NCBI GenBank assembly: GCA_963749915.1
Contig: CAVVOP010000021.1
Location: forward strand, 96,001 to 160,000
Length of the DNA stretch: 64,000 bases
Source of the DNA: an uncultured cyanobacterium
Lineage (GTDB): Bacteria > Cyanobacteriota > Cyanobacteriia > Cyanobacteriales > Cyanobacteriaceae
Direction: 5' to 3'
Shown: positions 1 to 64,000 of the stretch, one piece after another
Layout: the number at the start of each line of letters is the position of its first letter
Numbering within the stretch: the first letter of the stretch is position 1
Translations under genes and position numbers: made by a program
Notes under the pieces: generated by a model
What the model was told of the DNA's origin: nothing
What the model saw: only the letters and a program-made list of their open reading frames with translations
Databases searched by the model: none

Positions 1-505
1 CGAAGAAACCCCCGGATTAATCGCCGATAATCAATGGAAAAAAGACCGATTTAACTGGGAATGGACAGTGGGCGACACCGTTAATATGTCCATAGGGCAA
101 GGCTTTACCCTTGCGACTCCCCTACAACTAGCGGTCATGTTTGCTGTACCTGCCAATGGCGGTTATAAAGTTATCCCCCATCTCTATCAAGACAAAGCCA
201 CCTATCTCAAAAAACGTGAATCCCTCAATTTAAAACCCCAAACCGTTAGTACCATTCGAGAAGGATTACGAGCAGTCGTAAATGGAGGTACAGGTACTAG
301 AGCCAGTATTCCAGGAGTCGCCGTAGCGGGGAAAAGTGGTACAGCCGAAGCACCTCCGGGAAAATCCCATACCTGGTTCGGTGGTTTTGCCCCCTATGAG
401 AAGCCTGAAATCGTCGTAGTTGCTTTTGTTGAACATTCTGGTGGAGGGGGTGGTTCAACGGCTGGACCTATTGTCAGACAAGTTTTAGAGGCATATTTCA
501 AATGA
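1..505 (+). CDS. mrdA: Penicillin-binding protein 2 (transpeptidase), C-terminal part; 5' end outside window
   Basis: SIGQG motif, KSGTAE (KTG-type) motif and HTWFGGFAPYE..VVAFVEHSGGGG typical of the PBP2 C-terminus. Confidence 0.85.
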   Translation, partial: EETPGLIADNQWKKDRFNWEWTVGDTVNMSIGQGFTLATPLQLAVMFAVPANGGYKVIPHLYQDKATYLKKRESLNLKPQTVSTIREGLRAVVNGGTGTRASIPGVAVAGKSGTAEAPPGKSHTWFGGFAPYEKPEIVVVAFVEHSGGGGGSTAGPIVRQVLEAYFK

Positions 506-520
506 TTGATAATTGATAAT

Positions 521-536
521 CATTAGACCTCTTGCA
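521..536 (+). repeat. Left arm of a perfect 16-bp inverted repeat (CATTAGACCTCTTGCA); partner at 2759-2774
   Basis: Exact reverse complement of 2759-2774; followed by GGGAATC heptamer repeats. Confidence 0.8.
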
Positions 537-680
537 CAAGTCGGGGAATCGGGAATCGGGAAATTTTTAATCCAGAAAATCGACTCCCTACTCCTTACCT
601 CTTGCTTCCAATTCTGGAAGAGAAAAAGAAACAATGGAAATTTGTGTCAAGATAATGATTAAGCAATTATCAAGGGAAAA

Positions 681-2627
681 ATGACACAAACAACAATGGC
701 AAGTTATGGTTCATGGCGATCGCCTATTAGTTCTGATTTAATTGTATCTGATACCATTGGTTTAGGGGCAGTAAAATTTGACGGTGATAATATCTATTGG
801 TTAGAAAGTCGCCCATCAGAAGGCGGTAGATCCGTGATCGTCAGTTTAAAAGAGGATAGTACAACGGAAGATATTACCCCCAAACCCTTCAATGTACGTA
901 GTCGTGTCCATGAATATGGCGGTGGTGCATTTTTTGTTCATGAAAGCACAATTTATTTTACCAATTTTGCAGATCAACGGGTATATCTACAAAGAAAAGG
1001 AGAAACACCTCAACCCTTAACTGGTGAATCTTTCCTTCGTTATGCCGATTTTTCCTTCGATAAGCCTCGTCATCGTTTAATTTGTGTCGCCGAAGATCAT
1101 AGTAATCCTCATACTGAACCGGAAAATAAGTTAGTTACTATTGATTTAAGCACAGGAGAAGTGAAAACTCTGGTAAGGGGTGCAGATTTTTACTCCTCTC
1201 CCCGTATTTCTCCCGATCACTCTCGATTGGCATGGTTAGCATGGCATCATCCGAATATGCCTTGGGATAGTACAGAATTATATTTAGCCCATATTAACCC
1301 TGATGGTAGTTTAACCCATATAGAATTAGTGGCAGGGGGTAAAAATGAGTCGGTTTGTCAGCCGGAATTTAGCCCCAATGGCACATTATATTTTAGTTGC
1401 GATCGCCGTAATTGGTGGAATATTTATCGCCGAGAAAACAACGGAGAAGTCAAGTCATTGTACGCCTTGGACGCGGAGTTTGGTTATCCTCACTGGGTTT
1501 TCGGGGAATCAGTTTATGGTTTTGCCGATGAGAATACTATCATTTGTACCTATACTCAAGACGGTATTTCTCATTTAGCCAGTTTACACACCCACAATAA
1601 AAGCCTAACAGATCTCAATATTTCCTTTACCAATATTGCTTATTTACAAGTAAACGGTGATAACACTTTGTTTATAGGAGGCTCACCTACTCAACCCACT
1701 GGGGTAATAACAATCAATATTGCCACTGGTGAAACTAAAATTCTGAAACAATCAAGTAACCTACATATAGATACAGGTTACTTAACTCAACCCCAACAAA
1801 TCGAATTTCCCACCAGTAATGGTAAAACCGCTTTTGCATGGTATTATCCTCCGAAAAACAAGGATTTTTGTGCACCAGAAGGAGAATTACCACCTTTATT
1901 GGTCAAAAGTCATGGGGGGCCAACGGCGGCAACTAGTGCCAATTATAATTTAAGAATACAATACTGGACAAGTAGGGGTTTTGCTTTTGTGGACGTCAAC
2001 TACGGTGGTAGCACTGGATACGGACGAGATTATCGCCAGAGGTTAAATAAAAATTGGGGAATTGTCGATGTAGAAGATTGTATTAATGTTGCTAAATATT
2101 TAGTGCAACAGGGTCAAGTTGACGGGGAAAAATTAGCTATTTCGGGCGGTAGTGCTGGAGGTTATACAACTTTAGCCGCCCTTACTTTTCATGATACTTT
2201 TAAAGCAGGGGCGAGTTATTATGGTGTCAGCGATTTAGAAGCCCTAGCCAAAGATACCCATAAATTTGAGTCTCGTTATTTAGATAATTTAATCGGCAAA
2301 TATCCCGAAGAAAAAGCAATTTATCAACAGCGATCGCCTATTAATCACCTAGATAAATTATCATGTCCTCTGGCATTTTTTCAGGGATTAGAAGATAAGA
2401 TTGTTCCTCCAAATCAAGCAGAAATGATGGTCAAAGCTCTTGAAAAAAAAGGAATTAAAACAATTTATATCACCTTTCCTGACGAACAACATGGATTTAG
2501 AAAAGCTGAAAATATTAAACGAGCTTTAGACAGTGAATTTGAATTTTATGCTCTTATTTTTAATTATCAAATAGCTGATAAAATAGTCGATTTACAAGGT
2601 TTTCCCAATCCAAAATCCAAAATCTAA
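681..2627 (+). CDS. S9 family serine peptidase (acylaminoacyl/dipeptidyl peptidase)
   Basis: HGGPT oxyanion region, GGSAGG nucleophile elbow, D in EDKIVPP, H in EQHGF; N-terminal beta-propeller. Confidence 0.92.
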   Translation: MTQTTMASYGSWRSPISSDLIVSDTIGLGAVKFDGDNIYWLESRPSEGGRSVIVSLKEDSTTEDITPKPFNVRSRVHEYGGGAFFVHESTIYFTNFADQRVYLQRKGETPQPLTGESFLRYADFSFDKPRHRLICVAEDHSNPHTEPENKLVTIDLSTGEVKTLVRGADFYSSPRISPDHSRLAWLAWHHPNMPWDSTELYLAHINPDGSLTHIELVAGGKNESVCQPEFSPNGTLYFSCDRRNWWNIYRRENNGEVKSLYALDAEFGYPHWVFGESVYGFADENTIICTYTQDGISHLASLHTHNKSLTDLNISFTNIAYLQVNGDNTLFIGGSPTQPTGVITINIATGETKILKQSSNLHIDTGYLTQPQQIEFPTSNGKTAFAWYYPPKNKDFCAPEGELPPLLVKSHGGPTAATSANYNLRIQYWTSRGFAFVDVNYGGSTGYGRDYRQRLNKNWGIVDVEDCINVAKYLVQQGQVDGEKLAISGGSAGGYTTLAALTFHDTFKAGASYYGVSDLEALAKDTHKFESRYLDNLIGKYPEEKAIYQQRSPINHLDKLSCPLAFFQGLEDKIVPPNQAEMMVKALEKKGIKTIYITFPDEQHGFRKAENIKRALDSEFEFYALIFNYQIADKIVDLQGFPNPKSKI

Positions 2628-2629
2628 AA

Positions 2630-2730
2630 GCGGTCGGACCCCGCGCCGCTGAAAGGCGCAAGCGGTGGAAGCCCGCGACGACGGAAGTCGCAAGGGAACG
2701 TCCACCAAGAGAGGGAATGCCGACCAAGAG
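2630..2730. other. GC-rich multi-stem structured element (candidate ncRNA or miniature mobile element) inside an AATCCAA heptamer repeat
   Basis: Nested complementary stems GGTCGG/CCGACC, GCGCC/GGCGC, GGTGGA/TCCACC, GCGAC/GTCGC; heptamer repeat on both sides. Confidence 0.55.
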
Positions 2731-2758
2731 ATCCAAAATTAACCGAGAAATCTATTTT

Positions 2759-2774
2759 TGCAAGAGGTCTAATG
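2759..2774 (-). repeat. Right arm of the 16-bp inverted repeat (TGCAAGAGGTCTAATG)
   Basis: Exact reverse complement of 521-536. Confidence 0.8.
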
Positions 2775-3050
2775 TTGGTTTTTAAGATAATATTTTTGTT
2801 TATTATTTATTTCATAAATGCCGTTAATTCCTTCACTGTCTAGGTTTTTGTCTTCCGTGTCTAGGTTTTATCCACAAAATTGAGATAAAACTTAATATTT
2901 CTGTTGACAGTTCTGAAAAAAAGAGATATACTAACAACTATGAAGGATGAAAATTCCTTTTCGGGTGTGAGGAAATTAAATAGAACAACCTTTGGGGTCG
3001 AAACATGGCAAGACTCCCAGGGGTTTTTCTTTTTTAGGGCGAAATTTACC

Positions 3051-4001
3051 ATGAGCAAGCAAAATCCATCTTTACCGACATCATTTGTAATTGTTACGGG
3101 CAGATTTATCTGGAAAAGTCTATGGCGGTTGATGATGTCTCAATTAGCACCTAGCGATGAGAAGGGAAGCTATAATCGTCCATCAAGTCAATTTCGTCAC
3201 CAAATCAATCAAGAAAAAGACAGTATTTATACGGCAGAAAAGGGGCGCTATTGTTTATATGTGGGGATAAGTTGTCCTTGGGCTCATCGTACTTTAATGG
3301 TAAGGACATTGAAAGGCTTAGAGGATGTAATAGACTTTTATGTCGTTATTCCCGCAGTAAATGAGGGGGGGTGGGTAATGACAAACATCTCCGAAAATTG
3401 CCGAACTTTGCGCCAACTTTATGAATTATCCCAACCCAATTATAAGGGACGTTGCACGGTGCCAGTATTGTGGGATAAAAAAACGAAAACTATTGTTAAT
3501 AATGAAAGTAGTGATATAATCACTCTCCTTAATAATGAGTTTAATAATTTTGCCAAAAATGCAGATTTAAACTTATATCCCGATGATCTGAAATGGAGAA
3601 TCGATCAATGGAATGAGAAAATTTATCATCATATCAATAACGGTGTTTATCGTTGTGGTTTTGCTCAAACTCAAGTAGCTTATGAGGAGGCTTGTAAAGG
3701 ATTATTTGCGACTTTAGATGAAATTGAGGTAATTTTGACTAATAATCTTTATTTATGTGGTGATAGACTAACTTTAGCAGACATTCGACTATTTACTACT
3801 TTAATCCGTTTTGATAAGGTTTATTATAGTTTATTCAAATGTAGCTTAAAAGCCCTGGCAGATTACCCTAATTTAAGTAGATATATTCAAGAAATTGACA
3901 ACTTACCAGGCATAAAAGATACCTATAATTTAACGGTTATTAAACAAGATTATTATGGTAATTTATTCCCTCTTAATCCCAGTGGAATTATACCTTTATA
4001 A
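3051..4001 (+). CDS. Glutathionyl-hydroquinone reductase (Xi-class glutathione S-transferase, YqjG/ECM4-like)
   Basis: CPWAHR active site, TVPVLWDK..IVNNES, NNGVYRCGFA, LFPLNPSGIIP. ATG 3051 preferred over the TTG at 2904, which runs through repeat DNA. Confidence 0.88.
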   Translation: MSKQNPSLPTSFVIVTGRFIWKSLWRLMMSQLAPSDEKGSYNRPSSQFRHQINQEKDSIYTAEKGRYCLYVGISCPWAHRTLMVRTLKGLEDVIDFYVVIPAVNEGGWVMTNISENCRTLRQLYELSQPNYKGRCTVPVLWDKKTKTIVNNESSDIITLLNNEFNNFAKNADLNLYPDDLKWRIDQWNEKIYHHINNGVYRCGFAQTQVAYEEACKGLFATLDEIEVILTNNLYLCGDRLTLADIRLFTTLIRFDKVYYSLFKCSLKALADYPNLSRYIQEIDNLPGIKDTYNLTVIKQDYYGNLFPLNPSGIIPL

Positions 4002-4094
4002 AATCTAGCTAATAGCTTTATGTTTGAAAATTGAACTCTTTTTCCATAGGGTTTTCAGGACTTTTTTGCATCACTGAGCTTCACAAGAGGATTT

Positions 4095-4745
4095 TTAACG
4101 CCTTCTTTCTTGTAATTTTTTATAGACATCTCTTAAGTTAACTTGGTGATAAGCTAAAGCTACTAAGGAATGATAAAATAAGTCGGCGATTTCTCCAGCA
4201 ATTTCTTCTGGGTTATCGTCTTTACAAGCCATTACCACTTCTGCTGCTTCCTCCCCAATTTTTTTCAATATTTTATTATCTCCTCCTTCATATAAAATAC
4301 AAGTGTAAGAACCTTCCACTGGATGCTCTTTCCGATCGCAAATTAACTTAAACAATTCCGATAAAGTGTCCGCAGGAGGTGGAGATTTAGAATGATCTAT
4401 ATGATGAAAACAACTTCTTTCGCCAGTATGACAAGCCACATCACCAATTTGCTCAATAGTCAATAACAAAGCATCACTATCACAATCGTAGCGAATAGTT
4501 TTTACTTTTTGAATATGCCCGGAAGTTGCACCTTTATGCCATAATTCTCGACGAGAGCGACTCCAATAATACGCCTCTCCAGTCTCTAAGGTTTTTTGTA
4601 ATGATTCTCCATTCATCCATGCCATCATCAACACTGTGCCGTCTAGATAGTCTTGAGTAATAACTGGTACTAATCCTTGCTCATTGTAGCTAATTTTATC
4701 AACGGGGATTGATTGACTTAGAGGAATTGAAGGATTAATAGACAT
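4095..4745 (-). CDS. hisIE: Bifunctional phosphoribosyl-AMP cyclohydrolase/phosphoribosyl-ATP diphosphatase
   Basis: [40 protein letters not shown] motifs. Confidence 0.96.
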
Positions 4746-4875
4746 GGGCCAAGAATGATTTATGATTAACTAGAATTCAGTTTTCTATAATCATATCAGG
4801 ACTAGGTGACAAAAATTTGGTTTTTCTGAATATTTAGGATTAGGAACAGAGAATAGTAGTTAGCCAGAAAATTTT

Positions 4876-5706
4876 ATGACAATTAGACCCCGTAAACAGT
4901 TTGGACAACATTGGTTAAAAAGTGAAAATGCTCTCAATCAAATTATTATTGCCGCCGAACTTAAAAGGAGGGATCGTATTTTAGAAATAGGACCTGGATT
5001 AGGTGTTTTAACCGAGAGAATTTTTCCCTATGTTGACAAATTATTAGCGGTAGAAATAGATCGAGATTTATGTAAGAAGTTAGTATTTAAATACGGTAAA
5101 ATAAGTAATTTTTTATTAATTGAAGGAGATTTTTTAGATCTAAATTTAAATAATATTTTACAAAAATTTAATACTTTTCAAAATTATAATAAAGTCGTTG
5201 CTAACATTCCTTATAATATCACAGGACCCATTATTGAGAAATTATTAGGTACCATTAGTAACCCGGCCGAAAAACCTTTAGAATCCATCGTTTTATTAAT
5301 TCAAAAAGAAGTTGGCTATCGCCTTGTTGCCAGTCCAAATAATAAGGTATATGGTGCGTTGTCAGTCAAAGTGCAATATTTGGCAGACTGTGAAATTTTC
5401 TGTGATGTACCAGCAAAAGAATTTTATCCCCGCCCAAAAGTTGACTCAGTGGTAGTGAAAATAACGCCTAAAAAAATAGATAACCCAGCGGATAATCCTA
5501 AATTTTTAGACAGTCTGATCAAATTGGGATTTGCAAGTCGTAGAAAAATGCTAAAAAATAATTTAAAATCTATTATTGAACCAAAAAAATTAACGGATTT
5601 ACTAACAAAATTAAAGATCAACGATCAAGCCCGTGCTGAAAATTTAAGTGTGTCAGAATGGATTAATTTAAGCAACGGTTTAAACCAAATGATTAAAGAA
5701 TCTTAA
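4876..5706 (+). CDS. rsmA: 16S rRNA m6,2A dimethyltransferase
   Basis: RKQFGQHWL, LEIGPGLG, VANIPYNIT, PRPKVDS, RRKMLKNNL. Confidence 0.96.
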   Translation: MTIRPRKQFGQHWLKSENALNQIIIAAELKRRDRILEIGPGLGVLTERIFPYVDKLLAVEIDRDLCKKLVFKYGKISNFLLIEGDFLDLNLNNILQKFNTFQNYNKVVANIPYNITGPIIEKLLGTISNPAEKPLESIVLLIQKEVGYRLVASPNNKVYGALSVKVQYLADCEIFCDVPAKEFYPRPKVDSVVVKITPKKIDNPADNPKFLDSLIKLGFASRRKMLKNNLKSIIEPKKLTDLLTKLKINDQARAENLSVSEWINLSNGLNQMIKES

Positions 5707-5886
5707 ATGAGCAATTTTGGGTACTTTTTGCCTCTTCTACAGTAGTTATGATAGTTAAGGAAAAGTCTTGATCTTATGACTATTTGGTATGTTACCTGAA
5801 AAGTTTCTTGCTATCATCAAAAAATATCCGGAAAATTTCCTGAGATCATAAATACAAGATTAAGTTCTCGAGCCTTGAGGAAGATT

Positions 5887-7173
5887 ATGAGTACAACAAT
5901 TGATCATGAGTCCAAGTTAACGTTCTTGGGACAACCTGCAGAGCAAGGCAGATGGTTCCTAATTCCTTTGGGGATGATAATTTTACTCTGCTTGGGAAGT
6001 GTGTATTCCTGGAGCATTTTTAGAACCCCCTTGGAAAATGAACTGGGAATTAGTGCGACTCAAAGTCTTTTGCCATATACCTTTGCTTTGGTTTTTTATG
6101 CGGCAACAATGCCCTTCGCTGGTTTTTACATTCCTCGGATTGGTACCCGTGTCACAACGGGGATCGGAGGTATTATCGTAGGCTTGGGCTACATTCTTTC
6201 CAGCTTTGCCACGGAGATCGGAAACCTAGTCTTCACCTACGGGGTTATTGCTGGCGCTGGAGTTGGTATGGCCTATGGTGTCCCCATGGTGGTCATATCG
6301 CGCTGGTTTCCTGACCAGAAAGGATTGGCTCTGGGATTGACGATCATTGGATTTGGGCTTTCGCCCCTGATCACCGCTCCTCTTGCCAACCAACTCATCA
6401 GTACCTACACGGTTCGACCCACCTTGCGTATTGCTGGTATCGCTTTTACAGTCATTATTCTAGCCCTGGCCCTGACTATGAAGTTACCGCCTAAGGGCTG
6501 GCATCCTCGGCCGAATGTCGCAACTTCTTCTACAGTGACCTCGGCCTCAGCCTACCCTAGGAACTTATTCAAGAGTCGATCTTTTTACGGGCTTTGGATT
6601 TGCTACGGCATTGGAACCCTAGTTGGTTTGAGCGCGATTGGTATTTCCAGTCCAGTTGGGGAGGAAATTATTGAGATCAATCCGACTGTGGCTGCTGGCA
6701 GTGTCTCCTTGTTTGCCCTGTTTAATGGAGTAAGTCGCCCGTTGTTCGGTTGGTTAAGCGATCGATTCAAGCCTCACCATATCGCCATTTTCTCCTATGT
6801 GCTGATCTTAATAGCCTGTGTATTAATGGTGAATGCTCGAACTGGCCAGATCGCCACCTATCTCATTGCCTTTTGCCTGTTTTGGTTCTGTCTTGGTGGT
6901 TGGTTGGCCATGGCCCCAACCATAACGCTGCGCTTCTTTAATCCTGACCAATATGCTCAAAACTATGGCATTGTCTTCACAGCCTATGGCGTTGGTGCTT
7001 TGATTGGAACGTTGGTGACGGGTCGCATTCGAGATTTATTTGGGTCATATAACTATGTGTTTTACCCGATGGCGTTTTTGGCGATTATTGGGATTTTTAT
7101 AGCCTGTATGCTGCTTAAACGGGAAAGATCCACAGTAGACCCCGTTCTGGATGAGAACATAAATCAAGAATAG
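5887..7173 (+). CDS. MFS transporter, oxalate/formate antiporter (OFA)/L-lactate type
   Basis: About 12 hydrophobic helices, GSVYSWSIF, RWFPDQKGLALG, NYGIVFTAYG; ATG 5887 has a GAGG RBS. Confidence 0.85.
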   Translation: MSTTIDHESKLTFLGQPAEQGRWFLIPLGMIILLCLGSVYSWSIFRTPLENELGISATQSLLPYTFALVFYAATMPFAGFYIPRIGTRVTTGIGGIIVGLGYILSSFATEIGNLVFTYGVIAGAGVGMAYGVPMVVISRWFPDQKGLALGLTIIGFGLSPLITAPLANQLISTYTVRPTLRIAGIAFTVIILALALTMKLPPKGWHPRPNVATSSTVTSASAYPRNLFKSRSFYGLWICYGIGTLVGLSAIGISSPVGEEIIEINPTVAAGSVSLFALFNGVSRPLFGWLSDRFKPHHIAIFSYVLILIACVLMVNARTGQIATYLIAFCLFWFCLGGWLAMAPTITLRFFNPDQYAQNYGIVFTAYGVGALIGTLVTGRIRDLFGSYNYVFYPMAFLAIIGIFIACMLLKRERSTVDPVLDENINQE

Positions 7174-7206
7174 TGGATGATTAACATCAGTTAAGTACTG
7201 TAAATG

Positions 7207-8235
7207 TTAAACCATTTGCCACCTCATCTCTTGACCTGCCCATAAGGGAACGAGTCCAGATTCCAGAAAGGGAACTTCATCGGGTATACGCCAGGTTGTT
7301 TTGGTCAAAGTAATCTGTTCGGTATTGCGCGGGAGTTGATAAAAATCCGGTCCATAGAAACTGGCAAAAGCTTCAAGTTTATCAAGTAAATTAGCACTCT
7401 CAAAAGCTTCTGCGTATAACTCCATGGCATGCAGAGCGGAATAGCAACCCGCACAGCCACAGGAATTTTCTTTGCTATTGCGGGGATGGGGGGCGCTATC
7501 GGTGCCCAGAAAAAACTTGGGATTGCCAGATGTTGCTGCTTGCAAAAGTGCCAAGCGATGCTTCTCTCGTTTTAAAATTGGTAAACAATAAAAATGGGGG
7601 CGAATGCCACCTTGGAAGAGAATATTACGGCTAAATAGTAGATGTTGTGGCGTGATGGTGGCGGCGATCTTATTGGTTGCTAGGACAAACTGCACGGCAT
7701 CGGAGGTGGTAATGTGTTCTAGTACCACCCGCAGCTGGGGAAATCGCTGCTTGAGGGGAATCAAATGTTTCTCTATAAAGACCTTCTCGCGGTCAAACAC
7801 ATCAACATCTCGGTCTGTCACTTCCCCGTGCAGTAATAAAGGTATGTCTACCTGCTGCATCATTTCCAAGACGTGATCGCATTTACTAATGTCACTTACA
7901 CCGAAGTCTGAATTGGTGGTGGCACCGGCTGGATAGTACTTTACCCCTTTGACAAACTGGGATGCTTTAGCTGCGATAATTTCTTCGGGGCTGGTGTTAT
8001 CGGTGAGATAGAGTGTCATCAGTGGCTCAAACTGTTTGTCAGTAGGAATTGCTGCGATAATGCGATCGCGATAGGCAGCAGCATCAGCTACTGAGCGTAT
8101 TGGAGGCTTTAAATTCGGCATGATGATGGCGCGGGCAAACTGATGTACGGTATGTGGCAGAACTGCTTTGAGTGCCTCGCCGTCTCGTAGATGCAGATGC
8201 CAGTCGTCGGGTCGGGTTAGAGTAAGATTTTGCAT
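7207..8235 (-). CDS. pyrC: Dihydroorotase (homodimeric, E. coli type)
   Basis: RPDDWHLHLRDG, MPNL, KYYPAGATTNS, EHITT, FLGTDSAPH; ATG at 8235. Confidence 0.96.
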   Translation of the reverse strand: MQNLTLTRPDDWHLHLRDGEALKAVLPHTVHQFARAIIMPNLKPPIRSVADAAAYRDRIIAAIPTDKQFEPLMTLYLTDNTSPEEIIAAKASQFVKGVKYYPAGATTNSDFGVSDISKCDHVLEMMQQVDIPLLLHGEVTDRDVDVFDREKVFIEKHLIPLKQRFPQLRVVLEHITTSDAVQFVLATNKIAATITPQHLLFSRNILFQGGIRPHFYCLPILKREKHRLALLQAATSGNPKFFLGTDSAPHPRNSKENSCGCAGCYSALHAMELYAEAFESANLLDKLEAFASFYGPDFYQLPRNTEQITLTKTTWRIPDEVPFLESGLVPLWAGQEMRWQMV

Positions 8236-8424
8236 TTTTCTATCATAAAGCACCTAGTGCTTGAACAATTTTGAAATTAGGGGTTGTGGTAGCAGGGGAG
8301 AAGGGCGGTGGGAGTTGGCAGAGAAGATTTTTTGTTTGAGTTTTTAATCTTCTGTTTATCCTTCAAAACAAAGTTGTCAGAGTAGTAGAAATAAATTGCC
8401 CCAACTATGCCGTTTTTGGCTACA

Positions 8425-11175
8425 TTAACGATTACCTACAGCTTTTGCTGGCGGTGGGTCAATTCGGTTGACGAAGATGGCCATCGGCACCATGGGCAGC
8501 ATTGGGAGTAAACAGATTAGCCACTGATTCCGGGTTAGCGGGGCTGTTTGAAATAGGGTATTCATCACCCCCCATTGGCTAAACAAAACCTGTAATACGA
8601 TTGAAGCGATGATACCACCAATCAGGATTGGTGCATTGGTGATACATTTTGACTGACGACGCATATAGTTGAACAAACTAATCCCCAATTGACTGATACT
8701 CAGAAGGTAGATAATGCGAGCAGCAACAAGGGCTTGAATTGCCATCGTACGTGCTACGGCAATATCTCCCGTTGTTGATTCAGCCCATTCAAAAATACCG
8801 AAAATCAGAATCCAGTTAAACAGGGAAACTGCCAAAATTCGACGTAATAATTTTGGGGTGAGCAACGGTTCATTGGGGTTACGCGGCGGCTGTTGCATCG
8901 TTCCATTAGATTTTGGTTCAAAAGCAAGAGGAACCGTCATGGTTAGCGAGTTGATCATGTTGAGCCAGAGCACTTGTAAGGCAAGAATGGGCAAATCTCG
9001 TGCGAGAAAGGCACTAATCAAGATAGTCATGGATTCACCACCATTGACGGGTAAGAGAAAGGCGATCGCTTTGCGCAAGTTTTGATAGACGGTACGCCCT
9101 TCTTCAACCGCCGCTTCGATGGAGGCAAAGTTATCATCGGTGAGCAGCATATCCGCGGATTCCCGTGCGACTTCCGTTCCTCCTTTCCCCATCGCAATGC
9201 CGATGTCGGCTTGTTTGAGAGCGGGTGCATCATTCACGCCATCCCCCGTCATGGCGACAATTTCTCCCTTAGACTGAAGTGCTTCTACCAGTTGCAGCTT
9301 CTGGGCAGGAGCGACTCTGGCAAACACCGATCCCGCTTCAACCGCTTGAGCAATTTGGCGATCGTCCATTTGGGATAATTGTTGCCCTTCAAAACCTAAA
9401 ACCTTTCCTGCTGTTTGAATGCCCATGCGTTGCGCGATCGCCTGTGCTGTAGCAATATGATCCCCGGTGATCATCTTCACCTGAATTCCGGCAGACTGAC
9501 AGGCATGGACGGCGGCGATCGCCTCGGGTCGGGGCGGGTCAATCATCCCTTGCAATCCCAGAAAGACCAAACCCGTTTCGATATCCTCGTGTTCGACCGA
9601 ATGCTGATGGGCGTGTACTTCCTTTTTGGCAAAGGCTAGCACCCGTAACCCTTGTTCTGCCATTTTTTCGACAACTTGCTCAATCTGTTCTGGGTGGAGG
9701 GTAATAGTAATAGTCTGTCCATTCCGATCTATCATCCGAGAGCAACGATTTATCAGTGCCTCCAATGCTCCTTTGATATAGATCGTACGGGGAGTTCCAT
9801 CATGCAAGGTTGCCATATATTGGTACTGGGATTCAAAGGGAATTGCATCTAGTCGAGGTCTTGAGGCTAATAGCCCTGATTGACTCAGACCTGCTTTTGC
9901 GGCGGCTGTAATCAGCGCCCCTTCCGTCGGATCGCCAACAACCGCCCAACCTTCCCCCTCTTGTTTTAGTTGAGAATCATTACACAGTAACCCAGACACC
10001 AGACAGTCTTCTAAACCTGGCGGCAACCCATCCTGGAATGGCTCACTGGGGTTGCCATTGGTCGTCAGACTCAGTTCTCCTTTGGGACTATAGCCGCTAC
10101 CGCTGACGGTATAGTATTGCCCCCCAGCGTAAATAGCTTGTACCGTCATTTGATTTTCCGTGAGCGTTCCCGTTTTGTCGGAACAAATGACCGTCGCGCT
10201 TCCCAAGGCCTCCACCGCCGGCAGCTTGCGAATAATGGCATGACGCTCGGCCATGCGGTTAACGCCAATGGCCAAGGTAATGGTGACCACTGCTGGCAGC
10301 CCTTCAGGAATGGCACTAACAGCTAGGGCAACAGCGGCTTCAAACATATAAAGCCAGGACTCTCCCTGCCCCAGCCCGATGGCGAAAGTTAGAGTTGCCA
10401 GGGTCAAAATTCCGTAGAGTAGGGTGCGGCTAAACTTGGCGAACTTACGGGTCAGCGGTGTACTGAGGCTGACTCGACTTTCCATGGACTGAGAAATCTG
10501 CCCAACTTCCGTGGCATTGGCGATGGCAACTACGATGCCCTTCCCCTGCCCAAAAGTGATGAAACTTCCTGCGAAGGCCATGTTGGTCCGTTCTGCTAGT
10601 GGGGTGTCCAGTGGTAAAGGTTCGACAGATTTATCGACGGGCACAGATTCCCCCGTCAGGGCAGACTCATCTACCTGCAAATTGCGAACCTTCAGCAGCC
10701 TCAGATCCGCTGGAACTTTATCTCCCGATGCCAGTAAGACTACATCTCCCACCACCAAATCCCGCGAGGGAATCCGTAGGGTTTGTCCCTCACGCAGCAC
10801 GGTTGTTTCTGTCGTTACCGCTTTGGCAAGGGACGCGATCGCATTTTCCGCCTTAGCTTCCTGAACATAGCCAATAATGGCATTGATAAAAGTAACGCCC
10901 CAAATTACTGCTGAATTTGTCCATGAACCCAGGAGTGCCTTAACAGTCCCCGCAAGCAGCAGAATATAGAGAAGCGGCTGATGAAATTGCAAGAGAAATC
11001 TCAACCAGGCTGATTTTCCAGGCTTGAATTTTAGTTCATTCCAGCCATACTTTTCATAGCGACTGGCGACTTCTTCTGCGGTTAAGCCTACTTCTGCATC
11101 GCTACCACAATATTCTATGACTTCTCGATCGTCCAGGTCATAATAAGAGCGCAATTGTAATTGAATTGGTATCAT
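8425..11175 (-). CDS. Cation-transporting P-type ATPase (type II, PacL/Pma1-like)
   Basis: TGES, IPEGLP, DKTGTLT phosphorylation site, [12 protein letters not shown]. Confidence 0.93.
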   Translation of the reverse strand: MIPIQLQLRSYYDLDDREVIEYCGSDAEVGLTAEEVASRYEKYGWNELKFKPGKSAWLRFLLQFHQPLLYILLLAGTVKALLGSWTNSAVIWGVTFINAIIGYVQEAKAENAIASLAKAVTTETTVLREGQTLRIPSRDLVVGDVVLLASGDKVPADLRLLKVRNLQVDESALTGESVPVDKSVEPLPLDTPLAERTNMAFAGSFITFGQGKGIVVAIANATEVGQISQSMESRVSLSTPLTRKFAKFSRTLLYGILTLATLTFAIGLGQGESWLYMFEAAVALAVSAIPEGLPAVVTITLAIGVNRMAERHAIIRKLPAVEALGSATVICSDKTGTLTENQMTVQAIYAGGQYYTVSGSGYSPKGELSLTTNGNPSEPFQDGLPPGLEDCLVSGLLCNDSQLKQEGEGWAVVGDPTEGALITAAAKAGLSQSGLLASRPRLDAIPFESQYQYMATLHDGTPRTIYIKGALEALINRCSRMIDRNGQTITITLHPEQIEQVVEKMAEQGLRVLAFAKKEVHAHQHSVEHEDIETGLVFLGLQGMIDPPRPEAIAAVHACQSAGIQVKMITGDHIATAQAIAQRMGIQTAGKVLGFEGQQLSQMDDRQIAQAVEAGSVFARVAPAQKLQLVEALQSKGEIVAMTGDGVNDAPALKQADIGIAMGKGGTEVARESADMLLTDDNFASIEAAVEEGRTVYQNLRKAIAFLLPVNGGESMTILISAFLARDLPILALQVLWLNMINSLTMTVPLAFEPKSNGTMQQPPRNPNEPLLTPKLLRRILAVSLFNWILIFGIFEWAESTTGDIAVARTMAIQALVAARIIYLLSISQLGISLFNYMRRQSKCITNAPILIGGIIASIVLQVLFSQWGVMNTLFQTAPLTRNQWLICLLPMLPMVPMAIFVNRIDPPPAKAVGNR

Positions 11176-11275
11176 GTTCTTCCATTCAATAGTTTTACGG
11201 TTACATTTTCGGGGTTAAAGACTGGCAGAATAAATGCCACAACGCCACCAGATGTGCCAGATACCAGGGACTATG

Positions 11276-12100
11276 CTAATTATTTAAGGCGATCGCCATA
11301 GCCTTAGATGGGACAGTATGATAAACCTGGGCTAAATATTGCATAACCGCCTGGGAATCATTATAGGATAAAGGAATATCACCCAATACATCAAGGATAT
11401 TTTTATTTTCCGTTGGTGGCACAATTACCGCCAGAGAAGAATCTAAAGCTTCCTCATATTCCCAAAAATTATCGATGGTTAAAGGTGCGGCAGTTCTATT
11501 AGTATGGTGTTTACGCTTGGGAATTGACTTAATTTTACCCAACATTTCCGGCTGCAAAGTTTTACCCGATAGCTGCTGACTACGAGAAACCCGTAACGCT
11601 TCTAAAATTTGCTCTTTACTTCTACCCCTTAACTGAAATATGATAAAAGGGTCTTCACTAAAACGATCGGCTAATTGATAATAAACTGCACCAATATGTT
11701 TACAAGGGTTAGCCTTGTCAGGGCAAGTGCAACGAGATTTGACATCAGTTAAATTAAAGGGGAATAAACTTAAGCCATTTTTGATGAAAACTTGTTCTAT
11801 TTCTGAAGGCATTTCTCCTACTAATAATTGTGCCGCCAAAATTGACTTTTCGGACATACTTATAATCACATATCCCCAATCTTCATCAGAAAAAGCATCT
11901 AACCCTAATGTCACTTTATAAGGCTTTTCTTCTGTGCCTTGGACTTCCGCCACTAACTGGGATTGTTTAAACTCGATATTTAAAACATTACCTTCTCTCG
12001 AATAATTCCGTGCTCTTTCTAATCTTTTTTTAAAACGGTAAGAATCTAGTAATTCTAGCCATTTGTCTACCCACCATTGTCTATTAATCATGTTATCCAC
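11276..12100 (-). CDS. SWIM zinc finger protein
   Basis: CTCPDKANPCKH SWIM motif; RLERARNY and DPFIIFQLRG segments. Confidence 0.88.
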   Translation of the reverse strand: MDNMINRQWWVDKWLELLDSYRFKKRLERARNYSREGNVLNIEFKQSQLVAEVQGTEEKPYKVTLGLDAFSDEDWGYVIISMSEKSILAAQLLVGEMPSEIEQVFIKNGLSLFPFNLTDVKSRCTCPDKANPCKHIGAVYYQLADRFSEDPFIIFQLRGRSKEQILEALRVSRSQQLSGKTLQPEMLGKIKSIPKRKHHTNRTAAPLTIDNFWEYEEALDSSLAVIVPPTENKNILDVLGDIPLSYNDSQAVMQYLAQVYHTVPSKAMAIALNN

Positions 12101-12173
12101 TTTTTCCTAAAGTTATCAAAATTTTTGATACTTTTAATATTGTAATATTGCAAAGCGAAGTGCGAAAAGTGGG

Positions 12174-12229
12174 GTTCAACCTCTAACCTCGTAATCTGAA
12201 TTTATACAGTTTGACGTGCGGGATGTGGG
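12174..12229 (-). mobile_element. Solo 56-bp left-end fragment of the IS1634-family element
   Basis: Reverse complement matches 57606-57661 with one mismatch. Confidence 0.9.
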
Positions 12230-12253
12230 GTGAAAATTTTTTTTTCATGGGGA

Positions 12254-12310
12254 CTGCCTTCTGCCCTACCCTCGACCACATTGATATTTTCCAAAACCCT
12301 CGCAGTATTG
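12254..12310 (+). repeat. Dispersed repeat end (...CCCTCGCAGTATTG family)
   Basis: 57 bp matching 46602-46658 with 3 mismatches; inverted relative at 15496. Confidence 0.85.
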
Positions 12311-12318
12311 CCACAGGA

Positions 12319-13161
12319 CTACCGTAACTTAGTAGTAAGTTGACGAGCTTTGTAAAAAGTCTCTAAACTATGGGTATCCCCCACAAAACGCCAATGCCAA
12401 GGCTCATAAATGATACCCTGTAAATTATCGGGGGTAAAAGATAACTCAAAACTGTATTTTGGCGCATTTTGACTTAACCATTTGTAAGCGGATGTCTTTT
12501 CAAAACTAGTATTTAAGTTAGTTGCAGGGGCGTTACCATCACCAATATCGATGGCATAACCTGTATGATGTTCACTATAACCCGGAGGTGCACTCACTTC
12601 TGCCCTTTTTGAGGTGGGTTGTTTTCGTTGTTCTTTTATCTGAAAAAAAAGGTATTCTTGATCTTTAATTGATCGAAACCCCGAAATCGGTGCTAGGATG
12701 ACACCTTGTGCCCTTGCGTCTTTCTGCATTTGTAAAAATTTATCGGCGGCTTTTTGTCTTAATTTAATTCCTCCATCGCGGGTGACAGCTTTTAACTCCA
12801 TTTGAGGGGCTTCCTCATAAACTAAATGTCCTAAAATATTATCGGGTATTTTTTCCTGGTTATTCGATTCTTCGGCAAATTTATCAGAAATAACGGAAGC
12901 AGTATTATTAACGGTTTCCGCAGGAGAAGGAACATTAACCTGTGGTGATTGGGGATTACGGCTAAACAAGAATAAAATCAATGCCAACAACCCCACGAGA
13001 GTGCCGATAACAGCAATATTAACCCTGCTTGTGGAGATCGAATTTGATTTAACAGTTTTGTTAGCTTCCCTTAAAGCGACTGGAATTTCATCCATAGACG
13101 TTACATTTCTTGACTTGATGTTAATTATTTTAGCCCTTTGTGGTGGATCAATCATCATCAT
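12319..13161 (-). CDS. M15B D-Ala-D-Ala carboxypeptidase (VanY-like), membrane anchored
   Basis: SGFRS, SAPPGYSEHHTGYAID (SxHxxGxAxD), YEPWHW; N-terminal TM helix; start could be 13095. Confidence 0.9.
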   Translation of the reverse strand: MMMIDPPQRAKIINIKSRNVTSMDEIPVALREANKTVKSNSISTSRVNIAVIGTLVGLLALILFLFSRNPQSPQVNVPSPAETVNNTASVISDKFAEESNNQEKIPDNILGHLVYEEAPQMELKAVTRDGGIKLRQKAADKFLQMQKDARAQGVILAPISGFRSIKDQEYLFFQIKEQRKQPTSKRAEVSAPPGYSEHHTGYAIDIGDGNAPATNLNTSFEKTSAYKWLSQNAPKYSFELSFTPDNLQGIIYEPWHWRFVGDTHSLETFYKARQLTTKLR

Positions 13162-13276
13162 TATTAGTTTCAGCGTATCTTCAGCTAAATTTCAGGTAAA
13201 CTAGCTTTAATAAACGATAGACGATTAATAATAAGTTTAGATTAATTATTAAGAACTATTTAAGGACAAAATTAAA

Positions 13277-14122
13277 ATGAGTTACGATATTGAAAAATCC
13301 GTTATTAGCAGATACGACAATGGGGCAAAAGAACATCAACCTAGTTTATGTTGTCCTACAGAATATGATCCTAAATTTTTGCAAATTATTCCCGATGAAA
13401 TTATAGCAAAAGATTATGGTTGCGGTGATCCTACTTCATACGTTAACGAAGGAGAAATTGTGGTCGATTTAGGATCAGGGGTAGGAAAAAATTGTTATAT
13501 TATGGCTCAGAAAGTCGGCAAAAATGGTCAAGTTATCGGTATTGATTTTAATGATAACATGCTCAATTTATCCCGTAAATATCAACAACAAATTGGTGAT
13601 AAATTAGGTTATAGTAACACTAAATTTGTTAAGGGTAAAATTCAAGATTTAAAATTGCCTTTAGACAAGGTTGAATCCTTGTTAAAAAACAACCCTATTG
13701 ATAGCTTACAACAATTACGCACCTTTGAAATAGAATGCGATCGCCTCCGTAAAGAAGAAACCCTCATCAAAGATGATTCCATTGATGTAGTGGTCTCTAA
13801 TTGTGTTTTAAACTTAGTAAAACCTGAAGATAAAGAACAACTTTTTCGTGAAATTTATCGAGTGTTAAAATGGGGGGGGAAGGCCGTTATTTCTGATATA
13901 GTATGTGATCAAGATTTACCTCCAGAAATAATTAATGATCCCGAATTATGGAGTGGTTGTATAGCAGGAGCATTTAGGGAAGATTTATTTATTAAAATGT
14001 TTGAAAATGCCGAATTTAATGCCGTCGAAATAGTAGCCCGACAAAGCGAACCTTGGCAAGTCATTAAAGGTATCGAGTTTCGATCTTTAACCGTCAAAGC
14101 ATATAAGGGAAAAAAAGGATAA
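13277..14122 (+). CDS. SAM-dependent methyltransferase, arsenite methyltransferase (ArsM)-like
   Basis: LCCP, YGCGDP, VDLGSGVG, VVSNCVLNL, WSGCIAGA. Confidence 0.75.
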   Translation: MSYDIEKSVISRYDNGAKEHQPSLCCPTEYDPKFLQIIPDEIIAKDYGCGDPTSYVNEGEIVVDLGSGVGKNCYIMAQKVGKNGQVIGIDFNDNMLNLSRKYQQQIGDKLGYSNTKFVKGKIQDLKLPLDKVESLLKNNPIDSLQQLRTFEIECDRLRKEETLIKDDSIDVVVSNCVLNLVKPEDKEQLFREIYRVLKWGGKAVISDIVCDQDLPPEIINDPELWSGCIAGAFREDLFIKMFENAEFNAVEIVARQSEPWQVIKGIEFRSLTVKAYKGKKG

Positions 14123-14243
14123 AATTCACTTATGAAAACAAAAAAATCGCACTTTTGAACATTGATTATGAATCATTGAGGATTGCTATTTCACCCCATC
14201 AAGAGATAATAACAATATTAGTATTGTAAAAGTATTTAAACTA

Positions 14244-15200
14244 ATGAACCAACAAACCCTCAAAGCTTATCTCGATTTAATTCAAGGACTTTTGAGTTGT
14301 CCCAGAGGAGAAGAATGGATACTGCTAAGACAGAATGAAGAATTGGTTAATCCTGAACTAGTAGAAGTGATGGAACAAGTCGCCAGTCATTTAGCCATAG
14401 AAGGTCAAATCAAAGCAGCTAAGTATTTGCACAACTGGGCAGGGAAACTGCATCATATTTTGACAGAGAATGTTCCCACTCCCAAAAATAATAACGATAA
14501 AACCAAAGCCTATCTGGAACTTATCGAAGCCTTACTCAGTTCTCCCAAAGGTTCTGAAGAGGAAATTTTGGCAGCCCATCAGGAGTTAATCGGTCCAGAA
14601 TTAGTCAAGATCATGAAACAAGTCGCTAGTCAGATCGCAGCCGAAGGAGATCAAGAAAAAGCTAATTTGTTAAATAATTTGGCTACAGAGTTAAACAGCA
14701 CTTGGCTTAAAAACCATGAATTTCAACCGACTCTAAAAAAAGAGGTGGCTGCCGATCCTTGGTTAGAGGAGAATTCTCCACCAACACATCCATCAGAAAC
14801 AAAAACGGAAACAGAAACAAAAACAGAAATAGAAACCCAACCAACCGAAAATGAAATACCAGCGGTGGAAGAACCCGTAAGCCCATCTTCCGAACCGAAA
14901 ACTTCGAGGGAGGTACAACTGGCAGAACAGCTGGAGAAGATCGCCGATTCTTTAGCCAAGTTAGAAACCACCTTAGCTTCGCGACTGCAAGTATCAAACC
15001 CTTTATGGTATATGGATATTCTCGAAAAAGCCGAGACGGCCAACTGGATCTTAACCACTGATGAAATAGAACATTTAATCGGTATTAAACCCCAATGTCA
15101 TCACGAGGAGACTTCTTACCACAGAGGTAGCTGGATATTTATTAAAGCAGGAAAAATTGGCCCACAGACGGGCTGGCAAGTTAAGAAAGTTTCCGCCTAA
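14244..15200 (+). CDS. Hypothetical protein with two tandem helical repeats, an acidic linker and a C-terminal domain
   Basis: 318-aa ORF; internal repeat KAYLDLIQGLLSCPRGEE / KAYLELIEALLSSPKGSE. Confidence 0.8.
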   Translation: MNQQTLKAYLDLIQGLLSCPRGEEWILLRQNEELVNPELVEVMEQVASHLAIEGQIKAAKYLHNWAGKLHHILTENVPTPKNNNDKTKAYLELIEALLSSPKGSEEEILAAHQELIGPELVKIMKQVASQIAAEGDQEKANLLNNLATELNSTWLKNHEFQPTLKKEVAADPWLEENSPPTHPSETKTETETKTEIETQPTENEIPAVEEPVSPSSEPKTSREVQLAEQLEKIADSLAKLETTLASRLQVSNPLWYMDILEKAETANWILTTDEIEHLIGIKPQCHHEETSYHRGSWIFIKAGKIGPQTGWQVKKVSA

Positions 15201-15495
15201 TCGGCTCAGGTACAAATAAATAATACATCTCTTTGTTTAACTCGTCGGTCTGGGGTGAACAATCTCTTTGTAATTACAATAATCACGTTTTGTTCTTTTA
15301 GAAGGGTCCTCAGGCTTTAGCTGTGCCGGGGTGCGATCGTTCAGAGTCAAGAACCTGAAAGGGTTATAAGACCTTATGGCGATCGCAAAAATATTAAGTG
15401 TTCCTCGATAATCTGTCAAATAAGCGAGAGAAGCTGGGCGGTCAGTCCTCAATCCATATCTCGCACTTCGGATTGTAGCTTTTAAGTTATTCCCC

Positions 15496-15695
15496 CAATA
15501 CTGCGAGGGATTTGAATAATTATGTGTTGTGACAAGGATAGGGAAGAGGGGGAAGCTTTCGGGTGTAGGTTTTTAATATTTGGGCGAAGGTGAGACTTGG
15601 AAGATGGGGAAGATGGGGAAGAGGGGGAAGAAAAATCCCACACTCCTCATTTGATCAAGACTCCTCATTTGATCAAGTTTTTCAGCTTAACCGAA
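15496..15695 (+). repeat. Composite dispersed repeat: CAATACTGCGAGGG end, GGGAAGATG-type 9-mers, tandem 18-mer, CTTAACCGA end
   Basis: Ends match the repeat family at 12310, 46658, 55383 and 56903; ACTCCTCATTTGATCAAG duplicated at 15642-15677. Confidence 0.7.
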
Positions 15696-16064
15696 TTGAT
15701 AAGGGATAATAAAATTATTTTTGAGATTTTTTATACTTTGAGAATTCCTATGGTATAAGGGCCTCTAAAGATTTTAATGTGAATTAAAGTAACTAATTAT
15801 TATTATATGTTAACTTTGTGATTTCCCCTAAGATTATTAATTTAAAATGAGAAAGAGTGAAAGACAATATTAACTATTTGAGGGATTATTTTCCTGGTAA
15901 TAAAGGTAGATAAATGTGCAAAAAATGCTTAATACAATAATGTTAAAGTCTCCACCACAAACAGCTAACACAGCTAAAGCTCAATTTTCCTTCGGTCATT
16001 TAAATGTTAGCCCTCTACTTTTAAGTTATACATTATCAACTGTCAACTATCAACTGTTAAAACC

Positions 16065-16781
16065 ATGTCCGTGAATACATTAAAAATTGATGGTATTGAC
16101 GTAGCGGTAGAATCTGGTACATCAATATTAAAAGCCGCCCAAGAAGCGGGGATAAGGATTCCCACTCTCTGCCATTTTCAAGGGGTTTCCAATGTGGGAG
16201 CTTGTCGTATGTGTTTAGTGGAAATTAAAGGTAATTCTAATCTTGTATCGAGTTGCGTGACTGAGGCCCAAGAAGGGATGGAAGTTATTACTCGAACAGA
16301 GCAGTTACAAGAATATCGCAAAATGATTATAGAATTGCTTTTTGCTGAAGGTAATCATGTTTGTGCGGTATGTGTTGCTAACAATAATTGTCAACTGCAA
16401 GATATAGCAATTGAAGTGGGGATGGATCATACAAGGTTTAATTATCGTTACCCCCAAAGGGATGTTGATTTATCTCATCCGCAATTTGGCATTGATCATA
16501 ATCGCTGTATCCTCTGTACTAGATGCGTTCGAGTCTGTGCTGAAATTGAATCTGCCCATGTTTGGAATGTGGCATTTCGAGGGGCAGCGGCGAAAATCAT
16601 TAGTGGTTTGAATCAGCCTTGGGGAGAGGTATCCGCTTGTACTTCCTGCGGTAAATGTGTGGATGCTTGTCCTACGGGTAGTATTTTCCGTAAAGGTGAT
16701 ACCGTAGCGGAAACGGAAAAAGATCGTGATGAAATTGAATTTTTGAATAGAGCACGGGAGAAACATCAATGGACAAGATAA
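16065..16781 (+). CDS. hoxU: Bidirectional [NiFe]-hydrogenase diaphorase small subunit
   Basis: IPTLC..GACRMC 2Fe-2S motif, HVCAVC..C, CILCTRCVRVC and CTSCGKCVDACP 4Fe-4S motifs; overlaps hoxY start. Confidence 0.96.
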   Translation: MSVNTLKIDGIDVAVESGTSILKAAQEAGIRIPTLCHFQGVSNVGACRMCLVEIKGNSNLVSSCVTEAQEGMEVITRTEQLQEYRKMIIELLFAEGNHVCAVCVANNNCQLQDIAIEVGMDHTRFNYRYPQRDVDLSHPQFGIDHNRCILCTRCVRVCAEIESAHVWNVAFRGAAAKIISGLNQPWGEVSACTSCGKCVDACPTGSIFRKGDTVAETEKDRDEIEFLNRAREKHQWTR

Positions 16782-17317
16782 GATTTGCAACGGTGTGGTT
16801 GGCTGGTTGTTCGGGTTGTCATATGTCATTCCTGGATCTAGATGAGTTTTTATTCGATGTTGCCGAGGCGGTGGATGTAGTTTATAGTCCTGTTGCTAGT
16901 GACATCAAAGAGTATCCCGACAATGTTGATATCTGTCTCGTGGAAGGTGCCATCGCCAATGAGGAAAATTTAAAATTACTATTGAAAGTAAGACAACGCA
17001 CTAAATTTTTAATTTCCTTCGGGGATTGTGCTGTAACTGCCAATGTGCCAGCTATGCGCAATATGTTAAACGGTACAGATCCAGTTTTAAAACGTTGCTA
17101 TTTAGAGTTAAGCGATGATTCGGGACAAATACCAAAAGACTCCGACATTGTACCGGAATTATTGGAAAAAGTACAGCCCATTCATCACCTGATAGATGTG
17201 GATTTATTCTTGCCGGGTTGCCCTCCTTCCGCCCAAAGAATCAAAGATGCCATCGCACCTCTGTTAAAAGGAGAAAGACCAGTCATGGAAGGGCGAGAAA
17301 TGATCAAATTTGGTTAA
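16769..17317 (+). CDS. hoxY: Bidirectional [NiFe]-hydrogenase small subunit
   Basis: WLAGCSGCHMSFLD, FGDCAVTANVPAMRN, LPGCPP. Confidence 0.96.
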   Translation: MDKIRFATVWLAGCSGCHMSFLDLDEFLFDVAEAVDVVYSPVASDIKEYPDNVDICLVEGAIANEENLKLLLKVRQRTKFLISFGDCAVTANVPAMRNMLNGTDPVLKRCYLELSDDSGQIPKDSDIVPELLEKVQPIHHLIDVDLFLPGCPPSAQRIKDAIAPLLKGERPVMEGREMIKFG

Positions 17318-17362
17318 CATCAAAGACCATGATTAGAAATAGAAATCAACCTGAATTATGAT

Positions 17363-18112
17363 ATGGAAAATTCCACAGAATATATTACAACTCTTATTTC
17401 CTTACATCGGGGTTTAAAGCGTCAAGGACCTGGGGATGATAACTTATCTCATCAAATACTGAATAGTTTAAATTTACCAGTTCAACCAAAAATAGCTGAT
17501 CTAGGATGTGGAAGTGGAAGTGCATCCATATTACTAGCTCAGTTTTTTCATAGTCCAGTCATCGCCTTAGATATATCTGATTCCTTTCTGAAAGAGCTTA
17601 CAAATCGAGCTAAAATATTGAACCTAGATCATTTGATTACTCCTATTCAAGGAGATATGGCAAAGTTAGGCTGGTTGCCTAATTCTTTTGATTTATTTTG
17701 GTCTGAAGGGGCAGTATATAATATAGGGTTTGAAAAGGCTTTACATCTTTGGCGACCATTTTTAAAGGAAGGTGGCAAGGCAGTCATTTCCGAGATTAGC
17801 TGGTTTGTTCAAGATATTCCCGACAAACTTTTTGAATATTGGCACTCGATATATCCGAAAATAGCTACGGAGGAACAAAATATCTCTTTTGCCGAAACTG
17901 CCAATTTTAAAGTTCTTAACACTTATCGATTGTCTAGTCATTCTTGGTGGAAAAATTACTATAATCCCTTAAAAATAAATATAGAAAAATTTAATTCGAA
18001 CACTGATCCTATGAATCAATTAGTCATTAGTGAATTTGAGTCAGAAATGAATTTATTTAAAAAATATAGTGATTTCTATGGATATACTTTTTATGTTCTT
18101 CAAGCCTCTTAA
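17363..18112 (+). CDS. Class I SAM-dependent methyltransferase
   Basis: RQGPGD, IADLGCGSG, FDLFWSEGAVYNIGF, YGYTFYV. Confidence 0.88.
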   Translation: MENSTEYITTLISLHRGLKRQGPGDDNLSHQILNSLNLPVQPKIADLGCGSGSASILLAQFFHSPVIALDISDSFLKELTNRAKILNLDHLITPIQGDMAKLGWLPNSFDLFWSEGAVYNIGFEKALHLWRPFLKEGGKAVISEISWFVQDIPDKLFEYWHSIYPKIATEEQNISFAETANFKVLNTYRLSSHSWWKNYYNPLKINIEKFNSNTDPMNQLVISEFESEMNLFKKYSDFYGYTFYVLQAS

Positions 18113-18204
18113 AAACTGAATAAGAGCCTTGATCACTTACCATAATTAAGATATTTGTAAAAAAAATAAGGATTATTTTAAATACTAATAATAAGGAGAT
18201 AAAA

Positions 18205-18846
18205 ATGCTTTTAGCCCTAGAAAAAATTAATGTTTTAGAAGGACAAACTCTTGTTATTAATGATGTCAATTGGCAACAGTTTGAGGAAATTTTATTAGAA
18301 TTAGGAGAACATCGCAATAGTAAAATCGCTTATTACGATCAAACTTTAGAAATTATGAGTCCATTACCAGAACACGAGAGCGATAAAGTTTTAATTACTA
18401 ATATTTTAGAAATTTTATTAGAAGAACTTGATATAGAATTTTGGAGTTTGGGTTCCACTACTTTTAAAAGCGAATTATTGCAAAAAGGACTAGAACCCGA
18501 TAACTGTTTTTACATTCAAAATGAAGCTAAAATTAGAGGTAAAAAAAGGATAGATTTAAGTATCGATCCTCCTCCTGATTTAGCCTTAGAAATTGACCTA
18601 ACTTCTCGTACTTATCCTAATATTTATTTAGCTTTAGGAGTTCTTGAATTATGGCGTTTTGAACAGAACAATTTACAAATAAATATTTTGGACAATGGGC
18701 AATATATTCAACAAGAATTTAGTCCTATTTTTCCAAATATTCCCATTAAAAAATTAATTCCTGAATATCTTTATAAGTGTAAAATAGAAGGAAGAAATAA
18801 AACGTTAAAAGCCTTTAGAAATCTGATTAAAGAATATATAAAATAG
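18205..18846 (+). CDS. Uma2 family (DUF820) putative endonuclease
   Basis: LEIMSPLPEHE, GLEPDNCFYI, PPPDLALEIDLTS, LGVLELWR. Confidence 0.92.
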   Translation: MLLALEKINVLEGQTLVINDVNWQQFEEILLELGEHRNSKIAYYDQTLEIMSPLPEHESDKVLITNILEILLEELDIEFWSLGSTTFKSELLQKGLEPDNCFYIQNEAKIRGKKRIDLSIDPPPDLALEIDLTSRTYPNIYLALGVLELWRFEQNNLQINILDNGQYIQQEFSPIFPNIPIKKLIPEYLYKCKIEGRNKTLKAFRNLIKEYIK

Positions 18847-18903
18847 GAGCTTTACAAACAAGAGTTTCTGAAGTTTTAAAATTGTTAGAATAGGTAAAAA
18901 AAT

Positions 18904-20334
18904 ATGTCAAAAACTATTATCATTGATCCCGTTACCCGCATCGAAGGACACGCTAAAATATCCATTTATTTAGACGACAATGGACAAGTAAATGATGCTC
19001 GTTTTCATGTGGTAGAATTTCGGGGTTTTGAAAAATTTTGTGAAGGAAGACCAATGTTTGAAATGGCGGGAATTACCGCCCGAATTTGTGGAATTTGTCC
19101 TGTCAGCCATTTACTCGCTTCTGCGAAAACTGGGGACAAAATTTTAGGAGTAAAAATTCCTCCCGCAGGAGAAAAGTTACGACGGTTAATGAATTTAGCA
19201 CAATTAACTCAGTCTCACGCTCTTTCTTTTTTTCACCTTAGTAGCCCTGATTTTCTCTTGGGTTGGGACTCTAATCCTTCTACCCGTAACGTTTTTGGTT
19301 TGATGGCGGCTGATCCCGACTTAGCACGGGCAGGGATTCGTTTACGCGCTTTTGGACAAAATATCATTGAATTACTCGGAGCAAGAAAAATTCATGCGGC
19401 ATGGGCAGTCCCCGGGGGAGTGCGATCGCCGCTTACTCCGGAAAATCGTCAATGGATTGAGGATAATCTGCCGGAAGCTAAGCAAACCACAGAATTAGCC
19501 TTAAATCTCTTTAAAAGGCTCTTAGATAGGGAATTAACCACGGAAATCAACGTATTTGGCAACTTTGATTCTTTGTTTATGAGTTTGGTTGCCCCGAATG
19601 GTAATTGGGAACATTATGGGGGACATTTGCGTTTCGTTGATAGTCAGGGTAACATCGTCGCTGATGGCTTGAGTGAAGATAATTACAACGACTTTTTGGG
19701 GGAAGCGGTAGAAAATTGGTCGTATCTCAAATTCCCCTACTATAGTCCTTTGGGCTATCCTGATGGTATTTATCGAGTTGGTCCTTTGGCACGCTTAAAT
19801 GTCTGCGATCGCATCGGTACACCCCAAGCAGATCAAGAATTATGGGAATTTCGCCATCGGGCAGGAGGGCGTATAGCTACTTCTTCATTCTTCTATCATT
19901 ACGCTCGACTAGTTGAAATTGTCGCTTGTTTAGAGGCGATCGAGAACTTGATAAACGATGCTGACATTTTGTCAACCAGAGTACGTGCGGAGGCAGGAAT
20001 CAACTATTTAGAAGGCATTGGGGTAAGTGAAGCACCCAGAGGCACACTGTTTCACCACTACCAAGTGGATGACAATGGCTTAATCAAAAAGGTAAACCTA
20101 ATTATTGCCACTGGACACAATAACCTTGCCATGAATAAAACCGTCACCCAAATCGCTAAACACTATATTAACAGTACGGACATTTCCGAAGCTATGTTAA
20201 ACCGTGTAGAGGCGGGAATTAGAGCATTTGATCCCTGTTTGAGTTGTTCCACTCATGCCATCGGACAAATGCCATTACACATCGAATTAGTGGATTGTGA
20301 GGGGAAAATTATCAAGGAAATTTATAAAAATTAA
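18904..20334 (+). CDS. hoxH: Bidirectional [NiFe]-hydrogenase large subunit
   Basis: [10 protein letters not shown]1 [11 protein letters not shown]2 DPCLSCSTH plus C-terminal extension. Confidence 0.97.
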
Positions 20335-20363
20335 TTGACAAATAATCAGGTTTGTAGTGAACT

Positions 20364-20392
20364 CTTGAGGGCAAAAAAAGCCTCAAGCTTTT
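20364..20392 (+). terminator. Hairpin after hoxH (weak terminator or transcript-stabilising stem)
   Basis: CTTGAGG (20364-20370) pairs with CCTCAAG (20381-20387), followed by CTTTT. Confidence 0.4.
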
Positions 20393-20421
20393 ACTGCGAA
20401 ACTTATATAGGAGTCAAAATT

Positions 20422-20679
20422 ATGATCAAAGAAAACTTATATTTATGTATGGGTTCGGCCTGTCATCAACTGGGGGTTTATGAAGTTTTACCTAAGCTAC
20501 AATCTTTGATTAAGAAACATAATCTTAACAGTAAAATTGAATTAAAGGGATCATTTTGTTTAGAAAGTTGTAGCTCAGGAATTGTGATGAAATTTAGGGA
20601 TAAACACTTTGTTGGCATCAGTCCTCAGAATTTAGAAGATAAATTTGTGAAAGAAATATTACCCATGATTAAAAAATAA
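20422..20679 (+). CDS. Thioredoxin-like [2Fe-2S] ferredoxin (NuoE-C/HfsA-like), 85 aa
   Basis: CMGSAC (Cx4C) and ELKGSFCLESC (Cx3C); AGGAG RBS at 20409-20413 before ATG 20422. Confidence 0.85.
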   Translation: MIKENLYLCMGSACHQLGVYEVLPKLQSLIKKHNLNSKIELKGSFCLESCSSGIVMKFRDKHFVGISPQNLEDKFVKEILPMIKK

Positions 20680-20709
20680 AAATAGATAATAAAAATTTAA
20701 TAATTAAAT

Positions 20710-21210
20710 ATGTTGGAAAGTAGCCAAAATCATCTTTATCAATTATTATGGGAATATGACCCTAACGCCTTAATTGCCACAGATTCTGAATTAATAATTA
20801 AATTAGTAAATCCATCTTTTTGTCAACTATTTAAAATAGAAAATACTGAGATAATTGGTCAATTGGCCATCGATATATTAGGAAATATTGAGCATATAAA
20901 AGAGGCATGGGAAAAAAATCAGGTAATAAAAAATAGAGAGACAGAATATTTAAAACATAATATTATTGTTAAAGAATTTATTTTTCCTATTCAAGAAGAA
21001 AATTTTATTTTGTGCATTATGACGGATATAACCGCTGAAATACGGCAACAGAAAGAATTAAAAGAAATGCAGGAAGAAATGATCAATAAAGTGAATAAAG
21101 TTGTCCATAATCAAATGAAAGTTGCCCAAGAAATAGCAGGATTATTAGGAGAAACCACCGCAGAAACTAAAGTTACTTTATTTAAACTGTTAGAACTTTT
21201 TAACAAATAA
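20710..21210 (+). CDS. Stand-alone PAS-domain protein resembling the C-terminal part of sensory [FeFe]-hydrogenases (HfsB/HydS)
   Basis: PAS start DPNALIATD..VNPSFCQLF, PAS end IMTDIT, then helical tail QMKVAQEIAGLLGETTAETKVTL. Confidence 0.8.
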   Translation: MLESSQNHLYQLLWEYDPNALIATDSELIIKLVNPSFCQLFKIENTEIIGQLAIDILGNIEHIKEAWEKNQVIKNRETEYLKHNIIVKEFIFPIQEENFILCIMTDITAEIRQQKELKEMQEEMINKVNKVVHNQMKVAQEIAGLLGETTAETKVTLFKLLELFNK

Positions 21211-21263
21211 CTATTTAGTCTCTTATTTATTGTTAATTTTTTATTGTTTATGTAACTAAACTT

Positions 21264-22430
21264 ATGATAGAAGATAATTTTTTCGATATTTATTATTATA
21301 GTTTAAATAAACAAAATGAAGAATTATGTGGTGATCAAGTAAAATTTACTAAAACGGAAACAAAAAGTACCATCGTACTTTCAGATGGCTTAGGAAGCGG
21401 TGTTAAAGCTAGTATTTTAGCCACTTTAACCACCGAAATACTAATTACGATGCTCGATGCAGATTTGCCCCTCAAAGAAGTCATCGAAACCATTGTTGGC
21501 ACCTTACCCATTTGTCAAGTAAGAAATATTGCCTATGCAACTTTTACTATTATTAGCCTTGATCACATTACCAATAAATTTCATGTAATTAACTTTGATA
21601 ATCCTCCTATTTTTCTTCTAAAAAGGGGGATTATTGTACCCTTGCAACATCAAACTGAACAAATATTAAACAAAAAAATTAACTCCTGTCAAGGCCTCTT
21701 AGAAAGAGGCGATTTTTTAGGGGCGGCGAGTGATGGAATTCTCTATGCCGGTTTAGGAAATACCATGAATTTTGGTTGGGGTTGGGAAAATATTGCTAAA
21801 TTTATGGAAAATATTTTTCGCAATAAAGCCACTAATTCTCGTTATATTATTGAGCAAATTATTAATGAAACTAAAAAATTATACTGTGATCATATTGGCG
21901 ACGATGCCACTTTTGTCGGGGTATATATTCGTAAACCTAAACCGTTGATGATTTTTACAGGACCTCCATTAGATGTTACCAGAGATGAAGAATATGCGGA
22001 ACAATTATTGAGTTTTCCCGGCAGAAAAATTATTTGTGGAGGCACCACTGGTAATATTGTCGCCAATTATATGGGAGAAACCATCGAAATGGATATTATG
22101 ACGATGAGTAAAGAATTGCCACCCATTGGTAAACTGAAAGAAATTGATTTAGTTACCGAGGGAATTTTAACTATTTCTAAAGCAAAAGAAGTATTAATTA
22201 AATGTAAATTTGATATTACTAGATTACCTACTATCAAAAATGGGGCGGTATTATTAGCTAGAGAAATTTTAGAAGCTGACTCAATTTATTTCTTAGTTGG
22301 ACAACAAATTAATGAATTTTATCAAAATCCTTTGTTACCAAAAAATATATCTATTCGTCGTAGTTTAATAGAAGATTTAGTACAGCTTTTACGCAACCAT
22401 CAAAAACAAATTATTCTTGAATATTGTTAA
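21264..22430 (+). CDS. SpoIIE/PPM-family Ser/Thr phosphatase (HfsC-like)
   Basis: LCGD, SDGLGSG, SDG, GDDAT metal-binding motifs; C-terminal domain with TGPP, ICGGTT, LVTEGILT. Confidence 0.88.
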   Translation: MIEDNFFDIYYYSLNKQNEELCGDQVKFTKTETKSTIVLSDGLGSGVKASILATLTTEILITMLDADLPLKEVIETIVGTLPICQVRNIAYATFTIISLDHITNKFHVINFDNPPIFLLKRGIIVPLQHQTEQILNKKINSCQGLLERGDFLGAASDGILYAGLGNTMNFGWGWENIAKFMENIFRNKATNSRYIIEQIINETKKLYCDHIGDDATFVGVYIRKPKPLMIFTGPPLDVTRDEEYAEQLLSFPGRKIICGGTTGNIVANYMGETIEMDIMTMSKELPPIGKLKEIDLVTEGILTISKAKEVLIKCKFDITRLPTIKNGAVLLAREILEADSIYFLVGQQINEFYQNPLLPKNISIRRSLIEDLVQLLRNHQKQIILEYC

Positions 22431-22625
22431 ATAAATTTGGTCGTGAAACAAAAAATTGTTAGCCATTTAACCTTTTTACTTCAGAAGAGCCGCACCCTTC
22501 TTCATTTCTATCCTATCCTACCCCATCAGATAAACTAATCAGTCTTATTCGTCTTATATTATCATCCAAACCATAAAGTTCAGTGAGTATTTCATATTGA
22601 TTTTAATTTTAGTTTTGCAATAGGT

Positions 22626-23237
22626 CTATTTAATCGATTTCAAAACAAAATCCCTGACTAAGTGCATTTCGGCGGGGATAATTTCATGGGCGATGTCAAA
22701 TTCTTTGTATTCTACACAAACCCCTACACCTTCTAATTTTCGTTTTGCCTCTTGGGCGGTATGAATAGGGACAACAGGATCAAGTTTTCCATGACAAATT
22801 AACGTAGGGGGAAACGGATTTCTGTCAGGGGTGGGTTCAAAATGTAGGTAACCGCTCATGCTAACGACCCCAGCAACAGGTAACTGTAATCCTACATCTA
22901 AACTCATCGCTCCTCCCTGAGAAAATCCCCCAACGATGGTTTTCGATAAAGGTATTTCTGTTATATCTTCTAGGGATAACAACCATTGGTAAAACTGATC
23001 CAAACTGGCTTCTATTCCTTCATTCTGATTTTCTAAAGCGTACCACGCCCTGCCACCGGGGACTTGATAATGTGCAAAAGGAGCATTGGGAAACAAATAT
23101 AAACAAGAGGGTAAATTTAACATGGAAGTAAGGGCGGTCAAATCATGATAATTAGCTCCCCAACCATGCAACAACACGAATGAAAATTCGGGTTTTTGCT
23201 CATTTTCGGGAGCAATGGAAATAACATCAAGATTCAT
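22626..23237 (-). CDS. Phospholipase/carboxylesterase (alpha/beta hydrolase)
   Basis: LHGWGAN, GGFSQGG, HGKLDPVVP, AHEI. Confidence 0.9.
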   Translation of the reverse strand: MNLDVISIAPENEQKPEFSFVLLHGWGANYHDLTALTSMLNLPSCLYLFPNAPFAHYQVPGGRAWYALENQNEGIEASLDQFYQWLLSLEDITEIPLSKTIVGGFSQGGAMSLDVGLQLPVAGVVSMSGYLHFEPTPDRNPFPPTLICHGKLDPVVPIHTAQEAKRKLEGVGVCVEYKEFDIAHEIIPAEMHLVRDFVLKSIK

Positions 23238-23331
23238 AAAAAAAATAATAGTTAATATACAATGGATGGTTGTGTTGGCTGTGTATTAATTCTGGCGAGT
23301 AAGAGAGAATATTTGTAGAACATACAATTAC

Positions 23332-24687
23332 TTATGCTACAACTAAATATAAAGCCTCACCAGTTAAACTAAAAGGACGAACTTCCGTTATTTTTACAGG
23401 GATAATTTTTCCCTTTAACTCTTGTATATTTCCCGAAAAAAAAGTTAATCTGTTACCGTCAGTTCTACCCATGACTTGGGTGTTATTTTTAGGGTTAACA
23501 TCTTCTACTAATACTTTTTCTACTCGATTTAAGTATCTTTGAGATCTTTGTGCAGCTTTTATCGATACTAAATGATTTAACTGTTGAAGGCGATCGCCTT
23601 TTTCTTCTTCACTGAGTTGATTCTCCCACACTGCGGCTGGAGTATTTGGACGAGGGGAATAAGCCGCCGTATTTAGTTGATCAAAACCAATATCATTGAC
23701 CAAGGTTAAAGTATTCTGGAATTGTGCTTCTGTTTCCCCTGGAAAACCAACAATAGCATCGGCACTAATGGACGCATGGGGCATATAATGACGAATTTTA
23801 GTGATAATATCCCGATAACGCTCATGGGTGTAACCCCGTTTCATGGCTTTGAGAATGTCATTATCCCCAGACTGGAAGGGGATATGGAAATGTTCGCACA
23901 CTTTCGGTAACTCATGACAAGCCTTAATTAAACGTTCGGTAAAATAACGGGGGTGAGAGGTTGCAAAACGGATGCGCTCAATACCCTCCACGTCATGAAT
24001 ATAGTAAAGTAAATCTGTGAAAGTGTATAAGTTTCGCCCTGTTTCCGTCGTGCCGGGTAAATCACGGCCATAAGCATCAATATTTTGACCTAATAACGTT
24101 ACCTCCTTATAACCTTGACGGGCAATGTCTTCAATTTCCGCTTTAATGGATTCAGGAGTCCGAGATTGTTCTACACCCCTAACATTCGGCACAACGCAAT
24201 AACTACATCTTTCATTGCAACCATAAATAACATTTACCCATGCGGAAATCTCACTTTCACGACGAGGCTTAGTAATATCCTCATAAATATGTATAGGATC
24301 AGTTGCTACAATCTGGTTACCAGCAAAAACCTGTTCTAATAAACTATCTAAACGATTAGCATGTTGTGGTCCCATAACCAAGTCTAACTCAGGTACACGT
24401 CTTAATAATTTTTCTCCTTCCTGTTGGGCAACACATCCAGCAACCACTAAAGTCAAATCTGCTTCAATATGTTTCCGTTTTGCTTGTCTGCCCAGATAAG
24501 AATAAACTTTTTGCTCAGCATTATCTCGGATGGTACAGGTATTATACACAATAACGTTAGCATTATTTGGATCTTCAGTACATTCAAAACCCATATTTTC
24601 TAAAATACCCGCCATGCGCTCAGAATCTGCCTTATTCATCTGACAGCCAAAGGTAGTAATATTATAAAGACGTTTTTTCTCGGTCAT
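23332..24687 (-). CDS. miaB: tRNA-2-methylthio-N6-dimethylallyladenosine synthase
   Basis: TFGCQMN, NTCTIR, radical [12 protein letters not shown]-terminal TRAM domain. Confidence 0.96.
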
Positions 24688-24975
24688 AGTTTTAGATAAA
24701 AATAATCATCAAATTTTGCCTAACCTTTCTAGTATAAGTTAAGGGACAGTCTAATGAGTTTGAGGTTGGGAATTATATCAGGGAAAAAGGGTTATTTTTT
24801 TGATTACTTTTTTCATCTCAAAATATCAGTATCAGCAAATTTAGCTGGGGATATTTTGTCTTTTTTGACACGGAGTCGAGATATATTTTGCCAGTGGAGA
24901 ATAAATACCAGAATATTCACATATATCTTTTTATTTACCAGTGGTGGATTAGAATAAAACTGAAGGTATAATGAA

Positions 24976-25992
24976 GTGTCATTTCAGTTATTCAATGTGC
25001 TATTTATGTGGAGAAAAAAAACCCAGTTTAATTTCTTTTTGGTAATTTTTAGCTTGATTGTTTTATTATTATGGGGGCAAAATATCTTAGCTAAGGAAAC
25101 CCTACTCAATAACAATGATGTTACGTTTAGTCCCATAAAAGAACAAATCATTGCCCAACAAGACTTCGAGAAAGTAGAAATCAAAACCATTCCCATTAAA
25201 GCTAATCTTTATATGTTAGAAGGGGAAGGCGGAAATATAGGAGTTTCTGTCGGCAAAGATGGAGTTATAATCATTGACAGTCAATTTGCACCATTATCTG
25301 CAAAAATTAACTCTGCCATTGGTAAAATTAGTGATCAACCTATCCGTTATTTAGTCAATACCCATTATCACTTAGATCATACGGGAGGAAATGAAAACTT
25401 TGCCAATGGTGGCACCGTGATTATTGCCCATGATAACGTAATTAAACAAATGAAAGTACCCCATTCTTATAAGGTTTTGGGAATGGAAATACCTGCGTTC
25501 TCTAATAACGCTTTACCGAAAATTACCTTTAGTGATAGTGAGACTTTTAATCTTAATGATAATCAAATCAAGGCTTTTCATCTTCCCCTAGCCCATACCG
25601 ATGGCGATATAGTAATTCATTTTAGCGATCAAAATGTCATCCATACAGGAGATTTATTCTTTAACGGTATATATCCCTTTGTTGATAATGGTGTAGGTGG
25701 TTCAGTACAAGGTATGATTGCGGCAATTGATCAAATTTTACCCTTATGCGATGACCAAACCTTAATTATTCCGGGTCATGGTAAATTATCTAATCGTCAA
25801 GAATTAATGGCTTTTCAGGAAATGCTTAAAACCGTTAATCAGAGAGTAAAAGAAGGTTTAGAGAAAAATATGACTTTAGATGATTTAATAAAAGCGAAAA
25901 CTTTAGCAGACCTAGACGAAACTTGGGGTAAAGGATTTTTAAATTCTGACCAATTTTTAACTATTGCCTATGAAGGCTTGAAAAATAGCTAA
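24976..25992 (+). CDS. MBL-fold metallo-hydrolase (cyclase-like), probably exported
   Basis: THYHLDHTGGN, AHTDGD, HTGDLFF, IPGHG; hydrophobic N-terminus; start may be ATG 25006. Confidence 0.88.
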   Translation: MSFQLFNVLFMWRKKTQFNFFLVIFSLIVLLLWGQNILAKETLLNNNDVTFSPIKEQIIAQQDFEKVEIKTIPIKANLYMLEGEGGNIGVSVGKDGVIIIDSQFAPLSAKINSAIGKISDQPIRYLVNTHYHLDHTGGNENFANGGTVIIAHDNVIKQMKVPHSYKVLGMEIPAFSNNALPKITFSDSETFNLNDNQIKAFHLPLAHTDGDIVIHFSDQNVIHTGDLFFNGIYPFVDNGVGGSVQGMIAAIDQILPLCDDQTLIIPGHGKLSNRQELMAFQEMLKTVNQRVKEGLEKNMTLDDLIKAKTLADLDETWGKGFLNSDQFLTIAYEGLKNS

Positions 25993-26012
25993 CAATAATT
26001 ATTCTACACAAG

Positions 26013-26040
26013 TAAAAAAAATAGCCCCGGTTCCGGGGCT
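26013..26040 (-). terminator. Rho-independent terminator of psbD
   Basis: Minus strand reads AGCCCCG-GAAC-CGGGGCT followed by ATTTTTTTT. Confidence 0.85.
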
Positions 26041-26074
26041 TGGAATTTAGATGATTGTTAACTTATCTTCAAAT

Positions 26075-27133
26075 TTAGAGAGCGTTACCACGAGGTAATA
26101 CTTCTTCAGGGAAGACGAATTTTTCATGGGGTTGATCTTGAGGCGCCATCCATGCGCGCAACCCTTCGTTTAAGAGGATGTTTTTGGTATAAAAAGTCTC
26201 AAACTCTGGATCTTCCGCCGCTCTTAATTCTTGAGAGACGAAGTCATAAGCACGGAGGTTAAAGGCTAAACCGACAATCCCAATGGAACTCATCCACAAT
26301 CCAGTGACGGGTACAAACAACATAAAGAAGTGTAACCAACGTTTGTTGGAGAATGCAATTCCGAAGATTTGAGACCAGAAACGGTTTGCTGTCACCATAG
26401 AATAGGTTTCTTCAGCTTGGGTAGGTTCAAAGGCACGGAAAGTGTTTGCCTGTTCACCATCTTGGAATAAGGTATTTTCTACCGTTGCACCGTGAATAGC
26501 ACAAAGCAATGCACCACCCAAAATTCCGGCAACACCCATCATGTGGAAGGGGTTGAGTGTCCAGTTATGAAATCCTTGTAAGAATAAGATAAAGCGGAAG
26601 ATTCCTGCTACTCCAAAAGAAGGAGCAAAAAACCAGCTAGATTGTCCTAAAGGATACATTAAAAACACACTAACAAATACGGCTATAGGACCAGAGAAAG
26701 CGATAGCATTATAAGGACGAATCCCCACAAGACGAGAAATCTCAAATTGGCGTAACATGAAGCCGATTAAAGCAAAAGCTCCGTGTAAGGCTACGAAAGG
26801 CCATAAACCACCGATTTGAAACCAGCGAGTTAAACTTCCTTGAGCTTCAGGTCCCCACAAAAACAGTAAGGAATGTCCAAAAACGTCCGCGGGACTAGAT
26901 ACAGCCACAGTTAAGAAGTTAGCACCTTCTAAATAAGAACTGGCTAAACCGTGAGTGTACCAAGAGGTAACGAAGGTCGTACCAGTTAACCAGCCTCCTA
27001 ATGCTAAATAAGCACAGGGAAACAGAAGAATACCAGACCAACCAACGAATACAAAGCGGTCTCTTTTGAGCCAGTCATCAAGGGCATCAAACCACCCTCT
27101 TTCTGCTGGTGCACGTCCGACTGCAATGGTCAT
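26075..27133 (-). CDS. psbD: Photosystem II D2 protein; monocistronic copy without psbC (psbD2-type)
   Basis: [16 protein letters not shown] ... [10 protein letters not shown]; terminator follows instead of psbC. Confidence 0.99.
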
Positions 27134-27379
27134 AAAATAAACTCCAAATGAATATAATTACTAAAACGTTACTTTTAGGTTTTCTCTTGTCCTAATTTTA
27201 GGTTAAGACTATTTTCTGAGAAAAATTTACTTTTCTTAACGTTAACTTATACTAACATTTTATGGGAAAGTTGCAATGTTTAACAAGTAAATTGTTAAAA
27301 AATGCTTAAAAATATTAAAATTGATTAAGTTTATCTCCCTTTCTCGTAACTTAAAGTAATTAAAGTACAAACAAAAATT

Positions 27380-27652
27380 ATGTTTACCATTGATTTGTTA
27401 GTTAGATACATTCCCGTTCCTTTATCCGTTGACAAAAAAGAAGAGTCTGAAGCCCAAGCTATGTACCAAAGTATCTTGGAAGCAATCAAAAGTAATGATG
27501 TGCAAGTTATCGAATTAACTTGCGATAAGCAGACCGATAAAAAAATCGCTGTTTTGAGTGATCAAGTTACTGGGGTTGTGATTTCTCAGAAAGATGGTGT
27601 CATGGCTGGAAGTAAAGTTCCGGGATTTTTTGCCACATTAACCGATAAATAA
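27380..27652 (+). CDS. Small conserved-looking hypothetical protein
   Basis: 90-aa ORF heading a same-strand run with the ABC ATPase; ELTCDKQ..KKIAV and PGFF motifs. Confidence 0.75.
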   Translation: MFTIDLLVRYIPVPLSVDKKEESEAQAMYQSILEAIKSNDVQVIELTCDKQTDKKIAVLSDQVTGVVISQKDGVMAGSKVPGFFATLTDK

Positions 27653-27780
27653 ATTGATAATTAACCATTAACCATTGACAATTGACAGTTAACAACCATT
27701 AAACTTCTTTAATTAACTATTTATTGGAGATGTTTATTTTTCATTAACTATTAACTATTAACTATTAGCCATTAATTTTC

Positions 27781-28443
27781 TTGATTAACTCTAATTTTGC
27801 CGTCGTCGTCGAGGATTTAAATTTTGGTTGGAATCCTCAAACTAACGTCTTAAATACTTGCTGTCTTAAGGTGCCAAAAGGACAATTTTGGATGTTATTG
27901 GGGAATAATGGTTGTGGGAAATCAACTTTATTGAGATTGTTAGCAGGCTTACTTACTCCCGATAGCGGTACCACAAAAACTGACGCACCTTTAGGATTTG
28001 TGTTTCAAAACCCCGATCATCAATTAGTAATGCCCACTGTGGCCGCCGATATTGCCTTTGGGTTAGTCGAGGAAAAACTGAACCTATCCCAAGTAAAATT
28101 AAGAGTAGAAGAGGCCCTGACGGCAGTTAACCTAAGAGAGTTAGAACGTCGCCCTATTTATGCCCTTAGTGGTGGACAAAAACAACGTATTGCCATTGCA
28201 GGAGCGATCGCCCGTCATTGTCAGGTATTATTATTAGATGAACCAACGGCATTATTAGATCCAGATACTCAGATAGAGTTAGTCGCCTTAGTGCAAAAAT
28301 TGGTAAAGGAAAGGGGAATAACGGCTTTATGGGTGACACATCGTTTAGAAGAGTTGAACTATGCTGACGGCTATTTTTTATTAAAACAAGGACAAGTGGT
28401 GAGTCAAGGAAATCCTCAACAATTATTTGAAAATTTGCGGTAA
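27781..28443 (+). CDS. ABC/ECF transporter ATP-binding protein (CbiO/EcfA-like)
   Basis: GNNGCGKST, FQNPD, LSGGQKQR, LLLDEPT, VTH. Confidence 0.9.
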   Translation: MINSNFAVVVEDLNFGWNPQTNVLNTCCLKVPKGQFWMLLGNNGCGKSTLLRLLAGLLTPDSGTTKTDAPLGFVFQNPDHQLVMPTVAADIAFGLVEEKLNLSQVKLRVEEALTAVNLRELERRPIYALSGGQKQRIAIAGAIARHCQVLLLDEPTALLDPDTQIELVALVQKLVKERGITALWVTHRLEELNYADGYFLLKQGQVVSQGNPQQLFENLR

Positions 28444-28531
28444 TAAACACACCGAAAATCTTAAATTTTTGTTAAAATCTACCATTATGACATCATAAAA
28501 ATCACCCTTAGTTAAATACGTATGCAAAGAA

Positions 28532-29077
28532 ATGGTTTCTACTACTTCTCAAGCTATCTTGTTGGTAGATGGCTACAACATAATTGGGACATGGTACTGG
28601 CTAAAAAAAATCAGAGATAAAAACGGTTTAGAACACGCTAGGGACTCTTTAATTGAGAGTTTAGTTAACTATACAGGTTATAAAGAATTGAACGCAAAAA
28701 TAGTCTTCGATGCTCATTACCAAAAAACTCCTAGCTACGAAGAAAAACATGGTAAAACCCTATCAGTTCACTATACATCTTATTCTGAAACGGCGGATAC
28801 CTATATTGAAAAATTTTGTGCTTCTTTTCCTCGCCGTAATCCGCAAACTGAGACAAGAATCATTGTAGCCACTTCAGATCAGGCACAACGTCACACTGTT
28901 GTCGGATACGGAGCAGAATGGCTGTCAGCTCAAGGATTAGCTAAAGAAATTGATTCCACAAAAAACAAAGAAAAGCGAAATTTTCGCTCTCGTCAGAAAT
29001 CTCACGGGCGCTTTCTATTTAATTCCCTTGATAGCAAAACCCAAAAGGCTTTGGTTCAGATGCGCTTTGGTAACTAA
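28532..29077 (+). CDS. NYN-domain RNase (YacP/Rae1-like)
   Basis: LLVDGYNII, VFDA, TADTYIE, VATSD. Confidence 0.9.
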   Translation: MVSTTSQAILLVDGYNIIGTWYWLKKIRDKNGLEHARDSLIESLVNYTGYKELNAKIVFDAHYQKTPSYEEKHGKTLSVHYTSYSETADTYIEKFCASFPRRNPQTETRIIVATSDQAQRHTVVGYGAEWLSAQGLAKEIDSTKNKEKRNFRSRQKSHGRFLFNSLDSKTQKALVQMRFGN

Positions 29078-29153
29078 CAATACTACTGGCAAATAACCAG
29101 TCAATGGAGTTGAATTATTTTCCTAAGACTGTTACCATGGTAAATGGTCTTAA

Positions 29154-29234
29154 GCGGACGTGGCGGAATTGGTAGACGCGCTAGATTTAGGTTCTAGTAT
29201 CATTGATGTGAGAGTTCGAGTCTCTCCGTCCGCA
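29154..29234 (+). tRNA. trnL: tRNA-Leu (anticodon TAG), CCA not encoded
   Basis: Acceptor GCGGACG/CGTCCGC-A, D-loop GGAATTGGTAGAC, anticodon arm CTAGA-TTTAGGT-TCTAG, long variable arm, GTTCGAGT T-loop. Confidence 0.96.
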
Positions 29235-29320
29235 TATTGTAGGTTATTGATTTGGCCTCTCGGAAGATTATGAGGTTTTTTTCAAGAAGCCTTAAATAGT
29301 TGACCATGGAACAAGAAAAA

Positions 29321-30124
29321 TTAGTAGGCATAAGGGTTTCGTGGTGTAGAAATAGTTTTGACTTCTGTCGCTTTTAACACTAATTGACGTTTATCTTTTC
29401 TTTCCTTGTGAGAAGAGGAATCAAGGAGAGGTAGAGTTTCGGTTTTCATTATTCCTTGTATTTCTAACCAACTATCAGCCGAAAAATTGCTTTTCGATTT
29501 TGGTAACTCGACGAGGATACCCACAGGATAAGCATCGACGGCACAACAAGTGAGCACAAAACGGGATAAGTAAATATAATTGTTCGGTAGTTGGTCCAAA
29601 TGTACGACAAATCCTGTAATATTTGCTTTTTGTCCTGTATAGGTATCTGGTTCAGGATAAACATTAAGGACTCTTACCCATTCTATCAGCGATCGCTTTT
29701 CTGGGGATGTTTGGGTGAAAAAAGACTGAGTTTGTAGTGTCGTAGGGGGCAAGGAATCAACCACTCCTCTTTGTATAGCTGTTTGACTACTCAATACCAT
29801 CGGTTTAGTTATTAAGCCTAAAACTGCGACGAAAGTTAATAAACTACTAGCCCATCCTTTTGGTAATAAATTAGAGTGTTGATTATTGGTAGCATTGTTT
29901 TGATTATAGTTTTTTTTACTATAGATAAATAATTGAATTATTTTGGCTATAAAGAATAGAAATAAAACTAAACTACTAATTAATACTAGGATAAAATAAT
30001 TGGGATGTATTAATAAATTTAACTCTCCGGTAACCCAATATTTAAACAGTAATAACGACCATAAAAAAAATGCTACTATATCAAAAATGTTCAACCATAA
30101 TTCCTTTTTTTTAAAATTATTCAT
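29321..30124 (-). CDS. TIGR03943 family putative permease subunit (YcgQ-like)
   Basis: LLIHPNY, RFVLTCCAVDA, PRNPYAY; paired with the upstream permease. Confidence 0.85.
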   Translation of the reverse strand: MNNFKKKELWLNIFDIVAFFLWSLLLFKYWVTGELNLLIHPNYFILVLISSLVLFLFFIAKIIQLFIYSKKNYNQNNATNNQHSNLLPKGWASSLLTFVAVLGLITKPMVLSSQTAIQRGVVDSLPPTTLQTQSFFTQTSPEKRSLIEWVRVLNVYPEPDTYTGQKANITGFVVHLDQLPNNYIYLSRFVLTCCAVDAYPVGILVELPKSKSNFSADSWLEIQGIMKTETLPLLDSSSHKERKDKRQLVLKATEVKTISTPRNPYAY

Positions 30125-30146
30125 TTGCTTGTATTACTTGGTATGT

Positions 30147-31181
30147 CTAAAAAAAATAACTATAGGATAAGGTGAAAATAAAAGTTAGTTGAGCGACGAT
30201 GGCTGTCAAATAAATAATCATTCTGGGCTTAAAAATAGACAGCATTAAACCAATTGCTTTAATATCAATCATAGGACCAAAAACTAAAAAAGCCACTAAA
30301 GATCCTGTGGTAAAAGTAGAGGCAAAAGACAAAACAAAGAAAGAATCGACAGTGGAACAAATAGAAACTACGACGGCTAAAATCATCATTGCGAGAATAG
30401 AAGAAATGGTATCTTGTCCTAAATTCAAGATTATTTCCCTAGGGACAAAAACTTGAATAAAAGCGGCGATGGCACTACCTAAAATTAAAATGCCCCCTAA
30501 TTCTCGTAACTCAATTTGTACATTATTAATAAATAAATCCCATTTTTGCCACCATGAAACTTTCATATTTTGATTATCAGCAGTTTTGAGCAAATCTTCA
30601 TCCATTTTTATCGTTTTACCCTCTCCTCCCAAAATAAAACTTCCTGATTGCAATAAAGTATATTCTTTGACTTTTGTCTGTTTAGGAGCTAACTTTTCGG
30701 CTTCATTTGTTTGCATTAAAACCGTTAAACGCTTGGCTAATAAAGGTTTGAGAAGAGGACGAGGATCGGATTGAAAACTAAAAATACACCCCATAGTGAT
30801 AGCAATGGCGAGGGAAAAAATAATTCTTAACCAGACGATGTGAGGTTGTCCTCGAAAAGCAACATAGGTTGACCATAAAACTACAGGATTAACCGCTGGT
30901 GCGGCTAAAAGGAATGAAATGGCGACGGAAGTGGGTAAACCTTTCAATAAAAATCTACGAGCTACAGGCACATTTCCACATTCACAAACGGGGAAAAAAA
31001 AGCCAAAAATACTGCCGATAATTGCACCGATAAAAGGATTTTTGGGAAGTTTAGTAATTAATACATTTTCATCGATAAAAAATATCAGGCTACTAGATAA
31101 CAAGACCCCAATTAAAAGAAAAGGCATTGCTTCTACTAATAAACTGGTAAAGAGTGTAAAAGCACTATATATTTGATTCAT
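30147..31181 (-). CDS. Permease (DUF318/YcgR-like)
   Basis: EAMPFLL, PVCECG, SICSTVDSF, FGPMIDIK. Confidence 0.88.
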   Translation of the reverse strand: MNQIYSAFTLFTSLLVEAMPFLLIGVLLSSSLIFFIDENVLITKLPKNPFIGAIIGSIFGFFFPVCECGNVPVARRFLLKGLPTSVAISFLLAAPAVNPVVLWSTYVAFRGQPHIVWLRIIFSLAIAITMGCIFSFQSDPRPLLKPLLAKRLTVLMQTNEAEKLAPKQTKVKEYTLLQSGSFILGGEGKTIKMDEDLLKTADNQNMKVSWWQKWDLFINNVQIELRELGGILILGSAIAAFIQVFVPREIILNLGQDTISSILAMMILAVVVSICSTVDSFFVLSFASTFTTGSLVAFLVFGPMIDIKAIGLMLSIFKPRMIIYLTAIVAQLTFIFTLSYSYFF

Positions 31182-31237
31182 AAAACTATAATAAACAATT
31201 AGCCATTAGCAATTAATTAGCTATTTACTGTCAACTG

Positions 31238-32461
31238 TCAATAGTTAACTAACATTATTTGCACATCATCGCCGATTTCAATTAAATTGGTACCGGTGGG
31301 AATAATGGCTAAAGCATTAATTTGTTGTAAATTAACTAAATTTCCTGAGTTGTGAGAACCTTTGGCAAGGTTAAACTGATAATGTCCTTTGATCCAGTTC
31401 GCATTACCCCAGAGATAAGTTTCTCTTGTACCTTGTGATCGCAAATGATTATGGGTGATAGCTTGAATCATAAGAGGATAATTATAATTTGTTCTGGCGG
31501 ATAATTTTTCCATGGCTGTCTGTAAAAAGCGCCAACAAGTCACCATGGTGGAAACAGGATTTCCCGGAATGCCAAAATATAATTTATCTTCGCCAAAAGT
31601 CGCTACGGTTAAGGGTTTGCCTGGCTTCATTTTCACCCCTTTGACTTGAATTTCCCCCCCCAATTTTTCCAAGATTTGATCCACATAATCATAATCTCCC
31701 ACAGATACCCCACCAGTAGAAATCACCCAGTCGGCTTTATTTAAGGCAGAAGTAATGGCATTTTCCAAGGCTACAGGATTATCGGGAGTAATACCTAAAG
31801 GCAAGGGAATTCCACCATTTTGTTGGATAAAACTAGCTAATAAATATTGATTAGAGTCTATGATTTTGCCTTTTTTCATAGGTTGATCTGGGGTAATTAA
31901 CTCATCCCCAGTGGAAAGAATAGCAATAATGGGCGATCGCACCACAGGTACTTGTAAACATTGAGCAGTGGCTAAAATAGCCATTTCTGGGGGATTAATT
32001 TTACTACCCGCCGAGAGAAAACAGTCACCAGCCCGGTAAAAACAGCCCTTATAACGGACAAAATCATTTTTGAGGGGGGGACCCAAAATCGCAACTAGAT
32101 CCCCTTCCTGCTTCGTATTCTCTTGAATGACAATGGTGTCAGCCCCTTGAGGTAAAATTGCCCCCGTAAAAATTCGGGAAGTTTCTCCCGCCGAAATGGC
32201 TTTTTGTGGAGGGTATCCGGCAGGAATTTCTTCTATTATCTTTAAGAACACCGGATGATCCTTACTTGCCATCGCCACATCTTGAAATTTAACGGCATAA
32301 CCATCCATCGCCGAATTATCATCATCAGGAAAATCGAAAACAGAGGTAATATTTTCCGCTAAAATACGATTAGTAGCTTGATATAAGGGGACAAATTCCT
32401 TATCTGCTAGAGGCTTAACTAAATCGAGAATTATTTTTTCAACTTCCGTAACAGTGAACAT
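31238..32461 (-). CDS. moeA: Molybdopterin molybdotransferase
   Basis: NSAMDGYA, RIFTGA, STGDEL, STGGVSVGDYD, KPGKP, PGNPVS; ATG 32461 preferred. Confidence 0.94.
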   Translation of the reverse strand: MFTVTEVEKIILDLVKPLADKEFVPLYQATNRILAENITSVFDFPDDDNSAMDGYAVKFQDVAMASKDHPVFLKIIEEIPAGYPPQKAISAGETSRIFTGAILPQGADTIVIQENTKQEGDLVAILGPPLKNDFVRYKGCFYRAGDCFLSAGSKINPPEMAILATAQCLQVPVVRSPIIAILSTGDELITPDQPMKKGKIIDSNQYLLASFIQQNGGIPLPLGITPDNPVALENAITSALNKADWVISTGGVSVGDYDYVDQILEKLGGEIQVKGVKMKPGKPLTVATFGEDKLYFGIPGNPVSTMVTCWRFLQTAMEKLSARTNYNYPLMIQAITHNHLRSQGTRETYLWGNANWIKGHYQFNLAKGSHNSGNLVNLQQINALAIIPTGTNLIEIGDDVQIMLVNY

Positions 32462-32597
32462 GGTATTAAATAATTGATAATGAATGATTGATATTTGATA
32501 TTGTGCCACAGACACCTTGCCTGTAATTGTTAATATGATTGATTGTCAATATCATTCATGGCTAATCGACAAAAATGTACTTACAAAATTATAATCC

Positions 32598-33845
32598 GTG
32601 AAACAAAATCAAAAACAGATACAAAAAGCAACTCTGAGTAACGGCATAACCCTGATAGTAATCGAAAATCTCACCACAGAAATCATTGCCGGAAGAATTT
32701 TTTGTCGTCACGCTGGGAGTTTATGGGAATCAACTAATCAAGCAGGGATTTTCAACCTCTTAGCCAGTGTCATGTCAAAGGGCACTCACAACCTGTCTTC
32801 CCTAGAAATCGCCGAAAAAGTAGAATCCATTGGTGCGGCATTAAGTACAGATACTTCTAATGATTATTTTTTAGTGAGTTTAAAAACCATTACGGCTGAT
32901 TTTCTCGAAATTTTAGCCCTAGCGGCAGAAATTCTCCGTTTTCCGTCTTTTCCCGACCATGAAATTGAACTGGAAAAGGATATCATCTTAAAAAATATTT
33001 TATCTCAAAAAGAACAACCTTTTAATCTTGCTTTCAGTCAGCTTAGAGAAATGATTTACGGGCAACATCCTTACGGTTTTTCGGTATTAGGCACAGAAAA
33101 AACTGTGAGGGAGTTGACGGTAGATAATTTAAAACAGTGTCATCAAAAACATTTTAGTCCTGACAATTTAATTATTAGTCTAGCAGGAAAAATAAATCTG
33201 GCTGAAGCAATTCCAATGGTGGAAGAAATTTTTGGTGATTGGCAACCATCCAATATCAGAACCCCTCAAATTAACCCTTATCCCCTCTACCCTCAATCAA
33301 GCAATCGTAAAATTGAGCAAGCCACCCAACAGACTATTATCATGATGGGATACCTCGCACCAGAAATGAAAAACCCTGATTATCCTGTCATCAAATTATT
33401 GACTGCCTATCTAGGAAATGGACTTTCTAGCCGTTTATTTGTGGAATTGAGAGAAAAACGAGGATTAGCTTACGATGTTTCCGCTTTTTATCCCACTAGA
33501 ATAGATAAATCTCAATTTGTGGTATATATGGGAACTGCTCCTAATAATACAGAAATGGGTCAAGAAGGATTATACAATGAAATAAAGCACTTAAGAGAAG
33601 AAAAACTAAGTAGAGAAGAGTTAGAAACGGCAAAAAGTAAATTATTAGGACAATATGCCTTAGGAAAACAAACAAACGCAGAATTTGCCCAGATTTTCGG
33701 TTGGTATGAAACCCTCGGTTTAGGCGTTGAATATGACACTATTTTCCCTGAAGAAATAACCAACGTCACCCTAAAAGATATACAAAGAGTCGCCAATGAT
33801 TATTTTCAAGACGACTTTTTATGTACATCAATAGTGGGACAATAA
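32598..33845 (+). CDS. M16 family peptidase, non-catalytic subunit type
   Basis: M16 fold motifs (SSRLFVELREKRGLAY); the HxxEH zinc motif is replaced by NLLAS. Confidence 0.85.
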   Translation: MKQNQKQIQKATLSNGITLIVIENLTTEIIAGRIFCRHAGSLWESTNQAGIFNLLASVMSKGTHNLSSLEIAEKVESIGAALSTDTSNDYFLVSLKTITADFLEILALAAEILRFPSFPDHEIELEKDIILKNILSQKEQPFNLAFSQLREMIYGQHPYGFSVLGTEKTVRELTVDNLKQCHQKHFSPDNLIISLAGKINLAEAIPMVEEIFGDWQPSNIRTPQINPYPLYPQSSNRKIEQATQQTIIMMGYLAPEMKNPDYPVIKLLTAYLGNGLSSRLFVELREKRGLAYDVSAFYPTRIDKSQFVVYMGTAPNNTEMGQEGLYNEIKHLREEKLSREELETAKSKLLGQYALGKQTNAEFAQIFGWYETLGLGVEYDTIFPEEITNVTLKDIQRVANDYFQDDFLCTSIVGQ

Positions 33846-33915
33846 ATCAACAATTAACAGATTAATTACCGAGATTACTTAAAAAATCTTCAAGGGATAC
33901 ATTACAAATTCAAGA

Positions 33916-34083
33916 GTGAACTACCTACACTGAACTCAGAGATTACAGTTTAGGCTTCCTGGCCAGAAACCAGCGCAGTAGTGGATTTTTTCCGTCCTCC
34001 CTTACTCCGTCTTACAGTTTGGCGACAGGCTTTTTCCCCCGTTCCAGAGGTCTTTAATATTCGTAGTCCTTTCTTATCTTACA
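33916..34083 (-). mobile_element. IS200/IS605-family remnant: tnpB 3' tail, omegaRNA region and right end
   Basis: Minus strand encodes KGLRILKTSGTGEKACRQTVRRSKGGRKKSTTALVSGQEA*, like cyanobacterial TnpB tails; then a subterminal hairpin and the GGTAGTTCAC end. Confidence 0.72.
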
Positions 34084-34087
34084 CTTT

Positions 34088-35206
34088 TTAGCCTCCAAAA
34101 GCAACGGGAAAAGCTAATTTTAAAGCAGCGGTTAATAATAAATTGACTAGGGAGACTGGTAACAAGAATTTCCAACCTAAATCTAATAATTGATCAATTC
34201 TGACACGGGGTACAGTCCAACGCAATAAAATGGCAATGAAGATGAGGAAATAGGCTTTTAACAACATCATGCTGATACCTAGAGAAGCTGTAATAACTTG
34301 TAACCAAGAGGTATTTTTACTTACGCCTATCCAATCAGCAAGGTTATTTAAAGGAATTGGAAATTCCCAACCACCAAGATATAACACAGCGAAAACGAGG
34401 GCTGATAACACTAGATTAACATAAGAGCCTACATAAAATAGACCAAATTTCATGCCAGTATATTCCGTTTGATAACCTGCCACTAATTCTTCTTCTGCTT
34501 CGGGTAAGTCAAAGGGTAAGCGCTCACATTCCGCTAAGGCCGCTATCCAAAATACAAGAAATCCAACGGGTTGCCTCCAAATATTCCATCCTAAAATACC
34601 ATAGCCTGATTGTTGATCAACTATATCTATAGTACTTAAACTATTAGACATCATGGCGACTGCCAACACAGATAAAGCAAGGGGTATTTCATAACTAATA
34701 GATTGTGCTGCCGCCCGTAATCCTCCCAATAAGGCATACTTATTATTAGAGGCATAGCCAGACATCAATAAACCGATGGGTGCAATGCTAGAAAGAGAAA
34801 TCCAGAGGAAAATACCCACGTTTAAGTCAGTAATAACCAAATTTTGCCCAAAGGGTACAATTAAATAAGAAAGGAAAACGGGTATTACTACGATAGCAGG
34901 GCCTAGGGTAAATAAGACACTATCGGCTTTTGCTGGTATGACATCCTCCTTAAAAACTAATTTGATACCATCAGCTACGGGTTGAAGTACTCCAAGAGGC
35001 CCTGCATATTCAGGGCCGATTCTTTGTTGTGCGGCGGCGGAAATTTTTCTTTCCAACCACACACTAACTAATACTCCTACCGTAGCACCGATAATCATTA
35101 AACCCAAGGGTAAGGGTATCCAGAGGGTTTTCGCTAATTCTGGTGATACTCCAAAGTCCGTAAGGGAGGTGATAAAACTTCCTTGTAAATCAATTCCTGA
35201 ATTCAT
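34088..35206 (-). CDS. ndhA: NAD(P)H-quinone oxidoreductase subunit 1
   Basis: [44 protein letters not shown]. Confidence 0.98.
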
Positions 35207-35567
35207 TGTCAGTTATTTTATAGATCTCAATGTTATTTTAGGCTTTTTTTGGTAATAATTGACAATGGACAACAGAGAATGGAGAATTAATAATTGGCAA
35301 TTATATAGATAAGATGTTTTTGCCAAAATCGATCCCAATTCTACAGGCAAGATGCCCATAGTAATCCTAAGTCCGTTGTGGTATTTGTTTCCCCTCCAAC
35401 CCCTGACAAGGGTAAGTTTTTTACAAACTGTTGATGGCAATACAAGGAGGACAAGGAGGGAAAGTAGACGTGGACAAGGGAGGTGATATTCGGAAAATAC
35501 CATATACTCAAGTCAATTATTTGATGTGATTTTGACTATAATCTAACAAGTAAAACTGATAATAAAA

Positions 35568-36302
35568 ATGTCTATTTATCGATCGAACTTTTTTCCTCAA
35601 AATACCATCCTAAATAGTAAAATTTTTAGGAGCTTAAATAATCGTAAAATTTATTTATTTATCCTAGGATTAACCTTGAGCATTGGTGATATAAAACTTA
35701 TTTTAGCCACTTCAATTTTTGCGGGGACAATGTTGTTTAGCTATCAAATAAAGAATGGATCATGGAGAAAATATAACCAATACTTAACTGAACTTTTAAC
35801 AAGTCAAAATAAGCAACTAATTTTGTCCGTAACTACCGCAGGAACTTTAGCAATTACAAGTTATATCATCTTAAATATTTGGGCAGAAATAGATAATAAA
35901 TGGCTAGCATTAGGTATTATTTTGCAAACCATGTTTTCAACGGCAGGCATAGGATTTATTAGTCATAAATTATGGGGAAAAAAACCTGCTGAAGATGAAC
36001 AATATTTTTTATCTTTTGCTGAATTTATTAATCAATTAAATGCCGATTCACCTCTACAGCGTTTATGGAGTATCAATCAAATTATGGATTTATGGCATAA
36101 TAATCAACTGACTTCTTCTCAAATTAATCAGGTCAAAGAATATTTTATTTTATTAAAGGATATTGAGATTGAATCGATAATAATAAATAAACTCAATAAA
36201 AGTTTGCAAAAGATATCTTCAACTTCTCTGCAACCTCTAAATTTTCCTCATAAAGTTAGTCAAAATTTAACAAGAAAAACTCATGTCATAATCAATAATT
36301 AA
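35568..36302 (+). CDS. Hypothetical membrane protein
   Basis: 244-aa ORF with 3-4 hydrophobic segments and a helical C-terminus. Confidence 0.7.
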   Translation: MSIYRSNFFPQNTILNSKIFRSLNNRKIYLFILGLTLSIGDIKLILATSIFAGTMLFSYQIKNGSWRKYNQYLTELLTSQNKQLILSVTTAGTLAITSYIILNIWAEIDNKWLALGIILQTMFSTAGIGFISHKLWGKKPAEDEQYFLSFAEFINQLNADSPLQRLWSINQIMDLWHNNQLTSSQINQVKEYFILLKDIEIESIIINKLNKSLQKISSTSLQPLNFPHKVSQNLTRKTHVIINN

Positions 36303-36388
36303 GAATCAATAATTAAGAGTCAGTCCTCATGAAAAAAATTTAGTGATTTTCGCCAAAATGTTACATTTTATTAAGATTACTGATTTTG

Positions 36389-36402
36389 GTAACAAAATAT
36401 AC
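36389..36402 (+). promoter_or_regulatory. NtcA binding site in a repressor position upstream of gifA
   Basis: GTA-ACAAAATA-TAC, 11 bp upstream of a -10-like TAAGAT (36414-36419); NtcA repression of gif genes is established. Confidence 0.8.
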
Positions 36403-36455
36403 AGAAAATAATTTAAGATGTAAGTGTATAGAGAGAAAATTAGGAGGAAAAAGAT

Positions 36456-36656
36456 ATGGATACTCAAAATCAAGCCCGTGCTTTAATGATGCGTCATCAT
36501 AAAATGGTTAAAAATCGTCAACAATCAATGTTAGGTCGTACTGCTTCCGAAATCGGTATGGACATTAACCCTTCTGAATATTGGAATCCAACCCAAGGCA
36601 GACCTAACCCCAGTTTCCGTGTTAGTTATGATCGTAGTCATGCTTCTCTAAGCTAG
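36456..36656 (+). CDS. gifA: Glutamine synthetase inactivating factor IF7
   Basis: QARALMMRHH..KNRQQSML.R..EIG ... YDRSHASLS; AGGAGG RBS; NtcA box. Confidence 0.9.
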   Translation: MDTQNQARALMMRHHKMVKNRQQSMLGRTASEIGMDINPSEYWNPTQGRPNPSFRVSYDRSHASLS

Positions 36657-36785
36657 TTTTAATATGTGTTGCTTGAGAATGGGAAGCTGGATAATTGACA
36701 GTTGACAATGGGTGGTTGACGGTGATTGTTTTTGTGGTTCTGGGTTGGGGATCTAAATTAATTGCTGGTTGTTAATTGCTAATTG

Positions 36786-38159
36786 TTAATTGTTGATTAT
36801 TTCTTCGTACATTTTCAAATATTCGAGGGCAGATTTGTCCCAACTAAAATCTTGACTCATGGCCCGGGTTTGTAGTTTTTGCCATTCTTTTTTAAAACGA
36901 AAACCCTCATAGGCTCGAATCATACAAGTATATAAGTCTAAGGCCTCATAGCGATCGAAACTGTACCCAGTACCGGATTCGGCCGTGGGTTCAAAGAAAG
37001 AAACTGTATCCACTAAACCGCCAGTTTTACGCACAATGGGAATCGCACCATAACGCATTGCCAATAGTTGGCTGATGCCACAAGGCTCGAATCGGGAAGG
37101 CATTAAAAAGGCATCTATACCGCTATAAACTCGGCGAGAAATAGCCTCATTATGTAATAACTGTAGCGAAATTCGCCCCCGATGACGAGAAGACATTTCC
37201 CATAATTGTGTCTCATAAAAGCGATCGCCTGTACCAAGAATGATGAGTTGAGCATCGGTATAAGCTAAAACTCGATCAAGGGTTTGTAATACTAAATCAA
37301 TCCCTTTTTGTTCCACTAAACGAGTAACCATCCCTACTAAAAAAGCATTGCGGTTGACTTCTAAACCAGATTCTTCCTGAAGTTTAACCTTATTCATTCG
37401 CCGTTTATCAATGGTTTCCGCCGTGAAATTTTGATGAATTAACTTATCCGTGGCAGGATCATATTTATCTGTATCGATACCATTAACAATTCCCCGCAAT
37501 TTACCACTAATCCAAGACAATAAGCCATACAAATTTTCCCCGTATTCAGGTGTTTTAATTTGTGCGGCATAGGTCGGAGAAACGGTGTTAACTAAATTAG
37601 CAAATTGTAAAGCCGCCGACATCGTGTTGTCCCCCAGCATATACCAGGGACACCATGTCATCTGTTCTAATAAATTTCGTCCAGGTCCTTGATATGCTAA
37701 ATTATGAATCGTAAATATAGTACTGATATCAGGAGATTGGTGCATCCAGACAGGAATCATCCCTGTATGCCAATCATGGCAGTGAATAATCTCTGGTTTC
37801 CAATAATTCCAGACAAATTCCGCAGCACCATTGGAGAAAAAGGTAAAACGCCAATATTCATCATCGCCACCATAGATGTTACGCCCTCCAAAACAAGGAT
37901 GACCAAAAAGGTATAAAGGTACATCAGTCCCAGGTAATACTGTTTCATATACCGCAAACTTTTGAAACATGGCATCACCCCACCAAATTGGTTCACTGGG
38001 GACATCTAGCTTATCAGGTAAAAAGCCATAATAAGGCATAAAAATCCGTACATCATGACCCAATTTGCGTAAAATCTGAGGTAACGCACCCACAACATCC
38101 CCCATTCCCCCCACTTTAGCTACTGGTGCAGCCTCCGCTGCTACAAATAGAATTTGCAT
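36786..38159 (-). CDS. glgA: Glycogen synthase
   Basis: [44 protein letters not shown]. Confidence 0.96.
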
Positions 38160-38212
38160 AGTGATTTAGTTTAAGTGTGTTTTCTAAAGACTAGGGTGAT
38201 TGTGACATAATC

Positions 38213-38298
38213 TTAGTACTTATGCAAAATAAATTTTTCCGAGTCTTGTTATTACCTATTCCCTATTACCTATTCCCTAATTTCCGGCAGAAGTCCAA
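38213..38298. repeat. Degenerate short copy of the TAGACCTCTTGCA...TGCAAGAGGTCTA repeat family with internal heptamers
   Basis: TTAGTACTTATGCAAAATA ... (TTACCTA/TTCCCTA)x4 ... GGCAGAAGTCCAA. Confidence 0.45.
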
Positions 38299-38346
38299 CT
38301 ACTTATTGATTGTTTGTAGGGTTATTGTAAAAATACTAGTTTATTA

Positions 38347-41148
38347 CTAATTTTTCAGATACTTAGCTAAGTAAGATTTTTTAGATTGAGCGATTTTTTC
38401 TGGTGTGCCAATGGCGATTAATTCACCGCCTTTATCGCCACCTTCTAAGCCTAAATCGATAATCCAATCCCCACATTTTATTACATCTAAATTATGTTCA
38501 ATAACGACGATGGAATTGCCTTTGTCTGCTAATTTTTGCAAGACATTTAATAAGTGGTGAACATCATAAAATGATAGTCCTGTCGTTGGTTCGTCTATTA
38601 AGTATATCGTTTTTCCGGTAGCACGGCGGGACAATTCCGTGGCCAGTTTCACCCGTTGTGCTTCTCCTCCTGATAATGTAGTCGCCGATTGCCCTAATTT
38701 GATATAAGTTAAACCCACGTCAACTAAGGTTTGTAGGCGATTCACCGCCCGGGGGATATTTTCAAATACTTGTAAGGCTTCCTCCACTGTCATGTCCAAC
38801 ACGTCGGCGACAGAATATCCTTTATACTTAACTTGTAAGGTTTCCCTGTTATACCTTGCACCCTTGCAGATTTCACATTGTACATAAACATCGGGTAAAA
38901 AATTCATGGAGATGATATTAACCCCTTGCCCTCCACAGGCTTCACATCTTCCTCCCTTAACGTTGAAAGAAAATCGCCCTGGTTTATAACCCCTTGCTTT
39001 GGCTTCGATGGTTTGAGTAAACATTTCCCGAATTATATCAAAAACCCCCGTATAGGTCGCAGGATTCGATCGAGGGGTGCGCCCAATGGGGGATTGATCG
39101 ATGACAATAACTTTATCAACAGCTTCTATCCCCTCAAGAGATTCTAATTCTTTAGGGAAAGGTACGTTACGGTTAAGATGATGTTGTAGGGCAGGATATA
39201 ACAATTCATTGACGAGGGTAGATTTTCCTGAACCTGAGACCCCAGTGACACAGACGAATTTACCTAAAGGTATCTCGACGTCAATGTTTTTCAAGTTATT
39301 ACGGTGACAGTTTTTCAGAGTTAAAAATTTCCCGTTGCCTTTCCTTTTTGTTTCTGGTATCTCAATTTTTCTCCTACCTGATAAATAAGCCCCTGTTAAG
39401 GATTTGTCACATTGTAAAAGTTGCTGAAAATTCCCTTGAACGACGATTTCGCCCCCGTGTGTCCCTGCTTTAACCCCAATATCAACAATATAATCGGCGG
39501 TCTTGATTGTATCTTCATCATGTTCTACAATAATTAAAGTATTATCGAGATCCCGTAATTTTTTTAAGGTTTCCAATAGTCGATGGTTATCTCGTTGATG
39601 TAAACCGATACTAGGCTCGTCTAAAACATATAATACTCCAGTCAATCCTGATCCGATTTGAGTGGCTAATCTGATTCGTTGTGCTTCTCCTCCTGATAAA
39701 GTCATGGCAGTTCGATCTAAACTGAGATAGTCTAAACCGACATCAAGTAAAAATTTGAGACGTGCTTTGATTTCTCTTAATGCCAAGTCTGCGATAAGTG
39801 CTTGTTTGGGCGTTAACTGTATCCGGTTAATTCGGTTGGCACATTCTCCAATGGAGACGCTGGTTAAGTTATCGATATTGTATTGCCCTAATTTGACGGC
39901 AAGAGCTTCGGGTTTTAGCCGTTTTCCGTGACAAACTTCGCAGGGTTTATATTCCAAGTATTGCTCTAATTTTTGCTTGATAACCTCCGAGTTACTTTCT
40001 TGATAGGTTTTATCCAACATGGGAATCACGCCACGATAGTAACCATACTGGGTGTTTTGAATCTCCTTATCACCATATAACAAAATGTGCTTTTGTTGCT
40101 CTGTTAAAGTATGGTAGGGTTGGGTTAATTTAAACTTATATTCTTGAGAAACATATTCTAAAAGTGATTCATAGTAGGGGTTATCCTTTTCCGCCCAAGG
40201 TGCGATCGCTTTTATTACCATTGCAGTGGGATCCGGGACAATCAAATCAGGTGAAAATTGCCTTAAACTGCCCAACCCGTGACAATTTGGACAAGCACCA
40301 TAGGGTGAGTTAAAAGAAAAAAGGCGGGGTGACAATTCCTCCATTACTGCCCCATGAGTAGGACAAGCAAATTTTTCCGAAAACACCATTTCTCGATGCT
40401 CTCCTCTTATGGGAGGGGGATCGAAGACGGGGGTATTTTCCCCTATAATCTCGACAATGGCGATACCGTCAGCAATTTTTAAACAAGTAGAGAGAGAGTC
40501 GGCTAACCTTTCTTGAAGATTGGCCTTGATAATAAGGCGATCAATTAAAACACTGATATGGTGATGTTGTTGACTTTTGAGCTGAATATTGTCCGCTAAA
40601 TCTCGAATTTTCCCGTTAATCTTCGCCCTCACAAAGCCTTGGGATCTTAAACTGGATAATAGTTGATGATGATTACCTTTTTTTCCTCTAATAACGGGCG
40701 CTAATAAATGTATCTTGGTTTTTTCCGGTAACGATAAAACTCGATCGCACATCTCGTCAATGGTTTGCGGAGTGATAGAATGATCACATAGTGGACAATG
40801 GGGCGTTCCGGCCCTACCATAGAGTAATCGTAAATAATCGTAAATTTCGGTGACTGTACCTACCGTTGATCGAGGATTATGGGAAGTGGATTTTTGATCG
40901 ATAGAGATAGCAGGAGATAACCCCTCAATACTATCCACGTCAGGCTTGTCTAATTGCCCTAAAAATTGTCTTGCATAGGAACTCAAAGACTCTACATATC
41001 TGCGTTGTCCTTCAGCGAAAATAGTATCGAAGGCAAGAGAGGATTTGCCACTACCAGAAACTCCAGTAAAGACAATTAATTTATTACGGGGTAAATCTAA
41101 ATCAATATTTTTCAGATTGTGTTGTCTCGCACCACGAATACGAATCAT
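38347..41148 (-). CDS. uvrA: Excinuclease ABC subunit A
   Basis: GARQHNLKN, two GVSGSGKS P-loops, zinc fingers, two LSGGEAQR motifs. Confidence 0.98.
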
Positions 41149-41206
41149 GAATTTTCAGTAATTAGTAAGGAATAAGTTAAGAAAAAGAGTTTTATTCTAG
41201 CTCAAA

Positions 41207-41995
41207 TTATATCTTTTTTCTATGCAAATCTAATACATAATAGTAGAGTGCAACTGGTTTATCAAAAGCTAAAAAATAATCAGGATCTTGGGGTGATAAA
41301 TAAATAGCAGTAACCTGTTGTCCTTGAATATAATCTTTATTAATCAGATGATATTTTGTTGTGGTTTCTACTAAGTTTAAATAAATGCTATTCGGACGAC
41401 GAAAAAATTGTCCAGTGACCTCGCTGGTGAGAAAATATGTATTGGAAAGTGTTTCTTGTTTCCTTCCTATTACTGTAGAAATTAGCTCATTTTCTCCCTC
41501 AAATTTGGTTATCTGTTCCGCAGAATTATCTTTACTAATTATAACATTTTTAATTTTTTTAGCCCCTAAATATGCCTGAGAGATCGATAATCCATTAAAA
41601 GCTCGATCAGGAATAATAACCTCTTCTTTGTTAATAACACTAGCAACAAAATTATCATTTTTAGGGGGTAAAATTATCGGTATGAATTGTACTTGAAAAT
41701 TGATTTCTCTATCTATATATTCAGCATTACTATCAAAACCGGGAGTTTTAAATCTGGGCGATAACGGTGCAATTTGTTCTTTTAAGGTGTTGCCAACATT
41801 CCATCTACCTTCAAACCATGACGGAAAAATTAATTCTTCTCTGGGGGTTGGCAGAGAAAGTTGATGATCCCAATGGGGATATTCTGTTATTCTTTGATCT
41901 AAAGTCTCACTATTAACCTGAGAAATATTGAATAAAAAACTGCCCAATATTGTTATAATAAAAAGAATATTTTTAACAATAAAATAATTATCCAT
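41207..41995 (-). CDS. Hypothetical exported protein (DUF6816-like)
   Basis: Signal-like N-terminus; FPSWFEGRW, DRAFNG, YLSPQDPDYF. Confidence 0.7.
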   Translation of the reverse strand: MDNYFIVKNILFIITILGSFLFNISQVNSETLDQRITEYPHWDHQLSLPTPREELIFPSWFEGRWNVGNTLKEQIAPLSPRFKTPGFDSNAEYIDREINFQVQFIPIILPPKNDNFVASVINKEEVIIPDRAFNGLSISQAYLGAKKIKNVIISKDNSAEQITKFEGENELISTVIGRKQETLSNTYFLTSEVTGQFFRRPNSIYLNLVETTTKYHLINKDYIQGQQVTAIYLSPQDPDYFLAFDKPVALYYYVLDLHRKKI

Positions 41996-42167
41996 AAATA
42001 TAAAAGCTCAAAAATATTTATAATAAATTTTCAAATTTTAAGGCTTATGGTGAAGGCTAAAGCCTTTTTATCCTTAACATATCAAGATTTTAACACCCGA
42101 AAGGGCTTCCCAAGAACTTAAACTAATTAGCTCCATTACTTACTATTTTATTATTAACTATAATTAC

Positions 42168-42584
42168 ATGGCACTAACACTAAATAACTTAATTTCAATG
42201 GCAGAAGATCAATTAACACAATATAGCACCGATGCCCTGAAAGTTGAAAAGTTGCGCCGTAAAATTGGGATCGCTTTAACTTTTAAAGAACAACAAAAAT
42301 TAAAGGAAGAATTATTGGCGAACATGCCTCGAGGATTTTGGGCAAAAAAGTTGGAAAAAGAGCGTCAAACTTTTGCTTTACCTTTTTGGGGTATTGCCGG
42401 ATTAGGTTTATTATTAGGCATTTCTTCTCAACAATATTTAGATTTCCTCGCCCCAGCGATCGCACTTCCTATTGCTATTAAAATTCAACAAATGGGATGG
42501 AAACTTCAAGCCCAAACTTTACTATTAAAAACTTTTGAAGACATCGAAAAAAGGTTAAAAAATGCCAATAATTCACCAGGGTAA
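42168..42584 (+). CDS. Hypothetical membrane protein
   Basis: 138-aa ORF with hydrophobic hairpin LPFWGIAGLGLLLGIS. Confidence 0.75.
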   Translation: MALTLNNLISMAEDQLTQYSTDALKVEKLRRKIGIALTFKEQQKLKEELLANMPRGFWAKKLEKERQTFALPFWGIAGLGLLLGISSQQYLDFLAPAIALPIAIKIQQMGWKLQAQTLLLKTFEDIEKRLKNANNSPG

Positions 42585-42694
42585 TCGTATTTTAATCGAC
42601 TGGCTGAATAAACATAAATTGAAATGAAAGGAAAAAGAGGTTAGGGTATGATTTTATTGGGACCGGAGCTAAAATTTATTGATATTGATCAGCA

Positions 42695-43588
42695 ATGACA
42701 GAAAAAGAAGTAATCGGCGTAGATTTAGGCGGAACTGCCATAAAATTAGGTAGATTCCTCGAAAATGGCACTTGTTTAGAATCCGTCACCATTCCTACTC
42801 CCCAACCTGCCATCCCCTCCGTTGTTATCGATGCGATCGCATCGATGGTGAATCAATTAAATGATCATAAAAAAGCTGTCGCCTTAGGCATTGGGACACC
42901 AGGGCCCACCGATGTGGAAAGCAGAATCGCTTTAGTAGCCATTAATTTAAGTGGTTGGCAGAATGTACCCCTAGCCGATGAATTAGAGCCAAAAACGGGG
43001 TTAAAAACTATTATCGCTAATGATGCTAACTGTGCAGGATTGGGGGAAGCATGGCTAGGAGCAGGGAAAAACTATCAAAATATGATACTACTAACTTTAG
43101 GCACAGGAGTAGGTGGTGCAATCATTCTCAATGGGAAACTATTTACGGGACGTTTAGGATCAGCAGGAGAACTTGGTTTAATCACCCTCAACCCCGATGG
43201 TCATAATTGCAATAGCGGTAATCAGGGATCTCTGGAACAATACGTATCCGCCACGGCAATTTATCGAGATACTGGAAAAAACCCCGCTGAACTGGGGCAA
43301 TTAGCTCAAAATAATGACACTGAAGCCTTGAGATTTTGGCAAAATTATGGTATGCAATTAGGGGCGGGATTAGCCAGTCTAATTTATATTCTCACCCCAG
43401 AAGTGATCGTCATTGGCGGTGGTGTTAGTGCTAGTAGTAAATTTTTTCTACCTGCAACAGAAGCAGAAATTAATCGTAGAGTGTTGCTGAGTTCTCGTGC
43501 CGGCTTAAAATTGATGGTGGCAGAATTGGGCAATCAAGCAGGAATGGTGGGTGCAGCAAAATTGGCATGGCAAAATTGGAGGATTTAG
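42695..43588 (+). CDS. ROK family sugar kinase (glucokinase-like)
   Basis: GVDLGGT, NDANCAGLGE, LTLGTGVGG, CNSGNQGSLE. Confidence 0.92.
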   Translation: MTEKEVIGVDLGGTAIKLGRFLENGTCLESVTIPTPQPAIPSVVIDAIASMVNQLNDHKKAVALGIGTPGPTDVESRIALVAINLSGWQNVPLADELEPKTGLKTIIANDANCAGLGEAWLGAGKNYQNMILLTLGTGVGGAIILNGKLFTGRLGSAGELGLITLNPDGHNCNSGNQGSLEQYVSATAIYRDTGKNPAELGQLAQNNDTEALRFWQNYGMQLGAGLASLIYILTPEVIVIGGGVSASSKFFLPATEAEINRRVLLSSRAGLKLMVAELGNQAGMVGAAKLAWQNWRI

Positions 43589-43633
43589 GTCATTGGTGAG
43601 AAGTTAAGAAAATACAATTGCTGGTGAAGACAA

Positions 43634-43780
43634 AATTACGAATTACGAATTACGAATTACGAAGAAAAAATGCTTACCAATTCTGATTTCTGAATTCTCC
43701 CTCACTTATTACTTATTACTTATCCCTCGCAGCAACGTTTTCGGTACTAACCGAGCAGTGACCCCACCTCCCGCACGCCA
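43634..43780. repeat. AATTACG heptamer array, dispersed-repeat end (AACCGAGCAGT) and a degenerate IS1634-like terminal repeat
   Basis: AATTACG x4; 43722-43759 is an inverted relative of 46510-46551; 43763-43780 matches the IS1634 IR at 15/18. Confidence 0.6.
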
Positions 43781-43805
43781 AAATGTTTTCATTCTGAAGG
43801 CATTA

Positions 43806-46133
43806 TTAAACCACGAAAATGTCTTTGCTAGTCATAACCAATCCGGTATTTAAAGTAGCAATTCGTACCGCCGCCTTCGAACCACTACCATCAATATCAA
43901 AGAATAATCCACCATTACTAGAATTGTAGAAGAAACGATGATCTGAAGTAGTCGCCGAGGATCCCAGTTTAAATTTACTTGTTGGTAATGTACCAGCTAA
44001 TAAACCACTGCCAAAACCGCTACGAGAAACAAGAATAGTATCATTAGTTACATTAAAATCAGTAATGCGATCGATTCTTTCACTACTAGAATTAAAGCGG
44101 AAAAAATCATTACCAGCACCGCCAGTAAGAGTATCATTACCGGCACCGCCAGCAAGAGTATCATTACCATTCCCACCGATGAGGGTATCATTACCAGAGG
44201 AGCCTAGCAGGCTATCATTGCTGGCACCGCCATTGATCAAATCATCTCCAGCAAGTGCGACAAGAGTATCATTAAAGGGTGTACCGTTCAAAGTATCGGA
44301 GCTTGAAGTACCAAATTTAAATGGTGATGGTTTAGATAGTGACAATTCAAATGCTCCAATATCGACAATCTTTGAGCCATTCCCGTCGCCATCTTGTGGC
44401 CTCAACTGACCCCGTTGATCAGCTGCCGGAGCCCCATTGTTAACTCCTGCATCGATAGCCTTACTGCCAGATTGCAAAGGATGCACCAGAGTTCCATTAA
44501 CCTCCTTAATGGCTCCCAGATTAGGATTGGCAACCAGAATACCGGGAAGCAGCTTGGGACCATCAGGAAACTGAAGATTTCCACCGCCGTTCTTTATTGG
44601 ACGGTTGGTTTGTTGGTTCTTATTGAAAGATACCCCCGTATCAGTGGAAGTGTTGTTGGCAAAAATAGTGTTGCGCACAGTGGTCAAATTGTTACTGCCC
44701 TGGGCAAGTGCACCTGAAAATTTAGCACTATTATTCGCAATGGTTACGTTTGTTAGCTTCAGGGGACTGTAGGTAGTGAGGGCACCCCCAAAGTTGTTCG
44801 GTGCACTATTATTCGAGAACGTACTATTGGTAATTATGGAATTGGTATTAAAGACCCAGAGTCCGCCACCCTGACTATTCGCCACGTTATTCACAAAGCT
44901 GCTATTGCTAATCTTCAAACTACCCGCTGCATTTAAAGAATTGCGAACATGGTTGATTGCTCCACCGTTGCCTTTGTTGCCTCCCCCTGTGAGGGCAGCG
45001 ACTTGGTTATTCCGAAAGATAGTATTTTCGATGGTAACCTTATCCTCCGGATCTGCGAAGAGATAGGCTGCCCCACCTTCGCCTTCTGCCCGATTACCTT
45101 CAAACTTGCTATTGCGGATGATCAGATTATCATTGAGCCTATCGATGTAAAGTGCCCCCCCATGACCTCGTAAAAAGTCTCTGGGTTTACCCTTAGCAAA
45201 GAATGCGGCAGTGGTGTCATTATTGAGGAAGCGCGAACCTTCGATGGTTACTTTCCCGTTAATAACATTGATGGCAGCACCGTTAATTCCTTTATTACCA
45301 ATAAAATCGCTATTTTGTATCACTAAAGCACTACCGCTCGGGGCAAAGCCCACGAAAGCAATGCCGCCAGCCCCTCGCTCATTATTGCCACTGGTGGCTT
45401 TGTTATTCTCAAAGCGACTATCAATAACCGTAACCCCTCCAGAGCGAGAATTAGTCCAGATGGAAGCCCCTCCATTGGTCGCAACATTGTTCCTAAAAGT
45501 CACGTTTTTGACCGTCAGACTACCGAGATCTTCTGTTTGAATAGCACCACCTCGATCCTTGGAAAAGCCATTCACTAGGGTCAGATTCCGAATCGTGAGG
45601 TCGGTCTGAAAATCTACGTTGGAAAGGGCATGAAAAATACGTGACTTGTTGTTTCCGCTGACCTTGAGATTCGCTGCGTTAGCTCCATCGATAATCAAGT
45701 TTTTCCCCGCTGCGATGGTTATCTCTCCGCTGGTCAGGGTAATGGTTTTATTTGCCAAATTTGCAGCAAAGATAATCAGATCCCCCGATTGTGCTTTATC
45801 AATAACATCTCGCAGAGATCCCGTCCCACTGTTGTTAGTGTTCGTAACAACCTTTGATGACACGGTCGCAGCATTAATGGCTGCAAAAGAGGTCACATTT
45901 CCACCGAGAGCATCAGATCCGAACATGAAGTTATCAATATTGGGCAGACGGCGGCTTCCCAGGTTTTGGCGGATATTGTCGTCATCCCTAGCAAAGACAT
46001 TATTACTTCCATCGGTAGATCCTAGAGAATAAAGTCCCTCATTTTCATCGATAGTTATTGGGATGCTTCGACTATTGGCACTCAAGTTTTGTCCGTTGAT
46101 CTCAGAGACCGAAAAATCCCTGACATCCACCAT
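43806..46133 (-). CDS. Secreted right-handed beta-helix protein with RTX Ca-binding repeats
   Basis: Repeated F..N.A..GGA motifs, DQRG..DIGAFE (choice-of-anchor Q-like), GGxGNDxL nonapeptides; ORF is open to 46388 and ATG 46133 is a guess. Confidence 0.85.
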   Translation of the reverse strand: MVDVRDFSVSEINGQNLSANSRSIPITIDENEGLYSLGSTDGSNNVFARDDDNIRQNLGSRRLPNIDNFMFGSDALGGNVTSFAAINAATVSSKVVTNTNNSGTGSLRDVIDKAQSGDLIIFAANLANKTITLTSGEITIAAGKNLIIDGANAANLKVSGNNKSRIFHALSNVDFQTDLTIRNLTLVNGFSKDRGGAIQTEDLGSLTVKNVTFRNNVATNGGASIWTNSRSGGVTVIDSRFENNKATSGNNERGAGGIAFVGFAPSGSALVIQNSDFIGNKGINGAAINVINGKVTIEGSRFLNNDTTAAFFAKGKPRDFLRGHGGALYIDRLNDNLIIRNSKFEGNRAEGEGGAAYLFADPEDKVTIENTIFRNNQVAALTGGGNKGNGGAINHVRNSLNAAGSLKISNSSFVNNVANSQGGGLWVFNTNSIITNSTFSNNSAPNNFGGALTTYSPLKLTNVTIANNSAKFSGALAQGSNNLTTVRNTIFANNTSTDTGVSFNKNQQTNRPIKNGGGNLQFPDGPKLLPGILVANPNLGAIKEVNGTLVHPLQSGSKAIDAGVNNGAPAADQRGQLRPQDGDGNGSKIVDIGAFELSLSKPSPFKFGTSSSDTLNGTPFNDTLVALAGDDLINGGASNDSLLGSSGNDTLIGGNGNDTLAGGAGNDTLTGGAGNDFFRFNSSSERIDRITDFNVTNDTILVSRSGFGSGLLAGTLPTSKFKLGSSATTSDHRFFYNSSNGGLFFDIDGSGSKAAVRIATLNTGLVMTSKDIFVV

Positions 46134-46509
46134 TTTACCACCTAGTATGTTACAGTCATAACAAATACCTGTGCCTGAATTTATTTTGATGAAGGTACTG
46201 TAATTGTAAGGGTCAACCATTGTAGTTTTTGTCATGTCTTTTGTATTTATCAATATTTCTTCTCCTATTAATAAATCTTGATAGTGGGTCGGTTGTTTCA
46301 TTTTCGTCCTTCCTTTTAAAACTTGTGTTTTACCATTTGCAAATCCGATCACTTCTGAAAATATAAGAAACTGATTGGACGAGCCCATAAATTCTATTCA
46401 ATCAAACCTCAAAAGTCAATCTTCAGCTGATCGCCAGGGTAATCGCAGTTATTTTGGGCAAAATGTACTTGACAAAAGTTTACTTGATAAAAGTTCCCAG
46501 AGTGAGAGT

Positions 46510-46658
46510 CAATGCTCCTCGGAAGCGTGCCAAAAAGGTTACTGTGAGGGAAATTCAAAATTCAAAATTCAGAACAAAAATTTGGGCTAATTTATTTCCT
46601 TCTGCCTCCTGCCTTACCCTCGACCACATTGATATTTTCCAAAATCCTCGCAGTATTG
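46510..46658 (+). repeat. Dispersed repeat element with internal AATTCAA heptamers
   Basis: CAATGCTCCTCGG start, GCAGTATTG end; last 57 bp match 12254-12310. Confidence 0.8.
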
Positions 46659-46745
46659 GAGTGAGAGTAATTGTTAACAAAATCTGACTTCTACTAGGAT
46701 AAGCACCATTCATCTACAATCCTTAATGCTTTTTCATGAGTCAAA

Positions 46746-47423
46746 TTATTCCGATTCTTCCGCTAAATTCAAAGTTAATAAACCTTTGGGGGGATTAATC
46801 TCAATGATGCCTTTTTCCAGGTTAATGACTGGCACAATATCTTTCACGAAAGGAATTAAAACGGCAACAGCTTTGTGTTTTTTGATCTTAAATTTTTTCC
46901 TCTTGGATATTCGACTCACTTTATTCAAATCGGGAAGAATGTCTGGTTGTAATTCTGGCTGATGATGTAAAGTTACTTCCAAAATATCATTACCAGCACT
47001 AAAAACCTCCGTGATGATGCCAATATTTTCCCCTGTTTGTTGGTCATATACTTGTAAATTAATTAAGTCCCCAACGTGATACTCTTCTTTTTCTAAGTGC
47101 GGGCGATCGCTTTTTTCGATTAATAACCGACTACCGTACAAACTTTCGGCTTGAGTACGATCGTTAATACCAGCTAACTTAATAATAAAAATATTTTTGC
47201 CCGGAATTTGTTTCCCCCTCACTAATTCAACACATTGGGGTGACTGATGAGGTTGAATTTGTAACCATCGGTTGCCAGATTTTTCAAAACGTTCGGGAAA
47301 ATCAGAGTCAGTTTTTACTTTCAACTCTCCCCGTAATCCTTGTGCTGCAACAATTGTACCAATTTCAATTAAATCTTGAATCTCCAAATTATTTTGCTCT
47401 CCCTTAAAGTAAAACCTCAACAA
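46746..47423 (-). CDS. rimM: 16S rRNA processing protein
   Basis: IGTIVAAQGLRGELKV, SDFPERF, AGNDILEV, LIPFVKDIVP; exact start uncertain. Confidence 0.94.
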   Translation of the reverse strand: MLRFYFKGEQNNLEIQDLIEIGTIVAAQGLRGELKVKTDSDFPERFEKSGNRWLQIQPHQSPQCVELVRGKQIPGKNIFIIKLAGINDRTQAESLYGSRLLIEKSDRPHLEKEEYHVGDLINLQVYDQQTGENIGIITEVFSAGNDILEVTLHHQPELQPDILPDLNKVSRISKRKKFKIKKHKAVAVLIPFVKDIVPVINLEKGIIEINPPKGLLTLNLAEESE

Positions 47424-47619
47424 AAAATTACTTCTATTATTTTATCTTAAGTTTTGGCGAAGTTAGGAATCGGACAATCCTTACACTGTCGAGCTAAAAC
47501 ACTTATCTCAATTTCAGCCATAGCTCGAATTGCCCATTGCTAATTTTTTAATGATTTCTTAACCAAAAATAGACCTAAAGCTGGGACAATATACCCTTAG
47601 TACTTTATATGATTATCTT

Positions 47620-47997
47620 ATGTTAGAGCCCAGTGATGTTATTGATTTGTTTTTTAATCACCTCAAAACTCATCACTTTTCTGCCGGAGAGGTAATTTTC
47701 AGGGCGGCAGAAAAAGGAGATAAAATGTTTGCTTTGATGAAGGGTGAAGTAGAATTATGGCTAAATGATCAAGTGGTTGAGACAATTCATGAACATGATG
47801 TTTTTGGTGAAGGGGCTTTAGTACAATTAGATCACAGTAGAGTTACCACTGCCATTGCCAAAACTGACTGTCAATTAGCGGAATTAAACAAAGAAAGATT
47901 TTTATTTTTACTACAAGAAACTCCTTTATTTGCCCTTGAAATTGTCAGAAGTTTATCCACCCGTTTACGAAAAGTAAAACATAAAAACTCAATTTAA
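47620..47997 (+). CDS. Stand-alone cyclic-nucleotide-binding domain protein
   Basis: GEVIF, GEVEL, FGEGALV..R.TTAIAKTDC; no HTH domain. Confidence 0.88.
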   Translation: MLEPSDVIDLFFNHLKTHHFSAGEVIFRAAEKGDKMFALMKGEVELWLNDQVVETIHEHDVFGEGALVQLDHSRVTTAIAKTDCQLAELNKERFLFLLQETPLFALEIVRSLSTRLRKVKHKNSI

Positions 47998-48000
47998 GCC

Positions 48001-49209
48001 ATGAAAATCTTAGTTCTTAATGCCGGTTCAAGTAGCCAAAAAAGTTGTTTATATGACATTAATTCCCTCGAAAATTTAACTAATCCCCCCCAACCTCTCT
48101 GGGAGGCAACCATCGATTGGACGGTGAATAGTAATTATGGACTACTAAAAGTAGAAGCCAATGAAGAAAAGATAACCGTTGAATTACCGGCTGATAGTCG
48201 TATAACTGGCATTAAGACTATGGTTGAAACCATGATAACGGGCAAGACGAGGGTTTTAGATCAATTAACAGATATAAATGTAGTTGGTCATAGAGTAGTA
48301 CATGGCGGAAATAAATATTCAGAGGCCACCTTAATTACTAGGGAAGTCAAGGAAACCATTAAACAATTAATACCCCTTGCACCTAATCATAATCCTGCCC
48401 ATTTAGAAGGAATTAATAGTATAGAAGGTATTTTAGGAGATATTCCACAATTAGCCGTTTTTGATACGGCTTTTCATGCTACTATTCCTGATTATGGCAA
48501 AATATATCCTATTCCTTACGAATGGTATCAAAAAGATATACAGCGTTATGGTTTTCACGGCATTTCCCATGAATATGTGTCCCAACGCACGGCAGAAATT
48601 CTCAATCAACCTTTAGATAGTTTAAAGTTGATTACCTGTCATTTAGGCAATGGTTGTTCCATAACTGCGATTAAAGAAGGAAAAAGTATTAATACCAGTA
48701 TGGGGTTTACCCCCCTTGAAGGGGTGATGATGGGTAGTCGTAGCGGTTCCATCGACCCTGCCATTTTAATCCATTTAATGAGAGAATATAACTATAATGC
48801 CGATCAATTAAACGAAATGCTCAACAAAAAGTCAGGCTTACTGGGTATTTCCGGCATTTCTGCGGATTTACGCACAGTTTTAACTGCCATGAATGAAGGA
48901 GAAAAACTAGCTAAATTAGCTGTGGATATTTATCTTCATCGTCTCCAAGAGGTAATTAGTAGTATGTTACCCTCTCTCGGAGGATTATCGGCTTTAGTTT
49001 TTACCGCAGGAGTTGGCGAAAATTCCGCTTTTATTAGAGAACAAATTTGTGACAAATTCAGTTTTTTAGGCTTAAAGTTGGATAACGAGAAAAATAATCA
49101 ACCCTGTCGAGATACCAATATCGCCGCCGATGATTCTTTAGTAAAAGTATTAGTAGTACATACTCAAGAAGATTGGGCGATCGCCAAACAATGTCTTAAG
49201 ATAATGTAA
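48001..49209 (+). CDS. ackA: Acetate kinase
   Basis: LVLNAGSSSQK, GHRVVHGG, FDTAFH, YGFHGISH, FTAGVGENS. Confidence 0.96.
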   Translation: MKILVLNAGSSSQKSCLYDINSLENLTNPPQPLWEATIDWTVNSNYGLLKVEANEEKITVELPADSRITGIKTMVETMITGKTRVLDQLTDINVVGHRVVHGGNKYSEATLITREVKETIKQLIPLAPNHNPAHLEGINSIEGILGDIPQLAVFDTAFHATIPDYGKIYPIPYEWYQKDIQRYGFHGISHEYVSQRTAEILNQPLDSLKLITCHLGNGCSITAIKEGKSINTSMGFTPLEGVMMGSRSGSIDPAILIHLMREYNYNADQLNEMLNKKSGLLGISGISADLRTVLTAMNEGEKLAKLAVDIYLHRLQEVISSMLPSLGGLSALVFTAGVGENSAFIREQICDKFSFLGLKLDNEKNNQPCRDTNIAADDSLVKVLVVHTQEDWAIAKQCLKIM

Positions 49210-49239
49210 CAGGTAAAATGCGCATTATCTATTTAAAAT

Positions 49240-49824
49240 ATGGTTTTTATTTTGACGAATGATGACGGTATCAATGCAAAAGGGATAAAAGCCTTAAAAC
49301 AAGCGGTAAAAGGGGATAAATTTATAGTGGCGCCTTGTGAACAATTGTCTGGTTGTGGTCATCAAATTACGGCGAGAAAACCTATCACTGTCACGGAAAA
49401 AACTCCTCAAAAATATGCCGTTGACGGGACCCCTGCTGATTGTGTTCGTATTGCTTTAGCCTCACTTTGTCCTCATGGTACCTATGTTTTATCAGGCATA
49501 AATGCTGGGGGTAATTTAGGAGTAGATATATATATTTCTGGTACCGTTGCCGCCGTGAGGGAAGCCGCTATTTTAGGGATTCCTGCCATTGCCATTTCCC
49601 ACGTGATTAAATCACCTTTAAAAATTGATTGGAATTTTGCCACTAAATTAACCGAAAAAGTGTTGAATATATTATTAGAACTCTTGCAAAAATAAAATGA
49701 ATATGATTATCCTAATTGTAATGGGCGATCGCCCAACACCGATGTTGATGTTTGTTTTTCCGGTAGTATTGCTATTAGTTTAATTAGTTTAAATTGTGGG
49801 ATTAATATTAATACTCATAACTAG
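49240..49824 (+). pseudogene. surE: 5'/3'-nucleotidase SurE, interrupted and internally deleted
   Basis: LTNDDG, DGTPADC, SGINAGGN, SGTVAA; stop at 49695 just after a repeat end; C-terminal TDVDVCFSGSIAIS segment resumes in frame after the HIP1 site at 49725. Confidence 0.75.
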
Positions 49825-49939
49825 ATTTTATTTTTATTATTTTGGTGACAACTTCTGATAAATAATGATAAAAAATACGGCAGCTAAACCCATTACTATG
49901 AACTTTTTTAAAATAGATTATTATATCCTAACCTAAATT

Positions 49940-50980
49940 ATGAATATCGAAGGTAATTTAACCAATACTCAGACAAGAAAAGATGATCATATTAAAATTT
50001 GTTTAGATGAAAAAGTACAATTTAATCAAGTAAGAAATGGCCTAGAAAAATATACTTTTACTCATTGTTGTTTACCCGAATTAGATTATAATGAAACTGA
50101 TATTTCTACTAACTTTCTCGGCAAAAAATTAGACTCTCCCTTGTTAATTTCTTCCATGACAGGAGGTACAGAAAACGCTCAATTTATCAATATACGTCTG
50201 GCCGTTATCGCCCAAAAATACAGTTTAGCTATGGGCATCGGTTCAGGTCGTGTGATTATCGAAAAACCAGAAGTAGCAAAAACTTTTCAAGTGCGATCGT
50301 TTGCTCCTGATATATTATTATTAGCAAATATTGGGGCGGTACAATTAAATTATGGTTATACATGGCGAGAATGCTTAAAATTAGTCGAAATATTGTCGGC
50401 AGATGCATTAATTCTTCATCTCAACCCCCTCCAAGAATGTATCCAACCCGAGGGAGATTCCAACTTTAAAGATTTATTAGCAAAAATTGCTGTTTTATGT
50501 GCAAAAATGCCTGTGCCTATTATCGTGAAAGAAGTAGGTAACGGGATTTCAGCGACCATGGCAGAAAAATTAATCAATATCGGCGTAAAAGCTGTGGACG
50601 TAGCCGGTGCTGGTGGTACATCATGGGCAATGGTAGAAAGCGAGAGAAGCGACAATAAATTAAAACGGGAATTGGGAAAAACTTTTGCTAATTGGGGGAT
50701 TCCTACCGCCGACTGTGTAATAGACATCGCTAAAAAATACCCCGATATACCCTTAATCGCTTCCGGTGGCATTCGTAACGGTTTAGAGGTGGCAAAATTG
50801 TTGGCGTTGGGTGCCGATGTTGTTGGTTTAGCTTATCCTTTCTTAAAAGCGGCAATGACATCTATGGAGGCATTAGAGGAATTGGTAGAGTTATTAAACG
50901 CCGAAATCAAAACCGTGTTATTTTGCACGGGTAATAAGGATATAAAAAGTTTACAAAAATCTGACAATTTTACTTTGTAG
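49940..50980 (+). CDS. fni: Type 2 isopentenyl-diphosphate isomerase
   Basis: [41 protein letters not shown]. Confidence 0.96.
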
Positions 50981-51119
50981 AATAGGTTGGGTAGAGATTG
51001 AAAACTAATAGTTTACAACTCAATTTTCTATAGTTTACATTTTAAAAATCTTATTAATTAAGCTGTTCAATCAGTATTTTTTAAAAGAAAGCCTTATAAA
51101 TTCATTTACACAAATTATT

Positions 51120-51830
51120 ATGTTATTTAAAAAATATAATATCTTGTTTAGCTTAATTTTTACTCATATAAACTTAACATCTATATTAACTCAAAATCAG
51201 AGAATCAATAACTTTAATCAACTTAACAACTATTTTATAAAATTAGGTTTAAGTACAGCTAGTAATATTTGTAAAAAATATACTAGATCAAATTTAAGAC
51301 AAACATGTAATAGCGTAGTTAATCAATCTAGCTATTTAGATTTTAATGCTGTTTTTCTATGTGAAAATATTTTTTTTATTTCGACCAACACTATTAACTG
51401 TTTAGACAGTATCAGTAATAAAAGCTATACAGACTCAGAATTATTAAAATGTGGTAATAGCACCAACAAGTTTAAAATTTATACCTGTTTAAAAAATAGT
51501 GGAAAAACTGTTAATCAAAATCAACTAAATTACGAATATGAAAATAAAATAGCCTTTAAGAATGCTCAAAATATTTGCAATTCTTTTACCAATTCTTCTA
51601 CAAAAACATATTGTAATAAAATTATTAATAATAGCTATTTCTTAGATGTTGATGCCGTTAGTTTGTGTCGCACAAAATTTAGCATATCTCCTAAAATTTT
51701 AAATTGTTTCCAAATTATCACTAATAAAACTTATACCTTTAGTAATCTTTTTGAGTGTAATCAACAATTAGGAGAAGCCAAAATATTAAGCTGTTTATCT
51801 ACCAACGGTTATTTGCTAAAAAATGAATAG
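51120..51830 (+). CDS. Hypothetical Cys-rich protein with two tandem six-Cys domains
   Basis: 236-aa ORF in very AT-rich DNA with a clear internal duplication. Confidence 0.7.
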   Translation: MLFKKYNILFSLIFTHINLTSILTQNQRINNFNQLNNYFIKLGLSTASNICKKYTRSNLRQTCNSVVNQSSYLDFNAVFLCENIFFISTNTINCLDSISNKSYTDSELLKCGNSTNKFKIYTCLKNSGKTVNQNQLNYEYENKIAFKNAQNICNSFTNSSTKTYCNKIINNSYFLDVDAVSLCRTKFSISPKILNCFQIITNKTYTFSNLFECNQQLGEAKILSCLSTNGYLLKNE

Positions 51831-51948
51831 TGGGAGAAACTTAATAGTTGTTGGGTCACAGATAGTAATTAATCAATATTTTGGTTCAATCTCAAGTTAT
51901 ACTGAAATAAACAATAGAATTAAGTTTTATTAAAATTAGTTAAAATTC

Positions 51949-52431
51949 ATGAAAGAAGCCATCAGAGAGATTTTACAACCAGTAGCTGATATATTCTCAG
52001 GTTTCAATACCCCTGAACCAATTGTTCATTGGGGACATCCTTTTTTTATGGGGATTGTGATATTTGCCATGGGTAGTTTTGTGGGGATCACTGGCTGGCG
52101 TAGTCGCATTTCCGAAGATACAGAAGTTAAACAAGCCAATAAATTAGATCACCGTAAATTAGCACCATTTTTGTTCCTGTTCATTACTTTAGGTTATAGT
52201 GGTGGTGTATTATCTTTAATTATGCAAGGACAACCTATTTTTGAAAGTCCGCATTTTTGGACTGGCTCAACAGTTATCGGTTTGTTAGGTTTAAACGGGT
52301 TAATCTCTGTGACGGGTTTCGGGGGCAATAAAGAAGGTTTACGCACTGCTCACGCTTATCTAGGTAGTATAGCCTTGGTTATCATGGTTGTTCATGCTAT
52401 TTTAGGCTTAAAACTAGGACTATCAATTTAG
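51949..52431 (+). CDS. DUF4079 family membrane protein
   Basis: HWGHPFFMG, SPHFWTG, LRTAHAYLG; four TM helices with His residues. Confidence 0.82.
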   Translation: MKEAIREILQPVADIFSGFNTPEPIVHWGHPFFMGIVIFAMGSFVGITGWRSRISEDTEVKQANKLDHRKLAPFLFLFITLGYSGGVLSLIMQGQPIFESPHFWTGSTVIGLLGLNGLISVTGFGGNKEGLRTAHAYLGSIALVIMVVHAILGLKLGLSI

Positions 52432-52548
52432 GTTAATTGACCATGGCAAAGACAAAGACATTTAGTTTATTTTCACAAAACTGATTGCTATATAAGAAGG
52501 AGTGACAGTATCAGGGAAAATAAAAATATATCAGTTGCAGGTATAAAA

Positions 52549-55260
52549 ATGCAATGGCATCAGATCTCAGCTGCCGATGCGGCCAACTATCTTAGGGCAG
52601 ATTTAGTCACGGGACTGTCAGCCGTGCAAGTCTCTCAGCGACAGAAGTATTACGGATTTAATGAACTCAAGGGGAAAACAGGGAAAAGTCCTTTTATTCG
52701 TTTCTTAATGGAATTTGACCAACCCTTGATTTATATTCTTCTAGTAGCAGGGGTTGCGGCACTATTACTTCAGGATTGGGTGGATGCGGGGGTAATCTTT
52801 GGGGTGATATTGATTAATACAGTGATTGGCTTTGTCCAGGAGTCAAAAGCCGAAAATGCCATCGCGACCCTAGTACAATCGGTCACAGCGGAGGCAACGG
52901 TGATTCGAGATGGACAAAAAGTGCGGCTTAATTCCCGCGAACTGGTTCCTGGGGATCTGGTGTTGTTGACATCAGGTGATAAAGTGCCTGCGGACATGCG
53001 GTTGGTCAGCGTCCGGAATTTGCAAGTTAGTGAAGCGGCGTTGACCGGTGAATCCGTTCCTGTGCAAAAAGTAACTGAACCACTAGCTACTGAAACCGTC
53101 CTCGCCGATCGCACCAACATGGTGTATGCTGGCAGCTTAGTTACCTTTGGGCAGGCAAGGGGAATAGTAGTTGCGATCGCCAACCAAACCGAAACGGGAA
53201 AGATTTCGCAATTGATGGAGCAAAGCAATGGACTAGAAACACCCCTTACCCGAAAGATTGAACAATTTAGTAGGACGCTACTATACGTCATTTTAGGCTT
53301 GGCAGGGTTTTTGTTTGCAGTGGTGATCGGTCAACAAGGAAGTTGGGCTGAAGGGTTTAAGGCAGCCGTTGCATTGACAGTCAGTGCCATTCCTGAAGGA
53401 CTACCCGCCGTGGTGACGGTGACACTGGCCATTGGAGTCAATCGCATGGCACAACGACACGCCATTATCCGCAAACTTCCGGCAGTGGAAACCCTCGGCA
53501 GTACCACCGTGATTTGTTCTGACAAAACAGGTACTCTCACGGAAAATCAGATGACCGTTCAGGCCATTCACGCGGGGGGTGTTTCCTACATAGTCAGCGG
53601 TGTGGGCTACCATCCTCAGGGAGCAATTTTAGTCAACGAACAGCCGGTGGAGATGATTCAAACCCTGACGCTGTCTGAGTGTTTGCGGTGTGGTTTATTA
53701 TGCAATGATTCCCATCTTCAGGAACAGGATGGTAAACTGACTGTGGTTGGCAATCCCACGGAAGGAGCTCTAATTATCTCGGCACAAAAGGCAGGATTGA
53801 TATTACAAGCCCTAGAACAGGAACAGCCGCGACTGGATACGATTCCCTTTGAGTCGCAGTTCCAGTATATGGCCACTCTGCACAGTTCGCCAGAGAGCTG
53901 TAACACAATTTATCTCAAGGGTTCGGTAGAAGCAATTCTGAAGCGATGCCATCGCCAACTTGATGCTGATGGACAACCCATAGATTTGAATCGAGAGCAA
54001 ATTGAGCAGGTCATCCACGAGATGGCAACTCAGGGATTGCGAGTACTGGCATTTGCGAGAAAAAATATTGCAACCAATCGGCAACATATCGACCACGGGG
54101 ATATCGATGCTGATCTAATCTTTCTTGGACTTCAGGGCATGATTGACCCACCTAGATCTGAAGCCATCGCCGCGGTGCGGGCCTGTCAGGCGGCGGGAAT
54201 TCAAGTCAAGATGATTACGGGGGACCATGCACTGACGGCTCGTGCCATCGCCCATCAAATAGGCCTCAGCCGGGATGAAAATGCACTTGTATTCACTGGA
54301 AAACAACTAGCAGAAATGACGGATCAGGATCTGGGGAATGCGGTTGAAGTTAGCTCCGTGTTTGCACGGGTTGCCCCGGAACAAAAGCTACGACTGGTGG
54401 AAGCTTTGCAGTCAAAGGGTGAAATCGTCGCCATGACCGGAGATGGAGTCAATGATGCCCCCGCTCTGAAGCAGGCCGATATTGGGGTGGCCATGGGCAT
54501 TAGCGGCACCGAAGTTGCTAAAGAAGCGGCGGATATGGTCTTAACCAATGATAATTTTGCTTCCATTGAGGCGGCCGTAGAGGAGGGACGTACTGTTTAT
54601 CGCAATTTGTTGAAAACTATTGGGTTTATTCTGCCTGTCAACGGTGGCGAAGCAATGACGATCTTGATAGGTATCCTGGCCGCCGGAACCCTGCCCATTT
54701 TGCCTGTGCAGATTCTTTGGGTAAATATGGTGAGTTCCGTTGCTCTTAGTGCTACACTCGCATTTGAACCAAAATCCAGAGACACCATGCAGCGATCCCC
54801 TCGCCATCCCCATGAACCACTGTTAACAAGAAAACTGCTGTGGCGTATCCTGATTATTGCGACCTTCAATCTGGTGGCGGTTTTTGGCATGTTTGAATGG
54901 GCTGTGCAAGCCACAGGTAACATTAATCTGGCTCGCACAATAGCAGTTCACACCATAGTTTCCGCCGAAACCTTTTATCTGCTCAGCATTAGCCAGTTTA
55001 TTCCCTCTTTGTTCACTTATTTTCACGATTGCCTTCGGGCACTCCCAAAGGGCAAACCCCCTCAGGAAATGAACTATATACCTGGGATCGGCGTGTTTTG
55101 CGTTTTTATTTTTCAAATTTTCTTTAGTCAAGTGCCGAGCATCAATCCACTGTTTGAGACTCAACCCCTCAGTCCCACACAAGCCCTGATCTGCATCAGT
55201 GCAGGTATTCCGGTCATTGTCCCTGCTTTATTGCTAAAGCGGTTTGCCCCCCTTGCTTAA
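52549..55260 (+). CDS. Cation-transporting P-type ATPase (type II), paralog of 8425-11175
   Basis: [29 protein letters not shown]. Confidence 0.93.
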
Positions 55261-55325
55261 AGTTGAGTGTTATGCGATGTGACGATCGCCCATATTTTAA
55301 GAAGCTCGACCAAAATCATATCCAA

Positions 55326-55361
55326 ATATAGTTATTTCAATTAAGATTGAAATAACTATAT
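55326..55361. repeat. Perfect 16-bp-stem palindrome
   Basis: ATATAGTTATTTCAAT-TAAG-ATTGAAATAACTATAT. Confidence 0.8.
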
Positions 55362-55460
55362 CTATTCAGTTCAGACATGCCGCAATACTGCTCGGTTAAG
55401 CTCAAAAACGCCCAAAATGGGACAATTTAGAATTTAGAATTTAGAATTTAGAATTTAGAA

Positions 55461-56856
55461 TCAATTTTTAGCCTTAGTATTTTTAATAATTGCATGAATA
55501 ATAGAAATTAATTCATTAGATTCATTCAGTAAAGAAAGCAATCTTTGTTCTAAGTTTTTTTCAGTAGCAATTAAGATTTTTAACCAATAATTAGTCTCTC
55601 TAGCTTCCGATCGAGAAATAGTCCTTTAGGGGTGACAACAAGCTTAAATATCAGAAAAAATAGTACTTTCAAGGCACCTACAAGAATTTTTTTAATACAT
55701 TATACTTCAAAGCTTATTGAGAATGTAGATATACCAATATGCTTTCTGTAATCAAAAAAAGTGCACCGGTGGCTCACTTTTCTGAAAAAATCGATATTTG
55801 TAGTTAGAGAAAATAGCGATTATAATGATGTTATTAAATGAATTTGTCACACATTTTCACAAATATCTAACTCCTACTCAATTTCAAACTTTATCTATTC
55901 TAGTAGGATTGTTAAATCAATATAGACAAGTAAAAATAGAGAAATTAGCTGAATTTTTTCCCTTACCAATTCTTTTTGAAAGTCGAAGAAAACATATTCA
56001 AAGATTCTTAACTTTAATCAGTCTAAGTATTCCCCTTATTTGGTTTCCACTCATTCAACTGATTATTACTCAACAATTTCCCCAAGACTCATCTTTAATT
56101 ATTGTTCTGGATAGAACACAATGGCAAGACAAAAATATATTTATGATTAGCGTCCTAATTTTGCATAATCATGCTTTCCCAATTTATTGGAATATTTTAG
56201 AGAAAAAAGGTGCGAGCAATTTAAAAGAACAAAAAGCTTTAATAAAACCGGTATTAAAACTATTAAGACAACACCATATTATCCTCATTGGCGACCGAGA
56301 ATTTCATAGCGTTGAATTAGCTAGTTAGCTAAAAAAAGAGAAAAAAAAGAGAAAGCAAAAAATAGATTTTGCGTTTAGACAAAAAAAAGATACCTTAGGA
56401 TATAATCTAGAAGGAACAAAGGCAAATACAGCCAGATTAACTAGGATTATTTTATTAATAGCAATTGCTTACACGAATAAGGCCTTAAAAGGGGAAATTC
56501 TCAAGAAAAAAGCTAAGCAAAAATATATTGCCCGTCCCGAAGAAAAAAGAAGAAAAACAAGAAGACATAGTGAGTTTTGGCTAGGGCTATATGGTGAATT
56601 ATGGTGCAATAATTTTGAATTATATCTAGAAGAAATCAACCAAATAATGCTGTTAAATAGTCATTTTATGAATAAAATCAGGCTTACTTTCGGCATTTTG
56701 TGCTTCCTCAACATTAGCCCCGATGACTGTTCCAGAGCGTATTAATTGTTTACTCAAATCATATCCTGTTCCACCATTTTCTCTCAAAAACTTACAAAGA
56801 TTAACTATTCTTATGCTAAAATTTAGAGTTCTTTCTTGTATATCTTTTTTAGCCAT
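55461..56856 (-). pseudogene. Four-helix-bundle protein (23S rRNA-IVP/bAvd-like, TIGR02436) split by an IS4 remnant
   Basis: N-part QLIRSGTVIGANVEEAQ..DFIHKMTI (56655-56856); C-part SRSEARETNYWLKIL (55461-55623) with a further +1 frameshift; AAATAGTC repeated at both junctions. Confidence 0.88.
55624..56654 (+). mobile_element. IS4-family element remnant (premature stop, internal deletion, right end lost)
   Basis: ORF 55825-56328 with FESRRKHIQRFL, LDRTQW, IGDREFHSVEL; later GYNLEGT..LLIAIAY..FWLGLYG; left end CTTTAGGGGTGACAAC. Confidence 0.88.
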
Positions 56857-56903
56857 TTTTAAGAAAATACAACATAAATTTTAGCCTTAACCGAGCAGTA
56901 TTG

Positions 56904-57597
56904 GTATGGTTGCCTTCTGGACAAAGAGTAAGAGCAAATAAGTGGAGAGAATTTGAGAGAATATTTTCCACAGGAAAGAGAGAAAAAAGATATATAAGAG
57001 AAATAATTTACGGCAAGAAAAGAGAAATAAGATATTGGCAGGTAACGAGTAACAAAGAAACATTACCAGAAAATTCAACTTAGTATATAATGAGCAAAAT
57101 ACCGGGAATAAAATATAAAGAAATAGGAAATTTATATGGGTTAAGAAATTGGGTAGAGTTAAGGATTAAAGCAAAGTAAAAATGAATTAGGATGGGCTGA
57201 TTTTCGAGTAACAGAGTATAGTAGAATTGAAAAGTGGTGGTCAATAGTAATGAGTGTGTACTTAATGGTAAGTTTACAATCAGAACAATTAAATAATTAA
57301 ATGAATCAAAGGAAGAAAGAGTAGAAAGAGAAAAAAATTTATAAGAAGAAATGAAAAAACATCCGTGGTGGGATGAGGGAAAAGGCTGGAAAAATATCCT
57401 CAATAAATTAAGGCTATTTCTGCAACCATTGTCTTGTTTTAACTTGCTAAAGCCTTGGTTATTAATGTTTTTTAAACCTAAGATAGTTCGCTCGTTTTGG
57501 CGATTATTTTCCCAAATAAATCAATTCATAAATTCTATGTTGGAGAAGTTTTTTTCCTATATTTTTTGTTTCTCTTTTACCTAAAGTTCCAGAAGAG
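56904..57597 (+). mobile_element. IS701-family 3' fragment, degenerate
   Basis: Near-identical inverted copy of about 60345-61030, with stops and indels. Confidence 0.9.
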
Positions 57598-57605
57598 CGT
57601 TATAA

Positions 57606-59703
57606 CCCACATTCCGCACGTCAAACTGTATAAATTCAGATTACGAGGTTAGAGGTTGAACAGTGATTGACTACGACAAGAAATACTCGGTGATTAGTTC
57701 TCTAGCTTATAAAGAGAACTCAGATAAATTAGTAGAAAAATGAGCAACGTTTAAGGGATAATTAAATTCAGTTTTTAATTTAATTTTGGAAATGATACTT
57801 TCAGAAGATATACAAGTTCAAACCATTAATCATTTAGGATTAATTGCTGGAGTTATAGATGAAATTGGCATTGAAGAAATTATTAATGATGCCCTCGGTA
57901 TTGACGAGAGGGAAATCGTGACAGCAGGTCAAATAGTCAAAGCAATTATTCTGAACGGATTAGGATTTATTTCTCGACCTCTTTATCTATTTCCACAGTT
58001 TTTTAAAGACAAAGCCACAGAACATTTAATCGGAAAAGGAATACTACCTGAGCATTTGAACGATGATAGAATTGGAAGAATAATGGATAAACTTTATGAA
58101 AAAGGATTATCTCCATTATTTTTAATTATTGCTTTAGCCACAGTAAAAAAATATAATATCAACATAGATTTTTCTCATTTAGATTCAACTTCTTTTGCAG
58201 TAGAGGGGAAATATAATCAAGAAAAAATCACCAAAAACTTGGTGAAAGAAAATGCAGAATTAGAGTTAATTAATCAAATTCCAATTAAGATAATTAAAGG
58301 TTATTCTCGTGACCATAGACCAGATTTAAAACAATTTATTTTGGATTTAATTGTGAGTAGTGATGGTGATATTCCACTATTTTTAAGAGTAGCAGATGGC
58401 AATGAAAATGATAGAGCAGTTTTCGGCAAAATAGCGAAAGAATACAAATCAATGATCGATTTTGAGACGATGATAGTAGGTGATAGTGCCTTATATACAG
58501 AAAATAACCTGAAATTAATGAGTGGAATAGAATGGTTATCGAGAGTTCCACTATCAATAAAAGAGGCAAAAAATTTAGTTTCAGAACTATCAGAATCTGA
58601 TTTGACTCCAAGTAGTTTAGAGGGATATTTATGGTATGAAGTAAGGAATAATTATGCAGAAATTGAGCAGAGATGGTTAATAGTAGAAAGTGAAAAAAGA
58701 AAGGCATCAGATTTAGAAAAACTAACTAAAAAAATAGAGAAAGAAAAAGAAAAAACCGAAGAAATATTAAAGAAATTGATGAAAGAAGAATTTAGCTCAT
58801 CAGAGGGAGCTTATGAAACAGTTTTGAGACTAAATAAGACTTTAAAATATCATCAAATAACCGATCTAAAAATGACAGAAAGTGAGTTAAATAATCACAA
58901 GAAAAAATCGAAAAAGAAAGAAGAAAAATCGGGAAAAACTTATCAAGTTACGGCTATTTTGAAATCAGATTTAACGAAAATAAACGAATCAAAAAAAAGA
59001 GCAGGAAGATTTGTGTTAGCTACAAATAGATTGGATAAAAGTAAATTTAATTCTGATGAAATTTTAATTAAGTATAAAGAGCAACAAGCCGCAGAAAGAG
59101 GTTTTAGTTTTCTGAAAGATCCATTATTTTTTGCCGATAGTGTGTTTTTAAAAACCCCAAAAAGAATCGAAACAATGGCAATGTTGATGGGGTTATGTCT
59201 GTTAGTCTATTCTTTGGGGCAAAGAGAAGTGCGTCGCTTATTAAAGGAGAGAAAAACGGGGATAAAAAATCAGCTGGGAAAACTAACGGAACGTCCAACG
59301 TTAAGATGGATATTTCAATGTTTTCAGGGGATTCATTTAGTAATAAATCAAGGAATAAAACAGATAGTAAATCTAACAAATGAACGAAAACTAATTTTAA
59401 GTTTTTTCCCAATTTCTTGTCATAATTATTATATTTTATCTGGATAACTTATGGGATTTAAGAGTCTAAATATTCTCAATTATAATACCATAAATAAAGA
59501 AGAGAAAACTGATAGATTTGCTCTGTTTATTTATTCTCATTAAAGGTGAAGTTATTGACAATGAGATTTTAATTTGAGCAAAGTTCGCAAGTACAAAACG
59601 CGAATAAAGAAGATATTGAGTATTATTACTTATATTTTGTCCAAAATAAGTTGCTTGGTTTTAATACTTTTATCATCTTACAAAGTGACGTGCGGAATGT
59701 GGG
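57606..59703 (+). mobile_element. IS1634-family insertion sequence, apparently intact
   Basis: Perfect 18-bp IRs CCCACATTCCGCACGTCA / TGACGTGCGGAATGTGGG around the transposase; no target duplication seen. Confidence 0.93.
57786..59447 (+). CDS. IS1634-family DDE transposase
   Basis: HLGLIAG, LNDDRIGR, HLDSTS, GYSRDHRPDLKQ, DSALY, ERGFSFLKDP. Confidence 0.95.
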   Translation: MEMILSEDIQVQTINHLGLIAGVIDEIGIEEIINDALGIDEREIVTAGQIVKAIILNGLGFISRPLYLFPQFFKDKATEHLIGKGILPEHLNDDRIGRIMDKLYEKGLSPLFLIIALATVKKYNINIDFSHLDSTSFAVEGKYNQEKITKNLVKENAELELINQIPIKIIKGYSRDHRPDLKQFILDLIVSSDGDIPLFLRVADGNENDRAVFGKIAKEYKSMIDFETMIVGDSALYTENNLKLMSGIEWLSRVPLSIKEAKNLVSELSESDLTPSSLEGYLWYEVRNNYAEIEQRWLIVESEKRKASDLEKLTKKIEKEKEKTEEILKKLMKEEFSSSEGAYETVLRLNKTLKYHQITDLKMTESELNNHKKKSKKKEEKSGKTYQVTAILKSDLTKINESKKRAGRFVLATNRLDKSKFNSDEILIKYKEQQAAERGFSFLKDPLFFADSVFLKTPKRIETMAMLMGLCLLVYSLGQREVRRLLKERKTGIKNQLGKLTERPTLRWIFQCFQGIHLVINQGIKQIVNLTNERKLILSFFPISCHNYYILSG

Positions 59704-59705
59704 TT

Positions 59706-59854
59706 CCACTACCCCGAAGGGTAGCGACCTTTATGCTTTATGTATCATGGTGCCGAATGAAGACTTTGCTGAACTAATCCGCAGTGGAACTCCAGTAGAT
59801 TTAGATGAGGAAGATTTACAAGTTCTTAATCGCTCAGATTTCCCTAAATATTAA
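59706..59854 (+). pseudogene. 3' remnant of a probable cupin-domain gene cut off by IS1634
   Basis: LYALCIMVPNEDFAELIRSGTPVDLDEEDL..* resembles the C-terminus of a cyanobacterial cupin family; no native start. Confidence 0.55.
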
Positions 59855-60340
59855 TAAAACCAAACTAAAAGTCATAACAAAAATAGTTACAAGTCAGATA
59901 CAAGTAATCCAAGAATGGGGGTTTCTACACAACCCCTCGAAAAGGTATATTCCAGTGACCATGAGTCTTTTGTTGACTAGAAGGTATAAGTCTAGAAACT
60001 TTATGGGATAAAGTTTTCAGCCTATGCTCCCGTTGGAGCGAGACCATAAAAGTCTCAGATTTTGGGATGATTGCGTTTCCCAAAAGTGCGATCGCACTCT
60101 TCGGCTGAAAAGCGCATTATTTCGTTACTTTCTTCTCTACTGAGACTACCAGCTTATCTGAAATGTACCGTTTCGGGGCGTAGTGCAAAAAACCCCATAA
60201 TCATCCACCACAGAATTATTAATCTCTACCCTCTGCTGTAGATTGACATCAATGGTAAGTAAAGTCAGCTTAATCCTTCCTGATACTTCCTGAATGCTAT
60301 CTGAGATCGCCATAGGTTTATTAACCTTCTGAAGATTACT

Positions 60341-61746
60341 ATCACTCTTCTGGAACTTTAGGTAAAAGAGAAACAAAAACTATAGGAAAAAAACTTCTCC
60401 AACATAGAATTTATGAGTTGATTTATTTGGGAAAATAATCGCCAAAACGAGCGAACTATCTTCGGTTTAAAAAACATTAATAACCAAGGCTTTAGCAAGT
60501 TAAAACAAGACAATGGTTGCAGAAATAGCCTTAATTTGTTTAGGATATTTTTCCAGCCTTTTCCCTCATCCCACCACGGATGTTTTTTCATTTCTTCTTG
60601 TAAATTTTTTTCTCTTTCTACTCTTTCTTCCTTTGATTCATTTAATTGTTCTGATTGTAAACTTACCATTAAGTATACACTCATTACTATTGACCACCAT
60701 TTTTCAATTCTACTATATTCTGTTACTCGAAAATCAGCCCATTCTAATTCATTTTTACTTTGCTTTAATCCGTACTCTACCCAATTTCTTAAACCATATA
60801 AATTTCCTATTTCTTTATATTTTATTCCCGGTATTTTGCTCATTATATACCAAGTTGAATTTTCTGGTAATGTTTCTTTGTTACTCGTTACCTGCCAATA
60901 TCTTATTTCTCTTTTCTTGCCGTAAATTATTTCTCTTATATATCTTTTTTCTCTCTTTCCTGTGGAAAATATTCTCTCAAATTCTCTCCACTTATTTGCT
61001 CTTACTCTTTGTGCAGAAGGCAACCAGACCCCATGGTTACTTCTTATTGCCAATAGGAAGTTGAGTTTTTCTTTATTTAATATACTCACAAAATTTTCTT
61101 CACTTTCCCCATATTCACGCTTCTGCTAATACTAACTTAATTTTAAACCCTTTTTCTTGTAATTTTTTGATAATTTCTCCTCCTATTTTTGGCTTACTTT
61201 TGTATTGATCTCCTTTTTTTAATCTCTCTTTTGGTTTATACACTTCTTGGAGCAAAGGTAATGTCATTCCTCGAACTAATCCATAAGCTGTTACTGTTAC
61301 TATTCCATTTTCTACTTTGCCTAAATTTCCAATATATTGCCTTGTGACATAATCGGTTTTATTTCCTTTCTTTCTATCTCCTGTTTCATCTATTATTACG
61401 ATAATTTCTTCTCCATTTATTACTTGTAAAATTAACTCTAATCTTCTATTTTTTAGCTCTTCCACTGACCAAGGTGAATTCGGTTAAAAAGTGATTTAAT
61501 CCCTCGGCATTTTCTAATCCTAATACCTTGGCGATTGCTGGTAAACTTTTTCTTTTTATATCTGATATTAGTCCCAAATGAAGATACTTAAAACACTCAA
61601 ATGTCCTCACTTCGGGAAATAAATCTCGATAGATTTCGCAGTATTGATCAATGAATTTGATTGTTTTGTGAGCTGGACGTGGCTTAACCATAACTCACCT
61701 CCCGATTTCAAGCTTTTTTCTTAATTATAACTAACCCAGAGTCCTA
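60341..61746 (-). mobile_element. IS701-family element with frameshifted transposase (ORFs 61446-61691, 61115-61465, 60358-61089)
   Basis: KRKSLPAIAK, IIDETGDRKKG..RQYIGNLGKVENG, YGLRNWVEYGLKQSKNELEWADF; two frameshifts; ends approximate. Confidence 0.92.
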
Positions 61747-61759
61747 AAAAAGCGTTAGA

Positions 61760-62836
61760 TTACTTCATTTGTAAAAAAGCATTACACGACGATGCTTTTG
61801 GCGAAATCGGTTCAATGATTGTTGCCTCAAGTTTGCCGCTAGTAACCGTTTGTTTTTGAAGTAGGGCGATCGCCGCGTCAAGCGGGTGACTTTTTATGTC
61901 CAATTTTAACGGGTCATTTATATTTGGAGATATTGTGATTTTTGTGTTGCCTATTCCTTGTTTCTCTATTTCCTTTTTAATCTGATCGGCAAGAGATTTT
62001 TCTACCTTCAAAGAACCAGTTAGCCATATCGAAGCTGTTTCGTGTTCTTTTTTCAATTTTTTAAGCCACTCAATTCCAGATAACACCTCTGGTGATGAGG
62101 TTTTTTGATTTGGCGGATTAAATTCAATTGGTACATCTTGATTAACGTACAGGCATATGCTTGGCAATTGCGAGTTCGACCACACTTTCCAAACTATCCC
62201 AATCCCAGTCAACAATAGTGCTGTAATTGCAATCAAAACAAGTCTAAATAAACTTGTTTTTTTTCTCACAGGTTTGCTTGAAGGATGGTTTTTACGTCCT
62301 TGTTTTTCTAGTAATCGATGCTCTGGTAATTGAGGTCTTAGTGTAATCACCAATGGCTCTAGCACTCTAAACTTATTGTCTGGCTCAGATGTAACTTCTA
62401 CCAAATCAATCCCATGGGAAATACTGAGCTTATCCTCATGCCAAAACTCCCAATACTTCTCTTGTAGATATCGATGTGCTTGATCGAGATGACTTTCTCC
62501 AATTTTATACTGAATTTCCTGCGAATTTTTGCGAAAAACGAGTCCCTCCACCCAATAAATTTCTCTCCCAAATGGATCTTTTAATACTTCATTTCCATGC
62601 TCTCCTATGTCCTTCCTTCTGGCTTTAACCGAACGAAAAACAATCGTCAAGTTGCCAACTTCAGATCCCTTTACCTCACGAATAACTATTCGCCCACTTT
62701 CAGTAAAATCTTCTTCTGTAACTTTAGCGAGCAAACTGCGAATTTTAGCTTCAGAAATAAAATCAGGTGCGACCACAGGTTTGTAGTCAATTGACTGATT
62801 TCGGCTAATGAGAAAAGTCCAAGCTTGAATTGTCAT
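61760..62836 (-). CDS. Single-pass membrane protein, putative GTPase-associated partner
   Basis: N-terminal domain WTFLISRNQ..DY..VVAPDF...DPFGREIYWVEG; TM helix LVLIAITALLLTGIGIVW; 8 bp from the GTPase stop. Confidence 0.75.
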   Translation of the reverse strand: MTIQAWTFLISRNQSIDYKPVVAPDFISEAKIRSLLAKVTEEDFTESGRIVIREVKGSEVGNLTIVFRSVKARRKDIGEHGNEVLKDPFGREIYWVEGLVFRKNSQEIQYKIGESHLDQAHRYLQEKYWEFWHEDKLSISHGIDLVEVTSEPDNKFRVLEPLVITLRPQLPEHRLLEKQGRKNHPSSKPVRKKTSLFRLVLIAITALLLTGIGIVWKVWSNSQLPSICLYVNQDVPIEFNPPNQKTSSPEVLSGIEWLKKLKKEHETASIWLTGSLKVEKSLADQIKKEIEKQGIGNTKITISPNINDPLKLDIKSHPLDAAIALLQKQTVTSGKLEATIIEPISPKASSCNAFLQMK

Positions 62837-62844
62837 AATACCTA

Positions 62845-63937
62845 TTACCTAGATTTTAAAGAGGGTATTTTAGCAAGGTCAGAGTCAGGAAAGTTAGCAT
62901 TGAATTGGTTCTGAATTTCCCGACACTTACTCAGAATTTGTTCTAAGGCATCTTCACTAGGTGAAGTATTACTTGCTTTTTGCTTGCTGTTTTTCTTGTT
63001 ATTTGTCAATAGACGAAACCCAAAATAAACAATAGCAATAATCAGTCCTAATCCTTGAGCTAGAGTGAGAAGAATACAAAGTCCAATGACAAACCCATCT
63101 AATACTGTGAGTTTGAAAGGCTTTTGTTTCGAGCCACCAGTTTGATTTCGTAGCTTATCCGTCAAAGCAAAAGCTAGGGGAAACTCTACATTCATTGGAT
63201 GTGGATTGACTGCAAGCTTCTTCATTTGTCCATCGGATTGTAGGCTTGCAAAACCCTTACCTAGAGAACTGACAGGAATCAAACGTACCGGGCAGCCGAC
63301 TTTCCTCCTATTCTCAACTACGTCGTCAAACTCACGAACAGTATTCAGCAAGCGTTTTTTTACATCTGCTAGAGAGTAGCTACCTTCAAGTAAGTCCCAC
63401 TTGCTAATGATGAAATGAACGGCAGTATATTGATTGCAATTATCCACCATTTGCATGAGGTTCGGTAGGTCTTCATGTAGCCATCTTAAAACAACCTTAT
63501 TAGTTAAGTCGGGATTCTGCATAAAAGAAAGTAGCTTTTGACCGTCTAAGATTGCTAAAACTGCATCAGCTTCTTTAATGTAGGTTGCCAAACTATCGTA
63601 ACCGCCGTAAGTTCCTTCATCGTCTGATACATCTGTAATTAGACCTCCTTTATAATCAACATAGGTGATTTTACAGGCTGGAATTTTAGATGTTCCTGAG
63701 TTGTTCACATAGGCAGTTAATACCCATTCAGAAATATTTCTAGTGCCTAAAGGCCATTCTTCTCCTGTGGTCAAATCTGCATAGATCTTATTCAAAGTCA
63801 TTCTTTTAGTATGGTCTTGAACATCTAGGGAAAAGCCAAATCTCCCTTGGGTTGAAAATACCTTGAAAAGACTAGCCAAGAAGATGGTTTTACCGGAGTC
63901 CAGATGGTCCCAGAGTAATAATACTGTAGTTATTCAT
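62845..63937 (-). pseudogene. TRAFAC-like GTPase with C-terminal TM helices; +1 frameshift inside the P-loop
   Basis: ATG 63937 with AGAGG RBS gives MNNYSIITLGPSG, continuing in another frame as SGKTIFLAS; G3 DYKG, G4 SKWD, G5 PVSS. Confidence 0.75.
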
Positions 63938-64000
63938 TGTACCTCTACGAGATTTATTGATATAGGGCTAAACCAATTTCGACTCTGGAAAACGATCATT

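Follow-up and report, generated by a model that had tools for sequence, protein, structure and literature searches.

Three small genes located directly downstream of hoxH in an uncultured cyanobacterium encode an H-cluster-less form of the HydS/Hfs cassette of anaerobic bacteria, and in cyanobacteria this form was found only in genomes that also carry the [NiFe]-hydrogenase Hox. Their products, designated here as A (thioredoxin-like ferredoxin), B (PAS protein), and C (PPM-type phosphatase with an extra C-terminal domain), may constitute one signalling unit that responds to redox state rather than to H2, corresponds to the output half of the HydS/Hfs cassette, and acts as an accessory to NAD-linked Hox, balancing H2 against ethanol, a reading to which we give about even chances. 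The initial annotation had regarded the trio as a candidate new system, and it turns out to be a variant of a known and genetically studied cassette.

Gene Organization and Transcription

The trio lies in a window of 64,000 nucleotides, on the same strand as hoxH and with gaps of 87 bp (hoxH-A), 30 bp (A-B), and 53 bp (B-C), exactly as first described (Table 1). The methyltransferase and Uma2 genes between hoxY and hoxH are an insertion outside the signalling module; hoxY-hoxH spacing is below 200 bp in most relatives of the neighbourhood survey. The hoxE and hoxF genes are outside the window, on another contig of the same genome.

Table 1. Coordinates of the hox genes, the trio, and associated features in the window.
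Feature	Position	Strand	Details and basis
hoxU, diaphorase Fe-S subunit	16065..16781	+	NCBIfam NF005745 HoxU over cut-off, E 3e-120
hoxY, small hydrogenase subunit	16769..17317	+	Pfam Oxidored_q6; position; 63-80% identity to relatives' genes between hoxU and hoxH
Two genes between hoxY and hoxH	17363..18846	+	SAM methyltransferase 17363-18112, Uma2 protein 18205-18846; Pfam
hoxH, [NiFe] large subunit	18904..20334	+	Pfam NiFeSe_Hases
Stem-loop between hoxH and A	20348..20404	+	Core 20364-20387, z -4.2
A, HfsA-like stand-alone thioredoxin-like protein (predicted [2Fe-2S]), 85 aa	20422..20679	+
B, PAS domain, coiled helix, and conserved tail, 166 aa	20710..21210	+
B tail, residues 133-157	21106..21180	+	Most conserved part of B
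C, 388 aa	21264..22430	+
C N-terminal domain, predicted PPM/PP2C phosphatase	21264..21932	+
C C-terminal domain, Rossmann-like in the model, 165 aa	21933..22430	+	No Pfam family

The hairpin reported 3' of hoxH at 20364-20392 is real, although its core ends at 20387. It is absent from the terminator-like list of the terminator scan, the hoxH-A spacer sequence is not conserved between genomes, and elsewhere unrelated hairpins often occur at the same place. Probably this stem-loop is a transcript stabiliser or a partial stop which would lower A-B-C relative to hoxH. The promoter scan gave 32 sites against 28 expected. Each of nine RNA runs contained at most 0.06 of the words, and one RNA contig from a related strain (run X1) extends from the end of hoxH through A, B, and C at a depth of 16, compared with 46 for a hoxH contig, a single contig that does not by itself show a transcript.

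Relation to Known Systems

The R. albus cluster was used for the cassette comparison as a proxy for the Hfs and HydS proteins of T. saccharolyticum and T. maritima, because hydS is called homologous to hfsB (PMC5707799). In reciprocal searches A, B, and C pair best with the R. albus ferredoxin, HydS C-terminus, and phosphatase, respectively: A matches the two ferredoxins at 36% and 31% (E 4e-16), B matches HydS 409-553, comprising PAS domain and tail, at 29% (E 1e-17), and C matches the phosphatase at 37% across the full length, extra domain included. Together with the tree of C this supports the proposed grouping with the HydS/Hfs cassette and not with generic PAS or RsbU families. The order ferredoxin, PAS protein, phosphatase is the same in hfsA-hfsB-hfsC(-hfsD) of Thermoanaerobacterium and in the R. 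albus 7 pRUMAL01 cluster (rex-adhE-phosphotransferase-fd-fd-hydS-phosphatase-hydA2), and the adhE link is common to both sides. However, R. albus HydS has an N-terminal [4Fe-4S] pair, an H-cluster domain, and PF04060, whereas B corresponds to the C-terminal ~150 aa of HydS/HfsB and lacks all three; among the 120 best longer relatives of B, 118 contain the H-cluster domain (PF02906) and none contains PF07228. The anaerobic cassettes also include an adjacent catalytic [FeFe]-hydrogenase (HfsD or HydA2), while the trio has none and its partner is [NiFe] Hox.

The predicted absence of an [FeFe]-hydrogenase held for the one genome from which the window derives (100% complete, 34 contigs), where PF02906 is absent, HydG has no match, and HydF none over cut-off; PF02906 was also absent from 10 of 10 trio-bearing cyanobacteria. 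Searches of the same genome for Rex and for a counterpart of the R. albus phosphotransferase gave nothing, so that the anaerobes' candidate relay parts are missing there; the phosphotransferase was not found in five of five other genomes either, in a search without a positive control.

The partner-switching phosphatases RsbU, RsbP, and SpoIIE are another point of comparison, since the PPM fold of C is closest to SpoIIE and RsbX, and the layout of PAS, coiled helix, and PPM that is given for RsbP in PMC12143880 matches B plus C, here split over two genes. In contrast to C, which possesses an extra C-terminal domain, RsbU and RsbP carry an N-terminal helical linker on the same chain. The trio cluster contains no STAS or RsbW gene, and the B tail has no significant match to the RsbU linker (profile alignment in the expected register, P 0.08, probability 0.7%; the motif filter retained 18 of the 33 phosphatase loci). 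Elsewhere in the genome there are matches to RsbW-like proteins (three, all clear), to STAS proteins (eight), and to further SpoIIE proteins (three), none linked to the trio.

The described regulators of cyanobacterial Hox, LexA, cyAbrB1/2, and RpaA, share their target enzyme with the trio and are presented in PMC4264147 and PMC13421787 as DNA-binding proteins of Synechocystis 6803 and Synechococcus 7942; the hox operons of both strains as described there contain no ferredoxin-PAS-phosphatase trio, nor does the Lyngbya majuscula hox operon as far as given in Table 1 of PMC2674450. No published description of the cyanobacterial trio was found, although supplementary tables of Arthrospira studies may list the genes, and a literature search found no experiment on any H-cluster-less trio.

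Domain Architecture of the Three Proteins

The cysteines of A (C9-x4-C14 and C46-x3-C50) are invariant in 42 of 42 aligned homologues. Its match to Pfam 2Fe-2S_thioredx is below cut-off (18.9 bits, E 1.5e-3), but the A profile matches thioredoxin-like [2Fe-2S] domains of known structure, with E-values as low as 4.7e-18. By these ligands and this match A is a thioredoxin-like ferredoxin with a predicted [2Fe-2S] cluster, as the initial annotation had it for this 85-aa Cx4C...Cx3C protein. The top solved match, nine orders better than HydC/NuoE, is the C-terminal [2Fe-2S] bridge domain of T. maritima HydA (residues 568-642, 7p5h_A), from which A differs in being a free protein; the A-like domain is fused to catalytic HydA both in T. 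maritima and in locus L026. According to PMC9499530, the T. maritima domain is mobile and electronically isolated in the structure, and its docking site is the HydB C-terminus with its two [4Fe-4S] clusters. A docking domain of this HydB type was looked for on HoxF and not found.

Protein B is indeed a PAS protein (PAS_9, E 4.7e-7) with an open frame of only 168 codons, and the motif that had been quoted as its very end is followed by 11 further residues and is thus near the C-terminus, not at it. In the tail Q140, I142, A143, L146, G147, and E148 are invariant in 65 rows, which likely marks an output helix or a phospho-site. In a complex prediction C with two copies of B scored 0.30 against a mark of 0.32, with controls not folded and A left out.

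Pfam assigned residues 34-220 of C to SpoIIE (E 2.3e-14), and the metal motifs proved intact as claimed, D24, D41, D157, D213, and D214 being retained in 98-100% of 133 homologues. The model of the N-terminal domain (pLDDT 95) begins directly at strand 1 (residues 6-14) without an N-terminal linker helix and matches SpoIIE 5mqh in Foldseek (E 5.5e-14) and 5ucg_A with Z 24.0 (rmsd 2.9, 215 aligned). By modelled fold and metal-binding aspartates C is a SpoIIE-like PPM/PP2C phosphatase of predicted activity.

The extra domain of C, also noticed initially, mostly retains its motifs GPP, CGGTT, and VTEG in 77-100% of homologues, with G259, E299, G300, and T303 invariant. Modelled alone (pLDDT 92.7) it folds like the dinucleotide-binding domain of NuoG and formate dehydrogenases: the top 11 structure matches are all NuoG/formate dehydrogenase/Fwd/Nap-type chains, the best of them, 7awt_G, being modest (Z 9.1, rmsd 4.0, 122 aligned, 4% identity). 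Foldseek gave no match at E 0.001, Pfam none, a PDB sequence search nothing below E 0.36, and the ESM Atlas only unnamed clusters of 151-156 aa. The DUF1537 nucleotide-binding domain was a further lead for this domain, with no match in Pfam and none among the 50 structure matches listed. The domain is probably a nucleotide or dinucleotide sensor, bearing in mind that a shared fold shows no ligand. The invariant residues are active-site-like, and beside the trio no co-conserved kinase or STAS gene was seen, both of which would suit a small-molecule phosphatase or bifunctional enzyme with a catalytic extra domain; nevertheless, this is quite improbable, because every structure that closely matches the N-terminal domain is a Ser/Thr protein phosphatase, and the PAS partner and the hfs genetics described below indicate regulation.

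Distribution and Evolution

Among 401 cyanobacterial genomes C was detected in 32 (23 genera) and hoxH in 141; all 32 C-bearing genomes have hoxH and none of the 260 hoxH-less genomes has C, although such counts overstate independence because the genomes are related. The expected linkage of trio and hox thus recurs in other genomes, while the lack of C in 109 of the 141 hoxH genomes indicates that Hox works without it. A and B are each present in 42 of 44 C-bearing genomes and in none of six C-lacking relatives. In the family of the window, 9 of 19 relatives carry C and 10 carry hoxH, the odd genome having hoxH in two pieces.

HoxH sequences from genomes without the trio are nested among those from genomes that have it, and a remnant persists in one genome (G454), so repeated loss could suggest a passenger travelling with the hox operon and having no current role. 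This is very hard to credit, since the three genes are intact and single copy, complete even where they lie far apart (G006, G010, G015), 62-96% identical across the class with conserved metal ligands, and never found without hoxH.

Rewiring within cyanobacteria, as initially proposed, is not supported by the tree, in which the H-cluster-less trio forms one clade of cyanobacteria with Chloroflexi, Verrucomicrobia, and others, the cyanobacteria being nested; loss of the H-cluster therefore predates them. Inheritance from the phylum ancestor was rejected as well: a clade of cyanobacterial C and HydS-linked C of non-photosynthetic relatives had p-AU 1e-6 (31 rows). Of the 15 genomes outside the cyanobacteria that carry the short trio, 14 have a HoxH-type subunit, and in the remaining one the trio follows hydCBA and rex.

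Strict dependence on a hydrogenase and the likeness of A to a domain fused to catalytic HydA agree with the initial proposal of a true H2 sensor, in which Hox gives the H2 signal in trans through A. We consider this unlikely, as no H2-binding domain is left in the trio. In five Chloroflexi loci, moreover, the trio comes after genes resembling hoxE-hoxF and the surroundings lack any hydrogenase subunit, an arrangement that speaks for the diaphorase or NAD(H) side. PMC11376134 describes the signalling path as unknown even in HydS.

The usual gene order is hoxEFUYH-A-B-C-hoxW, within a hox-hoxW-hyp operon, and in 15 of 22 class-sample genomes with the neighbourhood examined the end of C is at most 170 bp from the hoxW match, with overlap in several. 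This proximity, and the fact that the invariant partner is Hox and not adhE, would fit post-translational gating of Hox itself (maturation, activation, or re-activation after O2) without a wider fermentation regulon, the cluster of A reporting anoxia or Fe-S status. In T. saccharolyticum, moreover, the hfsC deletion resembles deletion of the hydrogenase hfsD and the hfsB deletion raised hydrogenase activity (PMC5707799). On the other hand, a comparison of HoxE, F, U, Y, H, and W between genomes with the trio (31-43 sequences) and without it (4-8 sequences) gave four positions that mark the trio-bearing group, none of them a Ser/Thr. The order hoxH-hoxW-hypA-hypB is also the same in trio-lacking genomes, and gating of Hox alone appears rather doubtful.

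Proposed Function

The wider fermentative role is suggested by adhE, present in 30 of 32 C-bearing genomes versus 36 of 109 other hoxH genomes. It sits between hoxH and A in two genomes (G555 and G506) and within the R. albus cluster. It is not obligatory, however: in a separate sample of trio-bearing genomes, 4 of the 16 cyanobacteria lack it, as do 13 of the 15 from other phyla. As reported in PMC5707799, deletion of hfsA or hfsB in T. saccharolyticum increases adhE transcript and ethanol, which requires hfsC and hfsD, the hfsA deletion being polar on hfsB-D.

In the proposed redox-signalling unit, since no H2-binding site is left, the input would be the redox state of the electron pool feeding Hox in dark anoxia. 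The cluster of A may equilibrate with either the HoxEFU diaphorase or reduced ferredoxin; B, by means of its PAS domain and the conserved tail, would relay the state of A to C, whose Rossmann-like domain may contribute a second signal from a nucleotide, for instance NAD(P)H/NAD(P)+. If the genetics of T. saccharolyticum are a guide, A and B would hold back an output for which C is required, and this output might, via enzyme activity or expression, shift the electrons of fermentation between Hox, yielding H2, and AdhE, yielding ethanol.

A broader generalization, which we put forward tentatively as possible but more doubtful, is that the HydS cassette itself need not bind H2 in order to signal, its core being a reader of hydrogenase state in which a NuoEF-type diaphorase is the docking partner of the free [2Fe-2S] protein, the PAS helix switches the phosphatase in trans, and NAD(P)H is read by the undescribed dinucleotide-binding domain. 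The H-cluster domain would then have been lost once, in ancient times, and this loss would have coupled the reader to [NiFe] Hox in five phyla or more; in cyanobacteria the reader might be the missing post-translational switch between H2 and ethanol in dark fermentation.

Significance

Signal transfer by sensory [FeFe]-hydrogenases is stated to be unknown (PMC11376134). The trio is a natural form of a HydS-type unit cut to three small proteins without the O2-labile H-cluster, and for this reason the output step (action of A and B on C, ligand of the extra domain, substrate) could be reconstituted in vitro. The trio also suggests a further layer of Hox control, one that the published hox operons of the common model strains lack but that roughly one in four of the sampled cyanobacteria with Hox possess, among them Arthrospira, Limnospira, and Planktothrix. 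As hfsA and hfsB deletions redirect fermentation in thermophiles, the trio may be relevant for H2 or ethanol yield in cyanobacteria.

Identity of the Three Genes

Downstream of hoxH the three genes A (85-aa thioredoxin-like [2Fe-2S] protein), B (PAS domain with a conserved tail), and C (PPM phosphatase with a 165-residue extra domain) were re-found with the gaps (87, 30, and 53 bp) and motifs described in the initial annotation, each as one copy in the window's genome. The comparison with the HydS/Hfs cassette of anaerobes (ferredoxin, sensory [FeFe]-hydrogenase HydS or HfsB, phosphatase HfsC) was made against the annotated R. albus 7 pRUMAL01 cluster and not against Thermoanaerobacterium and Thermotoga proteins. 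A matched the two R. albus [2Fe-2S] ferredoxins (36% and 31%, E 4e-16), B matched residues 409–553 of HydS (29%, E 1e-17), and C matched the phosphatase over its full length (37%, E 4e-81), while in the reverse search the top match of each R. albus protein in the window's genome was the corresponding trio gene; the kinship first proposed is thus borne out by reciprocal best matches. Among the best 120 longer relatives of B the [FeFe] H-domain (PF02906) was present in 118 and SpoIIE in none, which together with the HydS match identifies B as the PAS-plus-tail end of HydS.

B has neither the H-domain nor the two Fe-S domains of HydS, for which its reading frame is too short, and the trio therefore falls outside the sensory [FeFe]-hydrogenases. 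The window's genome gave no match to PF02906 or HydG and none above cut-off to HydF. The trio is a variant of the known HydS/Hfs-type cassette and most likely works like the output half of a sensory [FeFe]-hydrogenase cassette.

The literature searched, in which subscription papers and supplements were mostly beyond reach, yielded no description of the trio from cyanobacteria. In the accessible parts of these sources, trio genes are not listed in the hox operons of Synechocystis 6803 (PMC4264147) and Lyngbya majuscula (Table 1 of PMC2674450) or named for L. aestuarii (PMC3858816), and for hox a 2026 review names cyAbrB and RpaA alone (PMC13421787).

The Locus and Its Linkage to Hox

The trio is preceded by hoxU, hoxY, two inserted genes, and hoxH. 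Further hox and hyp genes lie on four other contigs, so the operon is broken up in this genome; in a close relative (G001) a single run from hoxE to hypF contains the trio. Transposase-like ORFs, judged by eye, adjoin hypB. Among named relatives, those nearest to C belong to Geminocystis (95% and 91% identity). The hoxH-A spacer folds well, yet its sequence varies from genome to genome. One RNA-library contig from a related strain reaches from hoxH to C, a faint hint at joint transcription; RNA-library contigs from related strains also cover the inserted genes.

Features of the locus and of related loci
Feature	Position	Strand	Remark
318-aa ORF	window 14244-15200		upstream of hoxU; no Pfam match
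hoxU	window, upstream of trio	+	NF005745 above cut-off
SAM methyltransferase and Uma2 genes	window 17363-18846	+	between hoxY and hoxH
hoxH	window 18904-20334	+	
A	window 20422-20679	+	
B	window 20710-21210	+	
C	window 21264-22430	+	
hoxE-hoxF with hypC	window's genome, contig C33:4977-7562		
hoxW-hypA-hypB	window's genome, contig C22:407107-408822		
hypE-hypF	window's genome, contig C5:465368-468756		
hcp	window's genome, contig C34:18924-20567		
Second, partial C	genome G005, locus L002:12089-12736		mainly extra domain
C remnant	genome G454, C64:1331-1645		after hoxH; A and B not found
CBS-CP12 fusion gene	genome G555, locus L090:7312-7923		between hoxY and hoxH
hydC-hydB-hydA, rex, A-B-C	Omnitrophota locus L026:2186-9149		HydA with A-like C-terminal domain
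Trio with frameshifts	locus L042:7457-9145		in B and C

In one set of 401 genomes from the class, matches to C were found in 32 genomes of 23 genera (31 full length, one remnant) and hoxH matches in 141; all 32 C-bearing genomes had hoxH, and none of the 260 genomes without hoxH had C. In 26 genomes C started no more than 2 kb from hoxH, in 28 no more than 5 kb, and in four it was on a separate contig, so the recurrent linkage anticipated earlier is confirmed. Counts are given instead of P values because related genomes are not independent. A and B were each present in 42 of the 44 genomes with C and in none of six C-lacking relatives, and both were retained in three genomes where the genes are far apart. 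Among 19 relatives of the window's family, three of them less than 90% complete, C was found in nine and hoxH in ten, the odd genome having its hoxH in two pieces. Eight trio-lacking HoxH sequences, picked from those most like the query, were scattered at several places among trio-bearing ones, which fits repeated loss. That the trio is a mere passenger of the hox genes is very improbable.

The usual order is hoxE-F-(hcp)-U-Y-H-A-B-C-hoxW-hypA-hypB, with hoxW at most 170 bp after C in 15 of 22 neighbourhoods from the 32 genomes. That the trio directly gates the maturation or activity of Hox would be one reading of this order, and is considered rather unlikely.

Distribution and Origin

The short trio, in which B lacks the H-domain, was also found at fifteen non-cyanobacterial loci (Chloroflexota, Verrucomicrobiota, Desulfobacteraceae, Armatimonadota, Omnitrophota, and one planctomycete), with C at about 50–58% identity and frameshifts in one locus. 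One branch splits twenty-five short B proteins from 63 HydS ends (support 100, FastTree), and cyanobacterial C forms a clade (17 rows, support 98) nested among C of non-cyanobacterial short trios. In another class of the phylum, 133 small genomes, which we take to be Gastranaerophilales and kin, carry a C relative (29–37%) that adjoins full HydS in all five fetched loci; a single clade of these with cyanobacterial C was rejected (p-AU 1e-6). The H-domain was thus lost before the trio entered cyanobacteria, and the proposed rewiring within cyanobacteria is not supported. In family f44, from the non-photosynthetic part of the phylum, 132 small genomes have a C homologue; at the four fetched loci a second [FeFe]-hydrogenase comes after ferredoxin-HydS-phosphatase, and their HydS tail does not keep to the usual Thr-Thr motif. 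In one Desulfobacteraceae genome a full HydS cassette occurs alongside a short trio.

Fourteen of the fifteen non-cyanobacterial genomes have a HoxH-type subunit (48–67% identity), located in a hoxE-F-U-Y-H-like cluster in all 11 fetched, of which clusters four are larger and more distant, and three of the fifteen have PF02906. In the single genome without HoxH the trio stands behind hydCBA and rex, and at five Chloroflexi loci it is preceded by hoxE-hoxF-like genes alone; it follows that the trio's invariable partner is a multimeric, NAD-linked hydrogenase carrying a module of NuoEF type. Four Chloroflexi loci run from a GAF histidine kinase and a LuxR regulator through hoxE-hoxF-like genes, in some with CBS genes upstream of hoxE, to A-B-C. 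The hydrogenase genes form a cluster elsewhere that has NuoEF-type genes of its own.

Structure and Proposed Function

The top profile match of A (E 4.7e-18; runner-up 2.6e-9) was to T. maritima HydA, in its C-terminal [2Fe-2S] domain, which is described as mobile and docking on the HydB C-terminus (PMC9499530); at the Omnitrophota locus the trio itself neighbours a HydA with a tail domain of A type.

In the model of C (pLDDT 95) the PPM domain is nearest to SpoIIE-type phosphatases and retains every metal aspartate. The C-terminal 165 residues match no Pfam family. When they were folded separately and compared with 48,161 chains, the top eleven matches all came from NuoG, formate dehydrogenase, Fwd/Fhc, or Nap, the best at Z 9.1 with 122 residues aligned and rmsd 4.0, and further Rossmann-like folds that bind nucleotides came next; Foldseek gave no match at E 0.001. 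In these enzymes the molybdopterin cofactor is bound with its dinucleotide end in the matched region, and a nucleotide-sensing role may be suggested for the modelled domain. That C is instead a metabolite enzyme is improbable. Unnamed ESM Atlas clusters of 151–156 aa proteins resembling this domain may be stand-alone forms or fragments.

In T. saccharolyticum more adhE transcript and more ethanol are made when hfsA or hfsB is deleted, hfsC and hfsD being required; hfsB deletion also raises hydrogenase activity, and hfsA deletion is polar (PMC5707799). HfsC is described as phosphatase-like (PMC11837493) and the signalling route of HydS as unknown (PMC11376134, PMC10055695). In our sample adhE matches, including those with internal stops, occurred in 30 of 32 C-bearing, 36 of 109 other hoxH, and 99 of 260 hoxH-less genomes, and, within the 77 genomes of most similar HoxH, in 30 of 32 with C versus 19 of 45 without. 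The gene is placed between hoxH and A in two genomes (G555, G506), directly after hoxH in G443, within the hox cluster in G524, and directly before A in G028. In genus g99 many adhE matches are interrupted by stops, being either broken genes or a match-end artefact. In the window's genome adhE and PFOR are present and PFL is not. An obligatory link is contradicted by the absence of adhE from four of 16 additional cyanobacteria with the trio and from 13 of the 15 non-cyanobacterial genomes.

No kinase, substrate, or Rex for the trio was found in the window's genome, by Hox subunit comparison, or with the R. albus phosphotransferase in five other genomes (no positive control). The trio holds no H2 site, which makes ferredoxin/NAD(P)H redox state the likeliest input; sensing of H2 through Hox, as first supposed, has a small probability, slightly above that of the metabolite enzyme. 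By analogy with T. saccharolyticum, A and B would hold back an output dependent on C. At roughly even odds, the trio would use A and the extra domain of C to sense how reduced the ferredoxin/NAD(P)H pool supplying Hox is, and would set how fermentative electrons are shared out between H2 and ethanol.
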